Shown here: piece after piece, positions 1 through 40,344 of the stretch
Layout: each line of letters begins with the position of its first letter
Position numbering within the stretch: position 1 is the stretch's first letter
NCBI GenBank assembly: GCA_049999805.1
Contig: JBNGIO010004048.1
Span: 1-40,344, forward strand
DNA length: 40,344 nucleotides
Source of the DNA: Folioceros fuciformis
Lineage: Eukaryota
Direction of reading: 5' to 3'
Made by a program: the position numbers and the translations under genes
The notes under the pieces: generated by a model
What the model was told of the DNA's origin: nothing
Database searches by the model: none
The model's input: the letters and a program-made list of their open reading frames with translations, nothing else

Positions 1-631
1 GCCTGCACATGAGAGAGCTACCCGGTCAGTCACCGCAAGAGCAGTTCGTGACGTGTCTTCGACACTAAACATCACCGCCACTGTGTGCGCATGCTCACAT
101 CCCACATTCACATACTTGCCATCCCCTCATTGTCTCCATGCTCCTCAACCCTGCAAGCAGTCAAGTCTGAGATGCAATACCTCCGCAGCCCAAGAGGAGG
201 TCAGGTATCGTCCTCCCCAGATGTCTGGCAGCAAACCATCAAACACAAGATAGGAGAAGGGCTCCTGCAGCCTGCCCAAAGGGGAACCTCGACCAGAACG
301 TCTTCTTGCAAGACCTAATCCCAAAGCGACCAAAATCCACTCCCACAAGCCTTGTGCAACCTGGTGATTTCCTCGTCAGTCATGCGAGAGGCAGCGGAAT
401 CGCCAGACACAAGCTAATTACGGTACCAATCCCATTCGAATACAACACAGATGTAACAGCAACATCCTGGATTCTACAGCCGAGCTGTCCCCAAACTGAT
501 GAGGCAACACCGATACCGAAAATTGACAAAGGCACGCTCAACCCCAGCTCAGCAGACTGACTCCATCAAAGCCCTGGAACCAACCTACACACGCACACAA
601 CATAGACCACAGGGAAAAAAGCCACCAGTAC

Positions 632-826
632 CTCCAAAACGAGAGCAGGATTCAAGCAGACATCCATCATGCGAGGTAAGATCCTGTCGAGCGGTCCAGG
701 CCGCAAATGCACCAAGGTGTTGGCCACAATCAATGCCGCTGTCACGGCAGAATTGCGACGAAGCGCCATAAATTGTTGTGCGGTACGAAGAGCCGTTACG
801 TATACCATGCCATGATTCGGAGTCAT
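632..826 (-). CDS. Rhomboid-like protein (RBL14/RHBDD1-like), first coding exon; gene continues beyond the window start
   Basis: ATG at 826 gives MTPNHGMVYVTALRTAQQFMALRRNSAVTAALIVANTLVHLRPGPLDRILPRMMDVCLNPALVLE. This matches the plant RBL14 N-terminus as I recall it (GM..LAL...PVTA.L..ANTLVYLRP..D..IP....V..NP.L). A GT donor follows at 631-630, and a branch-like CTGAC plus CAG acceptor lies at positions 5-3, so exon 2 would begin at base 2. Confidence 0.75.
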
Positions 827-1530
827 CTTCCAATTCACTTCAGCCTCACTCCCACTGTCCGCCCTAGCCCTGATGTCCAGAGCTAACGAATTCTCATCCT
901 CACCTCCTGTTGTTCTGGCTTTGTCACAACCACGAGCTGGCGTTCCGTCTTCCGTAAGGGAAGAAAACCCTGGAACAATCCAGAAACTTCGCCTCGGGGC
1001 AGGTTCCTAGACACCCCAGTCCCACCCCGCATTCTCATCCTCCTACACCTTCACCTCCACCGCTACCACAGCCACTAAACACAAATTCCATTTTTGTTAC
1101 CACCTACACTACAAATTGCCCGGTCCGTAGATGCCGAGCGACGTTGGAATCGCGATGTATGTTGGTGTTCCACTACCATTCCTTAACAACAGAAGAAAAC
1201 GGGCAGAGAACAACCTTGGCCCCCGTTCCGTTTCACTGGCAGTGTACACGAATGGGAGGGCTTACCGCTTCAGTGTATCGAGTTGGTCACGCGGGGAGCG
1301 CCAACGTCGCTAGAAATCAGGGACTTTATTAATCTATTTTAGTTAATTGACTAAGTAACTACTTAAACTAACTGAAATAAATGAATAAAACTTTCAAAAG
1401 TGTAGTAAAGTGCACATCAGCATACCTGAAACTTTGTACACGTTCAAAAAGTGTGAGAAAGTGTGACAAAGCATGATCTTTCGTAGTAGTATTTATAAGG
1501 TATTTAGTTCAAATGGATCCTTCCATTTGC

Positions 1531-1662
1531 GGGTTCCTTCTTCCTTTGTCTTGTTAAATTTGTCAACACAGAGATATGTAAGCAAGATGCTTGTGGGTTC
1601 CTCCTATCCATCTGCCTTGCTAAATTTGTCAACATGAAGATGATGGACACAAGTAGATGCTT
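1531..1662. repeat. Degenerate ~65-bp tandem duplication (2 copies) in AT-rich intergenic DNA
   Basis: gggttcct...taaatttgtcaaca...agatgctt occurs starting at 1531 and again at 1595. Confidence 0.7.
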
Positions 1663-3098
1663 CCGTATGATGGTTACAATGCAATGCTCTGCTGGGTTTT
1701 ACTTGTTTTGTTTCAATGTTCTTTCTAGGTTATGGTTTTGTCCTAATTGCACCCACCAAGGCAAACTTATTTCTCCATGACCTAGAGTGCCTTCTTCTTC
1801 ACTCTAGTGCAGAAGAGGAACACGAGTGGGAAGGAGAGGAGATGAGGGTATGAACAAGTGCATGAAGTGCTTACCCAGGTTGGCATTGGCATAGCATTTT
1901 TCAGCTTTACACCACTTGCTCAGCTACTAATGATCATGTTTTTCGTTCCACTTTATTACAATTAGTTAGCTAGTTAGTTAGTTAATTAGGACAACCTAGC
2001 TTGGCTATTTTCATAAGCATGGGTTGGATTGAATTGAATTGGATTGGATTGGAACACTTAAGTAAGGTAGGCAAAGTACAATTTAGCCTCATGTCATTAG
2101 TTGGGCTGATATCTTTTGCAATTGGGTTGCAATGGGCAGTAATATAAGTAGCGTGCGATCCTCCGCCCAAAGTGGGCTTAGTGATATAAGTCCTTATTAG
2201 GCCATGTAAATGATTGGCGCCCTTCTCCCAGCCCTGCAAGGTTAGATGGGGTTTTCCATGATTTTTTGGAAAATAAAAAAGAACAAGAAAAAGAAGGAAA
2301 GAAAAATGATGGGATTTTTATGGTATATATGTAGTGTACGTCTATATATGTGATGTAGGTACCCAGCCTACATGAAGAGTGGGAGTGAAGAATCGTTTAT
2401 CGGCAGTTGATCTGGACAAGAGGCGCTCAGGTGACATATTTTATAAGCAGAGTGCGGCACTGTTGTTGGTGGCTGCCTGTTTCGGCTACTTGCCCTCTTT
2501 CTCTCACTTCACTGGGCCCTTGCTCGCATGAGATTGACTTGGCTTCCGACGACAGCTCTTTTTTTTTCGCCGCGTTAGCGATCGCTTCCCGCTTTGCGAG
2601 CTCAAATTTGGTGCGGACGCGGCGGGGCTCGGATGATTCGAAGCATGGCAGGTAGATAATGGCGGTATCCAGGTGCTGGAAGAATTGAGGCACCAAATTT
2701 GGCAACAAAACCAAAATCTGTAGAGGGTTTGTGGCGATGGTGGGGAATTGTGCCTCGGGTCAGGTGAAGATGGATGGCAGAAGTATGATGGAAAGGCGGC
2801 AGCACAGGGGCTGAGCACCACCGCTGCCGCGCACGAGGGTTGGCCAGGTGCGAGCTGCGGGTGGCAGCATGATGGGTGTGGTCTGGAGTATGTCACAAGC
2901 TGGCCGAGGGGAGGGCAAGCCGGACTTGGAGTAGGTAGGGTTGATGGAGCTCATGCGACTCTCTTAGTTCTCATGTTGCCGTGATGGACGGCGTGGATTG
3001 CAGCGATGGAGGAGGGTGAGCGAGAGGAGGAGTGAAACGTCCGAGATGAGAGTCTAGCTTACAAGTAAGTGCAAGGCAGGCAGTGCTTGTGTGGCCGT

Positions 3099-6000
3099 AT
3101 GATGGGGGATGTGGCAGCATTCCCTCCCGGGCCGCAGACCGTTGGTTTCGCGGAGCTGGTGAACAGGTTTGCGCACGACGCCCGCGCCGGCTTGCAGCAA
3201 TTTGTGGACACTCCCACCGATCAGACAGACGCGGAAAGGAAGATTTCGCTGCTCAAGTATGTTTTCAACACCAGGCAGCGTCTGCTTCGGCTGGCGGTTC
3301 TCGGGCAATGGTGTCGGCAGGTTAGCTGGGTTTTACCCCCCTCGCACATCACCCGGCAGAAATTCCCTCCTCAATCACCTGCATGCCACGCCTTGCAACT
3401 CCCTGCCCTGCCCTACCCTTTGGTTGTTTAATCCCCATATGTCCCCCGCGGTGCCTAAGTTCGTCATGTTCAGAGTCGTCGCAACTAGTTCGTTATGTTA
3501 GGTAATGGGGGATGAGCAACAACTAGGGTGTTCACACTACTTGTTGTCCTGTGCTTCCTGCAGATGCCATTGGTGGAACGCTGTCAGCAGGTTGTAGGAA
3601 CGCTTTCCCATCATGACACCAGCTTTACCCAGGCTGCGGACTCGTTGTTTTTTCTCCATGAGAGTTTGCAGCAAGCGCGTGCCCCTGTGTATGATGTTCC
3701 TACTGCAGCGGAGGTGCTGCTCAGTGGGGGTTACAACCGCCTGCCGAAATGCATCGAAGAGTTGGGGGTGCAGTCGCTCTTGGTTGGGGAGGAGAGGGAG
3801 GAAACGCTTCAGAAATTGGACACAGTGCTCCGTTCAAGGCTGTTGGATGTTGATCTCCCCCCGGAGTTCTCATCGATCAAGGTGCAAGACGGCCGGGTGC
3901 TTTTTCAAGTTGATGGAGAATTTGAGGTTCATCTGACTGTAGGATATCAAGGCAACTTGTCCCATTGGAGAGTGCTGGTGTTAAAGCTTTTGGTGGGTGA
4001 GAGGATTGGGACGGCTAAGCTCAGTTCCATGCAAGAATATGCACTGAGAGAGGAACTGGAGCGCCGCATGGCCGCGTCGGAGGATCCTCTCAGGCTGCTC
4101 TACTCCATTCTGCATGAAATTTGTCTCTCCATCTCTATAGACACCCTTTTCAGGCAGGTTCGTTCGTTGCGACAAGGGAGATGGAAGGATGCCATTCGGT
4201 TTGAGGTGATTCCTGATAGCACAACAGGTGTACAACCTATGAGCATTCAGCAGAATTCAATTCAAGGGCTACGCTCGCAAAATGATGCTGAAGCTGAACT
4301 GTCGCTTAAGCCCCGTGGCTTATCAGGGCTGAGAATTTGGTACTGGTTGGATCAAAGCAAGGCCTCAGGTGGCGGTGATATGAGCTCAGCTCCCTCTCTT
4401 AGAATTGAGCCCGGTCTAAATCAGCACATTTCATGTTTACACCAACCAAGTGTGATTGACCCTGACACAGAGATGGAGGCAAAGTTTGTACTTGACCAGA
4501 GTTGTATCGATTTGGAGCAGTTGTTGTTAAAGGCAATCACGTGCAATATCCACTCAAGGCTATTGGAAGTCCTTAAAGACTTCAGAAGTTGCCCTCAACT
4601 TTGGAGAGTGGAGAGCGATGTGATTCTGAAGTCCTCTTGTTCTGTGGGTGTTGGCGATAACTCTCTTTCATCTGTTTCAGGTGGAGCAGTCAGTTCTGCA
4701 TCACCTACTGAGGTGTGTTTGAAACTTAGAGCCGCTACCAAACTGCATTGTTCGAAGTGCCTCTGAAGCAGAGGCCGCTCTGTTGGATGATTAGATTTTA
4801 ATTTCTGTTGGAAATGCTGCCTAACTTTTGCTGCATCTTGCTTTTCCTAGGAGTGTAGTCCATCTGGCTCTAGGACTGATGTAGGCGAGGAGGTTTTGTG
4901 TGTGCGGGCCTACGGGCAATCGTATATGGCACTCGGGATCAGCATAAGGTACAGCAACCTTCCTCGTTGCCACAAAATTTTTCCTTCTTGACTGGTGATT
5001 GCCTGAGACTCCAGAGTTATGGCCCTGTCCAGCTTTTGAAGGCTAGCACATGCTCACGGTTGACGTGCATAATTCATGCTCGGCAGTCTTTACTGCTGCT
5101 TGCATAGCAGGACTCCTTCGAAGGTGTTCTTTGCTTATAGCATTTGTAACAAAATCTTTTGAATACTGGAGGTACAGTGCAGAAGCGTCCTTCAAGGGCT
5201 TGGTATGCCTGTAGCTCGGATTCAGTCAGATTGGGTGGAAGAGATGTGCTGGGATGGTGTAATGCCCGGTAGTTCTGTTCCTAGGTAACATATGTGTCAC
5301 TCGCATTGCCTTGGCTGCAGGAATGGAAGGTTCTTGCTGCATGCACCTAGTTCGATGCTACGGCAATCTGTTGTCACAGAGGTGGAAGAGGCACTGAACC
5401 AGGGAATAACAACGCCAGTTGATGTGTTTATAAGCCTGCGGAGCAAGAGCCTTCTTCAAATGTTTGCTTCGAATGCAATGGCTTTAAACCTGAAAGTACG
5501 AAGTTTGTTTTTCTGTTTACTGTAAGGCTGTTGGTACTTAGGACGTGTTAGCCTCTCGTGTACGTCCCATTTAAAACCATATTTGTGTATGCAGCTGTAC
5601 GAAAGGGCAGCCAGTGCCATAAAACTTCCTGAAGGATTATCCAAGCCCACTACTGACATGCTCTTCATGGGCTTCCCGAACTGTGGAGGGAACTTTTTCC
5701 TGTTTTTACAGCTGGACGGTAATTTTATGCCTGTTTTCAAGCTTTTAGAAGCGGATCCCCGATCATTTTCAGACTCATCCTCCTGTCTTCGCTCTGGACC
5801 TGTTAATATTATGAAGGCTCAGAGCATTGACGCTGGAACCATAAGGGTAGCTGAAGACATTGGTAGTCTAAGTTTTCTGGATCAGGGGAGGTTGGAAGGA
5901 GAGCATAAGCGGTCTACTGAACTGTTGAGAAGCATCCAGGCATTCAGGGCGGCGGATGAGAAGGTTGTGGGTATGGGTAGAACAGAATGTGAAAGTCAAC

Positions 6001-9000
6001 TGACAGGGAGAAGTGGAAGATTCAAAGCAGGATTGGGTCGTTTGCTTGATAGATTGCAGATGTCATCTTCATTGGCAATGAGAACAAATGGCAACTCGTC
6101 AACTAAAGATGTAGCAATCGTGGACCAGGTTGATCACCACAAGGTAACCAATACCATCATCCACTCTCTGAATGGGACAAATGCGTCCTCCGTCCAGGGA
6201 AATGTAGGTGGTAGGCTTTCTGGCAATCATAAGCTTGGATGGCATCCTTCGGTCCTTGATCTGCTCAATGGGACGTCAACCATGGGTGCTGCATCCATTG
6301 CAAGTCCCAGGGGTTCTCCAAAGTATCGTTCTCATCAGGGAGACCAGGATTCAAGCCTCATCAGGTCGCCTAGGACTATTGGGGACACGTCTGCTTCTCC
6401 AATACATCTTGATGATGTAATTGATTCCGTCTCCACCAAATCTAGTCCTGGTCTTCTGGGTAACTCTAATTGTTTAACAGCAGGGGAAAATGGCCCGTTC
6501 AACTGCTCTAGACACATTCGAGGGCAATCTCGACTTAACCCTAATCAGCAGAAGAACATTATGCAGGCAAGGTTTGCATCTCCACTGAAGACACCCTCAG
6601 TCCTCGATTCTGCTGGTGCAGAGATCAGAGGCAGTAGTGAGTGGATGGAAGTGGATGACAGTGCCATGCTATCTCAATTGTCTCCCTCCATATCTTCCCC
6701 CTCCATGCTGCAGCCAGGGGTTCCTTCCTCTGCAAGTCAATTGATGCTGCCTCGTACTAATGTTACCAGGCCTAGCTTTCCTCTAGACTCCAACAAGCGA
6801 AAGCGAGCTGGCGCTGAGGTGCTGTATTATCTACCTCCATTACAAGGACCATTTGAGAGTTCTGGAAAGTTAAAGAGAAGGAAGGTCGGTGAGGATGGGA
6901 ATCAGACTGTAGTGAGTTTATTGGCTAGTGGCCATAGCTCTCCTAATTTGGAATCTTATGTAGGCCAATCATATATGTCTGTAGTCGGGGCAGCTAATGA
7001 AGGAAGAGCGCCCGTGGCATCTTACAGGGCTGCGCTTGTACAGGTTGTGAGGAAGTGCAGGCTGTGCGTGAAGCATGCCCGCCTTACTCGGCAACTGGAT
7101 GGTCTGGGGATAACTTTTAGTGAGATAGCAGGGGAACCAATGAGCCGTTTCAGGGAGCTTATTTTTAAACTCCCTCAAAATGTCATTTCTTGTTCACCAC
7201 TAAACGTTGACAACAGCGGCTGGGAGAGATTGGTATTACAGTTGGACAAGCTAGGAAGCGATTGCTGGCAAGTTCTGATACGTGACTTCCACTACAACGG
7301 TTTATTGGAACTGCAACAAAGATCTGCAGGAAATCCTTGGGGTGAAGGGGTTGACGTGGCTATTCTACCAGAGTCGGATTCTCACATCAAGCTGTCTCCT
7401 AGGGGCTTGGTCCTTTGTTATGACTCTGTCGAAGATGATAGTGTGAAGCGGTTAGTAGGAGACCTAGTGCGACTATGGAAAGCTCGTGCATTTGTGTTAG
7501 GATTGCAAAGAATATTGCAGTGTCGACCAGAAAGTGTGGATGCTGCTAACGAAAACATGGATAATGCCTTACAAAATGTGAATCATGAAGGGGGTGAAAA
7601 ACGGTGGGAAGTTATGACAAGGTCATTTCGGGTGGTGGCAGTTGGCCCGTTGAGTGTGTGGTTCGTCTTCACTGGGTCTATACCTGGAGTGTCAATCCGG
7701 TTCCTTGTGGAATGGGGATCAGGAAAAGGGACTTGCACAGTTCATCTCTCACCAGATCAACTTTGGCCCCATACGAAGGTCAGCTTTCCTACCTTAACAA
7801 TGTCTTTTGTTTTTGGGAATCACTTTACGGTTGTGCTGTTTTCTCACTCTGTGGTTGACAGTCTTGGGTGCAGTATCTAGAAGACTGCATCAATGGAGGG
7901 GAAGTGAATGTGCTACTGTCTGTCATTGAAAAAATGGCAGGTCCACTGTATGCTCTTGTTGCAGCAATACGGCCTGCTGGAAATGCACGTGCAGGCAATG
8001 CGAGCCCTGGGTCTGTACCATCAGCGAACATACATTCAGGATCTAGCACAAAGGCGGTAGGTTCAGTTGGTGCTTTATCTAGCACATCAGCCGGATTAGG
8101 CCAGACAAGGCCACCACCCTCCCAACACATGCCATCAACGGCTTTCCATGTTGCAAGTGTCCCATCTGGTCCAGGTAGAGGTACAGTGCCTGGGGCGGTG
8201 CCAAACTCTCTCCTGCCAACTGACGTGGTAATTATTATGCGACATAGGTTTTGGGTGCGAGTCATATACAGGAAGCAATTTTCAGTAGATATGCGGTGTT
8301 TTGCTGGGGATCACGTCTGGCTGCAACCATCTCCTCCTCCTAGAAGTGGTGGACCCTCCATTGGTGGCTCCCTGCCCTGCCCACAGTTTCGTCCATTTGT
8401 GACTGAGCTTGTTGCGGGAAGTATGAGTAGTGCTGAAGTGCCCACTGGTCAAAGTCCAGGATCTATTGCATCTGCTCCACCTTCTGGTTCCTCCAATTGG
8501 AATCCTGGCCCAGGTGGTAGTTCACGGCCTATACTTCCTCCAGTTTCCACTCGTATGGCAGTGCCAGGTTCTGGTTCTGGACCTATGATGATCGCACCAG
8601 GCCGAGGAGTTTCTTCTGGGTCCAGTTTGGGAGTCCAACATGGTTCTAGGAGTGAGTTGAATACCACAATTTTGGGTATGGGAGATGATGGCGGATATGG
8701 AGGGGCTTGGGTGCCACTTCCTGCTTTGAAGAAGGTTCTCCGGAGCACATTGAGATATTTTGGAGTCTTGTGGCTGTTTGCACAGTTCCCCGGTATTTTA
8801 CGGGAAGTTTTGGGTTCAATTTTGCCTCAGAATGAGGGAGCCCTTCAAAGCATTGATCTTGAGCAACCTGCACTTAGGTTCTTCATTGGGTACGTCAACA
8901 TCTGTTTCCCTTAAACCTTGGTGCATGTGGACCATTGAAGGTCATGTGTAAGTTCTGTGGCGCATGTTCTCAGCTCTAGATTCAAACCAAGTTCCCCTGC

Positions 9001-9934
9001 AGCTTCCAAGTAGGATTTGAGACCTTGTTTTGGTGCAGCATCTGAGGCTCTGTGAGGTGCTTTTTGTATCAGGAACTATGTATTTGCGGCAAGCATGCAC
9101 AGGGACAAACTGATTCTCCAAGTGGTTAATTGGACCCGGTACCATCAGCAACATCAGCTTCAGCCGAAACAGCAAGCACCGACCAGTGGGCCTGACTTGG
9201 AGTACACGTCAGCAGAGCTTGCTGAAATTAGTGAGTTCTTCCAGCGGCGAGTGGCGTCCGAGCCATATGAGGCTTCTCGTATGGCGTCCTTCGTCACTAT
9301 CCTTACTTTGCCCATACCTGTCGTTAGGGAGTTTCTTGGACTGATTTCTTGGGAAAAAGAAAGTCAACCAGCCGCGCAAAGCCAGGGCATTGACAGTTCT
9401 CCAGTCCCAAAACCGAGAGTTGAGCTTTGCTTGGAGTGCAGGCAAGGTCAGTCGCCAGATGGTGGGGCACAGGAACTTGGAAGTATGCCTGCTGTAGGCA
9501 CAGGCATGGCAAAGAGTAGCATTCTGTACAAGCCCCAGCTGCGTCAAGTCGATTTCACATTAACGGTCCTCTTTGATGTGACCAGCCTTCCTTTCCCAAT
9601 GAGCCAGGCTGGAGGGGCGAGCTGGTTGCCATTGTGTGTGGCTGTGAGGTTAAGGTATGCTTTTGGTGACTCGTGCAGGGTTTCTCTGCTGAGCATGGAT
9701 GGCAGTCACGGTGGGGCTGCTTGCTGGTCGCGGCCAGAGGATTGGGAGCGGTGCAGAGAGAGAGTAGGTAGGGCAGTCGAAGCAGGTGGCGGTGGGCAGG
9801 AACAGGGCCGTTGCAGATTAAGGACTGTGGCTGAGTCTGTACAGATAACCTTGCAATCAGCTCTCCAACAGCTACGCAAAGTTGCTACGAGTTCTCCCTC
9901 CTTGCTGACAAATTCAATCCCGACACATGCATGA
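3099..9934 (+). CDS. MED14: Mediator of RNA polymerase II subunit 14 (MED14/SWP-like), about 1901 aa. Exons 3099-3320, 3564-4712, 4851-4948, 5321-5495, 5595-7778, 7874-8889, 9073-9934
   Basis: Plant MED14 motifs: ERKISLLKY..NTRQRLLRLAVL.QWC.Q, HDT.FTQAADSLFFLHE.LQQARAP.YDVP, QLWPHTK|YLED.INGGEV, DMRCFAGD.VWLQP, GDDGGYGGAWVPL, GSHGG.ACW...DWE.C. All six introns are GT-AG and the frame stays open across them. Confidence 0.95.
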
Positions 9935-10490
9935 TTTTTTTGCAACTGTATCATAAAGATGAGAATTGTAGTTCATTTCATTCGAACTGATTGATTAAAT
10001 CGGCAGGTTTTGGAAGAGGGCCATATTTACAACGGGCGCATGCGTGCCTGGATTTGTCCAACCCCTGGACGTGACACGGTTACCTCTACTTTAAATTTTG
10101 CTAGTACGTGCTGGTCAAATTAGGGGGGTGTAATGCTCCGCCAATGAAGCCAATTATTTTCCAGGCTTGCCTTTGGGGCCTGGTTGTGTATCCAGTGTCA
10201 TTTCACTTGAAGCTGTCTATTGAGTAATCGTACAAGTTGTTGTAGGAGAATTGCAGCAAGGTTTGACCTCAGGATCGAGGTAAGGCAAGGCCAGAAGTGT
10301 ATTCTTGAGGGTGTTTGGCTTGATGTCGCGTGAAATGTTGGTCTGGTGAAACATGAAGCATACTCGACCTTTGAAACTTAGCAAACCTTCTTGTACATGC
10401 GATGTCGTAACAAGCAACATCTCGTTTGAGCTGTACTTGTTTTTGTCATGTGCTTCACTTGCCCTGACACTACTTGTGAACACTACCATA

Positions 10491-10897
10491 TTGTAACTGT
10501 CCAGCTTGAGATGCATCGTTAAATCGCCTACGGCTGTTGGAATGTGGTCTGTGGACACCGTCCATTTGTGATGTCCACCATCTTGTAGCTGTGCAGCTTG
10601 AGATGCTTCGTTAAATCCCCTACACCTGTAGGAATGCGGTCTGTGGACGCTGTCCACTAGTGATGTCCACCATTTTGTAGCTATGCAGCTTGAGATGCTT
10701 CGTTAAATCCCCTACACCTGTNNNNNNNNNNTTGTAGCTATGCAGCTTGAGATGCTTCGTTAAATCCCCTACACCTGTAGGAATGTGGTGTGTATAAGCT
10801 GTCCACTAGTGATCTCCACCATCTTGTAGCTATGCAGCTTGAGATGCTTCGTTAAATCCCTTACACCTGTAGGAATGTGGTCTGGTGTACACTGTCC
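10491..10897. repeat. 92-bp tandem repeat array, at least 5 units, interrupted by an assembly gap
   Basis: Unit ttgtagctatgcagcttgagatgcttcgttaaatcccctacacctgtaggaatg...gtccac..tgatgtccaccat starts at 10491, 10583, 10675, 10732 and 10824. The period is 92 bp on both sides of the gap. Confidence 0.95.
10722..10731. other. Assembly gap (10 N)
   Basis: Run of n inside the tandem array, so true array length is unknown. Confidence 1.
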
Positions 10898-12257
10898 GTA
10901 GCTGTGTGGCAGAAGGAATACGCTGGTAGTGTCTGCTTTGGAACCTGCTCCAAAGTATCGTTTGCTCCTCACGCGTGGGAACTGACTGGTACGCAGAGAA
11001 CAGCTCCACTGTTTCTGAGGTGGGTCCGGAGAGTTGGAGCATGCACCATGCATGCTAGTTGTGTCTTGCCCTGTCCTTCAGCAGTCAACCAAACAGAGCA
11101 TGGGAAGGGCAAGGGATGGCTGGCGGACGTGAAAAGCCTGACCAGGAGAACCTTGTATCTGTTATGCCCTTTCATTCCTTGGCACGTCCACCTGGGTCCC
11201 CGTTAGCTGGTGGCTGGAAACAATGTTAACCTTCACGGTCTCTCTTTGTCCAATGCTGAGCTACAGGAGCAGTATGGTGTTAGGGCTACCAAGTGGCAGC
11301 TCCAACTTGGATTTGTCCGGCAGCAAATCCGCTCTCCTGCCTCACAAGCCGGAAGCTTGGGCTGGCATTGGGGCAGCTATGTTGCTGCCCGGGTGAGAAG
11401 AAGCTGTGGTGCCCATTCCACCCGCCATATGGTACCCAAAAGCAGAGGCCGTGTCTGCAGTCCTTGGGTCCCGAATCAGGTCTTGGCATCGGACAGTAGT
11501 ACTTCCGGCATCTTTTACGGTGGAAGTTCGTTCTGCTTGTGTTTCAAAAAGGAATCCTCGTCTACACCGAACTCTACGATGTGAATCATCCACCCATTGA
11601 CCGCCACAAGACGGCCCTCGTGATCTCCCCTCCCAGCCTCCGCTTCTCCAGTGGATTGAGCACGACTCCACACTGGGTTACCGTGTCTAGTCCGGAGATG
11701 TGACATGTCACATGGCCTCTCTCTCTGCCACCTTTCGATACGACTCAGTGCAACAGGACCGTCTCTGGGGGCCGCCATCTATCTACCCGAGCGTAGTACA
11801 TACTGGAAGCGCACGCTTAGGAGGAGGTCACCCCCAGCTCAGGTCCCCAGGGAACAAGATTGGTAACACGATCAGCTTTGTCTAGCACCTGGCTGCAGTG
11901 TGTAACAGGCCAGGCCCGGTTCTTGCTTTCACGCCACTTTTGCCAGGCAGTGTATGAGAGAGAGCAGTCCCAATCTCCAGCCACTTCCTCTCTTTCAAGA
12001 GCAGGACGGGGCTTGGAGCAAGAACGGTAGCACCATACTTACTACTGCCCTCCTCCTCCCTTCCCTCCATACGCAGCTCATCCCGATTCCCCCTTAACGG
12101 CTAGAAATATGAGATGGCGGCTCTGTTACAGTGTTGTCAGATGAAGGTGGTCGTGAAAAGTGCTGTCATGCTGACAATCACTCCGGATTGCACAAACAAG
12201 CATATGAAGTTTATCGGGCGGCTTGCGATCCCATGCAGACCTTGAGTGCGTCTCCAG

Positions 12258-14742
12258 ATGGCGTTGTCTCCAGCGACGAGGGATGTTTCTGTGCGCAAGG
12301 CTGAGACCACGTCGTCTGCACCGTTATCAACGTCCTCCAAGAAATCGGTTTTGCCACAGCTCGACCACCACCCGGAGAGCAGAGTCTCTGAGTCAGTAGC
12401 TCGTCGCGCAGCCTGGTTGGGTAAATGGATCATGGCGCACCGACCCACCAGGGCATCGGCAGCGAAATGGGTGAAAAGGAGAACACACTTTCACACCCTC
12501 CATGCAGCGTGCTTTGCGTTTCTCATCGTGCTGGCAACCTTTGCATTGTGGCTGTCCCCGAAACAGGCCAGCATCTCGTTCGTGGATGCGCTGTATAACG
12601 CAACATCAGCTGTGTGCGTGACGGGGTTGATGAGCATCGACATTCGAGCCTTCTCCGTGTTCGATCAGTTCGTGATCGTGCTCTCTATGCTTCTGGGCAG
12701 TCACATCGTCGCCTCCATGGTTCCTCTCTACGTGCGACGGTCTTACCTCAGCACGGTGCTGCGAGACTGCCGATGCCACCGCCCCAAGGAGTCGTCCCGG
12801 AAAGATCAAATTTCGCCCACCGATTCTCACGGAATCCCCGCCTCGCCACCTCGTTCGAATTCCAACGAAGAAGGTATCAAACACGTCACAGATTCACTCC
12901 CGCAAGACAACACCAGCCAGGACCCCGAGCCCGCGAATGCTGCGAGAGCATGGAAGCAGGAGCACGTGGCGATCAGCATGGAGGCTCTCCGAGCCCTGGA
13001 AGGAGGCAAGTGCAACCATGACGGCACCATATCGGAGCACAGCTTGCGCATGCTGGGCTCCGAGTGCCCCTCCGACTCCATATGCGCAAGGCGGCATCTG
13101 GAGCACAGAGCGCTCACCACGCTGGGATGGCTGGTGCCTTTCTACTTCCTTGGTGTTCAGGTGCTGGGATTCGCGGTGGTGCAGCTGTGCGTGTGGAATG
13201 GCCGTGCGGTGTACAGGATCGTGGAGGAGGACAACCGCGTGCAGCAAACAGTCTACTCTGTCTTTTCTTCGGCGTCGGCATTCACCAATGCCGGGTTCTC
13301 CCTCCTGGAGGACTCCATGGTGCCGTTGCAGACGTCTGGGTCCTTCCTCCTCGTAGTCTACGGGTTGCTCATCCTGCTGGGCAACACCATGTTCCCCCCG
13401 GCTCTAAGGCTGCTCATCTCTGTGCATCACAAATGGGCAAAGGGATCAAGCAAGCACGTCTACCAGTACCTGCTAGACCATCCCCGGGACTGCTACACGC
13501 ATCTCTTCCCACTTCGAGAAACCGTGTGGCTTGTCGTCACGGTGACGAGCTTCAATGCTTTGGAAATCTGCGTCTTCTGCGTACTGGAATGGCGATCCAA
13601 GGTCAGGGAGAACATCATCTCTCCGCCCGTTTCCACATCGCCTCTCTACCATGTGTCACACTTGATGGGTTGAATCCTCACCCCCTACAATGGCGTTGGT
13701 GCTCGTGGGTTGTGGGTACAGGCATTCAACCAGGATGATTCGGCGGGAGACAAGCTTCTGGCGGGGGCGTTCCAGTCGGTGAATTCACGAACTGCAGGCA
13801 TGAATGTGGTGGATCTCGTCGACCTCACGCCTCCCATGCTGGTCTTGTACCTGGGAATGATGTCAGTAAGCTGGCCTTTTCCTCGCGACTTTGCTCTGCT
13901 TGCTGCCAGTGGGACTTAAAGTCACGGGAATATGACTGGCCTCTTCCTTGCTTCCTTCGCCGCTCGGCATGATTCTGCAGGTACCTTGCCGCCTACCCTC
14001 TCTTCATCTTTCGGGAGAGTACAAGCTCGAACGAGTCGTCTCACGGGAATTCGCACGCCAGCTTGTTGCAACAAAGCCACGCTTGGGAGTCTGACGCCTG
14101 CCCCGACAGCAACCTGGTTCTCGTTTCCCGTCGCCTGGTAGCTCGGGATTCGGTTTTCCTCTTCATCTCTGTGTTTCTCGTCTGCCTGGTGGATAATCGG
14201 CGGATGCAGGAAGACCCTGTGAATTTTTCCATGTTCAATATCATGTTCGAGGTGATAAGGTATTCGAATGACTCGCTGCCTTCTCCTACATCTCAATGCG
14301 CTTTCTCGAATGTGAGCTGAAGCAAATGCCGGGAGGGATGATTAACTCAAGGTTCGATCTGTTCAGTGCGTATTCGAATGTGGGACTCTCGGTTGGGTAC
14401 AGCTGCAATCGAAGAACCTCGCTTTCTGCATCCCCTTGCACAGACGTTCAGTATAGTTTTTCCGGCAAATGGAGGGCCTTGAACAAGGTAGTCCTTGTGG
14501 TTGTCATGTTCGTAGGAAGGCACCGGGGATTACCGGATAACTCCGATCGAGCTATCAGGCTACCATCACACTTGAGTCACGGGCCAGCTGAAAACAAGGC
14601 TAGGAAAAGGAGCTGGTTCAGATTCACAGACCAGCTACTGTTGCCCAAGTCTACTCCCTCCCTTCCTTACATGGAGGATACCAGAGACGCTGAGGAACCC
14701 CTCAGCCTGGCTAGCAATGCTGGTGCGGAACTGAAGCAATAG
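12258..14742 (+). CDS. HKT: HKT/Trk-family K+/Na+ transporter, about 712 aa. Exons 12258-13601, 13722-13861, 13981-14259, 14367-14742
   Basis: Four pore loops: ATSAVCVTGL, SAFTNAGF, FQSVNSRTAGM, EVIS|AYSNVGLSVGY. Also LLGNTMFP, YLLDHPRDCYTHLFP, MM|YL, FSGKW...KVVLVVVMFVGRHRGLP. Introns are GT-AG and keep the frame. The start codon is the first in-frame ATG; an upstream exon is possible. Confidence 0.93.
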
Positions 14743-14884
14743 GACAAGGAAGGGCAGCGCTTCAAACGTAACCTCGGGAATCAGAGAAGAATTACAGGCG
14801 AGGCGCTGCCATTGCAACGCATCCAACCCCATTAGGCCAACACATCCAACAATCATGCCCTTTTGTCACAAACGAGTGTATCTA

Positions 14885-15021
14885 TCATGCCAAAGGCGTT
14901 CAAACATTACATCCAACTCTCATAACCAGGTGTGTCATGCCTACAGCGTTCACCTATTGCATCAACTCTCGCAACCAGGAGAATCATGCCCACCGCGTTC
15001 CACAATTACATCCAACTCTCA
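14885..15021. repeat. Degenerate ~50-bp tandem repeat, 3 copies, downstream of HKT
   Basis: tcatgcc....gcgttc....tt(a/g)catc(c)aactctc units start at 14885, 14935 and 14984. Confidence 0.75.
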
Positions 15022-15848
15022 AAATAACAGCATCATAACCAACAAAAGTATCTTCAGGACTTTGTGTGTGGAAGACTGTTGTGGTGTCATAGGCTCAGAT
15101 GCCACCCACGTAAAGACCACCACAGGCATGGACGCAAATGCTTTCTGTCCATATTTACAGCAGGTATGCTCCCAATGCGTCCCACCAAGAATTAGGACAA
15201 CGACAACAGGCTTGACATCCACCATACAGAGCAGCAGCACAAAAGGAACCAACAAGTGGCAAAGACGAGACCTCGAGTATTGTACAACAGATAGTTGAGG
15301 CAGTAGAAGATCTATTCCTCAGAGTCTAGCTTGCTGCACCACCAGCCGTTTTGACAGCACAAAAAGATGCTCGATATCGATGGCCCAACTTGACCTCGCA
15401 TAACAACATCAAAGTCATGTACCCCAGAGTGCAGGCAATTGCCGAACAACAGCCACGTCAAGCAACCTCCTACAACGAGAACGATGGTCACCGTCTCCAA
15501 GCTCATGACGCGTGCACGTCTGCAAGACATGAACTCTCAACCCTCACGTTTATGAGGGCGGCACTCTTTGCATCGCACACAATTACGAGCTAGAAAAACA
15601 TCGAAGAGAATAACGAGTCACAAACGCCTGTTAATACTTCCGATTAGGGTAGCAAAATTTGTCAACAACCAAGCCCGCAACAGGGCATCCACCTATCCCA
15701 CTACTTTGAATTCCATTCCCGTAGCACTGAATTAAAGAGCTCCCTAACTTCCTCGGAATTTCATTGAGCTGCTGCAGCTCCAATCCACGCCACGACTCCC
15801 ATGTTACAAGTTACAGAGCCAGAAGTCCAGAGAAGGAGAACTCTGTCA

Positions 15849-16387
<539 letters not shown>

Positions 16388-17461
16388 GGCTGCAGCCTGT
16401 GGAAGCGCTAGCCGAGCGAATCAGAAGGCACGACTTCGGGGGAACAAGCCGCGAGCTCGACGTCACGTGGTGCGGGCTCGAAAGACAGGGCACGCAGCTA
16501 TAGACTACACAACTTCTATGCACAAGGATATATAGACCAAACCTAAGTACGTAAACCCGTAAGGTCCCCCCCACTACCGCTAACTGGCCAAGCAGCTAGG
16601 TGCTCCAGTAAGTAACTACTTATTAGGTTCGCATTGATTAACCTTCCATAAAGAATGAAGAAAATAGGGAAAGCCGGGTAGGTCCATGAATTGATAGAAA
16701 TGGAAGGAAACAAGGGAAGCCATGTATCTACACCAGACCTTAAAAGAAAGGTGGGGTTTAAAGTTGGAATATAATATAATATGATATTCTTTATTTAAAT
16801 TATTATTATTTAAAGTATTTTTCTAAAATAATACACTTCACATAGTAATTCTAGTGAGCTCTAAGCTAAGAGTGGTATGCAGCAGCATAGACTATAACAT
16901 CTACTTATCTAGTTTAGTATGAAGACCTTTTTTTTGGAACATTTTTCAACTTCTTTGATAGAAGTAGGATTTTTTTTTCTTGTAGCAGAGAAGACTATGT
17001 TTTGATTCTACCATGGTCACCAACTTTCTCCAAAAATGCAATGTTTGATGCTCACAACAACATAGTAGTAGTCCACACCATCTTTGTGCCTGAACCCATA
17101 CATGGAGAAATTATCAGAAAACCGGGATTATTGGATACTTGACTACGATGGTAAACCACATTGTAATGAAGATCAAGACTAGATGTAACATGGAGATGTT
17201 ATTCCTTACTAACAAGTGAAGCATGAAGTTATTGGTCTTGAAGTGTTTTGAGGTGTGTTATCTCTTTCCATACAAATGTAGGGTTGTACTTCAAAATGTG
17301 TGAAGCATTTGGGGGCGTCATTGAGACACTTATGCGGAGTTAACATCAAAAAGGCTCGAAAGAGAAGGGATTCACAAAAGCAACAACGAGCTAATACTCA
17401 TGTAGACCCACTTGAAGCAGAAACCCACAATACTACTAGTCTTGGAATAGAGCAAGAACAA

Positions 17462-20400
17462 ATGCCGCACAACAAGGTGCTTAACAACTTTGAATTTGAC
17501 TGCTCCATCCATGAATGTGTTTTATTAAATTATTATTATATTTGAAAGCACAGGTAACAGATTTCGATAGTGGCAAGAAGAAGAGCTTTAGAACAGTCCG
17601 AATTCATGTCACAGAAACAAGTGCCCTCCATGCTGCCCAAGCATATGAGTAAGAACAAAAGATGAGAGTTTTGTTTGTTCAAAGTGTTGTGTAGAGAAGT
17701 CAGTCTTGTATTGTACTGTTCTGCCTTCTTCTAATGCTTGCACAAAGAAAGATGTGTGTTGCTAATTAATGAATGAACTCTACTGTTCTTTAATTTGGTG
17801 ACAATTTTTTCAGATTTTGTAGTAATTACTTGAAGACATCGAAATATTCGTTGATAACCTTCTTGCCAGTGAATCTATTTGAACAATTTTGTAGAATGGC
17901 AAATTTGTATTTTCTATTTATAGCTGGTCTTCAATTAATTCCAGGCTTATCACCCACTAGTTGGGGGACCACTATAGCTCCTCTTTCTTTTGTTCTAGCT
18001 TTGAATGCTTTGAAGGAGGGCTATGACGAATTTCGACGACACCGGTCTGACAAAGAAGTAATTTTCTTCGACACATTGATCACATAAAAGCCACAGTATT
18101 CCCTACTAGTTGTATGCCAACATCTCTTAAACATAACTAGTTTAGTACAATCATATCAAGAGAAACAAGCAAGCAATAGAGTCTTGACTCACACAAGTAC
18201 TTCATTTTCCACACCAGATCAATAATCGCAAGGTGAAAGTACTAAGAAATGAAGAGTTTATCAGCATCAAATGGAAGTCTATCATAGTAGGAGATGTTCT
18301 AAAGATCGATATGGACACAGAATTTCCAGCTGACATGGTTTTCATGTCATCTTCTGACCTTCAAGGTGAGCTGAAACTTTTTAGCTTTCTGGGTCTTCAT
18401 GGGTTGCTGATCTCAACAAGACTACTACTACCTTGCCATATCTCACAGGCAAAGACTCTGATGTTGAAATTTAGGTCTTGCTTACATCGAAACAACAAAT
18501 TTGGATGGTGAAACCAACCTTAAAATACGAAATGCCTTCTACACAGGCGAAAGTGGTGATCTTTCTCTTATTATGCTATCAGGCTTGATAATTGAATGTG
18601 AGCAGCCTAATAATCGTCTTTATCAATTTGATGGGTGCGTCCTGCTTCAGGTTAATTGCAGCAGTATTGCAACAATCCCAAGGTTTTTAAGGCTTTTTTT
18701 GCTATGAAAAACCTCTAAGCTATAACTTTTGCAACTTATTTTATTTTATTTTATTTTATTTTTCTATATCATTTAGGATATTTTTTTTTATTACATCGAC
18801 ATTTTGTATTGCAGACACACGGAAAAATCCCACTCGATGTTAGTCAAATATTATTAAGAGGTGCTACATTGAGAAATACCGAGTGGGTTCTTGGCGCTGT
18901 GGTTTTCACTGGCAAAGATACCAAGCTTGTGAGAAATATGGTAGCTGCTCCTCGAAAGGTATGATTATTTATATCATTTAAAAAAAATATTTGCAAGTAT
19001 TTTTTTCCAATAATAATGAAAGTGTGATCTTTTCGTAAACGAAACCCTAAACCCTAAATGAAACAGATTTCCCAATTGGAGCGACATATGAATGTATTAG
19101 TGCCTACATTATTCCTTGTAATGTTCATATTATGTGGTTCTTTATCCTTAGGCCATGACTCTTGGCAAAAGTATCAGGAAAAACAACATCCATACTTGGC
19201 GCTTAAAACATATAAATGGCCTGAATTAAATAATGGATTTGCTGATATTTGTCTTCAATTACTTAGGTGAAATTTAAATATATATATATATATTATTTCA
19301 AAAATTATTTAACACATTATGTTATGAAATTAAGAATAAAAAGTTTTTTGTAGGTTTGTGATACTTCTAAACCAATTCATACCAATCTCCTTATATGTTA
19401 CCTTAGAATTGGTTAAAGTGATGCAGTGTTTCTTCCTTCAAAAAGATATGGAAATGTATTATCCAGAGACAAAAACTTATCCTCAAACGAGGACTTCAAA
19501 TTTAAATGAAGAGTTAGGCCAAGTTCAATATGTCTTGACGGACAAGACGGGAACCTTAACACAAAACGTAATGGCATTCGTTCAATGTTCAATAAATGGT
19601 ATTATCTACGGAAACTCAACAAACGGTAGTGAAGAAACTCAAGCTAGCATAGATCATCCCCACACTGTTCATACAATTTGTCAAGACAAAGAATTGATGA
19701 AGTTGCTTCAAACTTCGGAAGAGCTTGCACAATCAAGCTACGATTGTCGGGCTTGTCAAGCATTTTTCAACCATCTAGCTATATGCCATACGGTGGTGCC
19801 CACAGTTGATAGTGGGAGTTCCGATGTCGGAGAAATCAAGTACCAGGCTGCGTCACCTGATGAAGAAGCATTAGTCCACGTAAGTGTTTCGGGTTTAGTT
19901 GAAGTATACATCGAACAAGTTCGATATGAACTACTAATCTCCTGTTGTCATGTTTCTAATAGGGAGCTGCTATATGCGGATATGCACTTACAAAACGTAT
20001 GCCTGACGAGATAGTAATTAAACGTCAAGTAAACTGATAACTCAGATTTTTGGATGAATCACCATTTGAGTTCGAAATTGAAATCCTTGTTTTTGTAGAT
20101 CTGTAATGGTTTAATGTTTCTTCATTGTCCTTAGGGAGAATCCATAAAACACAACATCTTAGCAGTACTTGAGTTTACAAGTGAAAGAAAACGCATGAGC
20201 ATTATATGTAAAGACAAAAGAGGAAGGTAATGTCGGCATAAATTATTTTATTTATTGTAATCCCAGCATAGTTTTTATGGTAATTTATATTTTACTCTAT
20301 AATTAAAAAAATCATTGGTTTCTTTTTTTTTCTTTGTGATTATGCAGGATAAAACTTTTCTGCAAAGGAGCTGATACTGTTATCTTAAAGAGGTTATCAA

Positions 20401-23400
20401 AAGACCAAGGCTCTGTTGCTGAAGCAAGTCTTCGACATCTAGAAGATTTCGCCAGAGCTGGATATCGGACTTTATGCATTGCTGAGCGCGACGTAAGCGC
20501 ATTAATCTCGTAGATTGATACATTTTTATGCAAGTTGTTTTTGGTGGGAAATTTTCAGTTATTGCAACAAAAAAGGAGCTTAATATGTTGTAAATTTTTA
20601 TTTTGAAGATAAAAAACGAAGAGTATTCAAATTGGGCGTCACATTTTCGAGCTGCTAGTATTTCTCTCGATGATAGAGAACAAAAGGTTGCAGATGCAGC
20701 TGATTCAATCGAACGTGATTTGGTAAAAAACGTATCAAAAGATTGTTGATAATAGAGTTCTGTTATGAACATGGAAAGATTAAGGAACAATACCATTTAA
20801 AGCTAATCAAAGCGTAAAAAAACTATTGTTCAATGCTTTAAGGTTCTGTTGGGAGTTACTGCTGTTGAAGATAAACTTCAAGATGGAGTCCCAGAAACTA
20901 TCACTCTCCTTGCTCGAGCAGGCATCAAAGTGTGGGTATTGATTTACTCTTCATTTCATGCACATACATTCCGATGACTGTAGTTTGGATAACTTAAGTT
21001 GTGACATCTCAGATGCTATGTTCACACTTTAGGGGATGTAGACTTAACAAAGGAGGCATGATAAATCTTTCCTTTTATTTTATTAAAATAATAAAAATAA
21101 TTTATTAGTATTATTGAATGCCCAACTATATTCTAAAATAATGTATGTAGGTTTTAACAGGGGATAAACTAGAAACAGCTGTTTCCATTGGGTTATCATG
21201 TAACCTGCTAGTAGACTCTATGCACTTATTCTTAGTATCCGATAATGTATCACGATCCATTCCTCAAGCACTAGTTAACATGTTAAATGAAGCGAGAGAA
21301 GAAACAGAAGCTAGGATAAAGGCAGGTAATTGATAATTATGATATATTTGATAAGATGCAATAATTTCTAACAAGTTAACTTCTTTCAGTAATCTTGTTA
21401 CGGTGCACTGTGCTTCTATTTGTTCACCCAAAAGCCTCCGTTTCTATAGATTACTGATAAATCTAGCTAGAGAAACTTTGCTCAGACTTTGATACCATAA
21501 GCGGTGTTTTGTTCTCTGGTTTAACAAGTCATAGAAGTTTACTATCAAACATGCAGGTCGAAGACACAAAGAATCAAATATGGCCTTGGTTATTGAGGGC
21601 ACATCTCTTGCTGCTGCACTAGAGGAAGCCCACAAGTTGAAGTTTCTTGAGCTTTGTCAGCATTGCCGAGCAGTTGTTTGTTGCAGGGTATCACCAATTC
21701 AGAAAGCAGAAGTAAGTTGTCCTAAAGTACAAAAGATTGTTCCTTGGATCAAAGTAGGAACAAAACTTGAAGTTGTTCTTCGTGGAAACCATGTCATAGG
21801 TGACAAGGTTGATTAAGGAGCATGCAAAAGCAATAACATTAGCTATAGGAGACGGAGCCAATGATGTAGGAATGATAAAAGCTGCTCATATCGGAGTGGG
21901 TATTAGTGGGCGTGAGGGAATGGCAGCAGTTCTTGCAAGTGACTTCTCTTTTGCTCAATTTCGATATCTATCTAGATTGTTGTTGGTACATGGAAGATGG
22001 TAAGTAGACTTCTCTAAACTTGCTTCATGTTTGTGCTACATCATGTTTATTTATTAAAAAAAATCAAAATAATTTCAATCCTTTCCAGGTCATACAAAAG
22101 AAATAGAGACTTGGTCATGTACGCATTTTACAAAAACTTTGTCAATATGATGGGAAACTTTTTCCTCACTTTTGGATGTGCATATTCAGCACAACCTCTT
22201 TATCCAGCAGCTATGATATCAACCTATAATGTGTGTTGGACATCGCTACCAACCATGGCCTTTGCTGTCTTAGATCAAGATGTAAACCATAAGACTGCTA
22301 TCAATAACCCTAGTTTATATCGAGAGACACAAAGAGATAATCGGAAAAAGTTTTTTAAAAGCATGGGTTATTGGACAATGTGCTCCATATGGCACTCTGT
22401 AGTTGCATTTTTTTTTCCGGCCATTGCTATGTACAATGCTGAGTAAGTGAATAAGCTAATGGCTTTCAACATTTTGATGAACTACTCAATTGTAGATGTA
22501 GCTAATCGCTTGATTAGTTAACGTTACATTGTGTGATTTTCATGTTATTGTGTCATAGGAAGTTGGGCACTTCTGGAGGAATGATGTCAGTTGGAGTATC
22601 CACATACACCATGGCAATTTTTGTGGTGAACATAAAATTGGCAACTCGTTGTCATACTTTTAATTGGATCAATCATACTCTCCTTTGGGGGATATCGTTA
22701 ACAGCATACTTGGTATTTGGGATTGTGGTATCTTGTATGAGAAAGCTCCAATGGATGCCTGACCTGGATGGAGTTTCGCTTGTAACATACAGTAATGCAA
22801 GCTTTTGGCTAACAATATTTTTATCACCAATGGCAGCTTGCTTTCCGGATATTGCTTGGAAAGCATTTAGATTGCAAAGGCACCCTCAAGATCATGAAAT
22901 AATTTGTGAGATGGAGCATGGTTGGAGGTCTGGAATCTTTTGTAAAAGCATGATAGGAAGTGTTGCATCCACACACATCCATGAGCCGATTCAAAGGAAA
23001 TCGACCAAAAAGTATATTAATGCACATGGTGGGATCACAGCACAGTTGGAAGAAGCTATTGGCAACAGGTTGTTGTTTACTGAGAATGCTGAGGCCAAGA
23101 TTAGAATGACTACATTGATAGAATCAACTGATACTACAATAGAGATGGATGACATAAGCCCATTGCCAGCTACTCCTCCGAAAAGGCTATCTCTTGAAGA
23201 TGGTATTACTAAACCACTTCGTCGACGGCTTACTTGGAGACAGTTAGTCCAAGAGGAGGAGCAATTTGAGGATGTACAGCTTGTGCACATGACCCATCCG
23301 GAAATGATAGAAGATCCCCCAGAAGGTTCATCACGAAGAGGTAGCTCTAGCTATGTGGTGACAAGTCATCAAGATTCCAACCCAAGCTCACCATCATCTC

Positions 23401-24101
23401 CAGCTAGTCCTAATGTATTCCAACGTCCTCCATCACCCAACAAGCAATTTAAAGGATCCAAAAGATTATCGAAATTGCTTCCACCTTTGATGCCTCATAC
23501 ATCATCTGCCTCAACAGACACAGTACCACGAGGTACCCAAATCACAAAGCAATCTCCGAAATATGACATCTCAATCCCCTCACTTCCTGCTGTGTCAAGT
23601 TCATCCATATCATCTACTCTGACCTCTGTTGTTCAAATACCCAGTGCATCCATGGCCTCCATTCCTATGTCTTGTGTTCAGGCACCTAGTGCATCCACAC
23701 CCTCCACTCCTACCTCTCCTATTCAAGTACCAAGTGCCTTCACTCCTACCTCTCGTGTTTTGGCGCCTGGTGCATCCACATCCCCCACACCTACCTCTTC
23801 CATTCGAGGAGCTAGTGCCTCCACTCCTGCCTCTCATGTTCAAGCACCAAGTGCATCCACATCCCCCAGTTCTCCATCAGAGTCTCATGTTCAAGCACCA
23901 AGTGCATCGACATCCTCCACTTCTACCTCCCCTACTCAAGGAGCCAGTGCATTCACACCCTCTGGTTCTAAGAATGCTGGGCAATGGGGCTTGAGGTCAA
24001 CTATACTTTTGGACACAGATGAAGCTGTGACTATTGGAAAGATGAAGAAGGCAAAGAGCCCAAAATCACCAAACAACAACAAATCTCAACCCAAACAATA
24101 A
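17462..24101 (+). CDS. P4-type ATPase (phospholipid flippase, ALA family); 5' end uncertain. Exons ?-17476, 17554-17648, 17814-18057, 18218-18365, 18475-18650, 18815-18958, 19067-19266, 19354-19879, 19963-20028, 20135-20226, 20348-20492, 20609-20722, 20843-20935, 21151-21325, 21557-21711, 21800-21999, 22089-22442, 22559-24101
   Basis: Motifs: [124 protein letters not shown]. Splice phases were checked and are consistent. The frame is open upstream to an acceptor at 17281, so the true start may be further 5'. Confidence 0.93.
23631..23960 (+). repeat. Coding Ser/Thr/Pro-rich repeat (about 8 units of 12-17 aa, consensus VQAPSAST..) in the P4-ATPase C-terminal tail
   Basis: [111 protein letters not shown]. 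Confidence 0.85.
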
Positions 24102-25860
24102 AATTTAACACGCACTAAGAGGACAGCAACTACAACCTTAAGTAGGCCAAGCTGCACATCAAAACTATTTGTCATCATATAATTAGCTATCCAATAATAG
24201 ATTTTTTTAAAAATATAATATATCTGCAATAAATATTAGATATTTATAATACCCGTACATGATACCCGCTGTAACACGTACACACCGATGGGAGAACACG
24301 CTCACGGAACGGAACGGCTGTCACAAAGGTGATGTGCCTGATGGTACATCATCATTGGAACGGAAGTGTGGCTCCCGGAGGTGTGGCGTGCAGCAGTGAG
24401 GTGCAGGCGTGACAGCACTGCAAAGACAGGCCCCACAATCAAAGACGGAGCAGATGCACTACTCAATGGAATACAGGCACGACCAGTCCAGCACAGGTTG
24501 CGTTGGTATTTGCACTTGGACGGCGTCGACTGTCGAGGCAATGGAATCTGGTCGTACACATACCTCGGCCCCGGCCTGAGTGACGCCGTATAACTGGAGG
24601 TTAGAATTGCAAGCTTCAAGAAAAAACATGGAGTCTCACTTACTATGAGATCAGGGGGCCTCAATTGTAGCGGATGTGTCTGAAGCACGGTGTTGGAAGA
24701 GTTCAATCGAAGCGGTGTCTTGCAAGATTTGTGTGAGGGTGAGCATCACAAAAGTGTTGCATTATGCGAAGCAGTGCATGGCAAAAGTTGTTGCATGCTT
24801 GAAGCATCTGTGAACGTGCCAAGGTGCGAATTTCTTGCCATGAGGAAGGTAATGACAACGGCAACGGCAACGGCAATGGCGATGGCATTATCTCATGATT
24901 CCATCAGCTGTTCTATGCTGTGATATGCGTAGCGTGGAAGGAAGCAGAGTAGGTAGCCATTACAGAGGTAGTGCGCCAGCTTAGGTCTGCTAGTTGCGCT
25001 TCCGTAGGTCAGGTGATCAGGTCTGGCCACGGGACTGATCAACAGGGCGCCAGAAACTTGTGTCGTTATCTGTAGCTGTCCGCTCTGTAAGGCCGTGCAT
25101 CTCTGTCCCCGTTCTGCAACCTGCGATGTGATTTTTTGCTGTTGTTTGGACGGTGCGTTTCGATTTAACCTGGCCTGCGCAAATTTCGAGTCTGTTGGTA
25201 ACTGTACAGGCTCTGTCTTGCTGCTCCTACAGTAGCCCTTCCTGCTGGAGAGTCCTGACACATTCTGGACTTCTACTGACCTCTGTAGGAGTGCTCGTCC
25301 GCTCAGCCAAGTCCTTGATCTTGTCGCGCTTGCGATTCCTGGCGGGTTCGCGCGATTCCTCCCCTTCAAGTTCATACAACGGCTGCGTGATCGGGTATCC
25401 GCCCCGGCGGCGAGTGTGCCTCTGAGTTTGCAACAAGTGCAGGGCCGGATTTTGGTTTTGTGCACGCGTGCTTTGGCGGGGAGTCTTGGACTGAGATACT
25501 TGAGGCCCGTAACGGCACGCAAATTGGAGTCTGAGCACGGAGGAGGCTCTTCGGTTTGGAAATCATGCATCTGATGCGGTGTGACGGCGATATTGTAATT
25601 CTCCCGGCGCTTTCTCTTGCTATCTATCTTTTTGAGGTTTCTTGCAAGCATGCATGCAACCTCCTCCTGTTGCAATTCCCTCTATCTGATTTGTGTGAGG
25701 GTTCGGAGTTTCCAAAGTTGCTCACTAGATCATGGCGCATGTTGCGAGGCTGCCTTTGTGCAGCGTTTTCGACACATAGTTGTGCTTTGATCCTCGCAGC
25801 CTGGCACATACCAAGCAGGGGCTGACAGTAGATGTGTGTGCTTCGTGTGTGCAGACGAAA

Positions 25861-26376
25861 ATGGTGGTGAGGAAGGGCTTCGTGGACAACAGGCATTCGG
25901 GGTCGGCGAGCAGAATGGAGGAAGACGCCCGCTTGAGTAAGAGCAGCGGCCATTTTTTCGACATAGATAGGCTGGCCACCACGGGCAACGCTTTGAACGA
26001 CCACATCATGAGAGAGAGGGCAATCTACAGTGCCCGCACAGCGTCCGAAAACAGTTGGGCCTGGGTGAGCACTCATTCTCGTGACCTCAGCAACCACTCC
26101 CTGGAGAGGGACTCGTGGGAGAAGGAGGACTTCTCTAGCTCCGGCCTTTCAGCAGAAGACAAGATACCGAACAGCTTCCAAACCTCGCCTCCCGCGTCTC
26201 CACCAGCGGATCCGGATCGCCGGCCTTCGCAGCTTAGGGAGCATCTCAAGCGCAACAACGGCACGTTGCGCCAGCTATTCCGTGCCGAGCGAACAACATT
26301 GAAGGGCCTTATTAAGCAAGAGAAGCCCGGAGTATTTCAGGTGGCTCCCTTTGCAGGAAGGCGTCGTGCAGTTTAA
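25861..26376 (+). CDS. Hypothetical 171-aa hydrophilic protein of unknown function
   Basis: Open frame with protein-like composition (MVVRKGFVDNRHSGSASRMEEDARL...SPPASPPADPDRRPSQLREHLKR...). It is preceded by an acceptor-like ctgac...gtgtgcag ending at 25854. No recognised domain. Confidence 0.4.
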   Translation: MVVRKGFVDNRHSGSASRMEEDARLSKSSGHFFDIDRLATTGNALNDHIMRERAIYSARTASENSWAWVSTHSRDLSNHSLERDSWEKEDFSSSGLSAEDKIPNSFQTSPPASPPADPDRRPSQLREHLKRNNGTLRQLFRAERTTLKGLIKQEKPGVFQVAPFAGRRRAV

Positions 26377-27130
26377 CCTCCCAGAGCGGCATGTGTATTT
26401 GGCCATTCTTTGTGTTCGCACGTGTCTGTTGCTCGATCTCGCACTGCACAGAGGGCGGTATCGATACTTGTCTGTGTCTCAACTTAGTTTCCATGTCCAC
26501 ACTCGAATGCTACCTAGTCTTTGCCGGGACTCATCAATTTGGGATGATCAAAGCTCGAGCATGTTTATATAAGCATCAACTGTCCCTGTCCAAGTCCCGA
26601 CTCCCTTGCTACCACCAGTCTGGACATAAGTGTAACGTGTGGAACAATGTTGTGGGCAAGCCCCACTGTGCGTTGATATTGATGGGCAGTCAGGTGGTAT
26701 ACATGAAATGGAGAGTCCATCAGAAAGTGGTCGGCATCTCAGCTGCAACAACAGGAAAGCCATGAAACTACCTGTTCCGCGTACCGCCTACCTACCTCCG
26801 GAAAAGGAATTTGATCGTGTCACCCTGGTCACATTTTTCAGCTGACAACATGTGATGGCCAAGGCGCCAGTGGCTACGCTTGCGCACCGAATTCGTGGTG
26901 ACAGTACCATTCCAGGGGATAGGTATTACACCAGTCCCGTTGCAACGGGTGTCAGCCACAGCCAGGTCACGACCGCCACTATCTCTGTAAAGTATTTGGG
27001 AAAAGAGAATTGGGAGACTGCGGCAAGCGCAGCGACAAGAGTTGAGAGTCAAGCACTGCAGCAGCAAACTCGACGTCCTTCTCAACTTTATGGGGGGGGT
27101 CCATAGCAAAAGGGAAGGATCCTGTACTCA

Positions 27131-27238
27131 CAGTAAGCCTGGTATATACTGCCGAAAAAGTAGAAGCGGTAAGTCTGGTATATACTGCCTAAAAAGTGCC
27201 AGCAGTAAGTTTGGTATATACTGCCCAAAAAGTACTAG
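27131..27238. repeat. 36-bp tandem repeat, 3 copies
   Basis: c(a/g)gtaag..tggtatatactgcc.aaaaagt...ag units start at 27131, 27167 and 27203. Confidence 0.9.
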
Positions 27239-27501
27239 GTATTCGTACGAGACTACAGGATGCATATCCGCAGATGACAAGGCAGACCTGTCTTTCTTGG
27301 TAGGACATACTTGCTATGCAAACTACTCCTGCAGGCCAGAACTTAGCACCCAGCATTGCGTTAAGCCAGCCTCTAGTGCTTATACTAATAAACATTCCAA
27401 AACGACTTCTTGGGGAAACTGACCTACTTCGGTGCAAAAGAGCTATTTACACTAAAATCGCACCAGCTCCCTGCATGTTCACACATAAGGACATGAAAAG
27501 C

Positions 27502-28406
<905 letters not shown>

Positions 28407-28562
28407 CTACCGCAATCGAACACGAGGAGTCACTCCGGAACGGAACACAGCACGAGCTCTGACGATGAAAAGCGGTTGGACGTGAGAAAGAGGACGCTAG
28501 AGTTCCCCGTATTTCAAATAAAATGTGTGTTTAGAGAGTTATAACTATCCATAAAGTTATTA

Positions 28563-28634
28563 CGGCCAAATGTCTAGTGGTGTGAATCTCCCTTCAAGTT
28601 GAACAGGTTGTGAATTCGATTCTCGCAATGCCCT
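28563..28634 (+). pseudogene. Degenerate tRNA-Pro-like sequence (tRNA pseudogene or SINE head)
   Basis: 72-nt gap-free colinear resemblance to the plant cytosolic tRNA-Pro as I recall it (GGGCATTTGGTCTAGTGGTATGATTCTCGC...AGGTCCCGAGTTCGATTCTCGGAATGCCC). It retains gtctagtggt.tga.tctc and ttcgattctcg.aatgccc. The acceptor and anticodon stems are broken. Confidence 0.65.
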
Positions 28635-28836
28635 TGGTGAGTATGTTCGCCCCATCCTGAGTATGTTCGTTTATCTTCCACACATACATCCAAGCGTCCA
28701 GTTGATGAGGTAGTTGTAGACATACAGTTCATTTAGGTTCTCATGGAGGCCAGCTACCCGACCCCAATGGCGTGGGCATAGGCAATGCCGTGATGGTCCC
28801 TCCTTGAACTCATTTCAGGTGGACGGTACCCGCACG

Positions 28837-31635
28837 ATGGCCACAGCATGGAACCCGGATCTGTTAAGGACCCAACAAATTGGTGTGTGCACAGGGTTGC
28901 TGCGAGGAGCTTCCGCTCACCTTATCTCAGGGAGTCAGCCCCTGGCAAACAACCAATCCGGTACCTACAGGGGCAGCACTGCAAGGAGCCCCGCAGTCCC
29001 GCTTCAGCTAATATCCGTGGGTGGGGACGGATTTTCCAGTGATGCTCGTAGTCAGGAGCAGGAGCACTTGTGGCAACAATTTTTCCTGGACCCTACCGTG
29101 TGGTGGGATAACAGACAATGCAAGACTAGCTACCGAGCTCCTGACTTCCAGCGTAAGGGGTCCGACGAAGTCCTGTGGTTAAACAGCATGCTCAAGCCAG
29201 CTTGGGTTGATGAGCAACTCGTGTCATTGGATACGGAGATGGGCCATGGTGCCTCTCCTACCAAGTCAAGCTCTCGGGATGTGCCTGAGCTTAGGAGGAG
29301 TGCAGGGTCGGGAGTGGGCGTGGTGACGGTGGGAACTGTTAGCTTGTTGTGTGAGCAGGGGAAGCTTTCTGAGGCCGTTGGAGCCCTGGAGTCCCTTGCC
29401 CAGGCAGAGTCCGCCATCCCTCAGTCTCTGTTTTACACAGTGCTGAAACTGTGTACAGCTAGGAAGGATTTGGTTGTAGGTGGACGAGTTCATGAGCTTG
29501 CTGTGAAGTTTGGGTACGAGTCGAGTGCGTACTTGGGGAACCATATCCTGCGCATGTACGCATGTGGAGGGAGGCTACAGGAGGCTATGGATGTGCTCGC
29601 CAGGGTCAGCAAACCAGATGCCTTCATGTGGTCTTCCATAATATCCGCCTACGCTAAGCATGGGCTGCCTGAGGAGGCCGTGCAACTGTACCATAGGATG
29701 CGTAGGTCAGGGGTGAGGGCGGATGCTCACGTCTTTGTAGCTGCCCTCCAAGCCTGTGCGTTGGCTGCCGACTTGGAGTCCGGCAGACAGGTCCACAGTG
29801 ATGTGGTGCAGAGTGGCATTCCTGCTAACTTGTTTGTGGGCAACTGCCTGGTGGACATGTATGCAAAGTGTGGCCAACTGAGAGATGCACGCCGAGTTTT
29901 CGACAGCATGGTCTCCAAGAACGTGGTGACATGTAATGCCCTAATCTCTGGGTATGCGAAGTGTGGCGATCTGGAAGATGCACGCCAGGTTTTTGACAGC
30001 ATGAAAGTGAAGGACGTGGTGACATGGAACGCCTTGATCGCTGGGTATGCGGAGCGAGGGCATGGGCAGGAGGCGCTTGTTGTGTATGGAGAAATGGAGC
30101 AGGAGGGCCTCAGTGTGGCTGACCATGTCACTTTTGCCTGCCTTCTAAAGGCCTGTGCGAGCACGGGTGCCTTGCAGAAGGGCAGGCATCTGCACTCACT
30201 GATTGTGAAAAGAGGACTGCTGGATAACGTACTGGTGGGCAATGGCCTGGTGGACATGTATGCAAAATGTGGCCACCTGAAGGATGCACGCCGGCTTTTC
30301 GACGGCATGGCGGTAAAGAATGTGGTGACTTGTAATGCCCTGATATCTGGGTATGCAAAGTGCGGTGACCTGGAAGAGGCACGCCAGGTTTTCGACAACA
30401 TGGCCACCAAGGATGTGGTGACATGGACTGCACTGATTGCTGGGTACGCACAGCAGGGACTGGGCCAGGATGCGCTTGTCGTGTATGAAGAGATGGAGGC
30501 AGAAGGCCTCCCTTTGGCTAACCAAGTGACCTTCGCTTGCCTTCTGAAGGCCTGTGCAAGCACTGGTGCCTTGCAGAAGGGCAGGCACCTGCACTCACAG
30601 GTTGTGGAAAGAGGTCTGCTGGATAACGCACTGGTGGGGAACTGTCTCGTGGACATGTACGCAAAATGCGGTGCTCTGGAAGATGCACGCCAGGTTCTTG
30701 ACAGCATGAACGCAAAGGATGTGGTGACATGGACCGCCCTGATATCCGGGTACGGTGCTTGTGACGAAGGTCACAAGGCACTATCTTGCTTCGAGGAGAT
30801 GCTTGCCGCCGGCGTTCAGCCCAACGATGCTACTTTCACTTGCCTTTTAGCAGCATGCAGTCACGAGGGACTGGTCCACGAAGGCCGCAAGCACTTCGAC
30901 TCCATGGCTCAAGAGCACGGCATCAAACCTACTCTTGAGCACTACAACTGCATGATCGACCTTCTTGGCCGCGCAGGCCATTTAGATGAGGCAGAGAAGA
31001 TGCTGCACTCCTGCGAGGGCCAGCACAGTGTCGTAGGATTGACGGCTCTGTTGAGTGCCTGCAAGAATCACGGGGACACGAAGAGGGCGATGTGGTGTTT
31101 CGAAACCATCGTCCGGCTGGACCCCCAACAGGCCCCCGCCTATGTCCTCATGGCCAACGCCTATGCAGACGCAGGCCGGTGGACCGATGTAGGCAGGATC
31201 GAAGCTCAGAGAAGGGCAGCAGGAGCTAACAAGAAGCCTGCAGTGGCTACCGTCGAGGTGAACAAGCAGGTGCACACGTTCCTGGTAGGGGAAAGGAGAG
31301 AGGATATTGCCCTTCAGGTAGAGAGCACGAACGCCCGTCTGAAGCAGGAAGGAGGCCACGTACCTCACACCAAGTTGGTGTTGAAGACACTGCGTGAGGA
31401 GGAGAAGGAAGATGCACTTTGCGGCCATGCTGAGAAGCTGGCTCTGGCATTTGGCCTCTTGCACACTCCCAGTGGTACACCTCTGGTGGTAACGAAGAAT
31501 CTGCGCATGTGCAGTGACTGCCACAGTTCCACTTCGATCATGTCAAGGCTCGAGCAGCGAGACATCGTTGTAAGGGATGCGTACCGGGTGCATCGTTTCG
31601 CTGCTGGGACTTGCAGCTGTAAGGGTCGGCCGTGA
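28837..31635 (+). CDS. PLS-class PPR protein, 932 aa, no coding introns: N-terminal PDF (OSB-type) motif, about 16-17 P/L/S/SS motifs, E1-E2 and a DYW:KP domain ending in GRP. Putative organellar U-to-C RNA editing factor
   Basis: PLS triplets (e.g. GNCLVDMYAKCG, DVVTWNALIAGY, VTFACLLKAC); P2-L2-S2 (ACSHEGLV.EG, HYNCMIDLLGRAG); E1/E2; KKPAVATVEV in place of the PG box; CGHAEKLA; KNLRMCSDCH; C-terminus CSCKGRP*. Confidence 0.95.
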   Translation: MATAWNPDLLRTQQIGVCTGLLRGASAHLISGSQPLANNQSGTYRGSTARSPAVPLQLISVGGDGFSSDARSQEQEHLWQQFFLDPTVWWDNRQCKTSYRAPDFQRKGSDEVLWLNSMLKPAWVDEQLVSLDTEMGHGASPTKSSSRDVPELRRSAGSGVGVVTVGTVSLLCEQGKLSEAVGALESLAQAESAIPQSLFYTVLKLCTARKDLVVGGRVHELAVKFGYESSAYLGNHILRMYACGGRLQEAMDVLARVSKPDAFMWSSIISAYAKHGLPEEAVQLYHRMRRSGVRADAHVFVAALQACALAADLESGRQVHSDVVQSGIPANLFVGNCLVDMYAKCGQLRDARRVFDSMVSKNVVTCNALISGYAKCGDLEDARQVFDSMKVKDVVTWNALIAGYAERGHGQEALVVYGEMEQEGLSVADHVTFACLLKACASTGALQKGRHLHSLIVKRGLLDNVLVGNGLVDMYAKCGHLKDARRLFDGMAVKNVVTCNALISGYAKCGDLEEARQVFDNMATKDVVTWTALIAGYAQQGLGQDALVVYEEMEAEGLPLANQVTFACLLKACASTGALQKGRHLHSQVVERGLLDNALVGNCLVDMYAKCGALEDARQVLDSMNAKDVVTWTALISGYGACDEGHKALSCFEEMLAAGVQPNDATFTCLLAACSHEGLVHEGRKHFDSMAQEHGIKPTLEHYNCMIDLLGRAGHLDEAEKMLHSCEGQHSVVGLTALLSACKNHGDTKRAMWCFETIVRLDPQQAPAYVLMANAYADAGRWTDVGRIEAQRRAAGANKKPAVATVEVNKQVHTFLVGERREDIALQVESTNARLKQEGGHVPHTKLVLKTLREEEKEDALCGHAEKLALAFGLLHTPSGTPLVVTKNLRMCSDCHSSTSIMSRLEQRDIVVRDAYRVHRFAAGTCSCKGRP
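29068..29220 (+). other. PDF motif (OSB-family ssDNA-binding module) within the PPR protein N-terminus
   Basis: LWQQFFLDPTVWWDNRQCKTSYRAPDFQRKGSDEVLWLNSMLKPAWVDEQL fits the OSB PDF consensus W..FF..P..WWDNR..K.....PDFKHK.....LWL.....P.WV...L. Confidence 0.85.
29836..30633 (+). repeat. Intragenic tandem duplication of a 399-bp (133-aa) S-SS-P-L PPR module
   Basis: Units start at 29836 and 30235, and the next S motif starts at 30634, giving an exact 399-bp period. FACLLKACASTGALQKGRHLHS and KNVVTCNALISGYAKCGDLE are identical in both copies. Confidence 0.9.
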
Positions 31636-31757
31636 GAACAATGAATAAGTAGTAAGTAGTTCTGTTGTGCTGAATCCTGGAGTCTGGAGCTGACACGCAG
31701 GTAAAAGCCCGGTCGTCCCTAAAGGCTTAAAGATAGGCAGATAAAGGCTTAAAGATA

Positions 31758-31819
31758 GGGCTCGAACCCGGGTCGCTCGGGTGAAAGCCGAGTATCCTAA
31801 CCGTCTAGACTACAACGTA
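31758..31819 (-). pseudogene. 3'-truncated tRNA-Glu(UUC)
   Basis: Minus strand reads TACGTTGTAGTCTAGACGGTTAGGATACTCGGCTTTCACCCGAGCGACCCGGGTTCGAGCCC. The D arm, the anticodon arm (CTCGG-CT TTC AC-CCGAG) and the T loop are intact. The end of the T stem and the 3' acceptor strand (expected ..GGCAACGGA) are absent. Confidence 0.88.
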
Positions 31820-32177
31820 ATCTTCACTGTATCTTGTCGCCACAAAAATCACTCAACCATTTTCACAGGGGTCACATTGCGGAAATAGAAAGAGTCTGGA
31901 GGAAGAAGCGAAGTGGTGGGAGCTGGGAATTTGATGAGCACTTCGGTGTCTGGCAGGTTGGACAAATTCCAGATACAGACAGGAAAGGGGTCAATTAATC
32001 CACCAGGTAACACCACCTGCTGGCGCTGTACTGCAATTCATCCAAGTCGAATTCGCACGTACGGTACCTCCTTCCACGCCCCACTGGCCACGAGGCCTGG
32101 ATTTGTGTACGAAAAAAAATTGAGGACGCTAATCGTGGAGGCACTGGACATCGGAATTCGTCCCGTGTCTTCACGGC

Positions 32178-36547
<4,370 letters not shown>

Positions 36548-37097
36548 AAAATTTTGCTGCCCAGCTGCAGAAACGAAGAACTATCTATCCACTCTAACTC
36601 TGCCAGAAAGGAAAGAGCAATGTTGTAAATCTGGTAGAGCTAGATCAATCTTCTGTACCTCTCAACTCCAGCATCTCACATCAAAATGTGTATCATTTAA
36701 CCAATGCTATCGAGCACCAATTACTGCCGTAGCATGCCTCGAGTTCTTCATTGTCTACATTTCCCTCTGTCAAGGAGCTGCGAAATTTCCATCCATCAAA
36801 GGTGAAGAGATGTGTTCTTCACTGGGAGGAGGACGGAGCTGAACGAGGCAGTGAAAACTCCTAACGGCGAGGTGAATAAAGGAGAGAGGTAATACATTAT
36901 TAATATTATTGCTATTATTATATCTAACTGTATTGAGTGTTTGCACCTGGTACCATTTCTGAGGTTGTCATGAGCTCGCATCCCTGCTGATTGAAACAGT
37001 ATGTTGGTTAAACAGTATGTTCGTCGACGCCCACCAATTAGCCCAATCCTGTAGGAAGAGTCGAGAAGCAAGAGCTTGTGGAGCGAGAAAAAGTTGC

Positions 37098-37110
37098 GTC
37101 TAGAAGCTTC
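37098..37110. promoter_or_regulatory. Possible imperfect heat-shock element
   Basis: gTCtaGAAgcTTC (nTTCnnGAAnnTTC with one mismatch), about 210 bp upstream of the HSP90 ATG. Confidence 0.3.
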
Positions 37111-37317
37111 AGCGGTGCTTGCTTTTAGGGCACCGAGAGGGCCAGACGACGCCGTCTTCGCCATCGCATTGGCTCAGCGGTGGGATCGTCGGTGTTCGGT
37201 GGACTGGAGATATCCTCGGTGCAGCCGTGCACTCTTGGTTGCAGCTCTCCCATTCTGCAGCTTCGGGTGCGGGAGTGTATGAATTCCGGGAGCGTGAGGC
37301 GAGTCCTGAGCGTGGCC

Positions 37318-39750
37318 ATGGCGCCCGCTGCTGCTTCCCTTTCTGCTGCGCGTGGCCTGGGAGCTGTGGCCGCGTCCTTGCCCCTAGCATCGCCGCAGCA
37401 GCAGCAGCAGACGAAGCAGGCGCATGGCGTGGCTCAGGCTAGTGCGGTGCCCGCGCGATCCGCCAGGCAAGCGCACAGCTTGGCTGCCCGGAGCGGGAGG
37501 CCCGCGGGGCCGCTGCAGGCGGTGTCCGGGTCCGGGGCCAGCCTGAAGGCGCTGTTTGGGGGAGCCGCCGGCGGGGCGAGGAGGAACGGCATTCGGCCTG
37601 CGGGAGTGAGGTGCGAGGCTACCGTGGCGGAGCGGGAGGATGCGCCGCCAGCGGCGCAGAAGTTCGAGTACCAGGCGGAAGTGAGCAGACTGCTGAAACT
37701 CATTGTGCACAGTCTGTACAGCCACAAGGAGGTTTTTCTGCGGGAGCTTGTGAGTAATGCGAGTGACGCCTTGGACAAGTTGCGGTTCTTGAGTGTCACT
37801 GACCAGAACCTCCTGGCGGCGAATCCGAACATGGAAATTAGGATAAAGGCGGACCGGGATGCCGGGACGATTACGATTACTGATACTGGTATTGGGATGA
37901 CGAAGGAGGAGCTGCAGGAGAGTCTTGGAACCATTGCGCAAAGTGGGACTGCGAGGTTCCTAAATGCGTTGAAGGAGAGCAAGGACGCGAACACCGGTGA
38001 TAATAATTTGATTGGACAGTTTGGTGTCGGATTCTACTCAGCGTTCCTTGTCGCCGACAGGGTTGTGGTGAGGACGAAGAGCGCCAAGTCGGATAAGCAG
38101 TATGTGTGGGAGGGAGAGGCGGATACCAGCTCGTACACGATTCGAGAGGAGGATGAGGAGGATATGCTCCTCCCCAGGGGTACTGCGGTGACGCTGTATT
38201 TGAAGGATGATGACAAGTTCGAGTACTCAGACTCGACGAGACTAGCTAACCTGGTGAAGAACTACTCGCAGTTTATTTCTTTCCCTATCTACACTTGGCA
38301 GGAGAAGACAAGGCAGGTGGAGGTCGAGGATGAAGGCCCTGTGGAGGAAGGCGCCGAGAAGAAGGAGAAGACGAAGAAGACAGAGAAGTATTTCGAGTGG
38401 GAGATGGGGAACGAGACGAAGCCCATCTGGATGAGGTCCCCTAAGGAAGTACCGAAGGAGGAGTACGACACTTTTTACAAAAACACGTTCAAGGATTTTG
38501 TCGATCCTATGGCGTACACGCACTTCACTACGGAGGGTGAGATTGAGTTCAAGAGTCTGCTGTATATTCCGGGCATGGCACCGTTCGGTGACGAGGCGTA
38601 TAACCAGAAGACGAAGAACATCAGGCTGTATGTGAAGCGAGTGTTCATATCGAACGAGTTTGACGGAGAGTTGTTTCCGCGCTACCTGGGCTTCATCAAG
38701 GGAGTCGTGGACTCCAACGATTTGCCTCTGAATGTTTCTCGAGAACTGCTTCAGGAGAGTCGCATTGTCCGCATCATGAAGAAGCGTTTGGTGAGGAAGG
38801 CATTCGATATGATGGACGATATAGCGAAGCGGGAGAATGGGGAGGATTACAAGAACTTCTGGACGAATTTCGGGAAGAACCTCAAGCTGGGGTGCGTTGA
38901 AGATCAAGGGAACCACAAGAAGATTGCCCCTTTGCTGCGGTTCTTCAGCTCCAAGTCTGGGGAGAATCTTATCAGCTTGGACGGATATATCGGTGTCATG
39001 AAGCCTGACCAGAAGGCTATCTACTACCTGGCTTCTGATTCTATAAAGAGTGCGCAGAGTGCGCCCTTCTTGGAAGCCTTGGACAAGAAGGGGTTTGAAG
39101 TTCTGTTCCTGATTGAGCCAATCGACGAGGTTGCTATCACGAACCTTCAGGAGTACAAGGATAAGAAGTTCGTAGACATCAGTAAGGAGGATTTGGATCT
39201 TGGTGACGTAGAAGATAAGAAGGAGATAGAGAAAGAATACCGTCTCCTCGCTGACTGGATGAAGCAAATCCTCGGGGAGAAGGTGGCCAAGGTGCAGATT
39301 TCTACGCGTCTCAGCTCTGCGCCGTGTGTTCTGGTGTCTGGCAAGTTTGGTTGGTCCGCCAACATGGAAAGGATCATGAAGGCTCAAGCTTTGGGAGACA
39401 CATCTACCTTGGAGTTCATGAAGGGAAGGAGGATCCTTGAAATCAACCCTGATCATCCCATCATCAAGGATCTGAACGTCGCCTGCAAGGATACGCCCAG
39501 GAATGACAGAGTGAGGGGACTCGTGGATCTGCTGTACGAAACCTCTCTGCTATCTTGTGGTTTCACCCCAGAGAATCCGGCAGATTTTGGAACCAAGATT
39601 TTTGAGCTGATGGGGTCGGTCATTGGCAAACAAGAGGCGGGCGTAGTAGAAGAGTATTCCGAGGAGCCTCGTGCTGCCGCTGCCGAAGGTGCGGCAGAGG
39701 TTGTGGAGCCGTCCGAGGTGAGGACGGACAACGATCCATGGAAGAGCTAG
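37318..39750 (+). CDS. HSP90C: Plastid HSP90 (HSP90C/HSP90-5-like), 810 aa, intronless CDS
   Basis: Ala/Ser/Arg-rich transit peptide ending in [88 protein letters not shown]. The C-terminus is [11 protein letters not shown] (DPW motif of plastid HSP90), not MEEVD or KDEL. Confidence 0.95.
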
Positions 39751-40344
39751 ATGCAGGCAATCTAGGTAGGTGTTATGTGGGAAGAGTTTAGTTGTAGTCG
39801 ACTCTACAGGCTGGGCCACTAGGATAATCAATTTTGTGGGTTGAGGTCATGGTGAGGGTCAAGGCATTCACTGTGTCGCGGTGAGAACGAGGGCATTGTT
39901 GGAATCCTAGGACATCCGAAGGGCTGTCGATGACAGACGAGTGTACCAGTGTTCAGCCATTACTGATAGTGTGTGCCGTGTGTTTGCTGCCCCACAACCT
40001 TGTGACTCTGGTCTATTATTTTGTTCAGTCACGTGTCCTCGCGAGCGCGCTCGTTTGTCGCTGTGGCATATCTCATCGTCTACATCGCACGCGGGCTTTC
40101 CCTGTCACTCCGCCATCAAATTGATGTGGAAATTCCGAAATGGAAACAGGGTCATTCTGAAGCTGCAGTACAGTTGTGTAAACTTCGTCCCCCCTCCACC
40201 CCCCCCGTCTTTACTAGCGTCCAAAGAAACTTGGAATCGCTATGCAAACCCAGAAAATGACGATAGTTGCAAAGACAACAAAGTTCGGGTAGTCATGAAG
40301 GTGGTTCGAACTATGCAACGGAGTGAAGTGGTCATCGTAAGGCA

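Follow-up and report, generated by a model that had tools for sequence, protein, structure and literature searches.

An OSB-type PDF motif ahead of the PPR array in a putative DYW:KP (GRP) RNA-editing factor, and its recurrence in PPR proteins of non-seed plants

The window analysed here, a stretch of 40,344 nucleotides, carries on its forward strand an open reading frame that begins with an ATG at 28837, ends with a stop codon at 31633–31635 and runs uninterrupted for 932 codons (ORF list and translation). According to the ORF list, its translation and Pfam, the coding sequence (28837..31635, +; 932 amino acids plus stop) is a single exon as read from the DNA. It encodes, in one frame and in this order, a presequence, a PDF motif, a linker, a PLS-class PPR array, E1 and E2 motifs and a DYW:KP domain of the GRP subtype. 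With the 932-aa ORF as query, Pfam returned PPR (1.1e-92, in 12 stretches), E_motif (1e-12) and DYW_deaminase (residues 840–930, 1.2e-33). A public contig of 423 nt, identical to the window, spans 28658–29080; it starts ahead of the ATG and ends within the motif. By its domains the predicted protein is a PLS-E-DYW:KP factor of the GRP subtype, intact and with putative RNA-editing activity in an organelle. The stretch is most likely hornwort nuclear DNA, because the GRP subtype is reported in the literature from hornworts.

The presequence-like N-terminus (28837..29067, +; residues 1–77) was delimited by its composition and by its low identity to the PDF-PPR proteins described below. It contains 10 S, 9 G, 8 A and 5 R, no K and five acidic residues, four of them past residue 63; from this composition it is probably an organelle targeting peptide. 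The PDF motif follows at 29068..29220 (+; residues 78–128; HMM envelope residues 73–133, 29053–29235), and a poorly conserved linker (29221..29331, +; residues 129–165) lies between it and the first PPR-like helix pair. A previous reading of the locus from its letters (the sequence-only reading) had placed the motif in one frame between a putative targeting peptide and the first PPR, and both the ORF list and the translation agree with this. The PLS-class PPR array (29332..31029, +; residues ~166–731) was defined by Pfam and by anchor-based segmentation on the 5th and last residues. Its motifs are ordered P, L, S, P, L, S, SS, P, L, S, SS, P, L, S, P2, L2, S2 and include a tandem duplication (29836..30752, +) in which a 399-nt S-SS-P-L block occurs in 2.3 copies with 81% matches. 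The E1 and E2 motifs occupy 31030..31233 (+; residues ~732–799; Pfam E_motif at 745–807, TPR-like matches at 735–784), and the DYW:KP domain occupies 31234..31632 (+; residues 800–932, 133 aa).

Tandem P, L and S motifs, E motifs and a DYW deaminase with HxE and CxxC ligands identify the protein as a PLS-class PPR-E-DYW factor. In DYW:KP domains, KP replaces PG at the domain start (excerpts of PMC11845758 and PMC9478123) and the catalytic His is followed by Ala or Cys, not Ser, giving HAE or HCE (excerpts of PMC11845758). The GRP subgroup, named in PMC9478123, is defined by a domain of 132–133 aa with a conserved Lys at position 88 (PMC9478123 and PMC11845758, in excerpt). When the window protein was aligned with four canonical DYW domains, KKPAVATVEV fell opposite KKTPGCSWIEV, with KP replacing the PG pair; the domain thus reads KPAVATVEV where the PG box is expected, and the HP pair is absent. 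The four canonical domains have HSE where the window protein has HAE (GHAEKLA). The zinc-ligand stretch CSDCH is present as LRMCSDCH, with M preceding CxDCH. Counted from the K of KP the domain measures 133 aa, Lys88 lies within VVTK88NLR, and the protein ends in ...SCKGRP, its last three residues being GRP. By the published criteria the C-terminus is assigned to a DYW:KP domain of the GRP subtype, the identity given in the sequence-only reading; KP, HAE, the length of 133 aa, Lys88 and the GRP end are all present. As of 2025, editing activity had not yet been established for natural KP proteins (excerpts of PMC11845758). The window protein has the PLS array, E1/E2 and 133-aa DYW:KP domain in common with the hornwort GRP-type PPR-DYW:KP proteins and with the designer proteins KP2 and KP3 derived from them (excerpts of PMC9478123 and PMC11845758). 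The first element of the designer proteins is a PLS triplet, and they contain no PDF motif (excerpts of PMC9478123), and the available excerpts of PMC9478123 and PMC11845758 do not mention the N-terminal motif for natural hornwort GRP-type proteins.

The translation of 29068–29220 (+) is LWQQFFLDPTVWWDNRQCKTSYRAPDFQRKGSDEVLWLNSMLKPAWVDEQL, identical to the sequence that had earlier been ascribed to the PDF motif of OSB proteins; its 51 residues include 5 W, 3 F, 1 Y, 3 K and 3 R. A phmmer search with residues 66–135 against 1.84 billion representatives gave 565 matches at E≤1e-3 and 127 at E≤1e-10. One of the proteins matched was 'protein OSB1, mitochondrial-like [Ananas comosus]' (P0080; E 2.7e-13, 51% identity), with query positions 1–70 aligned on P0080 residues 198–266. 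An HMM of OSB PDF motifs (279 instances from 167 OB-fold proteins, the window and all PPR-linked copies being left out, and the training proteins themselves having been retrieved by searches seeded with the window motif) was run against the 827 six-frame ORFs of the window and matched the ORF of the PPR gene alone, at 66.6 bits and E 5e-20, over HMM positions 2–59 of 60. A PDF HMM had been suggested with the original assignment, and the match to it is significant. The window motif retains the residue of every one of the 13 columns that are invariant in alignment A1 (W79, F83, P86, W89, D91, R93, K96, P102, D103, W114, P121, W123 and L128) and of all nine such columns in the deeper alignment A2 (60 rows). 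Pfam gave no match on the motif itself at E≤10, a PDB sequence search with profile A1 no match (best E 2.3) and an ESM Atlas search no usable match; PHROGs and NCBIfam searches returned chance-level rows only. Judged by the OSB1 and HMM matches, the segment is a true homologue of the OSB PDF motif.

The OSB proteins are reportedly treated in Zaegel et al. 2006. OSB1–OSB4 are plant organellar ssDNA-binding proteins (excerpts of PMC6963530, PMC4166229, PMC6451138 and PMC13393729). In AtOSB1 the PDF motif is sufficient for ssDNA binding and the OB fold is not (excerpts of PMC6963530 and PMC6451138), AtOSB1 and AtOSB2 favour ssDNA over dsDNA or RNA (excerpts of PMC4166229), and an extra PDF goes with a requirement for longer ssDNA (excerpts of PMC6451138). 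The ~50-aa PDF motif, with all invariant residues, is common to OSB1–OSB4 and the window protein. The OSBs have an OB-fold-like domain followed by 1–5 C-terminal PDFs, whereas the window protein has no OB region and its PDF is N-terminal to the PPR array. An OB HMM from 82 OSB-type proteins found no match in it at E≤10, and no SSB family was among the best 25 of its 33 Pfam matches. Membership of the OSB family was rejected on the missing OB domain and on the position of the PDF, at residues 78–128 of 932 and ahead of the PPR array.

The sequence-only reading had treated a PDF motif before a PLS tract as exceptional, which was not borne out: the arrangement recurs in 35 other PPR proteins and in 38 of 80 metagenome PDF loci, which run on into PPRs and form 29 groups at 95% identity. 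The 35 belong to 277 other PDF proteins retrieved, of which 167 have an OB region, 75 neither region and none both. At least 26 of the 120 matches listed in a profile search combine PDF and PPR. The number of PDF motifs in the 35 PPR proteins is 1–4, and they are N-terminal to the array in 34; the single exception is probably two merged genes. P0171 has internal PDF copies too. The sources that carry a name are Diphasiastrum, Selaginella, Adiantum, Sphagnum and Calypogeia, five genera from four non-seed lineages, and the fusion is common among mosses, liverworts, lycophytes and ferns. Annotated examples are Selaginella XP_024517303.1 (P0143), Adiantum KAI5076972.1 (P0083), Diphasiastrum KAJ7517632.1 (P0152) and the Sphagnum fallax locus BDL97_19G044000 (P0241), which has a GDYW end. 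They have the same order as the window protein, namely presequence, PDF and PLS PPR array, and the window PDF is 49–57% identical (25–29 of 51 residues) to those of P0143, P0137, P0241, P0083 and P0094. The annotated proteins differ in having an E-motif or canonical DYW end and 1–4 PDFs, against one in the window protein. Six of the 35 end in a canonical DYW domain, 29 have no DYW domain, and none has a KP or GRP end. The six include mosses and a liverwort; five end in GDYW and P0277 in KDYG plus an extension. Three metagenome PDF-PPR ORFs likewise end in GDYW or MDYW.

Lycophyte PPR proteins carry 2–3 tandem PDFs with spacers, a parallel to the OSBs in which an extra PDF needs longer ssDNA (excerpts of PMC6451138). 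In moss-type proteins the PDF stops ~6 residues before the first PPR; the window linker has 37 residues. All PDF-PPR proteins found are from non-seed plants, with none seen from seed plants, and the PDF motif itself also occurs beyond green plants, in a dinoflagellate. No orthologue of the window gene was found in the protein searches, which were made outside hornwort proteomes. Two word-indexed searches with the single motif, over protein lengths of 512–1631 and 30–511, gave no match, an effect of the word filter, as the exhaustive and profile searches gave hundreds. From these comparisons, the gene is one of a set of PLS-class PPR proteins with 1–4 N-terminal PDFs that is old and widely distributed among non-seed land plants. 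That set, to judge by its C-termini, includes canonical C-to-U-type DYW proteins, and the window gene is not a one-off capture. The fusion is common and present in public annotations, yet undescribed in the literature we found: no paper linking the PDF motif with PPR proteins was found, and mention in Zaegel 2006, Gerke 2020, Gutmann 2020 or the supplements of PMC13393729 and PMC13386178 is possible.

The window PDF is closer in sequence to PPR-linked PDFs than to the OSB copies, scoring 85.5 bits on an HMM of the former and 73.9 on an OSB HMM. Three trees each place it next to PPR-linked PDFs, and its closest neighbours are Adiantum proteins, P0006 and the fragment P0073. On these trees, which rest on 61 columns and leave many forks without resolution, a single origin of 22 PPR-linked PDFs was not rejected (p-AU 0.397), and the PPR-linked versus OSB label needs 2–3 changes against ~18 when shuffled. 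Compared with six PDF-PPR proteins ranging from moss to fern, identity is 25–31 of 51 residues in the PDF, 2–16 of 77 in the presequence, 0–6 of 37 in the linker and 0–16 of 50 in the first PPR. By this measure no other part of the N-terminal 215 residues is as well conserved as the PDF across lineages from moss to fern. The expected purifying selection on the motif was seen in relatives: in 22 metagenome PDF-PPR ORFs, which are paralogous moss-like genes and not orthologues of the window gene, the median dN/dS was 0.135 for the PDF (dS near saturation, 1.36) and 0.264 for the adjoining PPRs. Values were below 1 in 142 of 142 usable pairs (231 in all), the pairs being non-independent.

Contigs with a similarity of 80% or more are stacked over the PDF bins (29028–29241) and likewise over the PPR bins, with far fewer over the flanks; summed contig depth cannot be read as copy number, and the pattern is a weak hint only. 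In run X4, 22 contigs fit up to 29116, after which their consensus, read in frame, continues a PDF motif, again a weak hint.

The motif is most likely an accessory module for binding single-stranded nucleic acid. As a whole, the best explanation, to which we assign a probability of about 0.5, is that of an intact GRP editor with a kept PDF that acts as a sequence-independent single-strand binder and is not specific to U-to-C editing. The PDF would stay in the mature protein and would bind single-stranded nucleic acid, whatever its sequence, through the conserved aromatic and basic residues. Since it is the N-terminal PPRs that recognise the bases lying furthest 5' of the edited site, the PDF would be positioned near the RNA 5' of the PPR footprint. 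In that place it would raise affinity in general, or the on-rate, on top of the sequence-specific recognition by the PPRs. Catalysis would remain with the DYW:KP domain, and the motif would have no particular part in U-to-C chemistry. As AtOSB1 and AtOSB2 favour ssDNA (excerpts of PMC4166229), RNA may not be the ligand of the PDF. The designer GRP proteins KP2 and KP3, which have no PDF, edit U to C in E. coli at ~26% and ~22% (excerpts of PMC9478123), and moss PPR56 was assayed in E. coli without its N-terminus (PMC10482289); in heterologous systems, therefore, neither catalysis nor basic targeting depends on the motif.

The ligand preference of the OSBs leads to a real, though doubtful, possibility, namely that the PDF binds organelle ssDNA in bubbles, R-loops or replication intermediates, and tethers the editor to the nucleoid for co-transcriptional editing while adding no affinity for RNA. 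The only PDF ligand tested is ssDNA, favoured over RNA (excerpts of PMC4166229 and PMC6963530), and the window motif keeps all invariant residues and scores 66.6 bits on the OSB-only HMM. However, PPR-linked PDFs cluster apart from the OSB copies (2–3 label changes against ~18) and score differently, and their ligand may for that reason have shifted; moreover, the OSB-type and PPR-type architectures are never combined (0 of 277). It is unlikely that the PDF serves instead for protein interaction or capping, docking on another PDF protein, an OSB or the first PPR helices with a role in assembly or stability. The short distance of ~6 residues between PDF and first PPR in moss-type proteins would suit packing on the end of the solenoid, and AtOSB2 is a tetramer (excerpts of PMC6963530, in which the tetramer-forming part is not given), but the window linker consists of 37 poorly conserved residues, and the 2–3 spaced tandem copies of lycophytes suit avidity on a polymer better.

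A special tie to the U-to-C reaction, suggested in the sequence-only reading, is not supported. A role of the PDF in bringing in an amino donor or cofactor, or in helping the reverse reaction of DYW:KP in some other way, would fit its place on a GRP-type KP protein but is scarcely probable: the other PDF-PPR-DYW proteins are canonical (6 of 6, in a sample from outside hornwort proteomes), the three metagenome ORFs end in GDYW or MDYW, 29 of the 35 PDF-PPR proteins have no DYW domain, and U-to-C editing is achieved by KP2 and KP3, which have no PDF (excerpts of PMC9478123). A KP-specific role was rejected on the canonical-DYW and DYW-less relatives and on the activity of these PDF-less designers. 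The position of the motif directly after a presequence-like stretch would agree with its having no role in the mature protein, being lost with the presequence or decaying as the relic of an old fusion. This is highly unlikely for the best-conserved part of the N-terminal 215 residues from moss to fern, with its invariant residues intact and, in relatives, under stronger constraint than the neighbouring PPRs. Finally, two joined genes, an unspliced intron or a chimeric assembly have a negligible probability, and an artefact of this kind was rejected: the frame is open over 932 codons, the PDF-then-PPR order recurs in 34 annotated proteins out of 35, with five genera named as sources, and, on independent metagenome contigs, in 38 single ORFs, and the identical 423-nt public contig bridges 28658–29080.

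PPR-DYW editors are usually viewed as a presequence, a PPR array and an E/DYW end, and synthetic editors are built likewise. A conserved and selected N-terminal motif with putative nucleic-acid binding is an extra part of this machinery, without mention in the literature searched. The fusion is less striking than the sequence-only reading held, being common, publicly annotated and without a tie to U-to-C chemistry. The motif may also be relevant to the engineering of U-to-C editors and to attempts at reconstituting natural KP proteins. A wider proposal, which we make tentatively and consider rather unlikely, is that the PDF represents an overlooked ancient in-cis helper of PLS-class editors in all non-seed land-plant lineages, while seed plants use help in trans (MORF). 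In the same equally tentative reading, the PDF would give these editors either a general hold on single strands or a connection to the nucleoid under transcription. RRM-PPR fusions and the trans-acting MORF proteins similarly provide a general helper for a sequence-specific PPR protein (excerpts of PMC13386178), but have no sequence kinship with the PDF motif. MORFs are separate proteins found in seed plants only (excerpts of PMC13386178), whereas the PDF-PPR proteins found are from non-seed plants only. Were the proposal true, hornwort, fern and lycophyte editing factors tested without their N-termini would have been systematically handicapped, and this might help to explain the difficulty of reconstituting natural U-to-C editors. 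For OSB biology, the results show the PDF to be a mobile module with two architectures that exclude each other, one of OB plus PDF and one of PDF plus PPR.

Translation of window positions 29068–29220 (+) exactly reproduced the peptide given in the sequence-only reading. As that reading had claimed, the segment lies in uninterrupted frame with a PPR editor, forming residues 78–128 of a single open frame of 932 residues (ATG at 28837, stop at 31633–31635, + strand). Pfam identified 12 PPR stretches (E 1.1e-92), an E motif at residues 745–807 and a DYW_deaminase domain at residues 840–930 (E 1.2e-33), and assigned no family to the PDF segment itself, even at E≤10. The PPR array runs in the order P-L-S-P-L-S-SS-P-L-S-SS-P-L-S-P2-L2-S2. 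It includes a tandem duplication at 29836–30752 (399-nt S-SS-P-L block, 2.3 copies, 81% matches), within which 93-nt sub-repeats correspond to S and SS motifs; this duplication suggests that the RNA-reading tract has recently grown from within. An antisense ORF of 326 aa (29727–30707, − strand), entirely within the array, is best explained by repetition and a scarcity of stop codons in this sequence, rather than by the presence of a gene.

By its sequence, the segment can be identified as a PDF motif. An exhaustive phmmer search of 1.84 billion representative proteins with residues 66–135 yielded 565 matches at E≤1e-3, 127 at E≤1e-10 and 17 at E≤1e-30, many of them carrying 2–13 copies of the motif. 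One of these, P0080, named ‘protein OSB1, mitochondrial-like [Ananas comosus]’, aligned over its residues 198–266 with 51% identity (E 2.7e-13), and P0095 was identified by cluster look-up as ‘OSB1, mitochondrial-like protein [Drosera capensis]’. Among the best 120 of 321 rows of a profile search with our PDF alignment, dozens bear the name OSB1, OSB2 or OSB3 and carry Pfam SSB. The sequence-only reading had proposed an HMM of OSB motifs as a check. Such a model, built from 279 PDF motifs that occur in 167 proteins with an OB region, with the window and all PPR-linked copies left out, matched one of 827 six-frame window ORFs, namely the PPR gene (66.6 bits, E 5e-20; 58 of 60 positions covered), although it is mildly circular as the training proteins came from searches seeded with the window motif. 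All columns invariant in the alignment are intact (W79, F83, P86, W89, D91, R93, K96, P102, D103, W114, P121, W123 and L128). According to passages in PMC6963530, PMC4166229, PMC6451138 and PMC13393729, the PDF motif of OSBs comprises 50 residues and follows an OB-like domain, either singly or as several copies; in AtOSB1 it suffices to bind ssDNA, which this protein and AtOSB2 prefer over dsDNA or RNA.

The C-terminus was aligned with four canonical DYW domains. The window protein has KKPAVATVEV at the position of the canonical KK.PG.SWIEV, lacks the HP pair, shows HAE instead of HSE and LRMCSDCH instead of LRVCGDCH, and ends in GRP, not DYW. Numbered from the first residue of the KP pair, the domain has 133 residues, with a lysine at position 88. 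Sections of PMC11845758 describe DYW:KP domains by the KP pair, Ala or Cys after His, a variable C-terminus, a length of 132–133 residues and Lys88 as the only universally conserved lysine; GRP is one of two hornwort DYW:KP subgroups in the relevant part of PMC9478123. The earlier assignment to the GRP type of DYW:KP thus stands, and the catalytic domain is intact. This subgroup also makes a hornwort the most likely source of the window DNA.

The motif is conserved beyond its surroundings. In a comparison to six PDF-PPR proteins of moss, lycophyte and fern origin, 25–31 of 51 residues are identical within it, versus 2–16 of 77 in the presequence, 0–6 of 37 in the linker and 0–16 of 50 in the first PPR. 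For 22 metagenome PDF-PPR ORFs the median dN/dS was 0.135 in the PDF versus 0.264 in the adjoining PPRs, with values below 1 in 142 of 142 usable pairs (of 231; Nei-Gojobori), the sample consisting of paralogues of a moss-like family, in non-independent pairs over 53 codons and with PDF dS near saturation.

A PDF motif ahead of a PLS tract had been taken as unusual; it proved instead to be common. Among 277 other PDF proteins fetched, 35 carry a PPR array, 167 an OB region, none both and 75, mostly fragments, neither. The 35, among which P0137/P0152 and P0143/P0155 are pairs of isoforms or alleles, contain one to four PDF copies, N-terminal to the array in 34. The exception, P0171 (Diphasiastrum, 1362 aa), has motifs at 93–199 and 629–737, the second set within the PPR span; here the gene model has probably joined two adjacent PDF-PPR genes, a hint that such genes may lie in tandem arrays. 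A DYW domain is present in six of the 35, always canonical (five ending in GDYW, one in KDYG plus an extension). The best 150 of the 565 representatives include seven with PDF ahead of a PPR array, and 26 of the best 120 of 321 profile-search rows have PPR Pfam domains (22 from Diphasiastrum complanatum, two from Sphagnum, one from Calypogeia fissa), six of these also PF14432. Named sources of PDF-PPR proteins are Adiantum, Diphasiastrum, Selaginella, Sphagnum and Calypogeia; none of the PDF-PPR proteins among these best 150 and best 120 matches is from a seed plant. JGI metagenome contigs contain 276 stretches encoding a relative; of 80 kept, 38 continue into PPRs in the same ORF (29 groups at 95% identity), four have a DYW domain (GDYW, MDYW twice, one cut off), and six have an OB region within the PDF ORF.

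An HMM whose training set was the 57 PPR-linked PDFs themselves gave the window copy 85.5 bits, against 73.9 from the OSB HMM; this margin of +11.6 exceeds the maximum among 279 OSB copies (+10.6). In a FastTree of 153 copies, one branch separates off 51 of 58 PPR-linked copies on one side, and the window copy falls in a group of seven with local support 83, whose other members are two Adiantum PLS-E proteins, the three copies of the PDF protein P0006 and the fragment P0073. The PPR label required two changes on a 61-row IQ-TREE (bootstrap range 2–3; shuffled mean 18), and a single clade of all 22 PPR-linked copies used was not rejected (AU test, p 0.397). With 61 columns these trees are weak, and they support clustering, not a number of fusions.

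A protein with nine PDF stretches (P0004 and cluster members) is annotated from the dinoflagellate Effrenium voratum, and P0011 from the volvocine alga Astrephomene has four. Reviews, in the portions concerned, describe the motif as specific to green plants; the dinoflagellate copy would extend this range or else reflect transfer or contamination. P0129 (186 aa, Logan only) has one C-terminal PDF after a Q/P/A-rich region, no OB, PPR or Pfam match, and a composition that does not look plant-like. P0058 and P0062 join an OSB-like N-terminal half (OB plus two to three PDFs) to a kinesin motor or long coiled coil, and are genuine fusions or else products of gene-model merging.

Around the PPR gene lie ordinary nuclear genes, encoding MED14, a TrkH/HKT-type transporter, the C-terminal part of a P4-ATPase, a histone-fold protein and HSP90. 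An ORF at 27502–27954 (−), on the opposite strand to the PPR gene and some 0.9 kb upstream of it, ends in a histone fold resembling the H3 C-terminus (Pfam Histone 9.6e-24, residues 92–145); since 90 non-histone residues precede it in frame, it probably forms the final exon of an H3 gene with introns. The window contains neither tRNA genes nor Rfam matches. Its G+C content is about 50%, falling to 35–42% at 16000–24000, just upstream of and across the P4-ATPase fragment (22533–24101), where introns or a transposon may be present.

We infer that the mature protein retains the PDF motif and uses it to bind single-stranded nucleic acid. It would then act as an accessory, sequence-independent single-strand binder, adding affinity beside the 5′ end of the PPR footprint; according to PMC10482289, it is the N-terminal PPRs that lie opposite the upstream nucleotides. 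The main rival is a tether to ssDNA or nucleoids, favoured by the ssDNA preference of OSBs. Less probably, the motif is a protein-contact module, or is lost together with the presequence. The suggestion that it helps U-to-C conversion was not borne out, and a role specific to this reaction is disfavoured because the motif also occurs on canonical DYW and DYW-less proteins and because the designer GRP-type proteins KP2 and KP3 convert U to C without it (~26% and ~22%; PMC9478123).

Full-text searches found no literature joining the PDF motif with PPR proteins; an earlier mention is possible. In the portions concerned, a 2026 OSB phylogeny demanded OB and PDF together and is silent on PPR (PMC13393729), a 2026 survey of editing-factor fusions lists PPR, MORF, RRM and Znf combinations but no PDF, with MORF genes confined to seed plants (PMC13386178), and the Anthoceros angustus genome paper mentions only PLS expansion (PMC7027989). 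The window gene encodes an ordinary editing factor of the GRP type, whose accessory domain, though widespread in databases, is apparently undescribed.
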